Part shown: in pieces, positions 1 through 64,000 of the stretch
How the letters are laid out: every line of letters starts with the position of its first letter
Numbering within the stretch: the stretch's first letter is position 1
The notes under the pieces: generated by a model
Told to the model about the DNA's origin: nothing
The model's database searches: none
Seen by the model: the letters and a program-made list of their open reading frames with translations, nothing else
Made by a program: the position numbers and the translations under genes
From: a virus
Taxonomy: Duplodnaviria > Caudoviricetes
Direction: 5' to 3' (one strand)
DNA length: 64,000 nt
Virus record (IMG/VR): IMGVR_UViG_3300037313_000659
Span: 5,085-69,084 of that record

Positions 1-506
1 GCCCAATCGACCGCTGCTTGGTTCTCCCAGGGTTTTCCGCGGAAGACAGGCGACTTGATGCCGTCGAGTTCGAGCTTGAAACCCTCGGTGTCACCCAGTC
101 CGATCAGCTTGAACAGCTGGTCACGGCAGATCAGCAGCCGGCGGCTCTTGGGTGGCGTGAGCTCTTTGGGCAGGAAGGTGAGACGCTCCTCGTTGCGGTC
201 GGGGAGCCACATCTTCTGCGCGATCTCGCGCAGGCAAGGACCGCGGAGCGTCAACTTCTCCCAATGCTCCGGCGTGAAGCACTGACCGGCGCGGCCGAGG
301 TTTTTGTAGACCTCCCAAATGCCGCCCTTCTGAATGACGCGGGCGAAGTTGCCGTTGCGGTTGATGATCGCGAAGTCGGCGTCTTCCGCACCGCAGGTGT
401 CCCACCAGAAGATGTGCGCGTCGGCGAGGATCGATTCCGTCTGCGCGGGACAGCCGGAAGCGACATATCGCTCCAACCGTTGACGATCAGCAGGGAACAA
501 CGACAC
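1..506 (-). CDS. Hypothetical protein, runs off the left edge (missed by ORF track)
   Basis: GTG at 506 preceded by GGAGGAGG; open frame MSLFPADRQRLERYVASGCPAQ...KPWENQAAVDW with no stop before position 1. Confidence 0.65.
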   Translation of the reverse strand, partial: MSLFPADRQRLERYVASGCPAQTESILADAHIFWWDTCGAEDADFAIINRNGNFARVIQKGGIWEVYKNLGRAGQCFTPEHWEKLTLRGPCLREIAQKMWLPDRNEERLTFLPKELTPPKSRRLLICRDQLFKLIGLGDTEGFKLELDGIKSPVFRGKPWENQAAVDW

Positions 507-533
507 TCGAAACCTCCTCCGCAGCACCGCGCT

Positions 534-555
534 GCATTTGTGTCACTACACATGC
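534..555. promoter_or_regulatory. 22-bp phage box copy (GCATTTGT-GTCACT-ACACATGC)
   Basis: Matches the dispersed motif; upstream of the 506 start. Confidence 0.7.
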
Positions 556-726
556 GGTTTGACGGGTGCAAGTGGGGATTTATGCGCTTCACCGCATAAC
601 CGCGATTTATGCGGTTTAGCGTATCAAACGAACATCGACGGGAAGCGCGCTAGAATGCGCTGTGAGCGCGTCGGGAGCGATCTAGGTCTCTGCGTAGCGC
701 GAGCGTCTAGCGCGCGCTGGTGAGCG

Positions 727-1011
727 TTACAGACGGGAAGAATTATACTCCGACCACATGGCGTCCCAGTGCTCGTGATGCTCCTGGGCGCACGACCGAC
801 ATAGACCGATCTGGCGGTTCGGATCCTCGGCGCTGTCGGGTTCGCCCTCGAAGTGATATTGCGTCCGCGAGCATTCGAGCTCCACGCCCTCGGTCTCACC
901 ACACGCCTCGCATTTCTCTTTCCGCTCGGCGAACTCGAACTCGCGTAGGATTTTCCCGACCTCCTGGTCGGTGAGTGGCTCGATCGTGAGCGGTTCAACG
1001 TCCAGCAGCAT
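727..1011 (-). CDS. Hypothetical protein with CxxC...CxxC/His cluster
   Basis: 94 aa ORF with CEACG and CRSCAQEHHEHW; overlaps the upstream gene end. Confidence 0.6.
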   Translation of the reverse strand: MLLDVEPLTIEPLTDQEVGKILREFEFAERKEKCEACGETEGVELECSRTQYHFEGEPDSAEDPNRQIGLCRSCAQEHHEHWDAMWSEYNSSRL

Positions 1012-1363
1012 GCCCCGCCGCCATTTCGTCGACCGAGCCGTAAATGTCGTCGAGCGCCGCGGGCAGGAGTCTGTCGGGGTCGCGCAGACCTAGCCGCTCT
1101 GCGATCTGCAACATCTGGTTGGGGGCGCCGCACTTCTCGATGAAAGCCATGGCACCAGCGCACATCTGATCGCCGAAGCCAGGGCGATAGATGCCCTCAT
1201 CCTCGTCGTCGATCTCGCCACTGATCGTCTTATGGCAGGTGAACGTGACGTTCCCCTCGGTGACCGCGAGCGCGATCTCCCTCGCTCGCTCTGGATGCAG
1301 ATAACCGCCGGCGCTCGGCCGGAAGGGACACTGCGGACACGGCTTGCGAAGGTCGAAGCGCAT
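995..1363 (-). CDS. Cys-rich phage hypothetical protein
   Basis: PCPQCPFR...FTCHKT...MCAGA pattern; TGATG coupling at 1363. Confidence 0.7.
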   Translation of the reverse strand: MRFDLRKPCPQCPFRPSAGGYLHPERAREIALAVTEGNVTFTCHKTISGEIDDEDEGIYRPGFGDQMCAGAMAFIEKCGAPNQMLQIAERLGLRDPDRLLPAALDDIYGSVDEMAAGHAAGR

Positions 1364-1536
1364 CAGGTGTCCAGGATGCGCTTCGCTTCGAGCATGCCGC
1401 CGGTGCTGACCTGGCGCAGCGCTCGTGATGCCTCGCCGATCTTGCGCTGCAAGCGGTCCAGTTCCTTCATCGTCGCTTCCTCACCACGGCTCACAACCAT
1501 GCGAGCGTAGGGGCTCGGCTGGTAATTGTCAGCCAT
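1363..1536 (-). CDS. Small hypothetical protein (57 aa, not in ORF track)
   Basis: MADNYQPSPYARMVV...KRILDT; TGATG-coupled at both ends. Confidence 0.55.
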   Translation of the reverse strand: MADNYQPSPYARMVVSRGEEATMKELDRLQRKIGEASRALRQVSTGGMLEAKRILDT

Positions 1537-2141
1537 CAGGCGAAGTGCCTATCGAACGCGAACGCGGACAGCTTGCGGTAGGTCAGCGACAGCCGCGGTC
1601 CACAGTCAGCGACCGAGCTCTTGGGGATCCTGTGCTGATACTCGCGCTGGAACCCCGCTGGCATGACGAGCAAAGAGCCGTGCCCAAGCAGTTGCTTGGT
1701 GACGTTCTCGCCGCTGTTGTCGCCCTTCGGCCGGAACCAAATCTCGCGCTCGCTTCCCAGCGACACGACCGCGATGGGATGATCGTGCTCCATCTCCGGC
1801 GAGTCGTCAGCATGCCAGCCCAGGTGTTGGCGTCCATGCTCGTAGCCGTTGACGAAGCAACAGTCGAAGCATGCACCATAGGCGGTGCTGATGCCGTTCA
1901 TGAGATACCACAGCACCTTGCCCATGTCGGAGCAGCTTTCGGTGAGGCCGAGCGGGTGTGCCTCGTAGGTGCGCGCAAACTCGCCTGTTCCGTAGGTGTA
2001 GGGCATGTCGAACGGGTTGAACCAGCACTCACGCCGCGGAGCACCGTCGCGCTGCTCCCACGGAAGCTCTGCCCACAGGCGCTGCATCCATTTGTCAGCA
2101 ACGCCCTTCGACATGAACTGCGGAATGTAGTCGGGTGTCAC
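1536..2141 (-). CDS. AlkB-family 2OG-Fe(II) dioxygenase (ALKBH2/3-like)
   Basis: WHADD (HxD), AVVSLGSER, QHRIPK and RLSLTYR motifs; GTG start at 2141 overlaps the upstream TGA. Confidence 0.85.
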   Translation of the reverse strand: MTPDYIPQFMSKGVADKWMQRLWAELPWEQRDGAPRRECWFNPFDMPYTYGTGEFARTYEAHPLGLTESCSDMGKVLWYLMNGISTAYGACFDCCFVNGYEHGRQHLGWHADDSPEMEHDHPIAVVSLGSEREIWFRPKGDNSGENVTKQLLGHGSLLVMPAGFQREYQHRIPKSSVADCGPRLSLTYRKLSAFAFDRHFA

Positions 2142-2773
2142 GCGGCGACTTCGGTCAGTTCGAGCGTGTCGTTCGACGGCGGCAGACCCAGCTGGGCGTT
2201 GAGCGCGCTGAACTGCACGGCAGGAAGCTGCGCTTTCGGAGCGGGTGCGTGAGCGTCGATGATCGGCTGCGCGAGCGGCATTGCCTCCGGCCACTGGCTC
2301 TTCAGTTGTGCGACCGTCTTGAACTTCTTGAGGGTGTCCCACACGGTCTGCGACATCGTGTAGCGCTGCTTTTCCAGCGCCTGGGTGGCTTCACCGTAGG
2401 CGACCGCGCGCTTGGCGAGATCGTCCTCGCCTTCGAGATCGAGGCGGTAGCGCTTGTCCCAGTTCTTCGCCGGCAGAGCAGCTTCCTCCGCGGGGAAGCT
2501 GCGACCGCTCCCGTCGAAGGTGCTGACAAGCTGAATATCGATGCAGGGGCCACCAGCGTTCACGCTGACGAAGCCGTTACCGAACAGGTCGGGGATTGCC
2601 GCCTGGACGACACCGAGCGCATCGCGGGTTTTCTTGTCGAACAGCCGCTCGATCACCGCGCGACGAATTGCGATCGCCTCGGCATCGAGCAGTTCGATGC
2701 GGTCCTTGAAGGCGTGGACGATGATCGCCCTGCGAATGCCCGCCCGCATCATGTCATTGATTCGCTGTGTCAC
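2138..2773 (-). CDS. Nmad5-like (nucleotide-modification-associated) phage protein
   Basis: C-terminal KTVAQLKSQWPE...LPAVQFSALNAQLGLP resembles Nmad5; GTG at 2773 with GAGGAG RBS. Confidence 0.6.
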   Translation of the reverse strand: MTQRINDMMRAGIRRAIIVHAFKDRIELLDAEAIAIRRAVIERLFDKKTRDALGVVQAAIPDLFGNGFVSVNAGGPCIDIQLVSTFDGSGRSFPAEEAALPAKNWDKRYRLDLEGEDDLAKRAVAYGEATQALEKQRYTMSQTVWDTLKKFKTVAQLKSQWPEAMPLAQPIIDAHAPAPKAQLPAVQFSALNAQLGLPPSNDTLELTEVAA

Positions 2774-2801
2774 TGATTTCTCCTCGTCGTGTAGCTGGAA
2801 A

Positions 2802-2825
2802 GCATGTGTGTCATTAAGCACATGC
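2802..2825. promoter_or_regulatory. Phage box variant (GCATGTG-N10-CACATGC)
   Basis: Palindromic arms; lies between a terminator and the 2773 start. Confidence 0.65.
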
Positions 2826-2851
2826 TTTCGAGCGACTCAAGCGGGAAAGTA

Positions 2852-2882
2852 AAGGGGCAGGTGCTTCCATCACCTGCCCCTT
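2852..2882 (-). terminator. Rho-independent terminator
   Basis: 12-bp stem AAGGGGCAGGTG/CACCTGCCCCTT followed by a T-rich tail on the minus strand, just after the stop at 2888. Confidence 0.75.
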
Positions 2883-2887
2883 GTTGG

Positions 2888-3616
2888 TTACGCCGCGATC
2901 TTGACCAGTTCGTCGGCGAGGTTGTTGTCCTGGAGGACGAGATCCTTGGATCCGTCTTCCTTCGTCGCGAGACCGATCAGCGGGAACAGCGCCGTCATTT
3001 GCTGCGACTGCGCACGAGCCGTGCCGAGCGACAGACCTTTGGTCTGGAACATATCGGCGAGCGACTTGCCGTTGACGCGGCCCTGCTCCTTCAGATGCGC
3101 GACCGCATCGGCGGTGTAGCGCGAGAGCTTCTTGCCGCTCTGAACCGCGGCAATGACGTTCTCGGCCTTCTCGCGCACCTTCTTGGCGCTGATGCCGTCG
3201 AGGTTCGCCTTGAGGGTCGCCTCGTCGATCGACGCGACAGCGGTGAAGTCCCGCATGACCGTCGCCGGCGCCTTGGTCCCGCTCTTGCGAGGGGTCTTGG
3301 CGTTGTCGATCGCCGCGAGAACCTCGTCGTCGGTCGGCTCCGGCACATCGTCCGCGGTGACTTCCGGCTCGGTCGTTGTGACCGCTTCGGGAGCGCTTTC
3401 GTCCGCGAGCATGTCGAGGACGGCGGGGTCGACTTCCGCGACGACCGTCTCGGCAGTCTCGGCGTCGTCGTTGCTCGCCTCGATCACTTCGGCGCCCTGG
3501 TCACCAGCGGTGCCTTCGGGAGCGACACCGACCGCGTTGCCGTCGATCTGCGTCACCGTTCCGCCGTCACCGCTGTTTGCGGCTGCGGGGTTGCTCTTGT
3601 TCTTCCTGCGACTCAA
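2888..3616 (-). CDS. Hypothetical protein, acidic N-half and basic helical C-half (possible DNA-binding)
   Basis: TTG start at 3616 after GAGGAG; clean codon usage; followed by a terminator. Confidence 0.75.
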   Translation of the reverse strand: MSRRKNKSNPAAANSGDGGTVTQIDGNAVGVAPEGTAGDQGAEVIEASNDDAETAETVVAEVDPAVLDMLADESAPEAVTTTEPEVTADDVPEPTDDEVLAAIDNAKTPRKSGTKAPATVMRDFTAVASIDEATLKANLDGISAKKVREKAENVIAAVQSGKKLSRYTADAVAHLKEQGRVNGKSLADMFQTKGLSLGTARAQSQQMTALFPLIGLATKEDGSKDLVLQDNNLADELVKIAA

Positions 3617-4025
3617 TTTCGTTCTCCTCGTCTGTGTCGGTTGCAACACCATGTTGCTCCGATGAGTCGTCAGTAGATGTGTGTTGTTCACCCTGCAAAT
3701 GGCTTACAGCATCAGCGTCGGTGGCTTCCGTGCTCTCGCTCGCGCGCGATATATAAGAAGACTCGCGACGAACGTGCCGCTCGACCTCACCGACCGCGGC
3801 TTTCAGCTGCGACAGCGCCGTGATCTCGGCGGCGTCGTCGGAGTCAGCGATTGCCAGGCCGAGACCTGCATCCCACTCGCGAATCAGCGACAGTGGATCC
3901 TCGCCGCTGAACTCGAAGCCAAGCAGACCGCCTTCGACAGTGACGGTTGCCGCGGCGCCGTTCATCGGCTCCAGGACGGCGGGGTTCGCGTGAAGTGCCG
4001 CAGGGCAGGCGATGGAAATCTTCAT
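3567..4025 (-). CDS. Hypothetical protein
   Basis: ATG at 4025 with GAAAGG RBS and a TATAGT-like element upstream; the C-terminal part runs through the next gene's leader. Confidence 0.5.
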   Translation of the reverse strand: MKISIACPAALHANPAVLEPMNGAAATVTVEGGLLGFEFSGEDPLSLIREWDAGLGLAIADSDDAAEITALSQLKAAVGEVERHVRRESSYISRASESTEATDADAVSHLQGEQHTSTDDSSEQHGVATDTDEENEIESQEEQEQPRSRKQR

Positions 4026-4068
4026 TGGATATGCCTTTCTCTCACTATACGGATTTTGAGCCGTTTCC

Positions 4069-4611
4069 CTACGGCACGAACCAGCCGAGCCGACGCCCCT
4101 CGAAGAAGCATCGAGCCATCACGCCAACGTCATATTCTGCGGCGTGCGCCTGGGTCGGGTCGTAAGGAATATCGAGGGACGCCGCGAGCTCACCGAGCTT
4201 CGGCAGCTTCCCGTTGTGCGTTGCCCACCGAGCCTGCTTCATGGTGTCGAAGGTCTTGGGCCAGGTGCAGGGCAGGTGGATGCGGGCGAACTCGCGCCGC
4301 AGAAAGTCGAAATCGAAATCGTCGCCATTGTGAGCGACCACGAGTGCGGCCGGCTGGACGGTGCCGACGATATGCGGTGCGATCAAGTCCCAGGTCGGCT
4401 CGTTCTTGAGCATGTCGAGCGTGATGCCGTGGACCTTCTGCGCCTTCGCGTTGATCTTCACGCCGAGCGGGTTGATGCGCCAGGTGAAGGTCTGCTTGTG
4501 CTCTTCCGTGTCCAGGTCGTAGATCGAGCAGCACGCCTCGATGATGCGCTCGCTCGGCTCGTTGACGCCGGTCGTTTCGAGATCGAGGAAGTTGACGGTG
4601 TTCACTTGCAC
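4069..4611 (-). CDS. DEDDh 3'-5' exonuclease (DNA Pol III epsilon-like)
   Basis: LDLETTG, AHNGDDFDFDFL and HAAEYD motifs. Confidence 0.9.
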   Translation of the reverse strand: MQVNTVNFLDLETTGVNEPSERIIEACCSIYDLDTEEHKQTFTWRINPLGVKINAKAQKVHGITLDMLKNEPTWDLIAPHIVGTVQPAALVVAHNGDDFDFDFLRREFARIHLPCTWPKTFDTMKQARWATHNGKLPKLGELAASLDIPYDPTQAHAAEYDVGVMARCFFEGRRLGWFVP

Positions 4612-4724
4612 ATACCCATCCAGATGAGGACTTGGTTGCCCGCCGCCAGGCCGAGGATTACCGCTGCCACGATCAGGGAGCGGCGCCTCTTCGCCTGCAC
4701 TCGGAGGACTTCATTGCCTGTCAA
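4602..4724 (-). CDS. Small membrane peptide (40 aa)
   Basis: TTG overlapping the upstream TGA; basic stretch then hydrophobic LIVAAVILGLAAGNQVLIWM. Confidence 0.45.
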   Translation of the reverse strand: MTGNEVLRVQAKRRRSLIVAAVILGLAAGNQVLIWMGMCK

Positions 4725-5122
4725 AGGGAGACTCCATCCCTCGACGCCAGTCGAAGCTCGACCCCATTCGTGGTCTTGCGCTTCGGACCAGGACGCCGGT
4801 CGGGCTTCGGATGCCTGACCTGCAACAGGACCGCGGAGACCTTGCGCTTGGTGCCGTCGAGGAGCTCGGCGAACAGGTCGACCGCCTTGACGTTCGCAAG
4901 CATCGGCTGTTCGGCGCGCAGCTTCTCTTCGAGGGCGATCTGCACCGACTTGCTCGACAGCTGGACGAACCGGCCGTTCGCCGGTGGCGGCGTGTCCTCG
5001 ACCAGGGTCTCCGGCGTTGCCGTGCCGCCGCAGTTGTTGTTCGGGCAGTAGGCGCCCAGGACCGGCGCATGCTGCATCGGGGTGCCGCACACATCGCAGG
5101 TTGGTTCGACGGGGACGCCCAT
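4721..5122 (-). CDS. Zn-ribbon hypothetical protein
   Basis: CDVCG...CPNNNC near the N-terminus; TAATG coupling at 5122. Confidence 0.6.
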   Translation of the reverse strand: MGVPVEPTCDVCGTPMQHAPVLGAYCPNNNCGGTATPETLVEDTPPPANGRFVQLSSKSVQIALEEKLRAEQPMLANVKAVDLFAELLDGTKRKVSAVLLQVRHPKPDRRPGPKRKTTNGVELRLASRDGVSL

Positions 5123-5748
5123 TATTCGTAGATCCTCGTGGTGCCGGTCGCCATGCGCAGCTTGCGGTTCGCAGCTGCCTCGCGAATGTGACCAGTGACG
5201 AACTTGACCCGCTCCGGCAGGCTCGTGACTTCCCAGGGGAGCTCCACTGCGACCGTGAGCCATTCATCGCGGTCGAGCAGCAGCGAGCGGCACAGCAGGT
5301 GATGGTGCATCTGATACGCCAGGTTGTAGGGAGGCTTGCCGTCCTCGCTGACGAAACCGAGTGCCGGTGGGACCAGGACCAGCAGGTCGAACCGCTTGAA
5401 TGCCTCGCGGGTCGCGCTCTCGACATAGACCATCGCCTTCTCTTGCGCTCCGCGATCACCAGCGCTCGCGGTTGCGTCTGCGAGAAGGTATGCAGCGCAG
5501 TCGATCGGCGAGCGATCGGCAACGAAGTTGTCACCGACTTGCCCTTCGAGCAGCGCATCGAGGATGGCTTGCTGCATCGGGATGCCGTTCGAGACTTCGA
5601 GGCGGTTATCGAGCGCCATGTTGAAGCCATGCTCGGCGACGATCGCCGAGGTTCCAGAGAGAACCGTTTCGATGCCGAGCCGCTGTGCGACAGCTTTGGC
5701 GAGGGTGGTCTTGCCCGTTCGGTGGGCGCCGCAAAATCCGATACGCAT
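5122..5748 (-). CDS. P-loop nucleotide kinase-like protein (AAA_28/NadR-type)
   Basis: N-terminal GAHRTGKTTLA Walker A and ADRSPID motif. Confidence 0.8.
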   Translation of the reverse strand: MRIGFCGAHRTGKTTLAKAVAQRLGIETVLSGTSAIVAEHGFNMALDNRLEVSNGIPMQQAILDALLEGQVGDNFVADRSPIDCAAYLLADATASAGDRGAQEKAMVYVESATREAFKRFDLLVLVPPALGFVSEDGKPPYNLAYQMHHHLLCRSLLLDRDEWLTVAVELPWEVTSLPERVKFVTGHIREAAANRKLRMATGTTRIYE

Positions 5749-5996
5749 CAGTAGTCCTGCTGTCCTTCAGCTTTGGGGTTGAGGAGATCGAGGCGGGTCC
5801 AGGTCTGGAAGCCCGTCGCGAAGGGGTTCGTGTCGTTGTGCTGGCCGCCGCCGTCGCCCTGCATGAACTCACGCCAGAGGACTTCATGGGTGCCGGTGAG
5901 CTCCACTCGCCGGCCGTCCCAGCCGATCAGCAGAACGGTGATGATGGGCTCCTCGTCGGGGCGATCGAGATCGCCATACATGAAATTCTCGTGCAT
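5748..5996 (-). CDS. Hypothetical protein
   Basis: 82 aa; start lies within a 22-bp box; TGATG coupling. Confidence 0.6.
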   Translation of the reverse strand: MHENFMYGDLDRPDEEPIITVLLIGWDGRRVELTGTHEVLWREFMQGDGGGQHNDTNPFATGFQTWTRLDLLNPKAEGQQDY

Positions 5997-6008
5997 GTGT
6001 GTTTCTAC

Positions 6009-6599
6009 CTATGCAGTGATGCCAAGAAGAAGGCCGTGCTTCGCCTGCCGGTGAACCTCCGCTGCGAGCTTGGGCTCCGGCGCGACCCAGCCTTCCGGCT
6101 TCACGACCTTGCCGTCCGCATTCTTCACGACCGTCGCCACACCGTCGATCATGTGCATCTTGCTCATGTTCCCATCGAAGTGAACGATGTCGAGCAGCGA
6201 CTGCGGCAGCACGCCGATCTCGACGAGGGTGCCGAGCGCGAAATAGATCAGGTCGATCATGGCATCGCACTGGTCCACGACCGTCTGCTTGTCGGGGTCG
6301 AGGAACTCGTCGATCTCTTCGCGCATCCACTTGGCGCGGATCTCGGCGCGAGCGAACTCCATGAGGGTCGGCCGATCAGCAACGGGGTGGCCGAACGCCT
6401 CATGGAACCTGCGCACGAGCAGGAAGGCGTAATCGAGTCCCTGGAACAGGGACGGCGAGACCATTGGCTCCGTGCTGTTGTCGCCGGTGAAGAGGTTGGG
6501 GGCGCCTGGCGCGGCGCCCCCGTTGTCGGCGAGAAGGGGGTCGCCGAGAGTTTCGGTGAAGCCTGCCTGCAGGTCTTCGGGATATGCAAGATGGGACAT
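6009..6599 (-). CDS. NTP pyrophosphohydrolase (MazG/PRA-PH-like)
   Basis: FHEAFGHP, REEIDEF, DAMIDLIYFALG, NMSK and GKVVKPEGW motifs. Confidence 0.8.
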   Translation of the reverse strand: MSHLAYPEDLQAGFTETLGDPLLADNGGAAPGAPNLFTGDNSTEPMVSPSLFQGLDYAFLLVRRFHEAFGHPVADRPTLMEFARAEIRAKWMREEIDEFLDPDKQTVVDQCDAMIDLIYFALGTLVEIGVLPQSLLDIVHFDGNMSKMHMIDGVATVVKNADGKVVKPEGWVAPEPKLAAEVHRQAKHGLLLGITA

Positions 6600-7498
6600 T
6601 AGAACCTCGCGAGGTTGGCGCTGCGGATCTCGGCGAGACCATCGTTGCCGACTTGCTCTTCGAGCGCAGCGAAGAAATTGGGGGCGTAGTCGCGGCAGTT
6701 GTCGAGCAACGCGACAGCCAGGCGCCTGATCTCCAGGTCGGCCGGCTCGCCACCGCGGAGCGTCAGCATGTGGAACATCTGGCGCAGGTTGACGGTGAAG
6801 AGGAGGCGGGTCTCGGTCGCATTGGGGAGCACCGCGCGGGCCGCTTCATTGGCGCGCTTCTGCGCGCTGGTTGCCAGCTTCACATCGCCGGCGTCTGCTG
6901 CTGCGTGGGCCTGTTCGCACAGTTCCTTCAGCATGGGTTGGATTTCGATGTAGTCGTCGAGCGCGCGTTGGCAGCTTTCGCGGAACTTCATCATCAGCTT
7001 CCAGGCCACGCCCTCGCTGGCTTCTGGATCGTAGCTGTTCGCGATCAGCGGCGGGACGACGAAGCGAATGTCTTTCGCATCGACGTAGCGCTGGCTCTCC
7101 TGGCTGTATGCTGTGCCGACGCGGTGACGGATAAGCTCGTGGGTGAGGGAGCGTGACACGCCGGTCAGCTGAAAGGCCATGCTCGCATGCTCGAACACCG
7201 AGCCGTGACCCATCGCCTGGACGTTCGCGATATACTCTGCGTTGCCCCGACCCTTGCGCCAGCTGCGGTAGCACTGACGGCCACCGAACTCGGCAAGGTC
7301 ATCACCGTTGCCGCCGCGCTCGTTGTCGTTCTCATAGACGCGACCGACGAGATCGAAGAGGGGTGTTCCTGGGATGATCGCAATGTCCTCGGCACCCGAA
7401 AGGACGATTGCATCGTCGAGGCCGGCATTCACAAAGACGGTGTTCGCTACCATGGCGACTCCTGGCGCAAAAACCAGGCGGTCAAAATCCAACATCAT
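6599..7498 (-). CDS. thyX: Flavin-dependent thymidylate synthase
   Basis: GHGSVFEH, SRSLTHELIRHR, SQESQRY and ARAVLPNATET motifs. Confidence 0.93.
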   Translation of the reverse strand: MMLDFDRLVFAPGVAMVANTVFVNAGLDDAIVLSGAEDIAIIPGTPLFDLVGRVYENDNERGGNGDDLAEFGGRQCYRSWRKGRGNAEYIANVQAMGHGSVFEHASMAFQLTGVSRSLTHELIRHRVGTAYSQESQRYVDAKDIRFVVPPLIANSYDPEASEGVAWKLMMKFRESCQRALDDYIEIQPMLKELCEQAHAAADAGDVKLATSAQKRANEAARAVLPNATETRLLFTVNLRQMFHMLTLRGGEPADLEIRRLAVALLDNCRDYAPNFFAALEEQVGNDGLAEIRSANLARF

Positions 7499-7640
7499 TA
7501 GTTGCCCTCTTCGCTCTTGTTCGTGACTGCATCGCGACTCGTGTGTGTGTCGCTCTGCATGCGAATCGGTCTAAGTGCGTGTGCTGACCGATGCAACACT
7601 TATTTTGTGTTCAATGACACAACTCGTCGCATGGGCGTTG

Positions 7641-8600
7641 CTAGAATACATCACCCCAATCGCCAGCGGTCGCCGCCTTCGAGTATTCCGTCGCTTGCTG
7701 CTCGAAGAAGTTGGCGTGCTCGATACCGACTGCCATGCCGTCGACCCAGGGCAGGGGGTTCTCTTTGACGCCGTAGATCGGCGCTTGCCCCAGTCCCCGC
7801 AGACGGAAGTCGGCCATGTAGCGAATGTAGCGCTTCATCTCCGCGGCCGTCAGACCAGGCACTTCACCGCCGGTGTGGGCGAACGACAGATCGATGAACG
7901 CGTCCTCGTTGGCGACCGCCTCCTGTGCGACCTCCACGATACGCTGCGCGAGATAGCCGCGATCGATGCCGTCCGTCTCGGCCAGGTAGGCGTGGAACAG
8001 ACGCATGATGCCCTCGCAGTGAAGGCTCTCGTCGCGCACGGACCACGAGATCATCTGCCCCATCCCCTTGAGCAGGTTCTGCCTGGGGAAATTCAGGAGC
8101 ATGGCGAAGGATGCAAACAGCGCCAGTCCCTCGCCGAAGGCCGAGACACCCGCGAGGCTCAATGCGACCTCGGTGGGGTTGTCCTGGTTGAAGCTGTGCA
8201 TGAACTCGTGCTTCTTCCGCATCTCCTCGTAGTCGAGGAAGGCGTGATACTCGGACTCGGGGAGGCCGAGCGTGTCGAGCAGGTGGCTGTAAGCCTGAAT
8301 GTGGATGGTCTCTGCGTTCTGGAACGCCGACAGCATCATCGAGACCTCGGTGGGCTTGAAGATGCGCTGATAGATCGTGTGGTAGGACTTATGCACGTCG
8401 ATGTCGGCCTGGACGAACATGCGGAAGATGCTCTCGATCAACGACCGCATGGCCGGCGCGAGCGCCTTGTAGTCAGCAACGTCCTGACCCATCGGAACCT
8501 CTTTCGCGAGCCAATGGACGTTCTGCTGCGTCTCCCAAAACTTGAAGGCCCAGGGATACTTGAACGGCTTGTAGGTCTTGGATTCAGTCGTGAGGCTCAT
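7641..8600 (-). CDS. nrdB: Ribonucleotide reductase class I beta subunit
   Basis: Di-iron ligands (ETIHIQAY, GEGLALF, RDESLH) and NFFE tail; start trimmed to MSLTT at 8600. Confidence 0.95.
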   Translation of the reverse strand: MSLTTESKTYKPFKYPWAFKFWETQQNVHWLAKEVPMGQDVADYKALAPAMRSLIESIFRMFVQADIDVHKSYHTIYQRIFKPTEVSMMLSAFQNAETIHIQAYSHLLDTLGLPESEYHAFLDYEEMRKKHEFMHSFNQDNPTEVALSLAGVSAFGEGLALFASFAMLLNFPRQNLLKGMGQMISWSVRDESLHCEGIMRLFHAYLAETDGIDRGYLAQRIVEVAQEAVANEDAFIDLSFAHTGGEVPGLTAAEMKRYIRYMADFRLRGLGQAPIYGVKENPLPWVDGMAVGIEHANFFEQQATEYSKAATAGDWGDVF

Positions 8601-8833
8601 GGAAGGATTCCGAATGCATTGAAGAGGAGGCGGCGGAAGCGCGACCGGATCTCCATCGGGCAAGCGGTGATCCGCTCCCAGCTGGTGTAGATGCCGTAGA
8701 AGTCCTGTCGCGGAACCTTGTGGTAACGGGGCTTGGGTTCGCCGCAGCCGAGCTCGCGTGCGTCGATCTCATTGCGACCGCAGTGGGTGCAGAAATACTT
8801 GGCCTTCTGCCGGCGCCGGTTCCCGATCATCAC
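8597..8833 (-). CDS. Hypothetical protein (CxxC)
   Basis: GTG/ATG at 8833/8830 coupled to the upstream stop; FCTHCG. Confidence 0.55.
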   Translation of the reverse strand: MMIGNRRRQKAKYFCTHCGRNEIDARELGCGEPKPRYHKVPRQDFYGIYTSWERITACPMEIRSRFRRLLFNAFGILP

Positions 8834-9144
8834 TTGGAGTTCGTGGTCGGCGGCAGCATCGCCGACTTCCTGACATCGCCGCGGCGAACGACACCGTTCT
8901 GCTCCTGACACGCGACACCCATCGCGGTGATCTTGCGGATGATGTCGAGCCCCTGCGCGGTCGCGTTCGGACCCCAGGTGTGGCTCAAGACGCGCTGCAG
9001 ATCGTCGGCGTAGGATCCGATGTAGAGCGCCCACTCGGCGACCGTGTGAACGCCGCCGGTCTCGCTGTCGCCGGACAGGCTGTCCTGGTAGTCACGTTCG
9101 CCGTCGATAACGGCATACACCTGCTCACGCGTAACTTTCGGCAT
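8830..9144 (-). CDS. Hypothetical protein, possible all-alpha pyrophosphohydrolase-like
   Basis: ERDYQD...HTVAEWALYI...KITAMGVACQE pattern; family call weak. Confidence 0.55.
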   Translation of the reverse strand: MPKVTREQVYAVIDGERDYQDSLSGDSETGGVHTVAEWALYIGSYADDLQRVLSHTWGPNATAQGLDIIRKITAMGVACQEQNGVVRRGDVRKSAMLPPTTNSK

Positions 9145-9146
9145 TC

Positions 9147-9437
9147 TCAATACTCCATGCTTTCGAGGGCTTTGCGCACCAGCGTCCAGATGGGCGCCGA
9201 CTTGCGAGGGTGGTTGGTGATCGAGCCGATGCGGTTCGGCTTCGCCTTCTTGACGAGAGCCCACGCCGGTCGGGGTTGCAGGTATCGAGCGAAGCGCTTC
9301 CAGACGCCTTTCGAGTAGGCGCGAGCGCGGTAGTCACCGCGCGTGTCGGTGCCGCCCACATTGTCGATCATGACGGTGCCCAGGTCGGTGACCTTGCCGT
9401 TGATCGCGCTCCACAGTTCCACCCGCACGACGATCAT
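9147..9437 (-). CDS. Hypothetical protein
   Basis: MIVVRVELWSA...; ATGA overlap with the MTase stop. Confidence 0.65.
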   Translation of the reverse strand: MIVVRVELWSAINGKVTDLGTVMIDNVGGTDTRGDYRARAYSKGVWKRFARYLQPRPAWALVKKAKPNRIGSITNHPRKSAPIWTLVRKALESMEY

Positions 9438-10069
9438 GCGGCTTCCTTGAGCCACAGAGGCTTCGCTTCGTCGGGGTGGATGTAGAGGATGTCGGGGCGC
9501 AGCTTCGGGTCGCGGCGAAAGTCCCAAACATACCAGGCGTAGGTGTGACGGGGGCTGCCCTTGCTGCCTTTGATCCAGCGAGGACGCTTGGTCACAATGA
9601 TCTTCTTGGCGAACGGGTAATCCCGAAACAGATCCATTCGCTCTTTGGCGCAGTCGTATTCGTTGCGCAGGAACATCGCGACGAGACCATCGTGAGGCTT
9701 CATCAGTTCGAGCGCGTGGCGGATGAATTGCTCCGCGAGCTCGCCATACGGCGGGTTGGTGATGATCGCCGGCTGACCGCTCTTGAGAATGGCGGCCGGC
9801 ACGACCGGACACTTGAGGAAGTCGATGTTCGGGGTGCCGAAGCCGCGGTTGAAGAGATCGGTCGAGATCACACCGCGAACGCCAAGCTGCTGCATGCGCT
9901 TCGACAGGTCACCCTCGCCGCAGGCGCACTCCCACACCCACAGGTTCTGAAAGAACTCCAGGAGCACGGCGAGGCAGTCGAGGTTCTCCGGCGGCGTCGG
10001 ATAGAAGTCGCCATCGACGCGCTCGAACTGCGGCTCGCCCAGCATGCAGGGGTCGGTCGGTCGCACCAT
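9434..10069 (-). CDS. Orphan amino-DNA methyltransferase (N6A/N4C type)
   Basis: DFYPTP, WECACGEG (SAM-binding) and ITNPPY (catalytic); TAATG-coupled start at 10069. Confidence 0.8.
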   Translation of the reverse strand: MVRPTDPCMLGEPQFERVDGDFYPTPPENLDCLAVLLEFFQNLWVWECACGEGDLSKRMQQLGVRGVISTDLFNRGFGTPNIDFLKCPVVPAAILKSGQPAIITNPPYGELAEQFIRHALELMKPHDGLVAMFLRNEYDCAKERMDLFRDYPFAKKIIVTKRPRWIKGSKGSPRHTYAWYVWDFRRDPKLRPDILYIHPDEAKPLWLKEAA

Positions 10070-10224
10070 TAGTAGTGGCGTTCCCAATCCTTCGTGCGAC
10101 CGCACCGACAGCATTCGGTGAAGCTGAAGGCGCCGGCCGGCGTCGTGCGCGAGTGGTAGTGATGGACGCAGAGCAAGTGCTGCCGCGTCCACCGAGTCAC
10201 TGCGATGATGGCGTCCCCGATCAC
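10069..10224 (-). CDS. Small Cys/His protein (51 aa, not in ORF track)
   Basis: MIGDAII...LCVHHY...CCRCG; coupled at both ends. Confidence 0.5.
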   Translation of the reverse strand: MIGDAIIAVTRWTRQHLLCVHHYHSRTTPAGAFSFTECCRCGRTKDWERHY

Positions 10225-10463
10225 TTACGCTTGCCGAGCGGGATGGTGATGGTGAGACCCGACGCCTTCTTCTCGTTGTAGAAGGCGCACACCTGACCGT
10301 CCTTGACGCACAGGCGCAGGTGGTCGGCGCCAGGGTCGGGGATGCGGTGGTAGTAAATCCGATCGATGATGATGTGATCGCGCGGATTGGGCGGGAAGAA
10401 CGGTGCTTCCGGCTGGGTCGGGGTTGCCGCGAGCGCCGCAGCTGCGAGAGCCAGGGCGAGCAT
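10221..10463 (-). CDS. Small secreted/membrane protein
   Basis: Hydrophobic Ala-rich N-terminus MLALALAAAALAA. Confidence 0.55.
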   Translation of the reverse strand: MLALALAAAALAATPTQPEAPFFPPNPRDHIIIDRIYYHRIPDPGADHLRLCVKDGQVCAFYNEKKASGLTITIPLGKRK

Positions 10464-10714
10464 CAGAACGTCGCCCCTTCCTGCAGCAGGATCTCGTTCG
10501 CCTTCTCGACGACAGCGCGAGCGTCCTCGTAGCGGGCGAAGGTGACGTTCGCTGCGGTGCGGAACTTCGACAGCACGAACGGGTCCGCGGGGCGGTCGTT
10601 CGCGTCGAAGATGTTCCGAGCAGCGCCGCTATACTCGCGGACCTTCCAGGGGCCGGTGCCAACCATGGTCACCTTCCCGATGCCTTTGATCTCGAACTGA
10701 ATTGGCTGGGTCAT
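10463..10714 (-). CDS. Hypothetical protein
   Basis: MTQPIQF start after GAGGG RBS. Confidence 0.6.
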   Translation of the reverse strand: MTQPIQFEIKGIGKVTMVGTGPWKVREYSGAARNIFDANDRPADPFVLSKFRTAANVTFARYEDARAVVEKANEILLQEGATF

Positions 10715-10771
10715 ATATCCCTCGATTGTTGAGTGCATGCGTTACAACACACACGCACCCCAGTCAAATGC

Positions 10772-12796
10772 TTATTGGCAGGACAGACATTCAGGTTCAT
10801 CGACGTAGACAGGACCGGCCGGAAGCGGGCACGCCTCAATCTGCGGAGCCGGCATTTCACCTGCAACGTGGCTCACCGCCATGGCTTTCGAGGCGGTGCG
10901 CGAGCGCAGGTAGTAGAGGCTCTTGAGTCCCTTCTCCCAGGCCAGCTTGTGGACCTCGTGCAGGTCTTTCTTGTGGACGGTCGACGGCAGGAAGATGTTC
11001 ACCGACTGCGCCTGGCAGACATACGGTGCGCGATCTGCATGGTGAATGACAACCCAACGCTGGTCCATCTCGAACGCAGTCCGATAGACACCCTTCTCCG
11101 CAGGGCAGAGGTAGGGCAGGTGCTGCACCGAGCCGTCATTGATGGTGATCGACTGCCACTGTTTCTCGACCCAGGCTTCCTCGTCGAGATCCATGTCAGC
11201 GAACATCGCCTGTTCCTTGAGCATGAACCGAACGGTCTTGTTCATGCGCTCCAGGCTCGATTGCAGCTGCTTGTAACGGCGCCGAAGCTGCGCATCGAGA
11301 TAGCGGTTGCGGACGTTGAAGCTGCCGGAGAGGGTCTTCTGATTGTAGCTGTTTGCCGGCTGCGGTTCGCCGCACGGTGATGCACCGCCGGCGATGATCG
11401 AGATCGAGGCGGTCGGCGCGATCGAGAAGACATGGGTCAGCCGATACAGGGGGAGGTTCGGCTTGAGCGCGTTGGCGTCGATGCTGTCGGGGCATGCGCC
11501 GCGCTCACCGGCCATGGCTCGGTTCTCAAGCTCCGCGACCTGGGCGAGCCACTGCCAGAGCTTCTCGTTTTCCTTCTGCGCAGCAACGCTCTCGTAGGGA
11601 ATATCCTTCGACTGCAGATAGGAGTGGAAGCCCATGATACCGAGACCGACGCTGCGTTCGCGCTCCGCTGCGTAGCGGGCACGCTCGAAGCCAGGGTAGC
11701 TCGCCGAGTTGTCGATGAACTGCTGGAGCACGTTGTCGAGGAAGCGCATGACATCGCCGATGAAGAGGCTGTTCTCGAACCACTGGTCCATGGTCTCCAT
11801 GTTCAGCGACGAGAGGCAGCATACGGCGGTGCGCCAGTTGTCCAGGTGATCGGGGCCGGTGTGGAGCGTGATCTCGCTGCACAGGTTCGACTGCTGGCAG
11901 AAGAGACCGAGTGCCCGATAAGTGTCGGGGATCGCCACGTTTACGTTGTCGGCGAACACGAGATACGGCTCGCCAGTTTCGAGGCGCGCGACGAGCATCT
12001 TAATCCACAGGTCGCGAGCGTTGACGGTCTTGATAACCTCGCCGGTCTTGGGGCTCACGAGCTCCCAATCGTGGTTGCCTTCCTGGTCGAGCACCTTCTC
12101 CATGAAGGCGTCCGAGATCATGATGCCGTGGTGAATGTTGTGGGCCTTGCGCCGCTGGTCACCGCCGGTTGGCCGGCGAATGTCGATGAACTCCTCGATT
12201 TCGGGGTGGGAGACATCGAGATAGACCGCCGCGGATCCTCGACGCAGCGAGCCCTGGCTGATCGCGAGCGTCTGCGCGTCCTGCCAGTGGATGAATGGAA
12301 CGATACCGCTGGTCTTGCCGGTCAGACTGCCGGCGATCGGCTCGTTGATCGAGCGCACCGGACTCCAGCAGGTGCCGATACCGCCGCCCTTCGCTGCGAG
12401 CCAGATATTCTCGGTGACCGCCTCCGCGATCGACTCCATGCTGTCGCCGACAAGGTTGAGGAAGCAGCTGATCGGGAGACCGCGCTTGACGCCGCTGTTC
12501 GTGAGGACAGGGGTCGCCGGCATGAACCACAGCTTGGAGATATAGTCGTAGAGGCGCTGCGCATGGCCGTTGCCATGGCCGAACAGGATCTCGTCGCTGT
12601 TCGCACAGGCGACACGAGCGAACATATCCTGGTAGCTCTCGCCTGGGAGCAGGTAACGGTCCTTGAGGGTCGCTTTACCGAACTCGGTCAGCAGTCCGTC
12701 GCGGCTGTCGTCGACGATGATGGTGATGGCGGTGTCTTGATATTTGTAGGCGCGTTCGGTCGCGCCCAGCGACGACAGCGAGTCGGCGTCGGACAT
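10772..12796 (-). CDS. nrdA: Ribonucleotide reductase class I alpha subunit (no ATP cone)
   Basis: ATPVLTN, PISCF, SNLCSEI, APTASIS, LKSLYY and C-terminal CLSC. Confidence 0.95.
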   Translation of the reverse strand: MSDADSLSSLGATERAYKYQDTAITIIVDDSRDGLLTEFGKATLKDRYLLPGESYQDMFARVACANSDEILFGHGNGHAQRLYDYISKLWFMPATPVLTNSGVKRGLPISCFLNLVGDSMESIAEAVTENIWLAAKGGGIGTCWSPVRSINEPIAGSLTGKTSGIVPFIHWQDAQTLAISQGSLRRGSAAVYLDVSHPEIEEFIDIRRPTGGDQRRKAHNIHHGIMISDAFMEKVLDQEGNHDWELVSPKTGEVIKTVNARDLWIKMLVARLETGEPYLVFADNVNVAIPDTYRALGLFCQQSNLCSEITLHTGPDHLDNWRTAVCCLSSLNMETMDQWFENSLFIGDVMRFLDNVLQQFIDNSASYPGFERARYAAERERSVGLGIMGFHSYLQSKDIPYESVAAQKENEKLWQWLAQVAELENRAMAGERGACPDSIDANALKPNLPLYRLTHVFSIAPTASISIIAGGASPCGEPQPANSYNQKTLSGSFNVRNRYLDAQLRRRYKQLQSSLERMNKTVRFMLKEQAMFADMDLDEEAWVEKQWQSITINDGSVQHLPYLCPAEKGVYRTAFEMDQRWVVIHHADRAPYVCQAQSVNIFLPSTVHKKDLHEVHKLAWEKGLKSLYYLRSRTASKAMAVSHVAGEMPAPQIEACPLPAGPVYVDEPECLSCQ

Positions 12797-12851
12797 TGAA
12801 ACTCTACTCCTAGTGATCTGTGTTCTGTTGGGGCGCTAAGTATAGCGCAGC

Positions 12852-12873
12852 GCATGTGTGTTGACTAGCATGC
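12852..12873. promoter_or_regulatory. 22-bp phage box overlapping a sigma70-like promoter for nrdA
   Basis: GCATGTGT-GTTGAC-TAGCATGC; on the minus strand TAGTCA-17 nt-TATACT. Confidence 0.7.
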
Positions 12874-12874
12874 A

Positions 12875-13480
12875 CTACGACGAAATGAGAGACTCCATCA
12901 TCGCAATGGCTTGCCGGAACTGTTCGGTCTTGAGGGCCGCGGCGACCGCTGCAACCGCGTCGGCGGGGTGCTCGGCCTTTTTGCTGATGAACCCTTTTCC
13001 GCCTTCGAGCTCCCACTCATTCTTCGCCTTGCTCGACGGCCAGTCGAACGCGTCGATGATCGGCAGCTGCGTTGCCCAGCGAACGATGTCCTCTTTGTCG
13101 GTGGTCGAGTTTCCGCCCACAGCGAGCTTCACTTCCCTTGGGCTGACCTCGATCAGCGGGAAGGGGAGAGACGCCAGGATGCCGATCGCAATGCCGAACG
13201 ACAGCGCGGCTCGCGCTGATTGAGCGCCGGAGGGAACCTCGCTCGCGCCAATCTTGATGTCAGCAGAGCGCGCGACGGTGCGCAGTTCATTGATGATCGA
13301 CCGCGCGCGGAACACATCGTCAGAGCTTCTACGAACGCTCTTAACCTTCGTGGGCGCGGTCTCGATCAGACCGACCGTTAGAATGCGCTCGATAGTGAAG
13401 CGCTTGGTGTCCACGGCGACGACTGCGTAGCCGGTATTGGTAAGGCTGGGGTCGATGCCCAGCAGATTGATCGTGCTCAC
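12875..13480 (-). CDS. ruvC: RuvC-like Holliday junction resolvase
   Basis: LGIDPSLTNTG, SE, KLAVGG...KEDI and HPADAVA motifs. Confidence 0.85.
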   Translation of the reverse strand: MSTINLLGIDPSLTNTGYAVVAVDTKRFTIERILTVGLIETAPTKVKSVRRSSDDVFRARSIINELRTVARSADIKIGASEVPSGAQSARAALSFGIAIGILASLPFPLIEVSPREVKLAVGGNSTTDKEDIVRWATQLPIIDAFDWPSSKAKNEWELEGGKGFISKKAEHPADAVAAVAAALKTEQFRQAIAMMESLISS

Positions 13481-13860
13481 TTGATGCCTATTGCCTTTCT
13501 AATGTCTCGCTGCGCCTTCGCGTAACCGTAGTCTCGGCCGCGCGCCCACATGGACAGCATCATGCCCAGGAACATCGCCGCGCTTTCAGGGTCGACTGTG
13601 CCTGGGAGGGTAGGGAAGTGGTAGTCGCGGAGCCACTCGAACGCGGGGTCTTCCTTGACCTTGCGCTCGTCGGCGTAGGCGACCTTGAGATAGGTATAGG
13701 GCGGCTCATCCTCGCCGAAGACCACCCGCGGGATGGAGCGCTTCAAGTCCCAGGTGAGACCGAGCGCCTTGAACTCACTGACCAGCAGACCGTTCGACCA
13801 TTCCTCGACGGGCTTGGTGATCTCGAAGTCCGAGGGGAGCTCACGGAACGGCTGTTTCAT
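13477..13860 (-). CDS. Hypothetical protein
   Basis: MKQPFREL start; coupled to neighbours. Confidence 0.6.
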   Translation of the reverse strand: MKQPFRELPSDFEITKPVEEWSNGLLVSEFKALGLTWDLKRSIPRVVFGEDEPPYTYLKVAYADERKVKEDPAFEWLRDYHFPTLPGTVDPESAAMFLGMMLSMWARGRDYGYAKAQRDIRKAIGIK

Positions 13861-14246
13861 TTGCGCGCCGCCAGCCAGCATTGCCACATCAGGTTGACGA
13901 TGTTGTGCCGGTAGACCCAGGCACCACCGTAGCCATGGAAGCCGGCAGCGGTGAACTGCGGGACAGCGTTGCGCGCCCACGCCTCGAACTCGCTCTGACA
14001 CCCATCCACAGCTGTTTTGGGAGCTCCGGCGGCGGGAGCCGATTCACGCTTTAGTGGCGGGAGGGCGCGAACGCGCGCCTTGATCTTCTCAAGTGCTGCG
14101 ACTGCATGCGGACGGCAGCGGATCGATCGCTTCGCTCCCCATTGGTCCATAGGCGCCTTGCCACCAGGGCAATCGACACAGTTGATGGTGTAGCCACCTG
14201 GCGCCCAGCCGAAAGCATGGAGCTCGCTGTCAGGAACCTCCGACAC
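13857..14246 (-). CDS. Hypothetical protein (CxxC)
   Basis: Coupled to neighbours; CVDC...CRPH. Confidence 0.55.
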   Translation of the reverse strand: MSEVPDSELHAFGWAPGGYTINCVDCPGGKAPMDQWGAKRSIRCRPHAVAALEKIKARVRALPPLKRESAPAAGAPKTAVDGCQSEFEAWARNAVPQFTAAGFHGYGGAWVYRHNIVNLMWQCWLAARK

Positions 14247-14824
14247 TAGAAGCTGCCGTAGCCAGGGATGTGTTCGAGCACATCGTCGTTCGCCTGGGAC
14301 TTCGCGAGCTCCTGGGCCTTCTTGAAGCCCTCGGTGATGATGCCGTGCATCTGCCCGTTCTTCTGAATGACCGACTTGATCTCCTTGTCCAGGTCGTCGA
14401 TGCGGAGCTTCACCTGGCGCACATCGAGGATCCGTTGCTCGATGTCGTTCGCGAGGCTGGGGAACACATCGCAGATGTCCGACCAGGACATTTCAACCGC
14501 CTCGATCTTTTCGAGCTCGCCGCGGCTGGACTTGCGCTGCATCGCGACCTTCGGCCGGAAGCGGAAGATCAGACCTTCGCGCTTACCGACGCGCATACCC
14601 TCGGTTTCGAGCCAGGTGTCTTCGGCCAGGTTGAACCGGCGGTAGCCTTTGCCCTCGACCTCACCAGCGACGAACAGCGGGATTTGCGTCTGCACAGGAC
14701 CGCGAGCGCCGACACGATGGTAGGCGTCCGCGAGCCACACCAGATGCTTGACCGATGCGGTCTTGGCGGCTGCTTCAATGTGTTCCGGCGCGGGAGGGCC
14801 GGAAGGCTTTTTCTTCGCTGCCAT
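14246..14824 (-). CDS. Hypothetical protein
   Basis: 192 aa; TAATG coupling. Confidence 0.65.
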   Translation of the reverse strand: MAAKKKPSGPPAPEHIEAAAKTASVKHLVWLADAYHRVGARGPVQTQIPLFVAGEVEGKGYRRFNLAEDTWLETEGMRVGKREGLIFRFRPKVAMQRKSSRGELEKIEAVEMSWSDICDVFPSLANDIEQRILDVRQVKLRIDDLDKEIKSVIQKNGQMHGIITEGFKKAQELAKSQANDDVLEHIPGYGSF

Positions 14825-15054
14825 TAGAGACCGCCGTCACACTGCCACTTGTCAGCAGTGGCGCTGGTCATAATCATGGTCTTGCCGCTGTCGCTGCGCA
14901 TTCCGACCCACCAGTTCCCGTAGGAGGAGCCAGCGTTGTGCGGGTCGGTGTGAAACCGCTCGCCAGTCGGCAGGAAAGTGCAGGTGGAAGGGTCGACAGT
15001 CTGGTTGCAGCCGACGAGAAAGAAGGCCGCGACGAACGCAATCACATACTTCAC
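14824..15054 (-). CDS. Small lipoprotein
   Basis: Signal peptide with lipobox LVGC. Confidence 0.6.
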   Translation of the reverse strand: MKYVIAFVAAFFLVGCNQTVDPSTCTFLPTGERFHTDPHNAGSSYGNWWVGMRSDSGKTMIMTSATADKWQCDGGL

Positions 15055-16989
15055 TTAGTTCTCCGTTACAGTTGCCCGCTGGTTGACCTTCGTCACGACG
15101 AAGGACCGCCTGCAGAAATCCTTGATGTCATTGTGCGAGATCACGAGGACCGTCCCACGGTCGCGCGCTTTCTCTTCGAGGACGCCCATGAGACGTTCGA
15201 GACCGGCGCTATCCAGCGCGTCGTCGATCTCGTCGCCGATCCACAGATCGATCGACTTGGCTGCTCGTGTTGCCACGAGATCCTGCAGCGCGAGCGCACA
15301 TGCCAGCCTGACCTTGCGCTTCTCGCCACCTGACAGGTTCTTGAAGCTGCCGCTTCCGACGCCGGTCTTCTCGACGGTGACCGCGAACTTCTCGCGGAGC
15401 TCACCGGCCTTGGTCTCGGAGAGCGTCGTCCAGTAGGCGTCGATCGCGCCGTCAGAGAGCGAGCCCAAGTAGTGGGCAGTGCGCTCATTGAGATACGGGG
15501 TGGCTTCGTCGAGGCGACGAGCACGAACGCCGGCGGGTGCGTAGACCTGCACGACTGCCTGTGCGTATTTCTCCTCCTCGATCGCACCGAGCGCGGTCTT
15601 CTTGGCTTCTTCGACTTGGGCCTCGCGCTGTTTGATCGCTTCGTTCGCCTGGTCGATCATCGGAAGGAACGGGTTCGACTCGTTCTGCGCAGCTTGCCAC
15701 TGCAGAGCCGCGGTCTTCGCCGACTGCTTGAGCCGCTCGACCTCGGTTTCCTGGCGCGCGAGGATCTGTCGCTCGCGGTTGAGGTTCTGGAGCTCCGTGG
15801 TGGCGCCGCTGATGTCCGTCATGGTGTCGCGGAACGACACGAGCTCGGCGTCTGCGTCGGCGAGCATCTTCTCGGCCGCTTCGAGCTTCACCCTGCGCTG
15901 CGCGACTTCCTCGGTCGCTGCGACAACCTTGTCGCCGGCCGCCTTATCGACGGCAGCCAGGTCTTCCTTGGTGATCTCCTTGCCGCACTCGCTGCAATCA
16001 GAACCGATGCGGCTGGCGACGGCCAGCGATGCAGCCTGGCACCGCGACAGCTCCTGCTCGGCGCGCTTGAGGTTCGCCTGTGCGGTCGCGAAGGTCGTGG
16101 TCGCCGTGTTGTAGACCGACTGCAGGCTGGCTTCCTTCTGACGCTCGCCGGCGACTGCGTTGATCTTCTGCTGGACCTCGGCGATGCGACCGTCGAGCTC
16201 CGTGTATCCGTTGCGATCGAACGCGGCGTCCGCGTCCTTGAACTCGCTGGTCTTGAGCAGGGTGTCCTGCTTGAGCGCCTCGATCTTGCGCTGCTGCGCT
16301 CCGACCCAGTTGCTCGCGTTAGCCTCGGCAGCGGTCAGAGAAGACATCGCGTCGGTCAGACGGTCATTCGCACGGTCGAACGCGATTTGTGCTTGTGCGC
16401 GCGTTTCAGACGCTTTGCGCGCGGTTTCGCGAGCAAGGTCATAAGCATTCGACAGCACATCGACGCCAGCTGCTTGCTCGACGAGGAGCTTCAACTGCTT
16501 GTCGGTCATGTTGGGAATGTCCGGCATGACCTCCTGACCGCTGTAGACCGCGGCGTTGAACACTTCCTCGCTGCAGCCCAGGAGCCGCTCGATCTGCTTC
16601 TGCGTGAGGGGCGTGGTGCCCTTCGTGAGATCGGCCCACTGACCGCCGTCGAGCTTGAACAGCTGGAGGCTGTTCTTGAGCTTGGGGTATTTGCGGTGGC
16701 GCACGACCATGTAGGTCTCGCCTTCATCCTCGACGGTGACCGCGACACGAGTGCCGCCCTTGGTCGCGAACCAGGAGACAACATCGTCGCCGGAGACGCC
16801 GCGCGCTGTGGATCCCCACAACACCCAGGCGAGCGCGTCGACGAGGGAGCTCTTGCCGGTGCCGTTGCTGTCGGCGCTGCTATCGTCCTGGTTGTCAGCG
16901 CTCACGCCGACGAGACCTTGCCCGTCGAGGCTGATCTTCGCCTCACTGATCGAGAGGAAGTTTTCGATTTCGAGGGTGAGGAACTTCAT
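15055..16989 (-). CDS. sbcC: SbcC/Rad50/gp46-like SMC ATPase
   Basis: NGTGKSS Walker A, coiled coil with CSECG zinc hook, LSGGE signature, DEIDDALD, ISH. Confidence 0.92.
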   Translation of the reverse strand: MKFLTLEIENFLSISEAKISLDGQGLVGVSADNQDDSSADSNGTGKSSLVDALAWVLWGSTARGVSGDDVVSWFATKGGTRVAVTVEDEGETYMVVRHRKYPKLKNSLQLFKLDGGQWADLTKGTTPLTQKQIERLLGCSEEVFNAAVYSGQEVMPDIPNMTDKQLKLLVEQAAGVDVLSNAYDLARETARKASETRAQAQIAFDRANDRLTDAMSSLTAAEANASNWVGAQQRKIEALKQDTLLKTSEFKDADAAFDRNGYTELDGRIAEVQQKINAVAGERQKEASLQSVYNTATTTFATAQANLKRAEQELSRCQAASLAVASRIGSDCSECGKEITKEDLAAVDKAAGDKVVAATEEVAQRRVKLEAAEKMLADADAELVSFRDTMTDISGATTELQNLNRERQILARQETEVERLKQSAKTAALQWQAAQNESNPFLPMIDQANEAIKQREAQVEEAKKTALGAIEEEKYAQAVVQVYAPAGVRARRLDEATPYLNERTAHYLGSLSDGAIDAYWTTLSETKAGELREKFAVTVEKTGVGSGSFKNLSGGEKRKVRLACALALQDLVATRAAKSIDLWIGDEIDDALDSAGLERLMGVLEEKARDRGTVLVISHNDIKDFCRRSFVVTKVNQRATVTEN

Positions 16990-18038
16990 TACTCGGCTCC
17001 CACGGTGCGCGCGGCGCGCAGGACATCGAGCGCGTCGTTCGCGATGCGCTTCTTCGAGAGACTCTTGTCCACATCGAGATCGTTGGCGACGAACTGCGCC
17101 ACCGAGACTTCGAGGGTCAGGTTCTGCGGTGCTGCCACGCCGCGAGTGTCGGGTCGCTTCTTCGTCGAGTGATCGACGATGCCAGCGGCGCCGGCCGCTT
17201 TCAGGTCAGCCTTGAACTTGTCGAGCTCGTCGGCTTCGACATCCTGCAGCCTGATGCGGCAGTAGTTGTTCCTGACGGCGGTGGTATCGACGATCGGCTG
17301 ATCGACGTTGACGAACTTGGGCGCCTGGCTCTCGTGGAACTCGTATCGGTCAGGGTAGACAATCAGGAAGCCGGCCGCCGTGTTGGGGTCGCTCCATGTC
17401 TGATGCGTCGTCGCACCGATTGAGATCGCACCGTCCATAGGCGCCGTGTGATTGTGGTAGTGGCCGGTGAACACGCGGCGGTAGCCCCACTTGCTGACCT
17501 CAACGGGGTCGAGGCCATGGTCGGGCAGTCCGCGGATGACGCCGTTCAGCGGCGCGTGGATGATTAGATCCGCGTTGGGGTTCTTGAGCTTCGCGGCTTC
17601 CTTGCGGAGCTCGTCGAGCGATTCAATCCAGGGAAGCATCACCGTGCCGTCCTCGCAGACGGTCGGCTTGGTAATGACCTCCACGCCTTCGATCAGGTCC
17701 AGCTGCTGCATGGCGTTGCCGAGCTCGTCGGCGTGCAGACCTTCAAGGTCGTGATTGCCAGGGATGATCTCGACATCGATCTCCAGCGCTTCGCAAATCC
17801 ACTTGAAGGTCGCGAACGTGGGGTTCAGCACCGAAGGGGCGATGTTGCCGCGAACGTGAAACAGGTCACCTGCGACCCGCAGCGTGGTGCCGCCGGCCTT
17901 CTTGAGCGTCTGCGCGGCTCGAATGAGTTCATCGAGGATGATGCGGAGGCGCGTGTTCACGCCGTCCGAGCCGATCTGCGAGAACTGCGACCAGTTGTGG
18001 CAGTGCAGATCGCTTACGAGAGCATAGGGAGCGCTCAT
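16989..18038 (-). CDS. sbcD: SbcD/Mre11/gp47-like nuclease
   Basis: SDLHCH, AGDLFH, PGNHD and TGHYH phosphoesterase motifs; adjacent to SbcC. Confidence 0.92.
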   Translation of the reverse strand: MSAPYALVSDLHCHNWSQFSQIGSDGVNTRLRIILDELIRAAQTLKKAGGTTLRVAGDLFHVRGNIAPSVLNPTFATFKWICEALEIDVEIIPGNHDLEGLHADELGNAMQQLDLIEGVEVITKPTVCEDGTVMLPWIESLDELRKEAAKLKNPNADLIIHAPLNGVIRGLPDHGLDPVEVSKWGYRRVFTGHYHNHTAPMDGAISIGATTHQTWSDPNTAAGFLIVYPDRYEFHESQAPKFVNVDQPIVDTTAVRNNYCRIRLQDVEADELDKFKADLKAAGAAGIVDHSTKKRPDTRGVAAPQNLTLEVSVAQFVANDLDVDKSLSKKRIANDALDVLRAARTVGAE

Positions 18039-18142
18039 GCTGCTACCAGTGCCGGCACCCAGCTGATTGCGGCGTAGACCGCCGACCCAATCACTGCTGT
18101 CGCTACCATGATAATCGCTGCTCCCATCGTCTCGTCGTTCAC
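18035..18142 (-). CDS. Small membrane peptide (35 aa)
   Basis: GTG after a purine-rich RBS; one hydrophobic helix; ATGA overlap. Confidence 0.45.
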   Translation of the reverse strand: MNDETMGAAIIMVATAVIGSAVYAAISWVPALVAA

Positions 18143-18171
18143 CTGTTTCCCCTGTGAATGTGTGTCACTAG

Positions 18172-18672
18172 CTATGCACTAGCTCGCTTCGGTTTCGCAT
18201 GCAAGGTGGGACCGAGATATTTTTGGTGGAACCGTGACAGGGGAACGATGCGCATGGCTCGACCCTTGTAGGATGTGCGGGTGCGGGAGAACGCATCGTC
18301 GAAGAAGTCCGACATCGGCGTCACGAAAACCGTGCGGAGATCCTCGATCACGACCATCACGACATTGGTGGCGTGTTTCTCGCGCACTCGCTGCAGTAGG
18401 AGTTTGTCGCAGCCAATGCCTGCGGTGCCCGCCTCGATCGCGTCTGCGATTGACCGCTCGCGACCGCGCCACACATCCTTGCCCTTCTGCTCAATGACAA
18501 GCAGGCGGGTGCCTTCGCTATTTTCGACGAGCTTTCCCTGAACGCGCGGGGCGACCTTGACCAAGCCCAATCGCTTCCATCCCTTGCTGATAGGTCTCAA
18601 GAGGCGCGCTGTGGACGCGGAGAAGGTAAACGGCGGTAAGGGTCGTGCCGGCGTGGATGATGTGTGGGCCAT
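18172..18672 (-). CDS. Hypothetical protein (true start probably downstream, ~18563)
   Basis: The C-terminal ~130 aa look like real protein; the 5' part overlaps the upstream gene. Confidence 0.6.
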   Translation of the reverse strand: MAHTSSTPARPLPPFTFSASTARLLRPISKGWKRLGLVKVAPRVQGKLVENSEGTRLLVIEQKGKDVWRGRERSIADAIEAGTAGIGCDKLLLQRVREKHATNVVMVVIEDLRTVFVTPMSDFFDDAFSRTRTSYKGRAMRIVPLSRFHQKYLGPTLHAKPKRASA

Positions 18673-19099
18673 AGTTCTGTCTCATCCAGGCGCCGAGCTC
18701 GGTCGGCGCTTTGTTGGGTGGGGTGTCGAGCATGATGTGGTTGGCCGCGGCATGCAGCTTGAGCATGTCCACAATCGGCCCGCTGCGGGTGTAGAGGACC
18801 AGTGAGTAACCGAAAATCTCGCGGCTCTTGCTGTTGTAGAGCGCGACCATTTGCCAAGGCACCAACCGCTCGGTCCAGGCGCGACCGACCCGCATCGTGT
18901 TCGCTACGCGATCGAGGCCGATCTCGTCGGTGAACGGGAGCGCCGGCACATACTGGTCGCAGAGTGTCTCGAAGCTGGCGTCAGGACAAACGTCACGCGA
19001 GGCGCAGTGGTCACAGATCCGCTTACCAGCGCCGGAGCGATAAGCCCCGTCGCTGTTGCGGCGCACCTGGCGCGTGTCAGTGTCAATCTCGATCTTCAC
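18518..19099 (-). CDS. Hypothetical protein with CxxC-x4-C cluster
   Basis: GTG at 19099 overlaps the upstream TGA; ICDHCASRDVC. Confidence 0.6.
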   Translation of the reverse strand: MKIEIDTDTRQVRRNSDGAYRSGAGKRICDHCASRDVCPDASFETLCDQYVPALPFTDEIGLDRVANTMRVGRAWTERLVPWQMVALYNSKSREIFGYSLVLYTRSGPIVDMLKLHAAANHIMLDTPPNKAPTELGAWMRQNYGPHIIHAGTTLTAVYLLRVHSAPLETYQQGMEAIGLGQGRPARSGKARRK

Positions 19100-19293
19100 C
19101 TGCTGGCGAAAGCGAGCGCGGCCATAATGAGCAGGAACACGGCGCCGATCAGCAGCGGTCCCCACACTAGGCAGGTCACCAGCCACCAGGACCAGTAAGC
19201 GACCGGCGGGACGCCAAGCGCCTTGAGCAGGACCAGGACGATCGTGATAACGCCGCCGCAGCCAATGCCGCCCTGCTGCTGTTGATTGTTCAA
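19096..19293 (-). CDS. Small membrane protein
   Basis: TTG after GAGGAG; two hydrophobic helices, GGIG...VLLKALG...WSWWLV. Confidence 0.65.
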   Translation of the reverse strand: MNNQQQQGGIGCGGVITIVLVLLKALGVPPVAYWSWWLVTCLVWGPLLIGAVFLLIMAALAFASR

Positions 19294-19363
19294 TTCGTTT
19301 CTCCTCGCTTTGTCTGTGTCGTCGCACATGCACTAGCGCGACGACGATTTGTTGTCGGGTGGC

Positions 19364-19630
19364 TTATCGGTGAATGGACAGGAACCAGCGGAGCATGTCG
19401 CGCTGGACGGTGGCTTCGGGAACGCCGTTGTTCCGCATGCGGTGCATCATCCAGTGCGTCCATCCGATGCCGTCATTGATGGTCTCGAACCGGCGCTCGA
19501 CCTCGGCGAAGTTCGGGAACAGCTGCAGGCACATGACATGCAGCCGACGAACCGGCCCGTAGAACCGATGGGCAGGCAGATCGTAGATCGGCGTCTGTCC
19601 CTTTAGGATCTCCTTCATGCGGTCAGTCAT
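19364..19630 (-). CDS. Hypothetical protein
   Basis: MTDRMKEIL start. Confidence 0.6.
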   Translation of the reverse strand: MTDRMKEILKGQTPIYDLPAHRFYGPVRRLHVMCLQLFPNFAEVERRFETINDGIGWTHWMMHRMRNNGVPEATVQRDMLRWFLSIHR

Positions 19631-19748
19631 AGGCCGCCATGATGCGAGCCGCCTCGTGTCGGTCGAGCACCTTGCGGCACTTCCCACAGATGTAGCAGTG
19701 GAGCTTTCGGATCGGACGATAGCGGCCGTGATTGCACTCGTCGGTCAC
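19623..19748 (-). CDS. Mini Cys/His protein (41 aa, not in ORF track)
   Basis: MTDECNHG...HCYICGKC...; GTGA coupling. Confidence 0.4.
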   Translation of the reverse strand: MTDECNHGRYRPIRKLHCYICGKCRKVLDRHEAARIMAAYD

Positions 19749-20080
19749 GCCTTCGCTCCGACCTGGCGCTTTCCCTGCTCACGCTTGAGCATCCGCCCCA
19801 TCATGAAGCAGCTGCCCTCGGTGGTTGAGAGGACGTAGGTCACACCCACGAGCGCAACCTTTAACAAGGAGCCCGTTGTGAGCGCTTGCCAAAGGATTCC
19901 GAAGAGGCCGACCTGGATGGTGAACCACACGGCGTTCGAGGCCCAGGCGCAGCGACGGTGGTAGCCGACATCGGCGCTGTTGCGCGACCGACTGACCGCC
20001 GTGAACGCGGCGTTCTGAATGAAGGCTGCTACCGCGAGAAGCGGCAGCAGCACATAGAGGGGCAGGGTGGTCAGGTTCAT
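19745..20080 (-). CDS. Membrane protein
   Basis: Three hydrophobic segments; ATGA overlap with the recA stop. Confidence 0.65.
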   Translation of the reverse strand: MNLTTLPLYVLLPLLAVAAFIQNAAFTAVSRSRNSADVGYHRRCAWASNAVWFTIQVGLFGILWQALTTGSLLKVALVGVTYVLSTTEGSCFMMGRMLKREQGKRQVGAKA

Positions 20081-21090
20081 GCGACCGCCATGTCGATCAG
20101 GCGATCGACGATGCCAGGTTCGTTCGCGATCTGCGGGAGCAGCTGGCTCTTGTAGAGCTTCTTGCCTTCCCACACGATGTAGGCGCCGCTGGTCTCCAGC
20201 TTGCCGATCTCCCGAAGGTGATCGAGCATCGTCTCGACCACATCGATGTAGCCGGTGCCATCGGGCAGGAACTTGAACTTGAACTCCGTCTTCAGGTGGG
20301 AGCGGTAGGTCTTGTTCTTGACCGTTTCGACGCGCACCGTCTGACCAGTGACTTCCCTCGCGTCGGCCTTGTTCTCGCGATCGAGGGAGCGGCCGAGGTA
20401 GAGCTTCACGGCGTCGTAGAAGAACGGTGCTTCGCCACCAGGCGTGTAGCGCGGATCTCCGTGCGTCACCCCAGGCTTCATGCGCATCTGGTTCAAGAAG
20501 ATCGCCAGGATGTTGTTCTTCTCGATGAAGGCGTTGAACGCAGGGAACTCCTGGCTCGTCGTGGTGGCGAGCGAGAGCTTCTCCTTCATGTTCTTCGCCT
20601 GGGAGCGATCGCGGTCCATGTCGGACGCGGGGACCATCGCAGCCAGCGAGTCGAAGACGCAGACGAGCGGCGCCTCGAACGGAATAACATCAGCCCTGCG
20701 AATGGCTTCCATCCAGTCGACCGCCTGGTCGAGCGACTCCTCGAATGTTTCGGGGCGCTTGTAGGTCCACACTCCAGGTTGGACCGAGCCACCGAACCGC
20801 TCGAACAGATCAGGCACGAAGGTCTTTTCGTGATCGTGGAATGCGCCGGCACCACCGGCCTTCTGTGCTTCCTTAATCACATGCTGCGCGAGCAGGGTCT
20901 TGCCAGCCGACGCGGGGCTGGCGATCTCGACCATGCGGGCAGATTTGAAGCCACCACCGCGATACTTGCCGCTGATGATGAAATCGACATTCGGAACGCC
21001 GGTCGAAAGGTGGCAACCGATGTCCTTGATGGGATCGGACTGAACGCCACCCTTCTGTAGTGCGCTGGCAAGCGCGTCGGCCAAACTCAT
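20077..21090 (-). CDS. recA: RecA/UvsX-like recombinase
   Basis: STGVPNVD, SPASAGKT, HDHEKT, VFDSLAAM, FLNQMR, TPGGEAPFFY and KNK motifs. Confidence 0.92.
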   Translation of the reverse strand: MSLADALASALQKGGVQSDPIKDIGCHLSTGVPNVDFIISGKYRGGGFKSARMVEIASPASAGKTLLAQHVIKEAQKAGGAGAFHDHEKTFVPDLFERFGGSVQPGVWTYKRPETFEESLDQAVDWMEAIRRADVIPFEAPLVCVFDSLAAMVPASDMDRDRSQAKNMKEKLSLATTTSQEFPAFNAFIEKNNILAIFLNQMRMKPGVTHGDPRYTPGGEAPFFYDAVKLYLGRSLDRENKADAREVTGQTVRVETVKNKTYRSHLKTEFKFKFLPDGTGYIDVVETMLDHLREIGKLETSGAYIVWEGKKLYKSQLLPQIANEPGIVDRLIDMAVA

Positions 21091-22028
21091 GCGTGAAAAT
21101 CCTCCATTGTCTCGAAAGGCTTGATGAAACGGTCCATGTCTCGGAGCATGCTCGACATGCCGAAGCGCATGCAGAACTGCTCGAAGGCTTGGCGGTTGAC
21201 CGGCGCGCGGGTTGCCTTGATGCCCGTTGGCGTCGGAATCTTGGGGTGATTCAGGTCCATGAGTTCGAGCGCCCACTCGAACCGATCGCGGAGCTCCTGG
21301 CTCTCATGGAAGTCGCGGTATTTCTTGGGGAGCTTGCCGCCCCAGCGGACGGTGGCTTCGTCGAGATCCATTCCCAGGAACTCGTGACAGTCGGCGAACA
21401 CCGACAGGAGATCCAACGCTCCTTTCTCACCGATGCCGATGTTGGTCTTGACGTTATCGCCGCTGTCGCCCTGCAACCCCTTCGAGTGGACGAATGCGGT
21501 GCGGGTCTTGTAGCCGGTGAACGCCGTGAAGTTCTCGACCGTGCATTTCCGGTCGTGCTTGTGGTCAATCCAGGCGACACCATCCTGCACACACTGCAGC
21601 CAGTCTTTGTCGCCGGTGATGAGGCTCACCTTGTCGCCCTGCGCGGCGTATTGCCGTGAAAGAATGGCAGCGAGATCGTCGGCTTCCATGTTGCCCGCGA
21701 TCAGCTGCTTGATGCCCAGGTAGTGCAGCCCCTCGAACATGAAGCGGCGCTGCGACTTGTAGCGCTCGCGCTCTGCTTGCTGTTCAGCGGTTGCGGTGCG
21801 GTTGCCCTTGTAGTCGGGGAAGCGCTCGTAGCGCCAGCTGCGACCGTCCCACAGCACGACAGGGGCGGTGCCAGTGCGTGTGCGCATCAGCTTCTGCATC
21901 GACTGCATCATGCCGAAGATCGCGGTGGTCTCCTGACCGCCGGCCTGCAGCTTCTTGCCCTTCGCGCCGAAGCCATGCTGTGCAGCGTGACCGACCGAGT
22001 TGCCGTCAATGAGGGTGTGATGCTTCAC
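21087..22028 (-). CDS. 5'-3' exonuclease / flap endonuclease (PolI N-terminal / T4 RNase H-like)
   Basis: LIDGNS, WDG, YKGNR, EADDL, TGDKD and LQGDSGDN. Confidence 0.9.
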   Translation of the reverse strand: MKHHTLIDGNSVGHAAQHGFGAKGKKLQAGGQETTAIFGMMQSMQKLMRTRTGTAPVVLWDGRSWRYERFPDYKGNRTATAEQQAERERYKSQRRFMFEGLHYLGIKQLIAGNMEADDLAAILSRQYAAQGDKVSLITGDKDWLQCVQDGVAWIDHKHDRKCTVENFTAFTGYKTRTAFVHSKGLQGDSGDNVKTNIGIGEKGALDLLSVFADCHEFLGMDLDEATVRWGGKLPKKYRDFHESQELRDRFEWALELMDLNHPKIPTPTGIKATRAPVNRQAFEQFCMRFGMSSMLRDMDRFIKPFETMEDFHA

Positions 22029-22046
22029 GCGAAATCCTTGAAACAA

Positions 22047-22083
22047 GGGGTGCGCGCCACGACGAGAAAACGGCGCGCACCCC
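22047..22083 (-). terminator. Terminator/attenuator hairpin between SSB and exonuclease
   Basis: 12-bp stem GGGGTGCGCGCC/GGCGCGCACCCC, then TTGTTT on the minus strand just before the next RBS. Confidence 0.6.
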
Positions 22084-22172
22084 ACCTTCACGCAAGCCGG
22101 CCGCACGGTTTATCAGCCCGTCGCTGGCTCACGAACACCTGGGGGCAGGGTGCCCACCCCCTGGCACTTCTC

Positions 22173-23192
22173 TTAGTTCAGCGAAGCGAGAATGGACGCG
22201 AGGTCCGGTTCTCCATCAGCTGCGGCCGGCGCAGGGTCTGCGGGCGGCGTGGGGGCCGGCGCAGCCGGTGCAGCGGCCGGAGCAGCTGCGGTTGGCGCCG
22301 GTGTTTCGTCTGCGACTTCCTCGTAGTCGGCGTCCTCGACCGCATGGGTGACCATGGTCGGGGCGGCCGGCTGCGGGGTAGCAGGGGTCTGCGGAGCCGC
22401 GGCCGGAGCAGCGAGCGCCGGAGTGGCGGTCGTGTTCGTGCCAGCGATCTGCGGGACCGACTGCGGGGCGGCGATCGAGAGACCCGCCGAAGCGTTCAGC
22501 TTCGCGAGCGCCTCGAAGCAGCGCTGCTCCTTGCCCTCGAAGAGCGAGGTAACCCAGCCGTCGAGATCGATCACCTTGTCGAGGATCTCCTGCTTGATCG
22601 GAGCCTTCTGCGGGGTGACCGCCCAGGTGTAGCTGGTGTCGATGCCGGTGCCAGCCTTCTCGACCTGGAAGACATGACCTTCCACAGGGTCGAACACATC
22701 GACGCCGGTGTCGCCCCAAACCTGCGCCTGTGCGAGGATGCCCTCGTCGAACGCCGTCTCGCTGACTTCCAGGAGAACCGGCTCGTCCGGCTTCTGGCTC
22801 TGCGGGTGGTTGAGAATGAGCGCGCAGAACACGATACGCGGATTGGCAAGCAAGTCGCGGTAGTGTTCCTTGACATCCTGCGACGGCGCTTCGCGCATCG
22901 CCTGGAAGATCATGTCGCGAACGGGGTCGGACTGGCCGTAGGTGATCTCGCGATCGCCAATGGATCCGATGTTCTTTCCGTCGAGCGACTTGAGGTAGGT
23001 CATACCGAAGCGGCGCTCGATACCGAAGGTGCCAGGGGCGATGTTCGCCGGATAGCCCTTCTGCGGAATGATGCGGAACAGGGTCTTACCCTGCGGCAGC
23101 TTGAAAGGACGAAGCCCCTTCGCCTTGCCCTGCGCGATCTCGCCGCGACGCATCGCGAGACGATCGGCAATACTCAATGCACCCTGACTCAT
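22173..23192 (-). CDS. Single-stranded DNA-binding protein (gp32-like)
   Basis: FKLPQGKTLFRIIP...DPVEG...GIDTSY core, Ala/Pro linker, acidic tail; located among recombination genes. Confidence 0.7.
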   Translation of the reverse strand: MSQGALSIADRLAMRRGEIAQGKAKGLRPFKLPQGKTLFRIIPQKGYPANIAPGTFGIERRFGMTYLKSLDGKNIGSIGDREITYGQSDPVRDMIFQAMREAPSQDVKEHYRDLLANPRIVFCALILNHPQSQKPDEPVLLEVSETAFDEGILAQAQVWGDTGVDVFDPVEGHVFQVEKAGTGIDTSYTWAVTPQKAPIKQEILDKVIDLDGWVTSLFEGKEQRCFEALAKLNASAGLSIAAPQSVPQIAGTNTTATPALAAPAAAPQTPATPQPAAPTMVTHAVEDADYEEVADETPAPTAAAPAAAPAAPAPTPPADPAPAAADGEPDLASILASLN

Positions 23193-23274
23193 TTGTTCAC
23201 TTTCTCCTTCGCGTAGGTGTGTTGTTAATAACGCACCGAGAGCACAATTGCTCTTGGCTTTTCAAATGGCTTCG

Positions 23275-23814
23275 CTACGCGACCGAAGCCTGATCTGAAG
23301 AAGGTTGGCCGCGGTTCGCGAGGCGATCGCGGTGTCGATTGGCAACCTGGACGGCGCCGGCGACTGTGGCATTGCCTGCAAGCTGCGCACGAGACAGCTG
23401 ACCGAGGGAGATCAGCATGTCGCGGCGAGTCTTGAAGGCGTCGTATGCCACGCGACAGACCTGCTCGATCTCGTCGGCGTCGATCTGCAGCTGGGCATAC
23501 TTGATGAAATTGGGGTCCAGGTGAACCGCGGACTTCACCATCTCGGCGGTCACGCGCACTGGAGCCTTGTTGGTCCCCTCGACTTCCTCGCGGGCACCGT
23601 CCTCCAGCTGCTTGCGGTATTTCTTGGTCAGCTGCGCCTCGACCGACTTGGCGATCAGCTCGACCTTGTTCGCCTGCTTCTTCGCTCCCGCATGCTGCAT
23701 GCCATAATAGGCGGTGCGAGCGGTCTGCGTCTGCATGGCTGCGGTAAGGTCGGTGAGTTCACCCTGAACCTCTTCCGAAAACGCTGCTACGTCGATGAAT
23801 GTCTGGAGTTCCAT
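23275..23814 (-). CDS. UvsY-like recombination mediator
   Basis: Helical protein with VTAEMVKSAVHLDP...AFKTRRDMLISLG; adjacent to SSB. Confidence 0.55.
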   Translation of the reverse strand: MELQTFIDVAAFSEEVQGELTDLTAAMQTQTARTAYYGMQHAGAKKQANKVELIAKSVEAQLTKKYRKQLEDGAREEVEGTNKAPVRVTAEMVKSAVHLDPNFIKYAQLQIDADEIEQVCRVAYDAFKTRRDMLISLGQLSRAQLAGNATVAGAVQVANRHRDRLANRGQPSSDQASVA

Positions 23815-23877
23815 GTGCCCTTTGTCTCTAGCTTGTGTGTGTCATAATGCATGCACTCTAGGTGCGCAAGCACTATT

Positions 23878-26800
23878 TTAGACGGCGATCAATTCTGCTG
23901 CTGCTTTGAACACTTCGGTCAGCTTGTCGGCCTTCGAGGCGTCATGGTAGATCGAGGTCGGATTGAAGCCGACGATCACCGTCGCATCGAGCGCCGACGA
24001 GAATGCCTTGTGGCCGACGCACTCGCTCGGCTTCTTCATGTCGGGGAAGAACGCCTTGATCGAGTTGGTGCCGCAGAGGACGATCACCGGCGGCTTCAGG
24101 ATCTCGATCTCTCGCATGAGGAAGGGGAGGGTCTGCGCGCGCTCGGCGGCGGGCACTTCCTTCTCGGTCTTCTTCTTCGGCCGGCGAGCGACGTAGCTTC
24201 CGACGATCTCCTGGACCTTGATGCCCGCGGCGTTGAGCGACGGAATCACATACTCGCGGAAGCTGTAGGCGTTCGGGAGCGAGTCATAGTCGTTGAACGG
24301 GTGGTCGAAGATAATCATCATCTTCGAGTCCGAGCCGACGAATGTGTCCACCGGCTTGTAGGGCAGAAGGTCGAACATTTCCTCGTAGATGTCCGTCATT
24401 TGCTCGAACGCTTGCTCGCAGACGCGGATTTCCCGATCGGCGATCACGCCCTGGTCGGCGAGGTCCGGCATGAGCTCGATCTGGTCCTTCTGCCGGCTCT
24501 TGTCGGTGGCTGGCAGCTGACCTGGCTCGATGCGAGCGAAAGCGCCGACGCGGTTGAGGTTGTCGAGCGCCTTCGAGTTGACCGCTCGCGCTTCGACGCG
24601 GTTGCGGAAGTCCTCGATCGACTGGAAGGGGCCAGGTCCATAGCTGGTCCTGGTGATGGTGCGCGCCTTGCCGCGGCCTGATGCAGTCTCGATCACGACC
24701 GGCTCGGTCGCTGCTCGCGCGTCCATGATTGCACGGCAACCCTTCTCGCTGACGCCCATGACGGCTGACAGCGGTGCGGAGATCATCACATCGTTGAGCG
24801 GCTCGAACTGGTGGGTCGAGTTGTTCACATCTGGCGGTAGCACCTGAATGCCGTCCGCGCGGGCCTGCTTGACGATCGTCGGCAGGGTGGAGCTCGCGAT
24901 GCCCATCGAGGCTGCGTAGAACTCCACGAGATAGTGGGCCTTGATGTAGGCGGCCTGATACGAGATCAGCGTGTATTCGACGGCGTGCGATCGGTTGAAC
25001 GCGTAGCCGGCGAAGCCCTCGATGTCGGTGAACAGCTTGTCGGCCTGGTCTCGCGGCATGCCGGAGAGATTGACCGCGCCGTCGACGAACTTGTCGCGCT
25101 GCTTCGCCATCTCTTCGGGCAGCTTCTTGCCCATGATCTTGCGCAGCATGTCCGCTTCACCTGGCGTGTAACCGCACAGGACGCGGGAGACCTGCATCAC
25201 CTGTTCCTGGTAGCAGATCACACCGAAGGTCGGCTTGAGGACTTCTTCGAGCGACGGCCACGGATAGGTGACCGCTTCGATGCCAGCACGCCGGCGAATG
25301 TAGCTGTCGGTGATACCCGCATCGAGCGGACCTGGACGGTTGAGCGCGTTGAGCGCGACGAGATCCTCGAAGTCCAGCGCTTGCGTCTTCGCCATCTCTT
25401 TCAACAGCCGTCGAACGGAGCCGCCCTCGAACTGGAAGACACCGGCCGTCTTGGCGGTCGAGAAGATGTCGAGCGTCGGCGCGTCGTCGAGCGGGATGCT
25501 GTTGATGTCGAGCTTCGTGGCGTGGCGCTGGAAGATCAGCTTCGTCGCCTGGTCGAACATATCGAGCGTGGAAAGGCCGAGAACGTCGAGCTTGATGAGT
25601 CCCTGCTCTTCGCTGGTCCGCTTGTCCCAGTTAATGACGCGAGCTCCACCGCGCTTCTCGATCACGGCGCGCTCGACGATTGGATCCTGGGCGACGATGA
25701 TGCCAGCGGCGTGGGTGCCGTAAGCGCGCATCTTCCCTTCGAGGGTAGTGGCGTGGCTCCAGATGCCGAGATTCTGCCTGGCGAACTCGTCGAGCTCCGG
25801 CGACATTTCGCGAGCCTCTTCGAGGCCGTGGCCGACACCGTGCGTGTCACCAATGAAGGCGCTCATTCGCGAGGCGTCCACACCGAAGATCTTGGCGACA
25901 TCCTTGAGCGCCGACCTGGCGCCCATGGTATTGTAGTTGACGATGCCCGCCACCTTGTCCGCGCCCCACCGCTGCGTGAGGTATTGAATGACTTCCTCGC
26001 GGCGTGTGGACATGAAGTCGAGGTCGGCGTCGGGAAGGTCGAGACGGTCGGGGTTGATGAACCGCTCGAACAGGAGGTCGAAGCGGATGGGGTCAACGTC
26101 AGTGATGCCCATGAGATAGGCGACGAGCGACCCGCCCACGGATCCACGACCAGGACCGACATAGATGCCGTTGCGCTTGGACCACTGCACCAAGTCCTGC
26201 ACGAGCAGGAAGTAGTTTGCGAAACCGAGGCGCTTCAGCGTATCCAACTCGAACTGGAGCCGGGGGAGATATGTCGCCTGGAGCTCCTGCTGGGTGGGCT
26301 GGTGCGCAAGAACAGGGGCACGGAACCGGCTCACCCAGCCTAGCTTGCACTGCTTCACGAGCTCTGCGTCGGGATCGTCCGCGAGTTGCGGCAGGTTCGC
26401 CGGCTGCTTCGACCAGGAATAGCCGCTGCACAGCTGCACGAGCTTGTCCGTGTTCGCGAGCCCCTGCTTGAAAAGCTCGCCAATCTCCTCATCGTATCGC
26501 TTCGCCACCGCGAACGCGGCATCGACGGTCGCTTGCGCCAGCTCGATCGTTCGCATGGGCCGAAACTTGCTCTGCGGTCGCAGGTAATCGGGGTAGGGGC
26601 GCCGCTCGGCGATCGACGCGTTGCAGGAGAACGCGAGCTCCTGACCGTCTTCCAGCCACAGCGAGGGCATGACCACGAGCGGCTCGAAACCGAGCGCACC
26701 GCCGATCTTGATCGCGCGACGGTTCTGGCGAGAGAAGTAGGGAGTCGTGCATGGCACAAGCTCATAGAAGCGCGCTGCGAAGCGTTTTGCGCGCGACAGT

Positions 26801-27273
26801 CTCATGAGACCAGCGACCATCCCATCGTTGCTCACGACGCTCTGTGTGTCACCTGTAGAGAGCGCCAAGCAGTCGTCGCTGCAGCATTCGATCAGATCGT
26901 CCCAGGTGACGCGCGGGTAGTAGTAGAAGCGGTCGTCCTGGAACCCGCGGGTCAGCAGTCGATAGATCGAGCGAACACCTTCCTCGTTGATCGGGAACAA
27001 CTTGAGGAACGCTTCGTCGCAGTCCTTCACCTTCTCACCGGCCGCGTCGGTGCCCTTCTCGATCACGCGCACTCGAACGCCGACGATCAGCTTCTTTCCG
27101 AGCTTGCCGACAGACTTGCTGCCGTCGATCAGCGCCGTGATGGACATCGTGTCGGTCACGCAGATCACATCGGCCTCGGCCTTCTCGATTGCTTTGCCAA
27201 GGTCGTCGGTGCCGATAATGGACTCGCCGAGCGACAAGTCGGTGCGCACACCCAGGAGCGGGTGAATGTTCAT
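23878..27273 (-). CDS. dnaE: DNA polymerase III alpha (family C) with C-terminal UDG-like domain
   Basis: PHP domain, GRGSVGGSLVAY, FERFINPDRLDLPDADLDF, KLDVLGL and YAFNRSH; tail REIEILKPPVIVLCG...GFNP. Confidence 0.95.
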   Translation of the reverse strand: MNIHPLLGVRTDLSLGESIIGTDDLGKAIEKAEADVICVTDTMSITALIDGSKSVGKLGKKLIVGVRVRVIEKGTDAAGEKVKDCDEAFLKLFPINEEGVRSIYRLLTRGFQDDRFYYYPRVTWDDLIECCSDDCLALSTGDTQSVVSNDGMVAGLMRLSRAKRFAARFYELVPCTTPYFSRQNRRAIKIGGALGFEPLVVMPSLWLEDGQELAFSCNASIAERRPYPDYLRPQSKFRPMRTIELAQATVDAAFAVAKRYDEEIGELFKQGLANTDKLVQLCSGYSWSKQPANLPQLADDPDAELVKQCKLGWVSRFRAPVLAHQPTQQELQATYLPRLQFELDTLKRLGFANYFLLVQDLVQWSKRNGIYVGPGRGSVGGSLVAYLMGITDVDPIRFDLLFERFINPDRLDLPDADLDFMSTRREEVIQYLTQRWGADKVAGIVNYNTMGARSALKDVAKIFGVDASRMSAFIGDTHGVGHGLEEAREMSPELDEFARQNLGIWSHATTLEGKMRAYGTHAAGIIVAQDPIVERAVIEKRGGARVINWDKRTSEEQGLIKLDVLGLSTLDMFDQATKLIFQRHATKLDINSIPLDDAPTLDIFSTAKTAGVFQFEGGSVRRLLKEMAKTQALDFEDLVALNALNRPGPLDAGITDSYIRRRAGIEAVTYPWPSLEEVLKPTFGVICYQEQVMQVSRVLCGYTPGEADMLRKIMGKKLPEEMAKQRDKFVDGAVNLSGMPRDQADKLFTDIEGFAGYAFNRSHAVEYTLISYQAAYIKAHYLVEFYAASMGIASSTLPTIVKQARADGIQVLPPDVNNSTHQFEPLNDVMISAPLSAVMGVSEKGCRAIMDARAATEPVVIETASGRGKARTITRTSYGPGPFQSIEDFRNRVEARAVNSKALDNLNRVGAFARIEPGQLPATDKSRQKDQIELMPDLADQGVIADREIRVCEQAFEQMTDIYEEMFDLLPYKPVDTFVGSDSKMMIIFDHPFNDYDSLPNAYSFREYVIPSLNAAGIKVQEIVGSYVARRPKKKTEKEVPAAERAQTLPFLMREIEILKPPVIVLCGTNSIKAFFPDMKKPSECVGHKAFSSALDATVIVGFNPTSIYHDASKADKLTEVFKAAAELIAV

Positions 27274-27851
27274 TTGATCTCCAGCTTGTTGTTGCGTTCC
27301 ACGATGCGACCGCACCGCTTCAAAAAGGTCACGACACCGCTCGCGTGGCGCCTCGCTGTAGCTGCGCTCACAGACGCGTCAGACGCGATGGCAGCTGCGA
27401 TGGTGGTCAAGGTCTGCGGTTGCGCTTGAAGCGCTGTAATCGCGCTCTTCATGGGCACAGAGACCGACGCCAGCCGGCGAAGGTCACTGGTCATGGGGTT
27501 GATGCGTCGGCGGATGCACTTGTCGAGCGTCGGCCAGAGGCGCTTGTCGAGTGACGCTCGCAGTCGAGCAGCCATGGAAGCATCACCGAAGGTCTCCATG
27601 ATCGCTTCGGCGAACAGCGCCTGGTCGCGCTCTTTCTTCCGCTCTGCCTTCTCGGCTGGCGAGAACCATTGCTCGTGCATCGGATTGCCGTCGCTGTCGA
27701 AGAAGCGCTGCAGGAGCATCATGAACCTGGGGTGGCGGTTAGTGACGATCGCTCCGCACTGCGCGGTTGCGGGACACGCGATGCAGACCGCGCTCTGTGG
27801 CGCGTATGCGAGTGTCGAACCGAAGCAACCATTGGGGAGCATGTGTGTCAC
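27270..27851 (-). CDS. Hypothetical protein, N-terminal Cys cluster, possible C-terminal wHTH
   Basis: CFG...CIACPATAQC; start lies within a 22-bp box. Confidence 0.7.
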   Translation of the reverse strand: MTHMLPNGCFGSTLAYAPQSAVCIACPATAQCGAIVTNRHPRFMMLLQRFFDSDGNPMHEQWFSPAEKAERKKERDQALFAEAIMETFGDASMAARLRASLDKRLWPTLDKCIRRRINPMTSDLRRLASVSVPMKSAITALQAQPQTLTTIAAAIASDASVSAATARRHASGVVTFLKRCGRIVERNNKLEIK

Positions 27852-27889
27852 TTAGCATGCACCTGCTAGGGTGCGCAAGACTGGAAAAT

Positions 27890-27916
27890 GGGGGTGAGCG
27901 ACTAGCGCTCACCCCC
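27890..27916 (-). terminator. Rho-independent terminator
   Basis: 11-bp stem GGGGGTGAGCG/CGCTCACCCCC, then ATTTTCC on the minus strand. Confidence 0.7.
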
Positions 27917-27954
27917 GCGAGGAGACCGTGTGACGAGCACGGTCGGGGAGATCG

Positions 27955-29169
27955 TCAGCCGAAGACTCGCTGCGCGCACTGGCGAACTGCTTCGGCCTGG
28001 GTGTTGTCCAGACGGTTGATGTAGGCGAGCTCCAAGCCCCGCACGAACTGACCGCCTTTGACGGCACCGAGGATGGTCGAGCGGACCAACTCGCGCGTCG
28101 AGATCGGAAGCGACAGTTCGCCCTTGCCATACATATCGCGGATGCGACCGGCGACATCGACCATCTTCTCGGCGATCTCCTGCGGCACCTGGATGTGGCT
28201 GCGCAGGATCTTCACTTCGACCTCGGCCGGCTTGTAGTGGACCTGGATGGTCACACCGAAGCGGGAGTAGGCTGCAGCGTTACCGATCTTGGTTCCGCTG
28301 TAGAGGCCCGTATCGTCGCCGGAACCGTTCGTGTTGCCCGTCGCGACGAACCGGAAGTTCGGATGCGGCTTCACCAGTCGCTGCGAGGGCGGCGCCTCTT
28401 TGATGTAGAGGGGCTTGCCTTCGAGGACTGCCTGATAGACCGCGATCACCGCGGGGTGGGCGAAGTCATATTCGTCGGCGAGATAGACCCAGCCTCGAAG
28501 CATCGCTTCGGCGAGAGGACCATAGTCGAACTGGGTGCCGCCGTCGCGAACGACCATCTGTCCGACGATATGCGCCTCTTCGGTTGTGTCCGTATGCTGG
28601 ACGCGAAGGAGCGGTCGACCGAGCCTGGCGCAGACTTGTTCGATCAGCGTCGTCTTGCCCGTTCCGTGAAAGCCCCATGCGTAGAGCGGCATGTTGAGCG
28701 CGATCGCCATTACGGCGTCCTTGAGCTCTTCGCCGTCGAACACATATCCCTCGTCGAGGGTGGGGATTGCCTCGCGGCAAATGTCGTCCAGCTTCTCCGG
28801 CAACATCACATCGATCATGATGGGGTCGCCCTGCTGCTGATTGCGCTTCTTTGCGGAGCGCATGTTGTCGTCGAGCGGCAGCCCAAAGACCTCGTGCATC
28901 GGCCGCTTTTCCATCGAACCAGGAGCGACCACCGGCAGAATCTTGCCCATCATCGCTTGCGCAGCCTTCGCCTGCTCGACCTTCTGTTGGGTCACAGCTT
29001 CCTGCGCCGCCTCGAACGCCTTCGACCAGAGCGGCGACTGCGGAAACTCCGACTGATAGCGCTCGACTGTGTAGTCAGGATGCGCCTTCTTCAGGTGGTC
29101 GCCGATATGGTGGACCATATCGCCGCAGATCGCACAGGCGATCTTTTCGTTCTTGTTAATCTTCGCCAT
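27955..29169 (-). CDS. MoxR/CobS-like AAA+ ATPase with N-terminal C2H2 finger
   Basis: CAICG...HLKKAH; GFHGTGKT; LADEYD; ATGNT; FG-type sensor; STRELV. Confidence 0.9.
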   Translation of the reverse strand: MAKINKNEKIACAICGDMVHHIGDHLKKAHPDYTVERYQSEFPQSPLWSKAFEAAQEAVTQQKVEQAKAAQAMMGKILPVVAPGSMEKRPMHEVFGLPLDDNMRSAKKRNQQQGDPIMIDVMLPEKLDDICREAIPTLDEGYVFDGEELKDAVMAIALNMPLYAWGFHGTGKTTLIEQVCARLGRPLLRVQHTDTTEEAHIVGQMVVRDGGTQFDYGPLAEAMLRGWVYLADEYDFAHPAVIAVYQAVLEGKPLYIKEAPPSQRLVKPHPNFRFVATGNTNGSGDDTGLYSGTKIGNAAAYSRFGVTIQVHYKPAEVEVKILRSHIQVPQEIAEKMVDVAGRIRDMYGKGELSLPISTRELVRSTILGAVKGGQFVRGLELAYINRLDNTQAEAVRQCAQRVFG

Positions 29170-29261
29170 GATCGTCAATCTCCTCGCTTGTTTCGTCGTC
29201 GTTGTGTGTGTCACCTACTATGCAGGTTCGGTCCTAGCAAGTGGCTTCACGGTGGAAAGTG

Positions 29262-30719
29262 TCAGCCCAGGATGAACTGCTTGAGGACGCCCATCAGCAG
29301 CTTCGGCATTTCATCGACATTGTGGATGACCAGGCTCCGCGGATAGTAACGCGTCGGCCCATCGTGATCGATGCCGATACCGACGAGATCGATGCCCGCC
29401 ATCTCGATCGACTTCACCATGTCCCGCGAGTGCGCGTAGTCGGACTTCTCCTTCGCGCCGGACTGATTGTAACCGAAGCACATCGGCTCGCCGTCCGTCA
29501 TGCACATGAGAATCTTCCGATCTTCGGGGCGCTGCAGGAGGCGCTTTGCAGCGAACTCCAGACCGCAGCCTTCGGGAGTCGAGCCCATCTGGACGTTATA
29601 TTCGTCGTCGAACACGGCAGCGAAGCGCTGCTGAACTGGGATGGTCCAGCGGTCCTCGAACGCCTTGAACCGCGGCACCATGAGCGGCTGCATGCGACCG
29701 ATCGGATGCTGCTTCGACGCCTCGAACGCTTCGTCCTGCCACTGACGGACTTCCTCTTGCGTTGCGCTGCCCTCGGCCCAACCGTCCGCGAAACCGATAG
29801 CCTCGAACGCGATGCCCAGCTTGTTGAGGACGGTCGCGAGCGCATAGGCTGTCTCGGTCGCCAAGCGCAGCGAACCGCCGCTCATGGAGCCGGAGCAGTC
29901 GATCAGGAGGGTGATCGCGGTATTGAGCGACGGTGACTCTTCCTTGCGGGAGAACACGCGATCGTCGCCCAGGCGGATGCGGTGCAATGACGGCGCGTGA
30001 AGCCGGCCGGAACGCTTGCCTGGGATGCGACGAACCTGGCTGCGCGCTGCGATCATGCGCCGCAAGTCCTTCATCAGCGGACCAACAGCCTTCGCAACAG
30101 CCTGGTCGATCGGCTCCAGCGTGGTGCCCTCCGGCACCTTGATGTCGACGAACCCGTCGCGGTCGCGGCTGAACACGTTGAACTGCCCATCGACTGACTC
30201 GTCGACGAACGCCGCGATCTTCGCCTCGAACATTTCGTCCATGTCCTGGATGCTGTCGGCGTCAACGTCGAGGCCAGGGAGATATTCCTCTTCGTCCTCG
30301 ACTTCATCGTCCTCCGGCGGCGAGATCGAGAAGTCCTCTTCGGTCTCTTCGTCGCCACCTTCACCGCGCTCTTCGTCCTCGTCGGTTTCGTCGCCCTCGC
30401 CGGACTGCTCTTCGTCCTGCTCGTCGCCGTCCTCGGAGGTTTCGGGCTCGGCTGGTTCGTCGAGCTCCTCGTCGTCCATGTCCGGCCAGTCGTCGTCCTG
30501 GGAGCGCTCAAGTTCGTCGTCCTCGATGTGGGCGCCGTCCTTGTCTTCCTCCCAGCCGTTGAGCATGTCGTCGATGATCTTCTGGCGCCGCAGATACGCG
30601 GCGACATCCTCGTCGCTCGCGATCAGAGCATCCATGTCCGACCTCGCGAACCCAGGCCAGTCTTTGCTGTCAGGTCCGTAAATGTCGATAATGTCCAGCG
30701 CGTCGTCTGCAGTAAGCAT
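29262..30719 (-). CDS. VWA (CobT_C-like) protein with anti-sigma-like N-terminus and acidic linker
   Basis: MIDAS DCSGS (29883-29900), GSTP, TDGEP; N-terminus IDIYGPDSKDWPGFAR...IDDML. Confidence 0.85.
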   Translation of the reverse strand: MLTADDALDIIDIYGPDSKDWPGFARSDMDALIASDEDVAAYLRRQKIIDDMLNGWEEDKDGAHIEDDELERSQDDDWPDMDDEELDEPAEPETSEDGDEQDEEQSGEGDETDEDEERGEGGDEETEEDFSISPPEDDEVEDEEEYLPGLDVDADSIQDMDEMFEAKIAAFVDESVDGQFNVFSRDRDGFVDIKVPEGTTLEPIDQAVAKAVGPLMKDLRRMIAARSQVRRIPGKRSGRLHAPSLHRIRLGDDRVFSRKEESPSLNTAITLLIDCSGSMSGGSLRLATETAYALATVLNKLGIAFEAIGFADGWAEGSATQEEVRQWQDEAFEASKQHPIGRMQPLMVPRFKAFEDRWTIPVQQRFAAVFDDEYNVQMGSTPEGCGLEFAAKRLLQRPEDRKILMCMTDGEPMCFGYNQSGAKEKSDYAHSRDMVKSIEMAGIDLVGIGIDHDGPTRYYPRSLVIHNVDEMPKLLMGVLKQFILG

Positions 30720-32020
30720 TAAGCGGCACTCCCCATGTATTTCGCGAGATTACGTCGAGCATCGCGGAGCGTTGCTTTGACTGCATTCTCGTCCAAGCCT
30801 GTCTTTTGAGCGATTTGCTCAATCGACTGTCGCTTTTTCTTATGCAGATAAATGACCTTACGTTGAGTGGGATCGAGCTTTTTCAGCGCGTCCGTGATCG
30901 TGGGATTGTCATTACCCTCGTCACCGCCGCTGGTCGGCTCGTCCTGGTCGCCTTCATCACCACCGCCGGTGTCGTCGCCGCCCTGTTCGTCGGAAGAGGA
31001 GTCACCGCCTTCTTCCTCGGATCCATCGTCGGTGCCCTCACCGTCGCCGTGACCTTCGCCGCCGCCCTTGTCGTCGGACTCTTCCTCACCGCCGTCACCA
31101 TCGTCGGCATCGTCGCCCTCGGATGAGTTGCCCTCGTCGTCGCCGGCATCACCGCTGTCGGGTTCGTCGCCTTCTTCCTCGGCGTCGGTGTCGTCCTTTT
31201 CCTGCTTGCCCTTGCCCTCGGACTGCTGGTTCTCTTCCTGCTCCTGATCGTCCTCCGGCTCCTGGTCGCCGCCGCTGCCCTGGATTTCAGGATCGTCGGG
31301 AGCTTCCTCGGCTGCCTTCTCGGCCGCCGCGCGCTGCTGCGGTGACATAGCCTTCAGAACCATGTCCACGATGGCGATCACATCGTCGTAGGTCTCCATG
31401 GACTGGAGATCCTTCGCGAGCGTCGGCATGCGGCTGGTGAGGGGCGTCATGTGCGGCCACAGGTTGTGAGTGTCCATGTAGTTCATGAACGCCTTCTGCC
31501 CCGCGAGCGCGCGGAAGCCGACGACGATGCAGACACCCATCATCTTCGCCGGCGATGCTCCGGCGGCGATAGCCTTCTGAATGTGAACGCCGAAGTAGTC
31601 GTCCATGACCGCTTCATACATGCGCTCAAGATTGTCCTTGGTGCCTGGGAGCTCGCGCGGCAGCAGCTTCTCAAGCCGAATGTCCTCGACGATGTTGAGG
31701 AACTGCCCCTTCAGCTTACGCGCGCCTCGACCGAGGCCGTTGAGCTCTTCTTCCGTCCGCAGGAACGGAGTGAAGAAGATGTGCCCGCACTCGTGATCGA
31801 GATAGCCTTGCATGGCCTCGATCAGGGCTTCCGGCGCGTTGTCGTTGATCTCCGGCAGGACCATGCGAACGACCTTGCCTTTGACCGCGACCACATGCGG
31901 CTTGAAACCGCGGAAGCAGACCTGGACTTGATCGCGCGTGAGCATGCGGACGGTCTTAGCAACCGAGTCACGAAACGAAGTCGCCTTCATCGGTTTCACT
32001 GCGCCCCTGCGTCCTCGCAT
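30719..32020 (-). CDS. CobT_N-like HExxH metallopeptidase with acidic linker and C-terminal sigma-70 region-4-like HTH
   Basis: HECGH (31781-31795), NIVEDIRLE; C-terminus ALKKLDPTQRKVIYL...SIEQIA...VKATLRDARRNL. Confidence 0.85.
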   Translation of the reverse strand: MRGRRGAVKPMKATSFRDSVAKTVRMLTRDQVQVCFRGFKPHVVAVKGKVVRMVLPEINDNAPEALIEAMQGYLDHECGHIFFTPFLRTEEELNGLGRGARKLKGQFLNIVEDIRLEKLLPRELPGTKDNLERMYEAVMDDYFGVHIQKAIAAGASPAKMMGVCIVVGFRALAGQKAFMNYMDTHNLWPHMTPLTSRMPTLAKDLQSMETYDDVIAIVDMVLKAMSPQQRAAAEKAAEEAPDDPEIQGSGGDQEPEDDQEQEENQQSEGKGKQEKDDTDAEEEGDEPDSGDAGDDEGNSSEGDDADDGDGGEEESDDKGGGEGHGDGEGTDDGSEEEGGDSSSDEQGGDDTGGGDEGDQDEPTSGGDEGNDNPTITDALKKLDPTQRKVIYLHKKKRQSIEQIAQKTGLDENAVKATLRDARRNLAKYMGSAA

Positions 32021-32117
32021 TATTCTCTCCTCGCTCGTTTGTGTGTGTCGTCAAACATGCGCTTTATATACGCGAGCGCGCGAACGCTAGTGGCTTTCTG
32101 TTAGGGAAGTGAGAAGC

Positions 32118-32486
32118 CTATCCGGCCGCGCAGATCGGTTCGAGGCGCTCGTGCGCTTCCTCGATCATGCGATCGATGTTCGCGCCCACGGCGATAATCG
32201 ATGTGCAGCGGTCGCCATTGCAGATGATCGAGCAGCGGGGCAGGTTGAGGATGGTCATGCCGTTGATATGCGAGACGTTCTCGGCCACGCCAGATTCCAG
32301 CAGTGCGCAGAAATCCGAGTAGTCAAAATCCTGAACGATCTGAATTGCGTCCTGCCTAAAGACCCCTGGCAGTTTCGTGACATTCGACACGGCCCAACCC
32401 CCTGTGATTTCGTCGTTATTGTTACCGCGTCCGTTAAATTGCTTTTCTGTAATGTGCGAGTGGGGGATAGCAGTTTGCGCCCGCAA
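32118..32486 (-). CDS. Hypothetical protein (possible start GTG ~32389)
   Basis: ORF in a visibly AT-richer patch. Confidence 0.5.
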   Translation of the reverse strand: MRAQTAIPHSHITEKQFNGRGNNNDEITGGWAVSNVTKLPGVFRQDAIQIVQDFDYSDFCALLESGVAENVSHINGMTILNLPRCSIICNGDRCTSIIAVGANIDRMIEEAHERLEPICAAG

Positions 32487-32493
32487 GTTGCGG

Positions 32494-32838
32494 TCAGTCG
32501 GGAACCACTACGGGTGCCTTTTCGTGCTCGCAGACTCGCTTCATGATCTGCCTCGCCGTGGCAGGCTTGATCGCGTAGAGCTTCCGTCCATCCTCGACCT
32601 TCTCGACGGCGCGATTGGCCTTAATCAGGGACATAAGGCGCCGGCGAACGGTGTCCTCGCTCATGGTCGATTTGTGGGCGATCTGCTGGATGGTCTGCCA
32701 CGCGCAGTCAGCGTAATATGCCTCGATCAGCGCCAGGCCGACGAGCCCGCGACCGCCGAGCATCCGCTGGATATAGATTCCGTTAGCGAGCATCCGCCGT
32801 ATGATTTCTACTGCATGCATTTCATTCCCTCTACGCAT
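32494..32838 (-). CDS. Winged-helix (MarR/ArsR-like) DNA-binding protein
   Basis: TIQQIAHKSTMSEDTVRRRLMSL...VEKVEDGRKLYAI. Confidence 0.55.
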   Translation of the reverse strand: MRRGNEMHAVEIIRRMLANGIYIQRMLGGRGLVGLALIEAYYADCAWQTIQQIAHKSTMSEDTVRRRLMSLIKANRAVEKVEDGRKLYAIKPATARQIMKRVCEHEKAPVVVPD

Positions 32839-32908
32839 TTACGACCGCCACTACTGCCTTCATCCCTTACTGTCGATGAACAGCCCCAAGGCAACGACCA
32901 AACGAAAA

Positions 32909-32940
32909 GGGGCCGCGCGTCAGATAAGACGCGCAGCCCC
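32909..32940 (-). terminator. Rho-independent terminator
   Basis: 13-bp stem with one mismatch, then TTTTCGTTT on the minus strand, after the stop at 32964. Confidence 0.7.
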
Positions 32941-32963
32941 AGCTTCAATGATGCCAACCTGGT

Positions 32964-33536
32964 TTAGAGAGCTTCGAGACACTCCATCAGCTTCTTGTTC
33001 TCGGCGGGCGTCAGACCATCCGGCCGCAGCTTCCTGATCTGCTCGATCATGCCGATCTCGTGGCTGGCGACCCAGCGCCGCGGTGCGTTCTGGTCCTGCA
33101 CGACCTCGCGCATGACCTTCACCTGTCCGATGTTCAGCTCGTCGAGCGGCTTGCCCGCCGTAGCCGCGAGCTCGTCGGCGAGCGCGCTGCTGGACGCCTT
33201 GCCCTTCGGCATCTTCCCCTTGGTCAGGAGACGGTCGAAGTCGATTTCGGGGTGCCGCTGCTTGAGCACCGCGAGGAGAAACTCGTTCGGGTCCATGCCC
33301 AGGTAGCGAGCGAAGTCGACGGCTCGATCGACCGGAATGGGAACGCGACCGAGAGCCATGTGGCTCAAGACGACCGAGCTTTTGTATCCGAGCTGACCGG
33401 CGATGAAGCGCTGGCTCTGGTCCTTTTCTCTCCAGGCACGTTCGAGGGCGTCTGCGAGCATCCGCTGCGCTTCCGTTCCCTTGAGCGGGAAGTCCCCGCT
33501 CTGTGCTTGTCCAGCAGATGCTGCTGCTACTGCCAT
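32964..33536 (-). CDS. XRE-like HTH transcription regulator (candidate repressor)
   Basis: SQRFIAGQLGYKSSVVLSHMALGRVPIPVDRAVDFARYLGMDP; monocistronic with its own terminator. Confidence 0.75.
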   Translation of the reverse strand: MAVAAASAGQAQSGDFPLKGTEAQRMLADALERAWREKDQSQRFIAGQLGYKSSVVLSHMALGRVPIPVDRAVDFARYLGMDPNEFLLAVLKQRHPEIDFDRLLTKGKMPKGKASSSALADELAATAGKPLDELNIGQVKVMREVVQDQNAPRRWVASHEIGMIEQIRKLRPDGLTPAENKKLMECLEAL

Positions 33537-33659
33537 GATCCTATCCTTCCGTCCCTGTGTGCTTCGGTTATTAGATGCGTTATAGAATGCACAACGCGCT
33601 TTTGAGTTTCACCGAGCTGTCTGTCAAGCGACAAACACACACTAGCCATTGACATAAGT

Positions 33660-33674
33660 GAACAGAATGAGAAC
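33660..33674. promoter_or_regulatory. Putative alphaproteobacterial LexA (SOS) box GAAC-N7-GAAC
   Basis: GAACAGAATGAGAAC, six bases from a TTGACA, in the AT-rich region upstream of the HTH regulator. Confidence 0.45.
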
Positions 33675-33753
33675 AGTTCGCGTGCTCTAACGGTCGTTTT
33701 CTCTCTGTGCAACCGCTAAAAGCTTATCGAAAGTTAAAGGTATGCATTTCCCA

Positions 33754-34890
33754 TCAATGTGTGTTGTATGGGTCACGCAAACGCAGCTTGGCTTCGAGTG
33801 ATCGCGTATATGGAATCGCACACTCAATCGATTTGCGCACGACTCGCGACTCGACATCGGCGGGGTCTTTGTCCTTCGGCATGAGGGCGATGCGAACCAG
33901 GAAGCCGTGCAGCTGCAGCTTGCCGGCGGCCTTCACCGCTGACTTGAGCGCTACCCACTCACCGTCCCACATGATCGTGATGATCTTCATGCCGGCTGCC
34001 TTGAGCTCCAACAGCGCCTGCAGCTGCGTCGGCATGTTCGGGTCGATGTCGAGCGTCAGGCTCTTGCCGAAGGATCCGATCGCGCCGATCCCTCGCATGT
34101 TGCGGTCCTCGTCGATCGCGCGCTGGATGCCGATAACGTCCATGGTGCCTTCACCCATGACACCGTGCGCCCAGCCTTCTGCCTTCGCTCGATGCGCGTT
34201 GTAGATGAAGCGCGCCGTCGAGGGCAGTCGGGCAGGGAAGAGATACTTTCGGTCGCTGGTGCCGGTCGTATCGCGGCCCTGGAAGGTCACGAGCTTGCCG
34301 TTCGCGTCGTAGATCGGGAAGATGATGCGGCCAGCGAACGAGATCGACTTCGCCTGGCCGTCTTCGTCCACATAGTTGTAGGAGCCGATGCCGTGCCGAA
34401 GGTCGAAGGCGCGGGCGAGATCCGGTGTGATGCCGCGGCCGGCGAGATATATGCCCACGCTGCCGTTTCTGTCCGGCAGGTGGTAGTTCCTGGGGAGCTC
34501 TAGGTCGCCCTCGAACGCCGGCACGATCACGCGCTGCGGCCTGGCCTTGGGCTTCCAGCCTCCTGCCTTCGCGATCTCCTCGAACAGGGCGCCGACTTCC
34601 TTGGACTCTGGATTGCCCAGGTGCGCCGCGGCGAATGTCCACAGATTATATTTGGTCTCGCAGGAGCCGTGGAAGCAGTTGCCGTAGCCGCTGTCCTCTC
34701 CCAGGTAGACCTTCCAGTCCGACCGGCCGCAAGTGGGGCACTCCCTGATCTGGAACTGCCGGCCGCGGCTGCCACTCGTGCGCCGGTAGTCGACGCCGAT
34801 GTGATCGAGCAACTCCTCGGCGGTGACCTGTTTGTAGGCAGAATCATCGCCATATATGGATTCGCTGCCGGTCCCGCGCGCGGGATACAT
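33754..34890 (-). CDS. DNA primase (Zn finger + TOPRIM)
   Basis: CPTCG...CFHGSC, RIIFP, FQGR, KYLFP, GEGTMD, WDGE; TGATG-coupled to the helicase. Confidence 0.85.
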   Translation of the reverse strand: MYPARGTGSESIYGDDSAYKQVTAEELLDHIGVDYRRTSGSRGRQFQIRECPTCGRSDWKVYLGEDSGYGNCFHGSCETKYNLWTFAAAHLGNPESKEVGALFEEIAKAGGWKPKARPQRVIVPAFEGDLELPRNYHLPDRNGSVGIYLAGRGITPDLARAFDLRHGIGSYNYVDEDGQAKSISFAGRIIFPIYDANGKLVTFQGRDTTGTSDRKYLFPARLPSTARFIYNAHRAKAEGWAHGVMGEGTMDVIGIQRAIDEDRNMRGIGAIGSFGKSLTLDIDPNMPTQLQALLELKAAGMKIITIMWDGEWVALKSAVKAAGKLQLHGFLVRIALMPKDKDPADVESRVVRKSIECAIPYTRSLEAKLRLRDPYNTH

Positions 34891-36218
34891 CAGTCGTATC
34901 CCAGGAAATCGATGATGAACCGCATGCACCGCATGTCCTGGCTGAAGCGCATCTTCAGGCCGGTCTCGGCGTTGCGCATCTCCGAGAAGTAGAGAACGAA
35001 CTGGCCGTTGTCCCGATCGTCCTCGGTGCGGTTGATCGTCATGAGCGCGTCGGCGGTGCGGACGACTTCGTAATCGTCGGCTGCGTCGGTGCCGTCGCTG
35101 ACGGTGCGTGCCGCCTTCTTGGTGCCGTCACGGTTGGTCTGATAGCCGGTGATTACGGCGGCGTTGAAGATGGTCGCGAGACCGCGGAGGTTCTTGCCGA
35201 TCTCGGCCAGGCCGTTGCGGGTCTGCTCGTAGTAACGCTCCGGCGCCATGATGCCCAGGTAGTCGGTGATGATGAGATCGAAGTCCGTTCCCTGCGCCTG
35301 GTATTTCTTGAGGATCCGATGAAGGTCGCTGACCTTACAGGTGTTCATCGGGAACGCCTGGACGATGAACTCGCCAAGACCAGGGTGACTGTGCCACGCG
35401 GCCATTGCCGTATCGACATCGAGCTCCCGCGCGCCCAGCTGCTTCAGGGGAACGCCGCTGATGTTCGCGTCAGCACGCTCGCCGATGATGTCCTCGCTGA
35501 CTTCGTGGCTCGCGTAGAAGACCTTGTAGCCGGCGTAGGCAGCTGCGAGACCGAATGAGATCAGCGCTGCCGTCTTACCGCTCTTCGGCGGCCCCATGAG
35601 GATCGAGAGCTCTTTGCGCCCCCATCCCATGTGGGGCGTCAGCTGCTTGTCGAGCTCGGCGTTGCCGGTGGTGATGCCCAGTGCGGAAACCGAGCCATTC
35701 ATCCTGGCCTTACGCAGCGCCTTCCGGTCCTGGTAGCTGCGACGGTAATCGACCGCAGTCGCGGTGTCGGCAGCACCGACATTCTTCGCCTCCTCGATCT
35801 TGAGGAGCGCCTTCTCCACGAAGTCGGGCTTGCCGTTGTCGAGCGCGTCCACGAGATCCATGGTTGCATTCGTCAGTGCCTGGGTGCGGGCGAACTCGAT
35901 GATCTTGTCGAGAACGAACTGCCGGTCCTTGATGTCGTGGGTGTAGATGATGCCGAGCAGCCGCTTGGCTTCGTTCATGTCGGAGATCTTGGCGCGCTTC
36001 GCGGCGATCTCCTGCTGCAGCCACTGAACGAACGTCTTGGGCGAGCAGGTGACGCCATACTGCGTTAGATAGCTCTGCTGCACAGCGACGAGCGCCTGCA
36101 GATTGGGGTCCGTGAAATAGTCGGGGAGCACCAGCGTCCCCGCGGCTGAAACGAAGTGGTCGTCCCTGAAATAATGCGCTGCCAGTTGCTCCTGGAACGC
36201 TTGGTCAAATCCAGACAT
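34890..36218 (-). CDS. DnaB-like replicative helicase
   Basis: GPPKSGKT, SHE, TDYLG, YQTNR and MRN motifs. Confidence 0.9.
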   Translation of the reverse strand: MSGFDQAFQEQLAAHYFRDDHFVSAAGTLVLPDYFTDPNLQALVAVQQSYLTQYGVTCSPKTFVQWLQQEIAAKRAKISDMNEAKRLLGIIYTHDIKDRQFVLDKIIEFARTQALTNATMDLVDALDNGKPDFVEKALLKIEEAKNVGAADTATAVDYRRSYQDRKALRKARMNGSVSALGITTGNAELDKQLTPHMGWGRKELSILMGPPKSGKTAALISFGLAAAYAGYKVFYASHEVSEDIIGERADANISGVPLKQLGARELDVDTAMAAWHSHPGLGEFIVQAFPMNTCKVSDLHRILKKYQAQGTDFDLIITDYLGIMAPERYYEQTRNGLAEIGKNLRGLATIFNAAVITGYQTNRDGTKKAARTVSDGTDAADDYEVVRTADALMTINRTEDDRDNGQFVLYFSEMRNAETGLKMRFSQDMRCMRFIIDFLGYD

Positions 36219-36269
36219 TAAACCTCTGCATGTGTGTTGCTTCGCACATACTCACCGCGCGACTAGGTG

Positions 36270-37172
36270 TCAATGCGCGAGATCGTAGGCTCGATCGATT
36301 ACTTGCTGGGTGAAGTGCTGTTGCACGAGATCGAGTGGCAGTTGCGGGCGGAAGTAGAGCGCCGAGGCGAGCGCCGGCACCTTGTTGTCGATCTGCTTGA
36401 TCTGATCGAGCAGGTAGGCGCGGTAGCCTTCCTGCATCGGCCGGCCATCATAGCTCTCGACGCCGTATACTGGGTGCTGCGCGGCGAAGAACTTGGTCTT
36501 ACGCAGGGCGTCCCACTCATCCATGACGAACACGGCCAGCTTGTCGCTGTAAAGCTGGCTGGGGCGCGGTAGACGGCTCCAAAGCCGTTCGGTGGCAACC
36601 TTGCACGCCAGCCTGCAAAACTCGCTGTAGGGCATCCCTATGGCGTCTGCGACGAGCATTGCCTTCCACAGGCCGGTGATATGCGCCTGGTCGCGGTCCC
36701 ACAGGTTCTCGGCCGACATTTCGACGAGCGCTGGCCCTTCGAGTCCGAACATCATCCTGCCGTGACGCGAGTAACCTTTCGCGCGCTCGGCGATCATCTT
36801 CTTCGCTGCGATCTTGCTGGCGCGATAGTAGTGGTGCGCGAACAGGTAGAACGTGTGACCTGGCGCCATTCGCCGATAGTCCCACCAGCGCCGCTCGTAG
36901 ATGTCGGCGACATCGCCGATGTGGATCTTCGGAACGTGAGCCGCGATCAGTCCCTCGATCGCCGCCGCGGGCTGGGAGCATCCGTAGAATGCGCCGCAGA
37001 CCGCAGCAGCTGTCGTGGCGTCGTCAACCGGCTGATTGAGACAGGAAGGAGGGGGAGTGGAAACCGAGGTTGTGACCAAGCTGTGTGCCCTTCTTGGCGT
37101 ATTGGAGGAGGATCTCGCGGCACATGCCGGAGCGAACGATGTCGTCGAGCGTGAACTCGACAAAGCCGACAT
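36270..37172 (-). CDS. Conserved phage replication-region protein (start uncertain, perhaps TTG ~37082)
   Basis: WWDYRRM...YLFAHHY...RLPRPSQLY; directly upstream of the helicase. Confidence 0.7.
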   Translation of the reverse strand: MSALSSSRSTTSFAPACAARSSSNTPRRAHSLVTTSVSTPPPSCLNQPVDDATTAAAVCGAFYGCSQPAAAIEGLIAAHVPKIHIGDVADIYERRWWDYRRMAPGHTFYLFAHHYYRASKIAAKKMIAERAKGYSRHGRMMFGLEGPALVEMSAENLWDRDQAHITGLWKAMLVADAIGMPYSEFCRLACKVATERLWSRLPRPSQLYSDKLAVFVMDEWDALRKTKFFAAQHPVYGVESYDGRPMQEGYRAYLLDQIKQIDNKVPALASALYFRPQLPLDLVQQHFTQQVIDRAYDLAH

Positions 37173-37827
37173 TGCGGTGCCCCTTCATGGTCTCCCATCC
37201 GTCGACGAAGCCGGAGCGGGTGCCTTCGGGAAGGTCGCACTGATCGTAGGGGTCGGCGTCCACGATCATTTTGCAGTTCTTGCCGAACCGAGTGAGGAAC
37301 AGCTTCATCTGCTTGGGGGTGGCATTCTGCGCCTCGTCGAAAATAACGAGAGCGTCGTTGAAGGTGTGGCCGCGAAGCATGCCGAGCGGGGCGATCTCGA
37401 TGATCTTGGCGTCGAGCATGTATTCGACAGGACCGGAACCGAGCCGCTCTTCGAGGATCGCAATAACGGGAGCAGCCCAGGGAGCGATCTTCTCTTCGAG
37501 CTCGCCAGGGAGGAAGCCATACTCTTCCTCGGCGCCGACTGCTGGCCGAGTGATGATGATCTTCTTGATCTCCTTGGCGTCGAGCATTTCAGCAGCGCGA
37601 GCAGCCGCGACGTAGGTCTTGCCTGTGCCGGCCGGACCCATGCAGAACACGAGGTCATAGACATCGATGGCGTTGAGGTAGGCAGCTTGTGCTTCTGTCT
37701 GCGGTTCGAGGGGTTTCCGGCTTCGCTGGATGCGAGGGGCGGGGATATGGTCGGAAGGGAGTCTGATTTCCTGGCGAGCGCGCTTCCCCTTGGGGTTGCG
37801 CTCCTGCCTGGAACGATCGCGAGACAT
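37024..37827 (-). CDS. phoH: PhoH-family ATPase
   Basis: GPAGTGKTY, TRPAV, GFLPG, RGHTF, DEAQN, FLTRFG, QCDL and DIVRS. Confidence 0.92.
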   Translation of the reverse strand: MSRDRSRQERNPKGKRARQEIRLPSDHIPAPRIQRSRKPLEPQTEAQAAYLNAIDVYDLVFCMGPAGTGKTYVAAARAAEMLDAKEIKKIIITRPAVGAEEEYGFLPGELEEKIAPWAAPVIAILEERLGSGPVEYMLDAKIIEIAPLGMLRGHTFNDALVIFDEAQNATPKQMKLFLTRFGKNCKMIVDADPYDQCDLPEGTRSGFVDGWETMKGHRNVGFVEFTLDDIVRSGMCREILLQYAKKGTQLGHNLGFHSPSFLSQSAG

Positions 37828-37904
37828 TGGGCACTCCTACGCATGTGTTCTTGTATGCATGTATTCTAGCACGCATGCAATAGAAGATCGCGAATTGACT
37901 TTGA

Positions 37905-39635
37905 CTATTTTCCCCTCGGAGCGAACCAGCGACCGTTCCTCATCGTGAGAATGCAACGCCTCCCGTTCGGGTAGGTGGCGATGTGGCTGTGGTCCCAGCT
38001 GGACAGACCCTTGTTGTAACCCATGTCGAGCATGCCGGAGACGCCGGCAACCGCCGCCCCATCGCCGAGCCAGGGGCTGTGCGTGTGGCCGGTGTTCGAC
38101 TTGCTGCCCATCTTCGTGAACTGCCGCGGGTTGCCGCGAGCTCCGTTGGCGCCAAGGTGACCGTGCATGCCGCACTCGATGTCGCCGCAGACCATGAAGC
38201 TCTCGTCTTCCGAGACGAAGCGGACGCCAGAGAGACCCATCGGGGAGAAGTCGCGGAGCACGCTCTCGAAGATCGGTGGATCCTCGACACCCTCGGCGAG
38301 GGCACGAATGTAGTCGGCGGTGGTCTCCAGGTAGAACTGGGCGTTGACCGGATCGGTCTTCCAGTCCGCTTCCTTGATCCAGCGCAGGAGCGCGTTGTCA
38401 TGGTTCGACTGAATCACGACGATCTGCCGATCGCCCCCGTTGATCGCATCGAGGAACCGGCTGCAGCCTTCGAGCTCGTAGGCCACGTTGTCCGTGCCAT
38501 TGCGCCAGTTCTTGAAGATGAACGCCGGATCCTTGATGTTGTGGTGGTTCCGCGGCGAGAAGTCGGAGAGGTCGTGGATGAAGACGAACTTGGGGTTCAG
38601 GTCAGCGAGCAGCGTTGCATGGGTGCTGATGATCTTCCGATCCTTGGGGCAGTAGCCGAAGGTCGTGAGCGCCACTTCGGGATCGAGCTTCTCGTGGTGA
38701 ATGTCGCCAGGATTGAGAGCCTCGATCCTATTGCCCTCGGTGATGGTCCCTTCGCCGGACACGATCACATCGAGGTCTTGGAAGGTGCCGTCGCCGTCGA
38801 GCTCCGTGGAGATGTGTCGAGCGAAGGTGGTGCCGTCCGGCATGAGCTCGACGATCACGGCGCCGATAACGTGGTGGAACTCGGCCGCGATGCCCGCGCG
38901 CTTCTGAACGTAATTGGGACGGGTGACCGCGCCAGTGGTCAGCAGGTGCTTGGTGGGCTTGCGCTTCGCTGTAGCGACCGTCTGCAGTCGCTGCTTGGCG
39001 TGGGGTAGAATGCCCCATTTATCGCGCGTGTAGGTCTCGAAGCCCGAGAAGGGGTTGGTTGCGGTCGGGAGGGTGTTCATCTCCCCGCAGAAGATGAGGC
39101 CGTCGCCAATCTCGACCTGATCGTGGACCAGGTAATTGCGGACGCTCTCGTGGTAGTAGATCGGGTTGTCGCGCTTGCTCGTGCGCTTCGCCTGTTCATC
39201 GTCCCAAACGGACTTGTTGTAGGTGAAGCCGGCGACCAGGATCTCGGTGTCGCCGAGCCAGTCGGCATATTCGTGGAGTCGATCGAGGAAGGGCTGGTGG
39301 ACGGAGCTTTCGTCCTGCGCGCTCGTGATGATGAAGCGTCGGGTTCTGTCGGGTAGTGGGTCGTAGCGTCGGTAGGAGACGAGCGTCCGATCGACGAACT
39401 CGATCGCCGGCGGCTCCTCTTCCTGCTTCGGCTGGACCGCCGTGCGGCCGGTGCCGATCCTGGAGATCAGCTGGGGAACCTGGAGGTCGCCCTCGTCGCG
39501 TAGCGCGCGCATCTCACCTGCGCGGTTGCGCACGGTTTTGATCGAGCAACCCATTTCCTGGGCGACGGCTTCAAGCGAGGGGAAGTTGTCGAGGTCGTTA
39601 TAGACGGACGCAAACCGCTGATCGTAGGCTCTCAT
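37905..39635 (-). CDS. HTH + calcineurin-like metallophosphoesterase
   Basis: N-terminal SLEAVAQEMGCSIKTVRNR; GDIH, HDLSD, SNHD, MHGH and TGHTH. Confidence 0.8.
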   Translation of the reverse strand: MRAYDQRFASVYNDLDNFPSLEAVAQEMGCSIKTVRNRAGEMRALRDEGDLQVPQLISRIGTGRTAVQPKQEEEPPAIEFVDRTLVSYRRYDPLPDRTRRFIITSAQDESSVHQPFLDRLHEYADWLGDTEILVAGFTYNKSVWDDEQAKRTSKRDNPIYYHESVRNYLVHDQVEIGDGLIFCGEMNTLPTATNPFSGFETYTRDKWGILPHAKQRLQTVATAKRKPTKHLLTTGAVTRPNYVQKRAGIAAEFHHVIGAVIVELMPDGTTFARHISTELDGDGTFQDLDVIVSGEGTITEGNRIEALNPGDIHHEKLDPEVALTTFGYCPKDRKIISTHATLLADLNPKFVFIHDLSDFSPRNHHNIKDPAFIFKNWRNGTDNVAYELEGCSRFLDAINGGDRQIVVIQSNHDNALLRWIKEADWKTDPVNAQFYLETTADYIRALAEGVEDPPIFESVLRDFSPMGLSGVRFVSEDESFMVCGDIECGMHGHLGANGARGNPRQFTKMGSKSNTGHTHSPWLGDGAAVAGVSGMLDMGYNKGLSSWDHSHIATYPNGRRCILTMRNGRWFAPRGK

Positions 39636-39684
39636 TCAAACTCCTGTGATGCCCTTGGGGCGCTTGCGAGCGTATTAGCTTAGT

Positions 39685-39706
39685 GCATGCGTGTTGTCTA
39701 GCATGC
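39685..39706. promoter_or_regulatory. 22-bp phage box with 9-bp perfect flanking arms, overlapping a sigma70-like promoter
   Basis: AGTGCATGC-N10-GCATGCACT; on the minus strand TAGACA-17 nt-TAATAC. Confidence 0.75.
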
Positions 39707-39713
39707 ACTTAAG

Positions 39714-40169
39714 TCATATTTTCTCGGACTTGAGCCAGCTCGAAACGTCGAAAGAGGGACATGCCTTCATGACATGCGGCCAGTCGCGGTGTCCGCGAAT
39801 GACGACATGCGGATACTGCGCCTTCAGCTTGCGCACGAGATCGGCCATCGCGCGCTTCTGGAGATCGGTGCGCGTGTCCATCGGCTTCGTCATCGCATTG
39901 TTCATGCCGCCGACATAGCAGATGCCGATATTGCAGTGGTTGGCGCCCGCAACGTGCGCGCCAACCTGGGAATGCTGCAGCGTCTGATGCACCGTGCCGT
40001 CGAGCTCGATGACATAGTGGTAAGACGGCTGCCCGAAGCGCTCCAGATCCATGCCGGTGATCTTCTCGGCCGAGTCATTGCGACCGGCCGGCGTTGCGGC
40101 ACAGTGAATGGTGATCCACTTGATGTTCTTGGGATCCATCCAGGCAGGGGTTACGCGCGGGTGACTCAT
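39714..40169 (-). CDS. Endolysin, N-acetylmuramoyl-L-alanine amidase (T7 lysozyme-like)
   Basis: ITIHCAAT, YHYVI, GAHVAG, IGICYVGG, GHRD and KACP. Confidence 0.9.
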   Translation of the reverse strand: MSHPRVTPAWMDPKNIKWITIHCAATPAGRNDSAEKITGMDLERFGQPSYHYVIELDGTVHQTLQHSQVGAHVAGANHCNIGICYVGGMNNAMTKPMDTRTDLQKRAMADLVRKLKAQYPHVVIRGHRDWPHVMKACPSFDVSSWLKSEKI

Positions 40170-40534
40170 TGCAGTTCGTCCGTGTTCATGGGTTGAGTGG
40201 TCTCGCCGGTCTCCTTGCCGAAGGTCGGGAAGAAGGTGCGTGCGAGTTGGATGCCGACTTTGATCGGGTGCTGGGCGAACTCCTGGCTCGCCTTTACAAT
40301 GCCGAGCAGCAGGTTCTCGGTGACCACCGCGGCCACGCCGCAGATGATGTAGACATACTTGCTATCCGCCCAAATGTGGCCGGCCAGGAACGCGCCGGCA
40401 CCGCCGAGCACGCAGCCGAGCAGCAGCGACCACCAGTTCCGCTTCGCGCCGGAAAGGATCGACTGCAGCAGCACGAGGATCGCACCGCCAGTGAACACCC
40501 ACATCGAGTGGAGCATGTTGTTGTCAAACTGCAC
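40166..40534 (-). CDS. Holin-like membrane protein
   Basis: Three hydrophobic segments; ATGA overlap with the endolysin. Confidence 0.6.
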   Translation of the reverse strand: MQFDNNMLHSMWVFTGGAILVLLQSILSGAKRNWWSLLLGCVLGGAGAFLAGHIWADSKYVYIICGVAAVVTENLLLGIVKASQEFAQHPIKVGIQLARTFFPTFGKETGETTQPMNTDELQ

Positions 40535-40868
40535 GGCTGTTCTTTCCCCATAGATACTTGTCGACAGGTCCGACCTCCTTGGAGAGCGTCGATCGGACGA
40601 AGAGATGAGCGGCGATCAGGAGAGCGCCGATCGAGGTGTGAAGCGCGCCCCACATGGTTGTGGCCGTAGGCGGCAGACCGAACTGCAGGAGTGCGCCAGC
40701 GTGGCAGATCGAGAAGATCGTCGAGAGGGTCACCCACAGATACAGGATCGCGTTACGTTTCCCGCGGAAGTAGTCGGTGACCGTGAACTGCCAGTGCTTG
40801 CCGGATCCCACTGCGAGGATGCCGGTGACAGCGGCGATCGAGCTCATGAGCGCTGCGAATAGAGCCAA
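40524..40868 (-). CDS. Membrane protein (holin/antiholin candidate)
   Basis: Three hydrophobic segments within the lysis cassette. Confidence 0.55.
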   Translation of the reverse strand: MALFAALMSSIAAVTGILAVGSGKHWQFTVTDYFRGKRNAILYLWVTLSTIFSICHAGALLQFGLPPTATTMWGALHTSIGALLIAAHLFVRSTLSKEVGPVDKYLWGKNSRAV

Positions 40869-40871
40869 GTG

Positions 40872-41090
40872 TCAATTCCTTTCCCGTAGACGGACACCGA
40901 ACCCGATGGGCATCGAGTGGTCGTCCTCTTGCGGCTCTGGCTCGTCTTCGAGATCCTCGGTCGCCCGAACATTTCGAGCGATGATCGCAGCGACGAAGCT
41001 GGTGTGCCGCAGGACACGCCAAACACCCCAGCCGATCGCGACCAGGAGACCAATGATGATCGAGGCCGCGGCCAACTGCAGGTGTGTCAT
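40872..41090 (-). CDS. Small single-pass membrane protein
   Basis: N-terminal TM, acidic tail; start lies within tandem 22-bp boxes. Confidence 0.55.
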   Translation of the reverse strand: MTHLQLAAASIIIGLLVAIGWGVWRVLRHTSFVAAIIARNVRATEDLEDEPEPQEDDHSMPIGFGVRLRERN

Positions 41091-41126
41091 AACGCATGCA
41101 TTTTACCACGCATGCGGGGTCAATAG

Positions 41127-41723
41127 CTACCGGAAATTAGGCCCAACCAGAAACATTGAGAGGGTGCGCCGCTTGCCTCGCGTGACCGGCGTGACGCGGT
41201 GGATCTTGTAGGACGGAAACGCGGTGATGATGCCTTGCTGCTTCCTGGCCGTGTGGTGCGCGGTCGAGACCAGGACATCAAAATCGCCACCCTCATATTC
41301 TGATGGGTCGCTCAACTGGAGCACGAGCGAGAGCTTCCGCGGCGCCGGCGTATCGCAGCCGATGTCCAGGTGCCAGTTGAAGTGCTCGTCGAGGCTCGCG
41401 TCGTAGCTCAAGTAGTAGAAGTTCTCGTGGAAGCCTGTGAGATCGTATTGATAGGTCTCCGCGTTAAACTCCTGCGCCCACTCGGCCATGCGATCGTAGA
41501 ACCAGCGGGTGTCGTCGTTCAGCGGGAAGTGCGAGCCTGTCGCCTTCACCTGCTCATCGGTGTTCCCACCGTAGAGACTGACGCCGTAGGTTTCGAGCTC
41601 GTCTCCAATTTCGCGGATACGGTTGATCTCCTCGATAGTGAGGCCGCTGTCCCGCTGAATGAAGTGGGCGTTCTTTATGCCGGCATTGGGAGGGGAGGGG
41701 TCAGACGAGAAGCCGTAGATCAT
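41127..41723 (-). CDS. Prolyl-4-hydroxylase-like 2OG-Fe(II) oxygenase
   Basis: WHLD, RKLSLVLQLSDPSEYEGG and FPSYKIHRVTPVTRGKRRTL; ATGA-coupled to the adhesin gene. Confidence 0.85.
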   Translation of the reverse strand: MIYGFSSDPSPPNAGIKNAHFIQRDSGLTIEEINRIREIGDELETYGVSLYGGNTDEQVKATGSHFPLNDDTRWFYDRMAEWAQEFNAETYQYDLTGFHENFYYLSYDASLDEHFNWHLDIGCDTPAPRKLSLVLQLSDPSEYEGGDFDVLVSTAHHTARKQQGIITAFPSYKIHRVTPVTRGKRRTLSMFLVGPNFR

Positions 41724-42214
41724 AGGGTCATCGTGGCTCCACCGACGCCACCGCCGCTGCCGTAGGTCGTGAGGTTGAGCGTCCAAGACTGGTTGGCAAC
41801 GCCGTCATTGGCAGTGAGCGTGACCGTCGCGGTTCGAGTTGCGCTGGTGGCAGCTGCCGTCATCGTGAAGGTGATGCTCGCCGCCGAGTTGCCGCTCGCG
41901 ACGTTCGAGCTAACTGATCCAGAGTTCGTGCCGGTGATCGTGAAGGTCCAGGTAACTGCCCTGCTCGCGGTGATCGTCTTGGACAGCGTGCCGCCGCCAG
42001 GTCCACCGTTGTCATAGTTGTAGGTGCCCGCGACAGGCGTGTAGGTCGCGGCGCTTTGACCAGAGCGTCCATAGAAGTCGGAGAAGGACAGTGCCCCTGA
42101 CGAAGGAGCTCCACCCTTGCCGTAGAACGCAGTCGGGAACACCGAGCCGATCGCGAGACCGAACTCGGCGCAAATCTGCGCGTAGGTGATGGTGCCTGAC
42201 GCGGGGAGGGTCAT
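41720..42214 (-). CDS. Tail fibre adhesin (gp38-like N-terminus)
   Basis: MTLPASGTITYAQICAEFG...PSSGALSFSDFYG followed by a beta-rich domain. Confidence 0.7.
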   Translation of the reverse strand: MTLPASGTITYAQICAEFGLAIGSVFPTAFYGKGGAPSSGALSFSDFYGRSGQSAATYTPVAGTYNYDNGGPGGGTLSKTITASRAVTWTFTITGTNSGSVSSNVASGNSAASITFTMTAAATSATRTATVTLTANDGVANQSWTLNLTTYGSGGGVGGATMTL

Positions 42215-45200
42215 GCCGCGGCCTTGAGCTCCGCGATCTCGCGAGCCTGCGCCTCGACGATGCCCTTGAGCTCCTTGATCGCCTCGATCAGGTAGGCGGT
42301 GGTCGCAGCGTCATTGACCGACAGGACACCCTCGTCGTTCTCGATCACGGCTTCGGGCGCAACCTCGCGGTGCTCCTGCGCGATGACACCCGACGAAGCC
42401 TCGCCGCTCGCCTTCCACTCGAAGTGGACGCCGCGCATCTTGGCGACCTTATCGAGCGCGTTTTCGACCGTCCGAATGTTGGTCTTCAGACGCTTGTCCG
42501 AGGTTCCGGTGATCGTCGTCGCCGTGAAGCCGCCGCTCCAGGTCATCGAGCCGGTCGAGGTCACCTGGAGGTTACCCCATTCGGCCGATGCCGCATTGTT
42601 CGTGAACTGAATGATTGCGTTACCAGCCGCACCCTGACGAACGCGGACGCCGCCGGTGGTGCCGGAGTTCGGCGTGATGAAGTCGCCAAGACCAGAAGCC
42701 GTAACGGAACCGCCAACGGTCAGACCCGCAGCCTGCAGGACGTAGGTCGTGCCGTTGTAGTAGAGGTAGCGAGATCCGCCACCGAGGAAGATCACGCCGG
42801 TCCCATCGCCACGAGATGCGGTGATGTCGTTCGTATTGGTGATGCCGAGCGTGGTTGTGCCGCTGGAGACGTTCAGGCCGCCGCCGTTGACGGTGAGGCC
42901 GTTCGACATGGTGACCGCACCGCTCGCCATGTTAATCATCAGCGGACGAAGCCCGTTCCAGCTGTTCGACGGAGTTGTTTCGTTGTTCGTGCAGAGGAAA
43001 TAGAAGTTCGACCCGTCATTGCGGAAGATCGCAGTCGGGGTCGAAGTGGTGCCGCTGTGGAGCAGCAGACCGTCAGAGTTCGTGGTGACGAACTTCCCAG
43101 GCGTCTTGATGTCCGCAGCGAAGGTTGCCGTTCCGTCTGCTTCCGCAATCGACATCGCGATCAGCGAACTTCCCGCCCCGTTGGTGCGAAAGATTCGGAA
43201 GGTCTGGTCCGACAGGACATCGACGCTCCAGGTGTTGTTTCCACCTGGACCAGTGATGCCAGTCGCGAGATTATTGCCGTAGCCGAGGGTGAGCTGACCA
43301 CCTTCGCCACCAACACCACTGCCGCGAGCAACGAAGTTGCCGTTCGTCGAGATGATGGAGCCGGAAGTCGTGGTTCCGGTAATGGTGGCGGCGCCCGTAG
43401 CGGTGATGTTGCCGCTGGAGTCCACCGTGAACCTGTCCGCGCCAAAATACACGCGGAACAGGTTGGCGGTGTTGTAGAGGGTGGCTGTCGTGCTCGTGCC
43501 GTCGCGAGCACCGAGGATCAGCGCGGTGTTCGAGCCGGAGTTGAGAGTCAGACCGCCGTTGTTGTCGAGCGAGGCGACAACCGTGCCGTCGACCTTCTGG
43601 AAGGAGTGGGCGTTGCCGCGAAGAGTCGCGCTAGAGGCAGTCGCAAAGATGCGGCCATATTCGGTCGCGCCGGTCGAGTCCTTGAAGATAACATAGGGGC
43701 CAGCTCGCATGACGATGTTGGAGTCCATCGTCAGCGTGCCGGTGAAGGTCGCGCCGGTGGTCAGCGCATACGATCCAGACGCTTGCTTGCCCGCGATAGC
43801 GGTGTTCGCGTCAGCAAGTCCCTTGCGCAGCTTGCCAAGCGCGTTGAGCAGCGTGTCGGTATCAGCGACCGTCCCAGCGACATCGATCAGGCCAGTGAGC
43901 GTGGCAGCGCGAACGCGAACGTCCGTGTAATACTTGTTCGTCGCACCTTCGGGAACGGCGTCGGTTGAACCAGGGCTCGCTGCGATGTTGACGTAAGCCG
44001 AGCCGCTCCAGCGATAGGTCTTGTTGTCGTTGAGGGTGACGTAGATGACGCCGGTAGATCCCGTCCCTGGAAGAGATGCGAAGTCTGCAGCCTCGATCAC
44101 ATCATCCACGAACGAGGGCAGCTGTGCGGCCGGAACCTTGCCGGTGGCATCGAGCGAAGCGACACCGTTCGCGGCACCCTTGTCGGCCGCAGTCAGGACC
44201 GCGTTGCCACCAACCGTAAGCGTGCCAGTGAATGCCGCGCCGGTCGAGCTGAACGTCGCGGTCGGCAGGATGACATCGTTACCCGAGTAGTTCAGGCGAA
44301 GCGGCTTCAGGTTGTAGCTCTGGATGTAACCCGCGTTGGCGTCGTCATACATCCTGACGCCAGCCCCGCCGGTGATCTGTGACCAAACGCCTCCGGCCAC
44401 CGAAACGGTGAGACCGCCGCTGTTGATCGTTGCGTAGGTCGTGTCGGCCGCGGCATTGCGGAACACATGAGAACCCGCGCTCCAGTAGAAGCCGGCGTCA
44501 GCAACCTGCAGCTGCGCCTGGGTCGAGGGCGCGCCAGCCGCCCAGCGACGGAAAGTCCAGAAGTGGTAGTAGTTCGAGGTCTCGAAGTAGACCGAATTGT
44601 CAGAAGTGCCGCCGGTCGGCCCAATGCTCGTGGTTCCTCCGCGAGTGTTGAACGAGGCTCCGTTGACAGTGACGGTGCCGCCGACCGTGAGGTTGCCTGT
44701 CGCGTCGAAGTCGCCGGCCGAACCCTGCACAGTCCAGTTGTAGCCGCCACCCGCGACCAGGACATCGCCCTTATCGCCGTCCGTGACGAACCCGCCGCCA
44801 GTGGGGGTCGTGTCCATGTCGCTCGTGGATCCGCCCTGGCGCTTCTTGAACTTGCCCTCGGCCGACGAATACCAGATCGTTCCGTCTGCAGGTGCCGCGG
44901 GGTCCACCATCGGAGCCAGAGCCAGCGAGCCGGAGAGCAGCGCACCGTTGGTATTCAGGCGCAGCTTCTCGACCGACTGCCGATAGAGCACGACATCGAC
45001 GTTGGAGAAGGAGCCGAGACCGAACTCGGTCGAGCTGATCCAGAAGGAGCCGGACCTGGTGCCGTCATTGATCCCGATCTGCGGCGCGCCGATCGTTCCG
45101 TCCACGCTGCCGCCGAAGAGCGCCACCTTGCCGCTGGCGCTGTGGACGGCGAGCGGGAAGTTCGCGTCAGGAGCCTGGCCGATGCCGACTTTCGTGTTGA

Positions 45201-46143
45201 CGGTCACATCGCCGGTGAAGGTCGCACCCGCGAGCGCTGCATAGTTCGCGAGCGAGGCCGTGGTCGCATAGTTCGCGAGCGAGGCCGTGGTCGCATAGTT
45301 CGCCAGGGTCGTGTTGAGGCTGCTGCTCGTGACGTAGTTGGCGAGCGTGGGACCGAGCGCAGCGACAGCGCGAGCGTTCGTGAAATAGAGATTGATCGAA
45401 CCCTCGGTAACCGCGTCGGTCGAGCCAGGACTGGCGCTGATCTCGGCGTAAGCGCTGCCGCCCCAACGCCAGGTCTTGTTGTTGTCGAGCGTCACATAGA
45501 TGACGCCGGCCGAGCCGGTGGCCGGGAGCGCGGCGAAGTTCGCCACCTCGATCACATCGTCAACGAACGCTGGAAGCTGGGTCGCGGGAACCTTGCCGCC
45601 GCTGTCGAGCGTGGCAATGCCATTCGCTACGCCGAGCTTGCTGGCGTCCAGGATCGCGTTGGCGCCGATGTAAGGCTGCTGCTTGAACTCGAACGCACGA
45701 TCGCCGGCGTCGAGCCAGTAGCGATTGGTCGGAGAGTTATACTGTCCGATCCCCCAAAAGTGGGTCCATGCGGTGTCGGTGAAACCGAACAGCTGCGGGC
45801 CGTTGACGCCGCCGTCCCACAGGTTGAAACCACCGCCGCTGGTCTGGTTTTCGATGGTGACCGAGCCGGCAGGAATGACGACTCCAGTGTAGCCGCCGAC
45901 GCTCTCGCCATCGAGCAGGGTCGGAACTCTGCGCGCGAGCGCATCAGCAACGTCCACGCCGGCGATCGCGAGCGCGGAAAAGGAGACGCTGTTGTTCAGC
46001 TTGGCATAGGTCGAAAGCTCGTCGCTGGTCTTCTGCGAGGACCAGAGCTTGTCGGATGCGATGACCGTATCCTGGATGCTGTCATAGACAGTTCCGCTCC
46101 CGAAGAGCTGCTCCAGGTAAACCATGCGGCGAGAAATTGTCAC
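42211..46143 (-). CDS. Long tail fibre with C-terminal intramolecular chaperone (peptidase S74)
   Basis: Gly/Thr-rich modules; C-terminal SDKRLKTNI...ALDKV...GVIAQE...LIEAIKEL. Confidence 0.9.
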   Translation of the reverse strand: MTISRRMVYLEQLFGSGTVYDSIQDTVIASDKLWSSQKTSDELSTYAKLNNSVSFSALAIAGVDVADALARRVPTLLDGESVGGYTGVVIPAGSVTIENQTSGGGFNLWDGGVNGPQLFGFTDTAWTHFWGIGQYNSPTNRYWLDAGDRAFEFKQQPYIGANAILDASKLGVANGIATLDSGGKVPATQLPAFVDDVIEVANFAALPATGSAGVIYVTLDNNKTWRWGGSAYAEISASPGSTDAVTEGSINLYFTNARAVAALGPTLANYVTSSSLNTTLANYATTASLANYATTASLANYAALAGATFTGDVTVNTKVGIGQAPDANFPLAVHSASGKVALFGGSVDGTIGAPQIGINDGTRSGSFWISSTEFGLGSFSNVDVVLYRQSVEKLRLNTNGALLSGSLALAPMVDPAAPADGTIWYSSAEGKFKKRQGGSTSDMDTTPTGGGFVTDGDKGDVLVAGGGYNWTVQGSAGDFDATGNLTVGGTVTVNGASFNTRGGTTSIGPTGGTSDNSVYFETSNYYHFWTFRRWAAGAPSTQAQLQVADAGFYWSAGSHVFRNAAADTTYATINSGGLTVSVAGGVWSQITGGAGVRMYDDANAGYIQSYNLKPLRLNYSGNDVILPTATFSSTGAAFTGTLTVGGNAVLTAADKGAANGVASLDATGKVPAAQLPSFVDDVIEAADFASLPGTGSTGVIYVTLNDNKTYRWSGSAYVNIAASPGSTDAVPEGATNKYYTDVRVRAATLTGLIDVAGTVADTDTLLNALGKLRKGLADANTAIAGKQASGSYALTTGATFTGTLTMDSNIVMRAGPYVIFKDSTGATEYGRIFATASSATLRGNAHSFQKVDGTVVASLDNNGGLTLNSGSNTALILGARDGTSTTATLYNTANLFRVYFGADRFTVDSSGNITATGAATITGTTTSGSIISTNGNFVARGSGVGGEGGQLTLGYGNNLATGITGPGGNNTWSVDVLSDQTFRIFRTNGAGSSLIAMSIAEADGTATFAADIKTPGKFVTTNSDGLLLHSGTTSTPTAIFRNDGSNFYFLCTNNETTPSNSWNGLRPLMINMASGAVTMSNGLTVNGGGLNVSSGTTTLGITNTNDITASRGDGTGVIFLGGGSRYLYYNGTTYVLQAAGLTVGGSVTASGLGDFITPNSGTTGGVRVRQGAAGNAIIQFTNNAASAEWGNLQVTSTGSMTWSGGFTATTITGTSDKRLKTNIRTVENALDKVAKMRGVHFEWKASGEASSGVIAQEHREVAPEAVIENDEGVLSVNDAATTAYLIEAIKELKGIVEAQAREIAELKAAA
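43905..45640 (-). repeat. Duplicated ~90-aa module in tail fibre (copies ~45370-45640 and ~43905-44180)
   Basis: KVPATQLPAFVDDVIEVANFAALP... versus KVPAAQLPSFVDDVIEAADFASLP...; both continue to ASPGSTDAV.EG. Confidence 0.85.
45239..45303. repeat. Perfect 27-bp tandem repeat (2.4 units), encoding (LANYATTAS)n
   Basis: GCATAGTTCGCGAGCGAGGCCGTGGTC twice plus a partial unit. Confidence 0.9.
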
Positions 46144-46178
46144 TTATTCAGAGCTCCAGCTGGGCTCGCAGTGCGAGC

Positions 46179-46200
46179 GCATGTGTATCATAACACATGC
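46179..46200. promoter_or_regulatory. 22-bp phage box, perfect palindrome
   Basis: GCATGTGT-ATCATA-ACACATGC upstream of the tail fibre gene. Confidence 0.8.
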
Positions 46201-46212
46201 GGCGCGGGCGCG

Positions 46213-46974
46213 CTACAGGCCGGTGAGATCCACGAACATGAAGTCGGCTTGTGGATCTTGGTTGCCGTTCCAATAGGTGCCGCTGTAGTTCTTGTAGTCA
46301 CGGTAGGTCGCGACGAAGTTGTCGCCGACCGCGTGAAGACAGCCGATCGCCTTGTGGATATTGGCATCACCTGGGCCGTAAGGGGACGAGCTCGGTCCAC
46401 CGCCGGCCGGTGAGTTGATGTAGGCAACGCCGGTGAAAGCGCCGTCGATGATCCAGCCCCATTTCTGCGTGCTCGGCTTGGCATACATCGCGAGGTTGTT
46501 CTCCTCGATGATCGTCCAGCCGCCAGTCGCAGGCTTCACCGATAGGTGCTGTTCGGGAATGACGTAGAAGTCGGCGACCCCGTAAAAGTGATACCTGTCC
46601 TTGACCACGAGTGGCTTGGTCGAGCTGTCGAAGACGACCTGTCCCGCGGAATTGAACACCTGAAGGCCGAAGCCGTGCAGAGACTCTGCGGGCAACACAT
46701 CGAAGATGTAGACTTCGCCTGCGCCGTTGACACGGATTGTCCAGCTGCTGTCGGCGTTCTTGGTGCTCTGAAGGACACAGATGCCCGCGGTTGGGACCGG
46801 CGAGGCGTTGGTCGAGTAGAGGACCGGAATTGGCGCGGTGCGGTTCGCCGAGGTAGTGAACGTGTGATCGCCGGTCGTGGCGAAGGTGAACTTCTCGATG
46901 AAGACGAAGTTGCGGTAGAACTCGTCGATCTGGATGATGCCGCTATCGTTGATGACTTGGAGCCCGACCGTCAT
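46213..46974 (-). CDS. Tail-associated protein
   Basis: MTVGLQVINDSG.IQID and FGLQVFNSAGQVVFDS motifs typical of genes following tail tip J. Confidence 0.7.
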   Translation of the reverse strand: MTVGLQVINDSGIIQIDEFYRNFVFIEKFTFATTGDHTFTTSANRTAPIPVLYSTNASPVPTAGICVLQSTKNADSSWTIRVNGAGEVYIFDVLPAESLHGFGLQVFNSAGQVVFDSSTKPLVVKDRYHFYGVADFYVIPEQHLSVKPATGGWTIIEENNLAMYAKPSTQKWGWIIDGAFTGVAYINSPAGGGPSSSPYGPGDANIHKAIGCLHAVGDNFVATYRDYKNYSGTYWNGNQDPQADFMFVDLTGL

Positions 46975-47330
46975 CAGTAGACTCCGTAAATCAGCGTGCT
47001 GTTCTGGTAGGGGTAGTCGGTCACTGTGCCGGTGTCCGAGTTATACCAGTTGCCGGAGATCATGATCTGTCCTGGCCTATTGCCTGGATCGACCTGGACC
47101 GTGGCGATCTTGAAGTAGAGTTGCTGGTTGTCGATGATGTCGATCTGGTAATTCGGAACACAGACGCCCCACAGCGTTCCCGCGTAGGCAGGATCGACCA
47201 CCTGGGTCCAGGTGTTGTTGGGGATGCCGGACGTATTGCAAGGGCCGACATATCCCAGCCGACCTAGCCGAGCATTGGTATCGAACTGGAGCAGTCCAGC
47301 CGCGTCGAAGATTTGAAGTCCTTGGGCCAT
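46974..47330 (-). CDS. Tail-associated protein
   Basis: MAQGLQIFDAAGLLQFD N-terminus. Confidence 0.7.
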   Translation of the reverse strand: MAQGLQIFDAAGLLQFDTNARLGRLGYVGPCNTSGIPNNTWTQVVDPAYAGTLWGVCVPNYQIDIIDNQQLYFKIATVQVDPGNRPGQIMISGNWYNSDTGTVTDYPYQNSTLIYGVY

Positions 47331-47354
47331 GAGTGCGTGTTATATACTATGCAC

Positions 47355-50300
47355 CTACCAGATGCCAAGACGCACGCGAAGCACGTTCGAGGAATCATAG
47401 ACCTGGATGAGCGAGTCCGAGATGACCACACGCTGCCCGCTCGGCGCCGACTGGAAGGTGCCGATGGTGGCAGTGATCGCCGACAGCTGGCTCACGTTCA
47501 TGCGATCGGCGGTGATCGAGCCGGTCTTGATGTCGGTGCCGTCGATGACCGTGCGGCCATAGGTTGCCACGAGATCCGTGCCGCCGCGGTAAGTCGCGAG
47601 GATGACATTATTCGCGCCGCGCGCGGTGGCGAGCGTGCTGCTGACCGAGAGCGTGGTCGCGCCAGCAACCCAGTAGATGTAGATCGTTCCGCTGGTCCAG
47701 GCGGCGGTGTTACCGGCGGCGATGTTGACGCTCGTCGCGTTACCATTGTCGTCCGTGTAGCTGATCGTGCCAGCAGTCCAGTGAGCCTGGTTCGCGCCAG
47801 GATTGTTGTGCTCGAACTCGATGCCAGCGCACTCGATGCCACGAACGCCAATCGAGATCTTGTTGGCGGTGATCGTGTTCGCCGCGATCTTGCCGCCGTC
47901 GATGAGCGTGTTGTCGCCACCCCATAGGAGACTGGAGAGGGTCGTCGTGCCGGTCAGCTGGATCTTGCCAGGGGAGATCGTCGTCGATCCGGCGTTGATG
48001 CGGGTCGCCGGATCTTGGGCGCCGGTCGCTGCCTGGCTCTGGATCGTGCCGATCGACACGCCGGTTGCGCCGACCGTGATTGCGGCCGGAAGCGAAGTGG
48101 TGACATCGAGCGAGGCAGCCGAAAGGGTGCCAACCGTGATGCGGTCACCGTCGATCGTTCCAACGGCCATGTGGGCAGTCTGGACCTCGCCTGCGGCGAT
48201 GTTGCGCGCAAGGATCTGGTTCGCGCCGATCATCGGAGCCGTGATCGAGTCATTCGAGATTTGGGTCGCGAGGATCGTGCCGAGCACTTCGTCGAAGTTG
48301 ATGCCGGCAGTGGTCGCGTTCGCAGACGCCGAGAAGCCGGACTCGTTGCCCGAATAGTCGACCGCCTTGAGCCAGTAGTAGCGGGTCATGCCGCTATCGA
48401 GGCCGCCGCGAGTGTAGGCGCCCTTCTTGCCAGGGATCGCAGCCACCGTGGCGATCGGGGTCGCCGTAGAGGAGCTGTTGGTCGTGTTCTCGAAGATGAT
48501 GATCGACTTGAGATCGCCGTCGAGCGGGTTCGCCCACGAGAGGAAGATGTTCGCGTAGGCAGCGCTCGCGACCAGAGCAGTCGGGGCGCCAGGAGCAACG
48601 CTGTCGCCACCAATCGTGATCGTGGCGTCCGTAGACCAGTTGCCCTTGTTGCCGGTGTTATCGACGCCGCGGACATGCACCGTGTAGGTCGAGCCGGCGA
48701 GAACCGGCGACCACTCGTAGGTGTTCGTCGGCGCTGCGAACGCGACGAAGTTGCCCGAGTCCTGCTTGATCTCGATCTCGTAGGTGTTGATGTCAGCCGC
48801 GGGCGAGGCAGTCCAGGTCGCCGTCAGGACAGGGGTTGCCGTGCCGTCATCGTTGAAGTTCAGATGTTGCGTGAGCGTCAGGCCGACGATCTGGTCCGGC
48901 GCCACCGTGTCGAAGTAATCGTCGATGCTGGTGGGCAGCACGACATATTGAGCCGACGCTGCGCCAGGACCGAACGCGTCCACCGGCACCACCTTGATGT
49001 AGTGCTGTGCGCCGGCCGCGAGCGGCTGGATCGTGATCTGACTCGCAAGTCCGCTGTAGACGAGCGTGCTCGCGTTGATCGCGCAGGGGTCGCTAAGGCT
49101 CGCATACACCTGGATCGCCGTGATGTCGGGATCGGCCGGCACATCCACGTTGACGATGATCGAGTTGAGCGCGCCATCGACGGTCGGCGGGGTCGCGAAG
49201 GACGGCGCGGGGTTCTGCGCGAACATCGTCCGAGCCGCGGAGATTTGACCCTGACGGCCACGCTGCCTCACCTCGAAGTTGAATGCGCGCCGCGGAGTGC
49301 CTGCGCCGTCAGTCGTGTTGTGCTCGTAGGTGTAGGTGTAGTTCGGCGTGACGGTATATTCCGTCCGCAGCGGATTCATCAGGTCATCGTAGATCGTGAC
49401 CTGGTAATCGAGGAAGTAGACCTCATCGCGAACGGCGTCCGTCCAGGTGAAGATCGCATCCTTGCCGGTGAACTCGCCGGAGGGCTGGTCGGCCGGCGTC
49501 GAGCCGTTCAGCTGCAGACCAACCGGCGCCGCGCTGATGTCGGGGTGCGTGACCGAATAGATGATCTCGACCCAATCGGAGAAGCCGCTGTTGATGCCGA
49601 CCGAACGGATGCGCGCGTTGTAGTCGCCAGGCTTCTGACCGGCGATCTCGATGGGGCCAGCGGAGACCGGCGCGACACCGATCCAGGCTGTGTCGGCTTC
49701 GTTCTTGTAGTTGAGCTCGTAGCCGGTGATGCCGGTGACATCGAGCGGCGGAAGCCAATCGAAGACGATCGTGCCGGCAGTGTCGAACGCAGTCTGCGTG
49801 GCGGTGAAGCTAGTCGGGCCAGGCAGTCCGATGATTTCGGGATCGATCGTGCCACCGATCATCGGGGCGCTCGCGAACGGTGCGCGGTCGCCACCCTTGT
49901 TGTAGGCCACGACCTTGAAGATCGCGCTGTCGCCTACGTTCAGCGTCGTGTGGAGCTCGTTGATGTTGACGGCCGAGCCGAGCGGCAGCAGGGGGCCACC
50001 GTTCAGCGACAGATAGACATCGGCGCCGCCGTAATTGATGATCCCGCCAGAGTTCCAGGAGATGCGGCAGCCGACCGTGTTCCGCACAGGGTCGATCCAG
50101 CTGTCGTAGTCCATCATCAGGGCAGAGACCTGCCTGACCATCCGTGAGGACAGGTTCGTGACCGGAATCGGGATCTCGACTTCCGCCGGTCCATAGACAC
50201 CGGCGTTGTATTCCATGAAGGTCAGCGTGCGCTTTTCGAGGCCGTTCCCGTTCACGCCGACGAGCGTGTAGGGCTTGTTGACCGTGGTGACCGGCCCATA

Positions 50301-53180
50301 GGCGAAGCTCGCATACTGTGCCGGCGCCTGGGGCAGCGCGGTCGCGAGGTTCAGCGTGGTGGTGCCGTCCGCGTTCTGCGTGACGCTCGTGACATCGCGC
50401 TGTTCGAGGCAGTCCGTGTCCCAAAGTTCGACGGCTTGCGCAGCGACAAGTCCTACGGGATCTGCGGCGAGCGTGACGGTGTGATAGGTCGCGCCGTTCT
50501 GGATCTGCGCGATCTCATAGTCCTGCCCGTTGGCAATGAGCCGCTTCGAGTTGAGCTGCAGCGTCGTCAGGTTCGCGCCACCAGGCTTGGTGATGAGCAC
50601 CTTCCGGCCGACCACGGACGCGATCGTCGAGTCCACTCGCTTCAGGGCGTCGAAGTGGACGATGACGTTGGCCGTCGCGACCATCTCCGCGTGCTGATCG
50701 AGCACAACCTGCGTGGTCGTGCAGCCGTCCTTCACGCGTCCGCTGGTCGCCCATTCCATCATGTCATGCTGGATGAGAGCGACCTCGCCCATGGTCATGT
50801 TCAGCGCATCGAGCCAGGCGTCAAAGGTGATCGTCCGCATGAGCAGACGGTTCGCGTAGATCGCGCGCCAGAGCTCGGTCTTCGCCTGCTCGTGGTTATC
50901 CACGCCGACGAGGGTGACCGACGCGGTGCGCGGAATTTCGTTGAAGGTTACCGCCTTCGGGTCGACATACCGGATGGTCTTCGCCTTGTTCCGGTCGTTC
51001 TTGTCGTAATAGGTGAACTCGTATTCGTTCGCCCGATCCGCCATCGACAGATAGCTGATCGAGAACGTGTCCTTGATGATGTTGCCCTGCGTGAACTGGT
51101 GGACCGGATCGCGCTCGCGATCGATCGCCACCGAGATCTTCGTGCCGAACGGAACAGGCGCAGCGTGCCCGATACGGAGCACCTGGTTGAGCGCATCACC
51201 GAGGTTCGTGCCGGTGTCGAAGACGCCGTTGAACTCAAGGTTGTTGTCCGTGCAGTATTGCGCGAACTCCAGCCACCGCGGCCAATCGATGCGGCTGGTC
51301 GAGAGACCGGCGCCACGCTCGATGCCGCAGATGATGTCGAGGCCGATCCAGGCAGGATTCTTCGACTTCTCGATCGTGAGGACATTGCCCTCGATGTCGT
51401 AGGTGCGGACCTTCGAGCCCTTAACGAGCGCCGTCAGCTGCGGGATTTGGTTGAGCTGGTCGTTGAGCTTGATCTTGAGCGACAGGGTTGCCGTGCCGCG
51501 CATGGCAACCGCGTCCATCTCGATCTCGGCGACATCAGTGAGATAAACCTCATCGATCCAGTCGTCGTGGCTCGGATCAGCCGCGGTCGTGCGACGAATC
51601 TGAACCTCGTAGGTGCCGCGCGGGATGATGGTGCTCGTGAAGCTCTTGCGGATCGCGCGCGTGCGGTTGTCGGTGACCGTGACTTTGCCGTTGCCGACAG
51701 GGATCGGAGGAGCGCTGGCAGACAGGGCAGGGTAGACGCCACCGTCCGTGCGGACCTGGACGTTCGAGATGTAAGCCTGGCCGCTCGTGGTGATCGTGTA
51801 GTCGCCGCCGTCCAGGTCAGCGACGAACGTGTCGGAGACCATCGGCGCGATGTCGGTCGGGCCGGCGATCGAGCCGTCCTTCAGGTCGGCGTCGAAGACA
51901 TAGCCGCGGAGCGTCTCTTCATCGGCGGTGAGCGTGCCGATGATCGTCTGTTCACCCGTCGCGATATTGGTCGCGATGACATGAACCGGATTTTGCGCCG
52001 TGGTGTAAGCCGGAGCATCGACGCTGACGATAAGTCCATCGACGTTCTGAACCGTGGCCGGCTGGATGAAGTTGACGCCGCTGCTGGGGTCTGTGGTCTG
52101 GACATACGCCGCGGCCGTCGACCAGCTGGAGATCGGGAGGCCGACGAACGAGCCGACGCCCGCCTGACGATACAGGATCTCGAAAGTCAGTGAGCGGTTG
52201 CCGTAGCTGCCGTCCTTCTTGTTGATGTCCACGAGACCGCTGGGGAAGGTGACATCGAGCCGCAGCCGGTCGACCTCCGTGGTGGTCAGGTGGGTGGTGA
52301 AGGTCGTGTCGAGCTTCTGCCCCTTGTTCACCTGGATGATGGACGCGGGGAACCAGGGGTTGACGGTTTCCGTCAGCGTCCCCTTGGTGACATGCGTCTC
52401 GACCAGCTTGAAGTTGCTGATCGGCTGCTCGTTGATCTCAATGTCGGTGATGTCCTCGACTTCACCGTCATTCATGACCGTCCGCAGGAATAGATACTGA
52501 TCGTCGCCGCGGTTCTCGGTGTAGCAGTCCGAGAAGTTGCCGGCGCAGCGGAAGTCGCCGTAGACCACCGGATAGACGATGCCCTCGGTCGCGGAGTTCT
52601 TCGCGCCGTCGATGCCGTAACTGCTGTTGTCCTGACCCTTGGTCTTCGGCGGTTTCGGGGTCAGCAGGAACGTGTTGACCAGGCCGATGCCGATCATGAT
52701 CGCGGCGGCTGCCCACCACTGCATGCCAGGGATGAAGGAGATCGCGACCGAGACGGCCATCAGCGCGACACGCAGGATACCCTTGAAGCCGTCGCCGCCC
52801 TGCGGGATCAGAACCAGGCCGATCCGATCGAGTTGCTGGAGCGGTTGATCGCCTTCGGTCTTCGGATCGACTTCGACGCCGTTGACGAAGACCATCCACT
52901 CGGCTTCTTCCGGCAGACCCTTCAGGTAATCGTTGAGAGTCGCGTCCTTCCGCCACTGGAGCTCGTGATGCTCAATGGTGCTGCGGTCGAACGGGTCATA
53001 GGCGATGTCGAGCCAAACCAGATCGGTGTCGATCGGGGCTGTCAGCTGCGCTGTGAGCGAGTTTTCGAGCGGTGCGCTGTCTGCGGTGCTCGCGGTCGCG
53101 GGACGCGCTGTAGCAGCGCGAGAGAGCGCGAGAGCAGATGTTGAAGCGAGCGCGACGGTGCGCGTGATCGAGCTACGCAT
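47355..53180 (-). CDS. Tail tip / central fibre protein (lambda J-like, FN3 repeats)
   Basis: PVVYG, NPAWI, FTQGNII, FN3 repeats, C-terminal NVSQLSAITA...RVRLGIW. Confidence 0.9.
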   Translation of the reverse strand: MRSSITRTVALASTSALALSRAATARPATASTADSAPLENSLTAQLTAPIDTDLVWLDIAYDPFDRSTIEHHELQWRKDATLNDYLKGLPEEAEWMVFVNGVEVDPKTEGDQPLQQLDRIGLVLIPQGGDGFKGILRVALMAVSVAISFIPGMQWWAAAAIMIGIGLVNTFLLTPKPPKTKGQDNSSYGIDGAKNSATEGIVYPVVYGDFRCAGNFSDCYTENRGDDQYLFLRTVMNDGEVEDITDIEINEQPISNFKLVETHVTKGTLTETVNPWFPASIIQVNKGQKLDTTFTTHLTTTEVDRLRLDVTFPSGLVDINKKDGSYGNRSLTFEILYRQAGVGSFVGLPISSWSTAAAYVQTTDPSSGVNFIQPATVQNVDGLIVSVDAPAYTTAQNPVHVIATNIATGEQTIIGTLTADEETLRGYVFDADLKDGSIAGPTDIAPMVSDTFVADLDGGDYTITTSGQAYISNVQVRTDGGVYPALSASAPPIPVGNGKVTVTDNRTRAIRKSFTSTIIPRGTYEVQIRRTTAADPSHDDWIDEVYLTDVAEIEMDAVAMRGTATLSLKIKLNDQLNQIPQLTALVKGSKVRTYDIEGNVLTIEKSKNPAWIGLDIICGIERGAGLSTSRIDWPRWLEFAQYCTDNNLEFNGVFDTGTNLGDALNQVLRIGHAAPVPFGTKISVAIDRERDPVHQFTQGNIIKDTFSISYLSMADRANEYEFTYYDKNDRNKAKTIRYVDPKAVTFNEIPRTASVTLVGVDNHEQAKTELWRAIYANRLLMRTITFDAWLDALNMTMGEVALIQHDMMEWATSGRVKDGCTTTQVVLDQHAEMVATANVIVHFDALKRVDSTIASVVGRKVLITKPGGANLTTLQLNSKRLIANGQDYEIAQIQNGATYHTVTLAADPVGLVAAQAVELWDTDCLEQRDVTSVTQNADGTTTLNLATALPQAPAQYASFAYGPVTTVNKPYTLVGVNGNGLEKRTLTFMEYNAGVYGPAEVEIPIPVTNLSSRMVRQVSALMMDYDSWIDPVRNTVGCRISWNSGGIINYGGADVYLSLNGGPLLPLGSAVNINELHTTLNVGDSAIFKVVAYNKGGDRAPFASAPMIGGTIDPEIIGLPGPTSFTATQTAFDTAGTIVFDWLPPLDVTGITGYELNYKNEADTAWIGVAPVSAGPIEIAGQKPGDYNARIRSVGINSGFSDWVEIIYSVTHPDISAAPVGLQLNGSTPADQPSGEFTGKDAIFTWTDAVRDEVYFLDYQVTIYDDLMNPLRTEYTVTPNYTYTYEHNTTDGAGTPRRAFNFEVRQRGRQGQISAARTMFAQNPAPSFATPPTVDGALNSIIVNVDVPADPDITAIQVYASLSDPCAINASTLVYSGLASQITIQPLAAGAQHYIKVVPVDAFGPGAASAQYVVLPTSIDDYFDTVAPDQIVGLTLTQHLNFNDDGTATPVLTATWTASPAADINTYEIEIKQDSGNFVAFAAPTNTYEWSPVLAGSTYTVHVRGVDNTGNKGNWSTDATITIGGDSVAPGAPTALVASAAYANIFLSWANPLDGDLKSIIIFENTTNSSSTATPIATVAAIPGKKGAYTRGGLDSGMTRYYWLKAVDYSGNESGFSASANATTAGINFDEVLGTILATQISNDSITAPMIGANQILARNIAAGEVQTAHMAVGTIDGDRITVGTLSAASLDVTTSLPAAITVGATGVSIGTIQSQAATGAQDPATRINAGSTTISPGKIQLTGTTTLSSLLWGGDNTLIDGGKIAANTITANKISIGVRGIECAGIEFEHNNPGANQAHWTAGTISYTDDNGNATSVNIAAGNTAAWTSGTIYIYWVAGATTLSVSSTLATARGANNVILATYRGGTDLVATYGRTVIDGTDIKTGSITADRMNVSQLSAITATIGTFQSAPSGQRVVISDSLIQVYDSSNVLRVRLGIW

Positions 53181-53577
53181 AGATGTAGCTCGCGAGCGGC
53201 TTCATGGGGTTGTTGGTCAGGCGCTCCGTGGTGACGCCAACACCGTGCATGCAGTGGGTGAAGCGGTCGCCAGTCAGCATGAAGCCGACATGCGCGCCGT
53301 GTCCGTCCACGCGGAAAGTCAGGAGGGCGCCAGGAGTGCCGATGGGCACCGGCCGCCAGCGAGCGGCATTCACGCGCGGCTCGCGCTGCACGATCTCCTC
53401 GACCTGTTCGAGATCCCCAGGCGATTCAAAGTCAGGAAGCTCGACCCCAGTGCGCCGGAAGAGCTCGCGCACATAGCCGTAGCAGTCCCATTTATCGGGA
53501 CCGCGGCCACCCCGCTCGAACGGCTGACCGAGCAGGTCAAAGAAGGACGGAACTGGGTAGGTGAGCATCACAGGCAT
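53173..53577 (-). CDS. NlpC/P60 tail assembly protein (lambda K-like)
   Basis: GRGPDKWDCYG...HVG...FTH. Confidence 0.85.
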   Translation of the reverse strand: MPVMLTYPVPSFFDLLGQPFERGGRGPDKWDCYGYVRELFRRTGVELPDFESPGDLEQVEEIVQREPRVNAARWRPVPIGTPGALLTFRVDGHGAHVGFMLTGDRFTHCMHGVGVTTERLTNNPMKPLASYIYA

Positions 53578-53606
53578 TATCGCATGTGTGTCACCCTACA
53601 TGCAAG

Positions 53607-54230
53607 CTAGATATTCATTTTCACGAGCCCAGGAAGCCCGCGGAAATTGATCGTGTTGTTGTGCTGCGCGCACCCGTTATCGCCGTCCCGCGTATAGTCG
53701 CAGGTTGCGAGGGGGCCGGCATACTGGCAGCCGTAGCCCTTGTAACGCCACGCGCAGCGGTCGCGGAATTGGCGGTGCTTGGGGAATTGAATACCGAGCG
53801 GGTTCTCGGAGCCGAGCGTGAGGCTGACGACATAGTTCTTCACCGAGCTCGCAGTGACGCTCATCGTCTCCTCGATCTCCGGCGGCTGATCCAGCCGGTC
53901 GGAGTTGACGACGCGCAGGATGACGCTGCTGAACATCCCGCCGGCCATTGCTTCGAGCTTGCTGGAGATGAACTGCGTCTGGTCCTGTGCGGTCAGCGAA
54001 ACGCTGGGCGCTTCGTTCTGCTTCTGCTCGATCTGGAAGTCGAAGTTGGCAGCCTGGTAGACCTGGCCGTTGAGGATGATGTTCTCGTCGTTGCGCACGA
54101 CATAGACCGTCTCCTCGATGGAGCGATCGTTCGGGTTGACGATCTGGATCTCAAGGCACGCGAGCCATACCGCGGCCGAGGCGATCTTGTTCTTGTCGAT
54201 CACGCTTTCGACGGACAGGTGCCGAGCCAT
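53607..54230 (-). CDS. Minor tail protein (lambda L-like)
   Basis: C-terminal CAWRYKGYGCQY...CD...C Cys cluster. Confidence 0.8.
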   Translation of the reverse strand: MARHLSVESVIDKNKIASAAVWLACLEIQIVNPNDRSIEETVYVVRNDENIILNGQVYQAANFDFQIEQKQNEAPSVSLTAQDQTQFISSKLEAMAGGMFSSVILRVVNSDRLDQPPEIEETMSVTASSVKNYVVSLTLGSENPLGIQFPKHRQFRDRCAWRYKGYGCQYAGPLATCDYTRDGDNGCAQHNNTINFRGLPGLVKMNI

Positions 54231-54601
54231 CAGATCTCACTCATTTTGATCTTGATGTTCCACATGCGGTTCGTGCCGATGATGTTCGGCGACGGCTTGT
54301 ATTCGTCGAACCGCACCTGCCGGACGATCTCGTGGACGTAATCGTAATAGGTGAAGGCGACCGACTTGCCCTTCGACTTGTAGAAGGCGTCAATCTTGAG
54401 ATAGTCGGCGTGCGGCAGGCCGATGAAGCCAGTCGAGATGACCTCGCGTTCGGCGCGCGTCGTTCGGTCGCGGCGGAACTCATACCCACCGTCCGTGTCG
54501 GCCTTCAGGGTCTTGTCGATCCGATCGATGTCGTAGAGCGAGGGGGACTCGCCCTGCGATAGATCGCCTGGACCTGTGCCTTTCTGCGGGAAGTCTGCCA
54601 T
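54230..54601 (-). CDS. Distal tail protein (lambda M-like)
   Basis: DGGYEFRR...FYKSKG..FTY; follows the tape measure. Confidence 0.75.
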   Translation of the reverse strand: MADFPQKGTGPGDLSQGESPSLYDIDRIDKTLKADTDGGYEFRRDRTTRAEREVISTGFIGLPHADYLKIDAFYKSKGKSVAFTYYDYVHEIVRQVRFDEYKPSPNIIGTNRMWNIKIKMSEI

Positions 54602-54641
54602 CAGCCGAGTATATCATGCATGCGTGTCATACACCATGCAC

Positions 54642-57600
54642 TCACTGCTTTGCAATATGCCCAACGGCATCCCGCAGACGCCCCTGCTTCGAGAGCGCGT
54701 CGAGGACCACGGAGACGATCATCTCCTTGCCGTTGAACTCGGTGCTCACATCGGCATCCATGTCCTGGCCGCCGTTGTTGATGACGTTGACCGTCACCTT
54801 CGGCTGCGTGCCGAGATGCTTCTGCTGATCTTCGGTCAGCACCCGCTCGCCTTCGAGGCCGATCATCGGCACTTCCTTCGGGCCGAGCTTCGAGATCGTG
54901 CCGCCGCCGTGATACTTGAAGGCGTTCGCGAACAGGTCGGCCGAGACCGTCTTGAAGTTGCTGCTCTGGCCGATCACGCCGCCGGTGTGGTGCGTCGGTG
55001 CCTGGATCGAGAAGCCGGAGCTCACACCCTGGCGCAGGAACGACCCGTAGCTCTGACCATTGGTCATGCCGAGCGCCGACAGAATCCCATAGGCGATGGT
55101 CGCCTGCAGGATGATCTTGAACAGACTCTTGATGATGTCTTCGGCGAACTTGCCGAACTTGAAGCTGCCGTCCGAAAGCTGCTCGGTGAAGCTCGACAGT
55201 GCGCCGGCAAGGGCGCCCTGGATGTTGGTGCCGAGCTTATACCACTCGCGCGCCTGCTTCACGAGAGCGACTTCGTTCTCGCGGTCGGTCTGGAGACGGA
55301 ACGCCTTCTGCCAGGCTCCGAACGCAGCCTCGGCCTTGATGCGCTCTTCGACAGAGAGCTTGTCCCAGGCGATCAGGCTCCGCTGGCGCTCGACTTCGAG
55401 GTTGTAGTTCGCCTCACGAGCGGCATTCTCTTCCTTGAGGCCGTTCATGATCTTCTGGCTCTCTTGGGTCCAGTCGAACACAGCCTTGGCGGCATCCGCA
55501 CGCTGAACGTCGCGGATGATCCCGTTGATCTTATCCTGCATCTTCTGCAGGTCTTCGCCCTTCAGGCCGTCGAGCAGGTGAGCGAACCGGCCCTGGAGTT
55601 CCGCGGCCTTCTGGTCAGCGAGGAAGGTGCCGTTGGCGAGACTCGTCCAAAGGGCGTCGGCGTCAACCTTCGCCTTGCTCATCTGCTTGTCAGCGTCCTT
55701 GAACGCCTTGGCAATGTCGACGCGGCCTTCCGTTTCGTCCAGCTGCGCGAGTGCCGCACGATACTTCTCGATCTGGTCGGGCGACCAATTCGAGTGCATG
55801 CCGGCGGCGAGCTCGGCATTGAACTTCGCCAGGTTGCCCTTCGCGCCGGTCATCTCGATGTTGAGCTCGGCGATCCGGCCCAGCACGCGACCGATCGCGT
55901 TGGCGTATTGCTCCTGCTCCTTCTGCGCGGCCCTACCGTCGATCACAGCGTCCTGAAGCGCGGCCTTCTGCCGGAGCAGCGCGATCTCGCCAGGACTCTT
56001 GCCAGCGTAGGCACCGCCAGCGACGGCCGCCATGAACTGCTTCAGGTGCGTGCTCTTGTCGCCCGCGACCTGTGCCTGCAGGCCGGCGATGTCACCCTTG
56101 AGCTTACCGACGCGCTTGCCGGCCGCAGCTGCAGCACCCGCTAGACCGCCGCCCTTGCCGTTGAGGGCATCGGTAACGAGGTTCATCGACTGGGCGCCAG
56201 CGAGGCCGGCTGATTCCATCTGCGTCCGCAGACCGCTCATCTGCGAGGCATAGCGCTGCACGAGATCCGTGCGGCCGGACTTCCTGGCGTTGTCGAGCAG
56301 CCGCTGCGTGCGGTTGATCTGACCTTGCAGATACTGCCGATCGCTCGCGCTGTCCTGGTCGCGCAGACGCTGCATCTCGACCACGGCGCTCTTGTCGCCC
56401 GCGAGGATGCGGTTGGTGAGGCTCTGCCACTGGGTCTGGAACCCGCTACGCTCGCGCAGCCGGTCCATGTAGTTCTCACGCTCGGTCGAGAGTGCCTGTG
56501 CGTCGTCGCGACCCTGGTTGGCGTTCGCGGGACCGATCAGGCGCTCCATCTGCTTCTGGAGCTCGGCCTTCTGGCTCTGCAGGCTCTCGCGGCTGTCGAT
56601 GAACCCAGTGCGGTCGCCGCCGAAGGCATTACGCACCCAGTCGCGCAGCGTGCCAGGCTTGCCCTGCAGCTTGTCGTCGATCTCGTTGATGCCTTCCTGC
56701 AGCTTCTTGATGTGCTGCATGTTGGCAATCGCCGCGGTGAGGCCGCGCGTTTCGTTGGCCGCGTCCCTGGCCTTGGTCGCGAACATGCCGAACGCGGTGG
56801 CTGCGCTGTAGGCGAGCGTGATCGCAATGCCGATCGGGCCGAGGATCAGGTTGACTGCGGTGCCGAGGAACGACGCTGCGATCGCTGCGCCACGCTGGGC
56901 AAGTGCCATTGCGCCGGTAGCCGCGGTGTTGAGCTCCGAGGCGGTGGTGGCGCGCGCAGTCGCGATCGACTCCTCATTGAGGGCGAGCGTCAGCTGCTCT
57001 TCGGCGGTGACCAGCTGCGCGTCGGTTGCCGCGAGGAGACGACGCTGGGCGATGAGCGCACGCGTGGACGCGTTCACCGCGTCCTGTTCCGCCTTCACCA
57101 TCTGCGACGACGCAGCCGTGTCGCGACCCATCGCGATATTGGCGGCGTTGAGCGTCTGTGCGGTGCGAAGGTTCGCGACCTGTGCGGCACGCTGCTGCGT
57201 CAGGATCAGGATGTTCTGCTCGTAGGTGGCCTTGAGGCTCTGCAGCGAGGCAATCTCACTGCGCGTGGCGACGATCGACTGCTCGGCAGCAACCACACGC
57301 TCGCGCGTCTTCATCACCCACCGCTCGGTGGCCGCCGCGGACTGATCGAGGCTCTGCTTGAGGCTCTGACCCCAGCGAGCGAGATCGCCGGAGAGACCAG
57401 TCATCTCCCTGGTTCCGTTGACGACGCTCACCAGCGAGACGACCGCCTGCTGTGCCATGCGCGCGAACCATGCGCCAATGTCGATTGCCTTGAACGCCAG
57501 CCACACCTTCGCAATCGCGAGGCCGAGACCGCCGATCTCATTGCGCCACTCGACCACCCACTTCAGGGCCGAAGCGAGGCTACCGGCAACCGAGTCAACC

Positions 57601-58556
57601 GACTTGCCGAGCGAGGTGATCGCTTCCTTGGCTTGCGGCGAACGGAGAGCCTGGTTGAGCTCCTTGAGGTTGTTCTCGATGTGCGTGAAGAAGCCGTCCT
57701 GCGACCCCAGCTGCGTGAAGTCGGCCGAAAGCTGGAGAAGTCCGGTCTTCACCTGCGCGATCTGACCGAACATGCTGTTCGCGATCCGGTCACCGGCGCC
57801 GGCCGAAGTGATCTCCATGTCCTTCAGCATGAGCTCGATCGCCGGCTTGGCCGCGACCGTGCCCTGACTGATCTTCTTGACCATCTCCTGGACGGTCATG
57901 CCCATCGCTGCGGCGAGGGTCTTCAGCGCGCTCGGAACCGCCTCGCCCAGCTGCTGGCGAAGCTCTTCCATCGAGATGACGCCCTTACCGGCCATCTGCT
58001 GGATCGCGATCGCCGCGCGGTGCATGGTGTCGCTGTCACCGCCGAACTTGGCGACGGCCTGTGCGAGACCACGGATCGAGTAAAGCTGCGGGTTGAGATC
58101 CGCGGACTGAAACTTCACGAACGCGTCCGTCACCGTCTTCATCTCGAAGCCGGTGCGATTCGCGAGGTTGATGATGGTGCGGAGGTTGTTCTGCGCCTCC
58201 TCGTTCTTGCCCGCCTCGGTTGCGGCGTGCGAGAAACCCTTCATGAGGATGGTGAGGCGTTCGAGCTCCGCGGACTGCTTCACAAGCCCAGCGACCCAGC
58301 CGACAGCCAGGTCGCGGACGTTCATGAGCGCGAAGCGCATGTTGCCCAGGATCAGGACGTAATCGCGCAGCCGCTGCAGGGGGCGCTGCATGCCGGCGTG
58401 GAGGGAGTCGAAGCTCGACCCCATCGACTTGACGTTATCGGCGGCGCGCTTGGTATCGAGACCGAAGGTGCGCATCGCCTTGCCGGCCTCGGTGAGACGA
58501 GCGGTGCCGCGGCCGGTGTCGATGTCCAGTATTACTGAAAGCCGGCGCTGCGCCAC
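54642..58556 (-). CDS. Tape measure protein
   Basis: 1304 aa, Ala-rich helical; KGVISMEELRQQLGEAVP tape-measure motif; C-terminal HTGG...YHGGG...EVP...GERVL. Confidence 0.93.
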   Translation of the reverse strand: MAQRRLSVILDIDTGRGTARLTEAGKAMRTFGLDTKRAADNVKSMGSSFDSLHAGMQRPLQRLRDYVLILGNMRFALMNVRDLAVGWVAGLVKQSAELERLTILMKGFSHAATEAGKNEEAQNNLRTIINLANRTGFEMKTVTDAFVKFQSADLNPQLYSIRGLAQAVAKFGGDSDTMHRAAIAIQQMAGKGVISMEELRQQLGEAVPSALKTLAAAMGMTVQEMVKKISQGTVAAKPAIELMLKDMEITSAGAGDRIANSMFGQIAQVKTGLLQLSADFTQLGSQDGFFTHIENNLKELNQALRSPQAKEAITSLGKSVDSVAGSLASALKWVVEWRNEIGGLGLAIAKVWLAFKAIDIGAWFARMAQQAVVSLVSVVNGTREMTGLSGDLARWGQSLKQSLDQSAAATERWVMKTRERVVAAEQSIVATRSEIASLQSLKATYEQNILILTQQRAAQVANLRTAQTLNAANIAMGRDTAASSQMVKAEQDAVNASTRALIAQRRLLAATDAQLVTAEEQLTLALNEESIATARATTASELNTAATGAMALAQRGAAIAASFLGTAVNLILGPIGIAITLAYSAATAFGMFATKARDAANETRGLTAAIANMQHIKKLQEGINEIDDKLQGKPGTLRDWVRNAFGGDRTGFIDSRESLQSQKAELQKQMERLIGPANANQGRDDAQALSTERENYMDRLRERSGFQTQWQSLTNRILAGDKSAVVEMQRLRDQDSASDRQYLQGQINRTQRLLDNARKSGRTDLVQRYASQMSGLRTQMESAGLAGAQSMNLVTDALNGKGGGLAGAAAAAGKRVGKLKGDIAGLQAQVAGDKSTHLKQFMAAVAGGAYAGKSPGEIALLRQKAALQDAVIDGRAAQKEQEQYANAIGRVLGRIAELNIEMTGAKGNLAKFNAELAAGMHSNWSPDQIEKYRAALAQLDETEGRVDIAKAFKDADKQMSKAKVDADALWTSLANGTFLADQKAAELQGRFAHLLDGLKGEDLQKMQDKINGIIRDVQRADAAKAVFDWTQESQKIMNGLKEENAAREANYNLEVERQRSLIAWDKLSVEERIKAEAAFGAWQKAFRLQTDRENEVALVKQAREWYKLGTNIQGALAGALSSFTEQLSDGSFKFGKFAEDIIKSLFKIILQATIAYGILSALGMTNGQSYGSFLRQGVSSGFSIQAPTHHTGGVIGQSSNFKTVSADLFANAFKYHGGGTISKLGPKEVPMIGLEGERVLTEDQQKHLGTQPKVTVNVINNGGQDMDADVSTEFNGKEMIVSVVLDALSKQGRLRDAVGHIAKQ

Positions 58557-58871
58557 TTACTTCATCCCTTTGAACTTCTGTTTCAGCTCCTCGAACCGGC
58601 TCGCATCGAAGACCTTCTCATGCTCGACCGGCTCACCAATTTGGTTTCGCAACTCCTGCTGCATGCGTGTCACTGCCTCTGCACTTTGGGCACAGGCCAT
58701 GACCCGCAACAGGCGTTGCTCCTCTTCAGCGCGGAGGCGATCGAGCTGACGATTGAATGACCAGAAAGTCTTCAGCGGCAGCTTCAGACACTCCCAGTAA
58801 GACATCCCGTATCCGCGGCAGATGCGTGCCACGAAAAACGAGAGGTCAATCGCAGCTATTCGCCGTTTCCC
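58557..58871 (-). CDS. Tail assembly chaperone, -1 frameshift extension (GT-like)
   Basis: The -1 frame is open from the slippery site (GKRRIAAIDLSFFVARICRGYGM...) to the stop at 58557. Confidence 0.75.
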   Translation of the reverse strand, partial: GKRRIAAIDLSFFVARICRGYGMSYWECLKLPLKTFWSFNRQLDRLRAEEEQRLLRVMACAQSAEAVTRMQQELRNQIGEPVEHEKVFDASRFEELKQKFKGMK

Positions 58872-59263
58872 TCCGCACTCTCGCCCTGGGTTTCACCTTC
58901 AACTTCGCCGACAGCTTCAGTCGGCGCGTCTTCCGCGGCGACCTGCGCTGCCAGTTCGTTCAGCCAGCCGAAGATCTTCAGCAGCTTCGGAACTTCGAGC
59001 TCATCGACGGGGAGCGTCGGGAAGAAGTCCTGAACGCCGTCCCGAAGGATGCGAACCATGGCGACCGTATCATCCTCGGCGACATCGCCCGCGTCTTGGA
59101 TCTTCGTCTCCAGCTTCGACTGCTGCTTTGCCCGCAGCTGCTGCTTGAGGAAGCCCTCGACGGTGAGGGTTGCCATTTTGTGCTTCGTCTTCTTGTGGAC
59201 GATCGTGATGTCGGTCTCGACGAGCTCCAACTCATCGAGATTCAGGATTTTCGCTTCGCTCAT
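58856..59263 (-). CDS. Tail assembly chaperone (G-like)
   Basis: Between tail tube and tape measure; ends GAG GGA AAC GGC GAA TAG. Confidence 0.8.
   Translation of the reverse strand: MSEAKILNLDELELVETDITIVHKKTKHKMATLTVEGFLKQQLRAKQQSKLETKIQDAGDVAEDDTVAMVRILRDGVQDFFPTLPVDELEVPKLLKIFGWLNELAAQVAAEDAPTEAVGEVEGETQGESAEGNGE
58865..58871 (-). other. -1 programmed ribosomal frameshift heptamer G GGA AAC
   Basis: Correctly phased X XXY YYZ two codons before the stop. Confidence 0.8.
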
Positions 59264-59293
59264 GTGTGCTCTGTGTTTCTAGGGGAAAGGAGA

Positions 59294-59323
59294 GGGGCGC
59301 CAGGAAGAGGCAGCTGGCGCCCC
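59294..59323 (-). terminator. Terminator after tail tube gene
   Basis: 10-bp stem GGGGCGCCAG/CTGGCGCCCC, then a pyrimidine-rich tail. Confidence 0.6.
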
Positions 59324-59333
59324 AGGTTAAGGG

Positions 59334-59849
59334 TTAGGCCGCGGCCGGATCGCCCATGTTGAAGAGCTCGCCGGTCGTGAGATCGACGTAGCCCTCGAAC
59401 TCGACCGAGTAGACGCGCTGGTCGTCCGACTTGTAGGCGAACTTGATGTCGCCCTTCGACATGGCGAGCGGGACCGTAAGATCCTTCGACGCGTCGGTCG
59501 AGACGACACCGTGCGGATGCAGCACGAGCGGGCCGGCGAGAGCGCGCAGGCTCGTGCCGGTGGCGGCGTTGATGACGAGACGCTTCGTGGTCGTGCCGAC
59601 AAGGCTCGAACCTGGGAACACCGACGCGAGGCGGGTGAGATCGCGCTCGGCCATCGGGACGGTCACCTTGATCGAGCGGCCCTTGATGACGGAATCGATC
59701 GCGGTATCGCCATACTGGTCGGCGACGATGTTCGTAATTTCGGTGCCGAACTCGACTTCGACGCCGCCCTTCGTGAGACCAAGGTCGGTCCCCTTAAAGG
59801 TGACATCGCACGGCCCCATTTCCAGGTTTTCAAATGCAGGTGCGGTCAT
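59334..59849 (-). CDS. Major tail tube protein
   Basis: LGLTKGGVEV...DQYG...QRVYSVEF; followed by a terminator and the chaperones. Confidence 0.8.
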   Translation of the reverse strand: MTAPAFENLEMGPCDVTFKGTDLGLTKGGVEVEFGTEITNIVADQYGDTAIDSVIKGRSIKVTVPMAERDLTRLASVFPGSSLVGTTTKRLVINAATGTSLRALAGPLVLHPHGVVSTDASKDLTVPLAMSKGDIKFAYKSDDQRVYSVEFEGYVDLTTGELFNMGDPAAA

Positions 59850-59928
59850 TCTATTCTACTCCGTGGATCCTTGGTCTAATTGCAGGTCCACAGTATAGCA
59901 TGCATGTGTGTCATTAGCCATGCACTTT

Positions 59929-60321
59929 TTACGGCGCGAGATCCCCGTAGCCAACACAGATGCGGCAGCTTGATTCCACATCGTCCATATCGCCCCGCGG
60001 ATAGCTGATCGGGAGCGTCGTGCGGCGCATCCAAGGGATGGAGAGATCGCTCGTCTCGTAATAGTCGAGGCGCAGCACCTTCGAGATCGCATCGCACTTC
60101 TGATAGCCGGCCAGCGGATCAACGTCGCGAACGATGACCTGGAACTCGAAGTCGTAGAAGTCCTTCATCCCATCGTCGACTTCGGTCGGCGCGAGCGGCA
60201 GCTTCAGCATGACCCCATGCTTCACATCAGCCGGCATCGTCTGGATAAACAGGTCCGTTCCCTGCGTTCCCAGGCCAGCGTCCTCGATCATCTGCGCAGC
60301 GAGCAGCAGCACCTTCATCAT
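59929..60321 (-). CDS. Tail terminator / completion protein
   Basis: GTDLFI...FQVIVR; position upstream of the tail tube. Confidence 0.7.
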   Translation of the reverse strand: MMKVLLLAAQMIEDAGLGTQGTDLFIQTMPADVKHGVMLKLPLAPTEVDDGMKDFYDFEFQVIVRDVDPLAGYQKCDAISKVLRLDYYETSDLSIPWMRRTTLPISYPRGDMDDVESSCRICVGYGDLAP

Positions 60322-60797
60322 AGCATCAATCCTTCCACTACCTCATCGAGCAAGTCGTCGAACTCGCTCTCGTATTCCTTGAGCGCGCGTTCCAGGAACA
60401 GCGGCCCCACCTTGTAATCCGAGCCCTGCATGGTCTTCGCTTCAGACGCCGGCCCCAGCGTGTAATCGAAGCTGTTGTGGATCCACTCGGCATAGAGATC
60501 GACATCGACATCGCCGACCATCCCGCCGACCCACACGGTTGCTTCGAGGCGGTGTGTGGCGCCGTATTCCTCGGAGATGTGGTGAGCACGCTCAAGCTCA
60601 TGACCAGGTGCGGACAAACGACCATGCGGTCCCTTCCAGTCCACCGGCGAGTTCTTGATCGACTGCTCCATGACCAGCTTCGAGACGCGCCTCATCTGCC
60701 GAAGCGCACGCTTGTCTAGGAGCCGGCCCTCACGAACGAAGGTGCCAGCCAGCGTGTCGGCGTCGAGGCCAGAGAAGTATAGGCGCCACTCGCTCAC
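60318..60797 (-). CDS. Neck protein (HK97 gp10-like)
   Basis: SPVD...YAEWIH...GPLFLERAL. Confidence 0.7.
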   Translation of the reverse strand: MSEWRLYFSGLDADTLAGTFVREGRLLDKRALRQMRRVSKLVMEQSIKNSPVDWKGPHGRLSAPGHELERAHHISEEYGATHRLEATVWVGGMVGDVDVDLYAEWIHNSFDYTLGPASEAKTMQGSDYKVGPLFLERALKEYESEFDDLLDEVVEGLML

Positions 60798-61141
60798 AGC
60801 TCCGCTTTCAGGTTCCCAGTGACTTCATAGTGATCGCGGTCGCCGAGCACGTTCAGCCGCGGCTCGATCCCGCTGATCTGGACCATCTGACCCTGGATCT
60901 CGATTACATCGTCCTCGGCGATCGTTGCCTGGCCGTCGACCAGGAGCTTCGCCTTGAGCGCCGTGATGTCAGCGGCTGCGTGCGATGCGCTGCTGTCTGC
61001 GCGGATCGCGCTCTGCTCGGTCATCTCGCCCAGCGTGACGATCGATACTCCGATCGAGACCGGCGCCGCGAATGCAACCTTACCGAACACATTGCGTCCA
61101 GCCTTGCGGTGAAGGAGCGCGGTCTGGTTGGGAATGAACAT
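60794..61141 (-). CDS. Head closure / head-tail adaptor
   Basis: Position and size; beta-rich. Confidence 0.65.
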   Translation of the reverse strand: MFIPNQTALLHRKAGRNVFGKVAFAAPVSIGVSIVTLGEMTEQSAIRADSSASHAAADITALKAKLLVDGQATIAEDDVIEIQGQMVQISGIEPRLNVLGDRDHYEVTGNLKAEL

Positions 61142-61150
61142 CGTGAGCTC

Positions 61151-61897
61151 CTATGCCTGCAGGGTGACACGAGCATCCGTTGACGGGTGAAACACTTCGT
61201 CACGGATCTCGTAGAAGGTGGGTAGATCCCGACCGGACACGATCGCGATCTCGGTTCCGAACCATTTGTAGTTCTTGTCGGGGTGCGTGATCTGCACGGT
61301 GTCGTGGCCGTGCTCGAACGCAGCCGTCATGTAGACCTCGTTGTAGATGTTCACGAGGCTCTGTCGAATGACATCCCGAATGTGCTTGCTCGATTTGTAG
61401 TTCCGGCCGGTGCGATCGGTGAAGCGGAACGCGGGGTTTGCATTGTCCTCGGCGAGCACCGCGGATGCTGCTTGGCTCAAGGTTTGGCCGGCGCGCATGT
61501 TCAGGTCCACCCGCATCGCGTTGTTGCGGATTTGCTGGGCCATCGCGACCACATCTCGATCAGCCTGGGCGGCGAGCAGCCTGGTGATGTAGGCCACGGA
61601 CTCGAAGATGAAGGCGAGATGGTCTTCAAGTGCGGTCGGGATCTCCAGACCCAGGTCCGCGTATGCCTGTTGCCAGGCGTGGAGCGCGACACCCATAGCG
61701 GCTTCATTGAGCAGACCTTGCTCGTAGCCTGCCCACTGACGGGCAGCACCACTGGCGACAGCGACCGCTTCATCGCGGAGCACCTGGTCGGTAGGACCAC
61801 GGCGCATCACGACATCCACCTGACTGCGGAGGATGTTCAGGAAGTTCCCGTAGCGCTCGCCCGCCTGGTCAATGAAGGCCGCGATGTCGAAGCTCAC
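61151..61897 (-). CDS. Minor capsid / head morphogenesis-like protein
   Basis: FTDRTGRNY...VQITH...FHPS pattern. Confidence 0.55.
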   Translation of the reverse strand: MSFDIAAFIDQAGERYGNFLNILRSQVDVVMRRGPTDQVLRDEAVAVASGAARQWAGYEQGLLNEAAMGVALHAWQQAYADLGLEIPTALEDHLAFIFESVAYITRLLAAQADRDVVAMAQQIRNNAMRVDLNMRAGQTLSQAASAVLAEDNANPAFRFTDRTGRNYKSSKHIRDVIRQSLVNIYNEVYMTAAFEHGHDTVQITHPDKNYKWFGTEIAIVSGRDLPTFYEIRDEVFHPSTDARVTLQA

Positions 61898-62676
61898 GCG
61901 CGCGCAACCTCGACCACGAGACGGACGTAGCTCTTGAGCTCTTCGTATGCCTGCTTGCTGATCGGCAGGTTGAGGTAGGGCTTCGAGTTGAAGAACATCG
62001 AGCTCTCGCCGATGGTCTCGGAGACGATGCCCTGTTTGATCTTGTCGCCGACCTTATCCCCGCCGAGCAGCACGTTTGCTTCGGCCAGCTGCGCACGCTT
62101 GACGGCGCGCTTAAAGCCTTCCGGCAGCGAGTTGAACTCATCGACCGACAGGCGGGAGAGGGGAACACGCCGCTCGAACCAGGCCACGCGGTTGTAGGTG
62201 TCCGGCACGCCATGAAGCTGCAGCTGCACCCGAAGGATGCGCCGGTATGCCTCGATCATGGCCGCACGCTGCATCGTCTTGGTGGCGCGATCCCAGCCGT
62301 CGAGCTTCGCGAACTCGCTGCGAGTCAGCACGGTCTCGGTTGCGGTCTGAAAGCTGTTCACCGCGACCTGCAGGGGCGCGCTAGAGACGATTAGAAACGC
62401 TTCGCGAACCTCGACCACACCTGCAGTCGTCGTGCATTCGAGAATGATCTCACGCGCTGCGCTTGGGGTCGTAATCGTCGTCTGCGCGTCGGTCAGCGCG
62501 ACCTTGGCAACCGTGTCATTGGCCGTGAAGGCGTCCGCGTTGCCGGTGGCGAGTGAAGTGCCGGCTTCGTCATACAGAGTCCAGCTCACCGCCGAAGCCT
62601 GAACGACTGCGCCGTTATCGTCGACGAGGGTGATGGTGATGGTGCCGGCTTTTCCGGCGGTGAGCTGCTGGGTCAT
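61894..62676 (-). CDS. Head-tail connector with N-terminal Ig-like domain
   Basis: VKRAQLAEA...IVSETIGESSMFF C-terminal motif. Confidence 0.65.
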   Translation of the reverse strand: MTQQLTAGKAGTITITLVDDNGAVVQASAVSWTLYDEAGTSLATGNADAFTANDTVAKVALTDAQTTITTPSAAREIILECTTTAGVVEVREAFLIVSSAPLQVAVNSFQTATETVLTRSEFAKLDGWDRATKTMQRAAMIEAYRRILRVQLQLHGVPDTYNRVAWFERRVPLSRLSVDEFNSLPEGFKRAVKRAQLAEANVLLGGDKVGDKIKQGIVSETIGESSMFFNSKPYLNLPISKQAYEELKSYVRLVVEVARA

Positions 62677-62679
62677 CGA

Positions 62680-63186
62680 TTATTCGGCCGCGTTCTTCGC
62701 CTGCGCGTTCAGGATGTTGGTCACCAGTTCGGTGATCCCACGACCCTTCACGCCGAGCGGGGCAGCGATCTCGCGCAGACCCTCGATGCCGTCATTCGCG
62801 CCGACAGCTTCGAGTTCCTGGCGGGTGTAGGTGATCTGACGAGCTTCTTCGGCGGCCTTCGCACGCGCAGCTTCGAGAGCCTCGGCTTCCGCGGCCTTGC
62901 GAGCTTCCTCCTCCTCGATCAGCTTCTGCTTCACGACTGCTTCGGCGGCGTCGGAATCTTCCTTCGTTGCCAGCGGGGCAATGACGGGGGCGGGTGTGCC
63001 ACGATTGCCCGCGGAGATCGCGGCAGGACCGACCTGATTGCCGTCCTCATCGACCAGGATCAGGGACGCGCCGATGCGGCGCACCTGGCGCTCCGTGAGT
63101 TCAGCTTCGCCGTTCTCGAAGACGGCTCCCTGACCGAGCGGGCCGGTGTAAGTCTCCCAACCCTTGGATGCGATACGAACCTTCAT
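62680..63186 (-). CDS. Virion-associated hypothetical protein with C-terminal HeH-like motif
   Basis: MKVRI start after AAGGA; EGLREIAAPLGVKGR. Confidence 0.65.
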   Translation of the reverse strand: MKVRIASKGWETYTGPLGQGAVFENGEAELTERQVRRIGASLILVDEDGNQVGPAAISAGNRGTPAPVIAPLATKEDSDAAEAVVKQKLIEEEEARKAAEAEALEAARAKAAEEARQITYTRQELEAVGANDGIEGLREIAAPLGVKGRGITELVTNILNAQAKNAAE

Positions 63187-63211
63187 GCTTGTAATTCCTT
63201 TTGAAAAAGAA

Positions 63212-63239
63212 AGGGGCGGTAGCCGAGGCCACCGCCCCT
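63212..63239 (-). terminator. Terminator downstream of capsid gene
   Basis: AGGGGCGGT/ACCGCCCCT stem, then TTCTTTTT on the minus strand. Confidence 0.7.
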
Positions 63240-63261
63240 CCCAGGGCACTTCTACTGCACT

Positions 63262-63283
63262 GCATGCGTGTTGTCACGCATGC
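63262..63283. promoter_or_regulatory. 22-bp phage box, perfect palindrome
   Basis: GCATGCGT-GTTGTC-ACGCATGC immediately after the capsid stop. Confidence 0.8.
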
Positions 63284-63290
63284 AGACAGG

Positions 63291-64000
63291 TTAAATGTTG
63301 GTGACGCCGGTCAGCTGTGCGAGCGACTTCGTGCTCTTCAGCGCGGTGCCGCAATACCACTTCAGCCGGTAGCGCTCGCTGTCCTTGTTCTGGACAGGAC
63401 CGATGTGCTGGACGCGGATACCCGCAGCCGGACCACCGTAGAGGCCGTGCAGACCGTCGCTCTCGTTGAAACGAGCCGCGAAGATCGAGCAGGTGTTCGG
63501 GGCAGTGCCCTGATCCACATCGCCAGGCAGGAAGTCGTTCACGATGATCGGAACGCCGCGGTAAGCCGGAACGGTCAGCGCGCGGCCACCATTCTGCTCA
63601 CGGCCGGTGCCAGGCAGCGTGACATGCTCCGGCGTCGTGCCACCGAGCGAGCGGAGGAGCGACAGAAGCGCGTCGTGCGTGCCACCACGCATAATGAGCG
63701 CGTCGGCGCCGAGCGGAACCATGCGCAGGAGCGCATCGATCATCTCGAAGGTGACGGCCGCACCGTTGGCGCCGGCAACCATGACCTGGCTCGGATCGAC
63801 GAGCTTCGCGAGACCGTCGAACTCCTTGGCATTCGCCGTCGAGTCGCCGATCGCCAGCGTGCGCTGGAACTTACGCTGCATGCCCTTCGCCTTCGACGCG
63901 ATCTGGATCGCAGTCTGGTCGTTGGTGTCCGACATGGTTTCGTCGAGGAAGTTGTCGATGTCGACATCGCCCGCGAGGATGCGCAGCTTCGCGACGATCT
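63291..64000 (-). CDS. Major capsid protein (HK97 fold), 5'-truncated by window edge
   Basis: Frame open to the edge (IVAKLRILAGDVDIDNF...); EFDGL, YRGVPIIVNDF, RYRLKWYCG. Confidence 0.88.
   Translation of the reverse strand, partial: IVAKLRILAGDVDIDNFLDETMSDTNDQTAIQIASKAKGMQRKFQRTLAIGDSTANAKEFDGLAKLVDPSQVMVAGANGAAVTFEMIDALLRMVPLGADALIMRGGTHDALLSLLRSLGGTTPEHVTLPGTGREQNGGRALTVPAYRGVPIIVNDFLPGDVDQGTAPNTCSIFAARFNESDGLHGLYGGPAAGIRVQHIGPVQNKDSERYRLKWYCGTALKSTKSLAQLTGVTNI

Follow-up and report, generated by a model that had tools for sequence, protein, structure and literature searches.

The proteins described here share their domain plan and their Pfam families with the CobS and CobT proteins of the cellular CobNST system. 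In cellular CobST, CobT_N lies on the rim of the CobS ring and a finger of the VWA domain reaches into the pore, and the two CobT domains are joined by a disordered linker only, each of them contacting CobS separately (10.64898/2026.10.09.757910; 10.64898/2026.07.21.739949). CobT_N has also been reported to be similar to peptidase M48C (10.64898/2026.07.21.739949). The phage MoxR-VWA module is already known from SSU5-like phage-plasmids and Rhizobium phages (phrog_1576 and phrog_249; for example gp043 and gp044 of RHEph10), where an HExxH N-domain, an acidic linker and a VWA domain are followed by an AAA_5/CbbQ_C ATPase, with a Cys-rich protein and DnaE downstream. All of these parts recur in the locus reported here, but the adaptor of those phages is one chain of 700-840 aa without a sigma4 or anti-sigma-like module, and the split adaptor with its captured module pair is a new form of the known module.

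The two modules have described relatives as well. In alphaproteobacterial ECF operons with a small membrane protein at position +1 and a PF13801 'heavy-metal resistance' protein at +2, a context as described for ECF281/ECF290 (10.1101/2019.12.11.873521), sigma4 and the three-helix domain are homologous to the phage modules and meet at an overlapping stop/start junction of the same kind, whereas the phage copy is without sigma2, transmembrane segment and periplasmic tail and is fused to the halves of an unrelated protein. RslA on the isolated sigma4 of SigL (3hug) and RsdA on that of SigD (3vep) are precedents for an anti-sigma domain contacting sigma4 by itself, as proposed below, and both structures are among the fold matches of the phage modules; RslA, however, binds zinc, and the phage domain has no Cys/His motif and is a putative binder only. 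In the PhyR-NepR pair of the general stress response, the sigma-like domain of PhyR is a binding surface for the anti-sigma factor only and does not serve transcription initiation, which is the use considered here for the phage sigma4. PhyR differs in having sigma2, sigma4 and a controlling receiver domain, while the first of the two phage genes has neither receiver nor sigma2 and gives an insignificant score with the NCBIfam PhyR profile (E 0.009). By its domains only, the locus can further be likened to Vcrx089-Vcrx090 (hde) of IncC plasmids and SXT/R391 elements, an AAA_5 plus CbbQ_C ATPase with a partner, a pair that favours escape from type I restriction (PMC7498323). Pfam recognises no domain in Vcrx090, and hde is a lead only for a possible role of the machine.

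Layout of the locus and its CobT-type parts

The gene cluster sits in a window of 64,000 nucleotides (the whole stretch of DNA analysed) from the 69-kb record of a tailed phage, within a replication module of primase, DnaB and DnaE.

32020..30719, minus strand: gene 1, N-half of the split CobT-related adaptor, 433 aa
30719..29262, minus strand: gene 2, C-half of the split CobT-related adaptor, 485 aa
30717..30721, minus strand: TAATG stop/start overlap coupling the translation of genes 1 and 2
29214..27955, minus strand: CobS-like MoxR AAA+ ATPase, after gene 2
27270..27851, minus strand: Cys-rich conserved protein, always between the ATPase and DnaE
32964..33536, minus strand: conserved HTH protein, upstream of gene 1 in all related loci

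A first-pass annotation of this DNA had read two TAATG-coupled genes ahead of a MoxR/CobS ATPase, and the ORFs and the junction are exactly as claimed, the last base of the gene 1 stop codon being the first base of gene 2. An alternative gene 1 start at 31990, 10 codons downstream, yields a 423-aa form (P0005). The ATPase matches PF07728 (E 1.1e-18) and CbbQ_C (E 2.8e-7) in Pfam as well as phrog_249 (E 1e-85), and its N-terminus carries a CxxC...HxxxH zinc-finger-like extension with a sub-threshold ROS_MUCR match at aa 7-72. The Cys-rich protein has counterparts with a homologous N-terminus at the equivalent position in RHEph10 (gp046), in B1VFA and in all loci fetched, and the upstream HTH protein gives weak HTH_31/HTH_3 matches in one relative (L113).

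Together the two genes cover positions 8-728 of the 729 positions of phrog_1576, with gene 1 matching 8-373 (E 9.4e-55) and gene 2 matching 319-728 (E 5.1e-80). Their CobT-type parts are as follows.

31301..31981, minus strand: zincin-like CobT N-domain (PF06213, E 3.6e-9, aa 14-297 of gene 1)
31781-31795, minus strand: HECGH, with the EDIRLE motif downstream
30911..31288, minus strand: acidic disordered linker of gene 1 (pLDDT <50, residues 237-360)
about 31022-31060, minus strand: conserved motif GEGHGDGEGTDDG in the acidic linker of gene 1
30210..30545, minus strand: acidic linker of gene 2, from sequence composition
29277..29957, minus strand: CobT_C VWA domain with MIDAS (PF11775, E 1.5e-28, aa 255-481 of gene 2)

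The gene pair is thus a CobT-related phage adaptor of N-domain, acidic linker and VWA/MIDAS domain, with an adjoining AAA_5/CbbQ_C ATPase. The N-domain is modelled by AF2 at pLDDT >90 over gene 1 residues 1-230, and its only fold match, a weak one, is the minigluzincin abylysin (4jiu). HExxH and E[DE]xRxE occur together in 51 of 51 split forms; the peptidase-like motif noted earlier in gene 1 is real, but it is a property of the family and not of this locus, as HExxH is also found in 88 of 89 intact CobT-related proteins. Of the parts that had been assigned to gene 2, the acidic linker is seen in the sequence composition, and the MIDAS VWA domain is borne out by the PF11775 match, by PF00092 (also above its Pfam cut-off) and by the MIDAS residues D274/S276/S278, which are invariant across the family. 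Against the NCBIfam equivalogs, the adaptor reaches 26.8 and 86.8 bits versus 759 for CobT (TIGR01651) and the ATPase 125 versus 558 for CobS. Given these sub-equivalog scores, the absence of CobN (PF02514) across the 69-kb record and the nature of the element as a tailed phage, the machine is not concerned with B12 synthesis and is not a cobalt chelatase.

The two modules at the break

The break in the adaptor is flanked by two small modules, one at the end of each reading frame that faces it.

30722..30898, minus strand: sigma-70 region 4, ECF-type HTH, at the C-terminus of gene 1
30546..30719, minus strand: anti-sigma-like three-helix N-domain, aa 1-58 of gene 2

The sigma region 4 named in the first-pass annotation stands above the Pfam cut-offs, both for PF08281 Sigma70_r4_2 (40.6 bits against a cut-off of 25.7, gene 1 aa 375-425) and for PF04545 (27.6 against 24.1), and the isolated 63-aa piece scores 43.7 and 32.5 bits, respectively. 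Its AF2 model consists of four helices at pLDDT about 95 and agrees in fold with the sigma4 of SigL (3hug), with an rmsd of 0.6 A over 57 aa and 35% identity; across region 4 of SigL, SigD, SigE and SigR, the model superposes at 0.6-1.4 A over ~57 aa. Region 2 is required for core binding and for recognition of the -10 element, and since no sigma region 2 (PF04542) was found in gene 1 or across the 69-kb record, gene 1 cannot be a sigma factor. The HTH may still bind DNA or the flap of RNA polymerase.

One reading of the locus builds on that possibility, namely that the sigma4 HTH and the zinc-finger-like N-terminus of the ATPase would put the machine on phage or host DNA through a -35-like element, with the anti-sigma-like domain as autoinhibitor only. 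The position of the cluster within the replication module, the resemblance of the ATPase N-terminus to a Ros/MucR zinc finger (below threshold) and a recognition-helix pattern like that of the presumably DNA-binding cellular relatives are consistent with it. An isolated sigma4 without RNA polymerase, however, binds DNA weakly, and the intact relatives manage without sigma4, so that we consider DNA targeting highly unlikely.

The N-domain of gene 2 is, by profile comparison, homologous to the cytoplasmic N-domain of the small membrane proteins coupled to ECF sigma factors. Its relatives were gathered by retrieval of neighbouring genes and by profile searches, and hhalign against the ECF-coupled +1 proteins gave Prob 98.5% and E 2.8e-15. 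In Alphaproteobacteria, the N-domain profile finds proteins of 137-180 aa, matching at their N-termini (per-genome E down to 1.8e-9), and the genes of these proteins overlap the 3' ends of ECF sigma genes, as checked in their operon context. Matches at per-genome E<=0.05 were present in 91 of 401 alphaproteobacterial genomes, one weak match among them coming from an unpublished genome (G042); among 1.84 billion representatives, 149 match at a library-wide E<=1e-3, and ~130 of these are such small proteins. The anti-sigma N-terminus that had earlier been recognised from its 'YG.D..RWP' pattern thus stands as far as homology to the ECF +1 proteins is concerned, while the profile check that had been suggested for it gave no match of the gene 2 N-terminus in Pfam or NCBIfam. 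The cellular +1 relatives themselves reach E 4e-5 and 23.7 bits with the NCBIfam 'antisigma' profile, under its cut-off of 100.

The AF2 model of this domain has a pLDDT of 94.8 and helices at 4-14, 23-35 and 37-55, with neither a transmembrane segment nor a zinc motif. Among 48,161 PDB chains, its top fold match is MucA-cyto (8z6g_A) at Z 5.9, which is low for a helical domain, and the anti-sigma domains of RsiW, RslA, RskA and PupR are also among the top 34. Small helical bundles match many folds, and these matches are weak in absolute terms (Z <=5.9). Foldseek of the 60-residue model against the PDB returned nothing, as did PDB sequence searches at significance with the N-domain profile and with the cellular-family profile; the ESM Atlas gave a weak lead only (a zf-HC2-tagged cluster at 0.87), and a word-indexed search with gene 2 residues 1-60 found the sequence itself and one 97%-identical copy only. 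The transmembrane segment of the cellular relatives has been lost, so that the domain is no membrane-anchored anti-sigma factor of the classical type. Anti-sigma domains of the classical kind usually clamp sigma2 and sigma4 together, and for that reason an affinity of the phage domain for sigma4 alone is an assumption.

Split and intact relatives and the source of the modules

Split homologues, about 50 per half and 31-90% identical, come from independent assemblies. The sigma4 module closes all 51 gene 1 homologues examined and the N-domain opens 66 gene 2 homologues; an outlier at 31% identity (P0166) has the same module pair. The stop is kept in every relative, while its type, the overlap and the frame differ: the forms seen at the junction are TAATG, ATGA/GTGA, TGAnnATG, and an in-frame stop with one codon between it and a GTG. 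A split kept across independent assemblies is not an assembly artefact, which disposes of the concern that the stop/start at 30719 could be an error. Frameshifting or readthrough to a full-length protein was also considered and is unlikely to be conserved, given that the frame relation and the stop type vary among relatives. In the survey of split and intact CobT homologues suggested earlier, the modules proved to be strictly tied to the split forms: neither was found in any protein >550 aa, and no intact CobT examined has either.

Intact and split forms alternate among close relatives with unchanged gene order. In quick trees, two intact proteins (P0057 and P0058), which have GEGHGDGEGTDDG in common with the gene 1 linker, nest within the split clade (AU test p 0.029, for a clade picked after the tree was seen, the tree evidence as a whole consisting of quick searches and trees). 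This alternation, together with the nested intact forms, suggests that the intact and split states are functionally equivalent.

The modules might be no more than relics of an accidental split, without a role, the halves assembling on CobS independently. The separate contacts of both CobT domains with CobS in cellular CobST fit such a reading, and in at least one lineage the module seems to have been lost cleanly. Against it, few parts of the proteins are better conserved than the modules, even where overall identity drops to 31-40%: columns are on average 59% identical in sigma4 and 51% in the anti-sigma-like domain, compared with 41-44% for the whole proteins, and in >50 sequences neither module has been lost singly. 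Judged from these alignments, the conservation of the modules is visible selection, and we give the relic reading very little likelihood.

As to the source, there is good support for what the first-pass annotation had envisaged, namely that an ancestral single-chain CobT took up a sigma4-end/anti-sigma-start junction in its acidic linker. The two modules also appear, from their cellular matches, to share an origin. In 18 of the 36 genomes with a strong N-domain match, the best sigma4-profile match genome-wide is the sigma gene directly upstream (a manual tally over genome profile searches for both modules), and four of the ten best sigma4 matches overall lie in this kind of operon too. In three of those four, position +1 is taken by a family member that is not among the matches listed in the genome search, and the remaining one has the same EF-hand context with a weak +1 match. 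The strongest single sigma4 matches include FecI-like sigmas, so that a common capture from one operon, though parsimonious, is unproven.

A broken-up sigma factor of the phage itself was considered as the sigma4 donor as well, since the Rhizobium phage relatives carry an ECF-like sigma gene between cobS and the Cys-rich gene. It was rejected: the C-terminus of that sigma is unlike that of gene 1, Pfam finds region 2 only and no region-4 match in it, and the closest intact relatives (L010 and L011) are also without the gene.

Proposed docking of the halves and competing readings

We propose a phage CobS/CobT-like machine in which the adaptor has been split by a captured module pair that now docks its two halves, a proposal that we rate as a whole at modestly better than even. 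In an ancestor within the Sphingomonadaceae-phage lineage, a ~360 bp fragment would have entered the DNA coding for the disordered acidic linker, carrying region 4 from the 3' end of an ECF sigma gene and the cytoplasmic anti-sigma domain from the 5' end of the anti-sigma gene coupled to it in translation. The inserted stop/start would have cut the adaptor into two co-translated chains, a zincin-like CobT_N-linker-sigma4 chain and an anti-sigma domain-linker-VWA chain, the overlap probably favouring equal output of both halves. A heterodimer of sigma4 and the anti-sigma domain would then hold together what the covalent link had joined. On the model of cellular CobST, CobT_N would lie on the rim of the ATPase ring with the VWA finger in its pore. 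The binding, the stoichiometry and the target of the machine are inferred, and the target may relate to evasion of host defence, as with the plasmid AAA_5/CbbQ_C ATPases.

The observed part of the proposal comprises the domain identities, the cellular relatives, the strict co-occurrence with the split and the conservation, and re-association of the halves through the sigma4:anti-sigma-domain pair would be its likeliest function. Given that the CobT domains contact CobS separately and that the linker between them is disordered, a cut in the linker should be tolerable if the tether is restored. Each half may, however, also bind CobS by itself, in which case a tether might be dispensable.

The first-pass annotation had gone further and suggested a separation of the pair by the MoxR ATPase, which would free a DNA- or RNA polymerase-binding peptidase. 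In such a switch, the sigma4:anti-sigma latch would be opened by ATP hydrolysis of the CobS-like ring or by a signal, and the freed zincin-sigma4 would act on RNA polymerase or DNA. Regulated sequestration is indeed what the system of origin of the module pair serves in nature, cellular CobST threads the VWA finger of CobT into the ATPase pore, and the sigma4 fold is intact in the model. Sister phages, however, have intact covalent forms in the same gene order, some seemingly from split ancestors, so that the machine must be able to work without a release step; with no region 2, promoter opening of the holoenzyme type is impossible. The idea thus found no support, the alternation of split and intact forms fitting a plain tether better, and we regard the switch as distinctly unlikely. 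The version in which the AAA+ ring or an infection signal separates the latch and the freed zincin-sigma4 then binds host RNA polymerase or an ECF anti-sigma factor, which would tie an ATP-driven MoxR machine and a metallopeptidase directly to host transcription control, is slightly less probable again.

Interference with the host offers another reading, in which sigma4 would act as a PhyR-like decoy to a host anti-sigma factor, or the anti-sigma domain would capture a host ECF sigma, either route bringing host stress-signalling proteins to the phage MoxR/zincin machine. Decoys of sigma-like domains are established for PhyR-NepR, phages commonly target host sigma factors, and both modules have near relatives in cellular ECF and anti-sigma families. 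The isolate genomes that carry the element, one Sphingomonas and one Novosphingobium, speak against it, as neither holds another significant match to the anti-sigma-domain profile (both genomes searched) and one of the two holds no other sigma4 match at E<=0.003. Moreover, neither module is ever gained or kept without the other, and their translation is coupled, a pattern more in keeping with a cognate pair than with independent baits. The pair does not look aimed at a host system, and we consider interference unlikely.

Should the docking of the halves hold, the locus would be a natural reuse of a transcription factor and its inhibitor as a plain heterodimerisation module outside transcription, one that would have arisen in a single step from the junction of two co-translated genes. 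Orthogonal sigma/anti-sigma pairs are already building parts in synthetic biology. Such a reuse of transcription parts as a clasp appears undescribed: literature searches for a split-CobT sigma/anti-sigma architecture, and for DUF3379 anti-sigma factors, found no description, in agreement with the earlier statement that the architecture was new. A natural split CobT-like adaptor could also help to tell apart the contacts that the N-domain and the VWA domain make with the MoxR ring.

The analysis also draws attention to small membrane proteins that form a large alphaproteobacterial family and that, from sequence, are likely anti-sigma partners of one ECF group. The members of this +1 family whose database names were checked are mostly unnamed or 'hypothetical'. 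The anti-sigma factor of the Caulobacter cabp-sigV circuit is called unidentified in the study of that system (PMC13171946), and the family may include this missing partner.

Organization of the split adaptor locus

The CobT-related adaptor is encoded by two genes that overlap by one base within the sequence TAATG and are followed by the gene of its ATPase:

32020..30719, minus strand: gene 1, N-half of the adaptor, 433 aa
30719..29262, minus strand: gene 2, C-half of the adaptor, 485 aa
29214..27955, minus strand: CobS-like ATPase (MoxR AAA+), 419 aa, downstream of gene 2

Pfam finds in gene 1 a CobT N-domain (E 3.6e-9), then acidic sequence of low complexity and, at the C-terminus, Sigma70_r4_2; the CobT_C VWA domain (E 1.5e-28) falls in gene 2, and AAA_5 and CbbQ_C domains fall in the ATPase. 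Given that a single PHROG profile, phrog_1576 (729 positions), is covered in succession by gene 1 (8-373) and gene 2 (319-728), the ancestral adaptor was one chain. The 69-kb IMG/VR virus record of which the window is part also encodes a tape-measure protein, tail fibres, ribonucleotide reductase, SbcC, primase, DnaB and DnaE. The locus is not a B12 pathway, since scores fell far short of the NCBIfam equivalog cut-offs for CobT and CobS and no CobN was found in the record. The HExxH motif is a family-wide feature of CobT-related adaptors, present in 51 of 51 split (two-chain) forms and 88 of 89 intact (one-chain) forms, and CobT_N has been likened to M48C peptidases (10.64898/2026.07.21.739949).

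The sigma-70 region 4 (sigma4) that the first-pass annotation placed at the C-terminus of gene 1 is borne out by Pfam, where Sigma70_r4_2 scores 40.6 bits (cut-off 25.7) and PF04545 likewise exceeds its own threshold. In the AF2 model of gene 1, residues 1-230 form a well-folded N-domain, residues 237-360 make up a disordered linker, and the C-terminal domain is a bundle of four confidently predicted helices. This last domain superposes on SigL region 4 as solved with RslA (3hug; 57 residues aligned, rmsd 0.6 A, 35% identical) and on further ECF region 4 structures. Because region 2 is absent from gene 1 and from the whole record, the gene 1 product cannot act as a sigma factor.

Recurrence and history of the split

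Single-chain homologues of 700-840 aa without either module occur in deposited phages, including Rhizobium phages RHEph10 and B1VFA, SSU5-like phage-plasmids, and phages of Pseudomonas, Stenotrophomonas and Vibrio. Our survey of split versus intact CobT homologues revealed that the split, first noticed in the window, recurs: gene 1 has about 50 relatives in a large protein collection (380-470 aa, 37-90% identity), with the same helix-turn-helix (HTH) C-terminus in all 51 relatives examined, and gene 2 has about 60 (419-507 aa), with a conserved 58-residue N-domain (a.DliD.YGpD..lWP ... F..Yv.d.k.id.mL.nW) and then an acidic linker. The common gene order, HTH protein, gene 1, gene 2, ATPase, Cys-rich protein and DnaE, is found on IMG/VR contigs of about 100-110 kb, in a Sphingomonas and a Novosphingobium isolate and in a Sphingomonas MAG. 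Local HMM searches detected both modules in every split form and neither in proteins longer than 550 aa; even P0166, an outlier gene 2 relative with 31% identity, is preceded by a gene combining CobT-N and Sigma70_r4_2. DNA targeting by the HTH is very unlikely in our estimate, and a relic without function, a reading at odds with this constant pairing, is more improbable still.

The junction between the halves takes several forms among the relatives: TAATG, ATGA or GTGA, a TGA separated from ATG by two bases, or a GTG start placed one codon after an in-frame stop. Each of the three stop codons is used among them, and a stop is never missing. Because the type of junction varies yet the stop is always present, the split is real and selected, and it is not the product of a conserved frameshift.

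Trees built on the C-terminal 300 residues reveal a fully supported clade comprising the split forms and three intact proteins (P0056-58). Two of these, P0057 and P0058, are nested among split forms beside the split P0151 (SH-aLRT 97-98 in two quick trees). An AU test disfavoured a single clade of all 26 sampled split forms (p 0.029), a result weakened by the choice of clade after the tree had been seen and obtained on a set lacking P0166. P0057 (locus L113:4001-6196) has the same gene order as the window, and no module remnants were found in P0057 or P0058, which suggests that both modules were secondarily lost in a clean manner and the halves re-fused. Most simply read, the split was gained once and later undone in this way at least once, and this would mean that covalent and non-covalent adaptors are interchangeable.

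The insert lies downstream of a conserved motif, GEGHGDGEGTDDG, and upstream of a D.MF motif preceding the VWA domain. The GEGHGDGEGTDDG motif, often followed by CSGD, stands out within the otherwise low-complexity, disordered linker of gene 1 (about 31022-31060, minus) and is shared by P0057 and P0058 in their single continuous linker; a role in metal binding or docking is conceivable.

Cellular relatives and origin of the two modules

The first-pass annotation also proposed an anti-sigma-like N-terminus for gene 2 (residues 1-58). The curated libraries Pfam and NCBIfam do not recognize this domain, and its support comes instead from homology to the products of the first gene after ECF sigma genes (+1 proteins) in alphaproteobacterial operons. 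A profile of ten sequences (A2), run on 401 alphaproteobacterial genomes at a per-genome E<=0.05, has matches in at least 91 of them (best E 1.8e-9), a tally that includes one weak match in the unpublished genome G042 on which no claim is based. The 19 best matches are all N-termini (..LLDAYGADPxRWPEAER..) of short proteins, 137-197 aa where delimitable, and in nearly all inspected loci an ECF sigma gene lies upstream, its stop overlapping or abutting the start of the small-protein gene. A scanned example of these sigmas reached 235.9 bits with NCBIfam PRK05602 (cut-off 208). Most inspected loci have an EF-hand protein upstream, and a scanned product of the second gene (+2) is a PF13801 "heavy-metal resistance" protein. 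The +1 proteins have one predicted transmembrane helix, a short acidic tail and a sub-threshold match to NCBIfam "antisigma" (E 4e-5). This layout matches the ECF281/ECF290 context described in an ECF re-classification preprint (10.1101/2019.12.11.873521).

Profile-profile comparison aligned the phage domain with the +1 family over 60 columns (probability 98.5%, E 2.8e-15). Against 1.84 billion representatives the phage profile retrieved 149 proteins at a library-wide E<=1e-3, about 130 of them 120-200 aa long with the domain at the N-terminus; few members have a name, which then reads "hypothetical" or, in one case, "anti-sigma factor RsiW". For gene 2 residues 1-60, AF2 gives a confident three-helix model (pLDDT 94.8), to which Foldseek found no match in the PDB. 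In an exhaustive structural comparison against 48,161 chains, the MucA cytoplasmic domain ranked first (Z 5.9, 53 residues, rmsd 2.8 A) and the anti-sigma domains of RsiW, RslA, RskA and PupR ranked 4, 10, 17 and 34; this predicted fold match is supportive only, with Z-scores low as is usual for a small helical domain.

The operon of EF-hand periplasmic protein, ECF sigma, small membrane protein and PF13801 protein is widespread in Alphaproteobacteria (fetched loci L094-L112, e.g., L101:171-2458), and its membrane protein with the YGADPxRWP N-domain is largely unannotated. This protein is a candidate for the anti-sigma factor of the Caulobacter cabp-sigV circuit, which has been termed unidentified (PMC13171946).

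A sigma4 profile was run on the same 401 genomes and match positions were compared by hand with those of A2. Among the matches listed, 36 genomes have a strong anti-sigma-domain match (E<=1e-3) together with a sigma4 match, and in 18 of these the sigma gene immediately preceding the anti-sigma-like gene gives the top sigma4 match genome-wide; in several more it comes second. Counting all genomes with both matches, again among those listed, the proportion is 24/56. For three of the best ten sigma4 matches, the gene after the sigma encodes another member of the +1 family (R[FHY]G.D...WP), these +1 proteins being absent among the matches listed in the genome search; one belongs to the EF-hand operon type and the rest are FecI-like or PhyR-like. 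Given that sigma-70-family genes are numerous in Alphaproteobacteria, this enrichment supports, without proving, capture of both modules as one contiguous sigma-end/anti-sigma-start fragment, and overlapping stop and start codons are likewise typical of cellular ECF operons. We contend that the evolutionary origin of the locus is well supported. Among the sigmas closest to the phage sigma4, those of L116, L118 and L120 are likewise followed by a +1 family member and have, by eye, flagellar-looking neighbours, with a possibly FliS-like ORF upstream; L119 has a flagellin-like ORF downstream, also by eye.

Proposed mechanism, precedents and neighbouring genes

For cellular CobST, two 2026 preprints describe CobT_N as bound to the small AAA+ domain on the periphery of the ring, with the VWA finger entering the pore upon ATP binding and a disordered linker of some 90 residues as the sole connection between them (10.64898/2026.10.09.757910, 10.64898/2026.07.21.739949). 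Cutting this linker would yield two parts, each keeping its own contact with the ATPase, and for this reason we lean towards a heterodimer of sigma4 and the anti-sigma-like domain that would restore the tether. The overlapping stop and start would favour equal output of both halves. The analysis establishes the identities of the modules, their homologies, their co-occurrence and their conservation; we infer the binding itself, as well as everything concerning the substrate of the machine. A regulated latch that the ATPase opens would involve the same pair of domains and is quite unlikely in our view. Interference with host ECF signalling would draw on the kinship of the modules with cellular sigma and anti-sigma factors; searches for cognate systems, with the anti-sigma domain in both host genomes and with sigma4 in one of them, found none, and we consider this explanation unlikely. 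A lead for the function of the machine may come from IncC plasmids, in which evasion of type I restriction is promoted by Vcrx089, an ATPase with AAA_5 and CbbQ_C domains, together with its partner Vcrx090 (PMC7498323).

We class the locus as a variant of the known phage MoxR-VWA module; its origin is of interest, and its mechanism is so far proposed. Full-text literature yielded no published description of a CobT or MoxR adaptor with sigma region 4 or an anti-sigma domain, in agreement with the earlier claim of an undescribed architecture, and for the gene 1 family a single public name was seen, "Sigma-70, region 4", given to a Sphingomonas protein. One of the closest precedents is PhyR, whose sigma-like domain serves as a binding surface. 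The other is ECF289, with anti-sigma factors fused to VWA domains (10.1101/2019.12.11.873521).

The ATPase N-terminus (28999-29196, minus) bears the motif CxxCG...HLxxxHP...Y..(E/K)(F/W)P, kept in all related loci, and residues 7-72 score below threshold against PF05443, the family of Ros/MucR zinc fingers (E 0.01). This region may be a DNA-binding zinc finger carried by a MoxR ATPase. A Cys-rich protein of 193 aa (27270-27851, minus; N-terminus ..GCFGS.LA....(5-6 residues)..C..C), without Pfam or PHROG family, is always encoded between ATPase and DnaE, from the Rhizobium phages (RHEph10 gp046) to all Sphingomonad loci, and may be a third component of the machine. The Rhizobium phages have an ECF-like sigma gene between cobS and the Cys-rich gene (RHEph10 gp045, L001:8696-9331; B1VFA_132, L002:6369-7013), of which Pfam recognizes region 2 alone; this slot is empty in the window and its closest intact relatives. 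The UDG-like tail attributed earlier to the window's DnaE (23878-27315, minus) is in line with a PF03167 (UDG) match recorded at the C-terminal end of the DnaE homologue in L113 (8146-10196).
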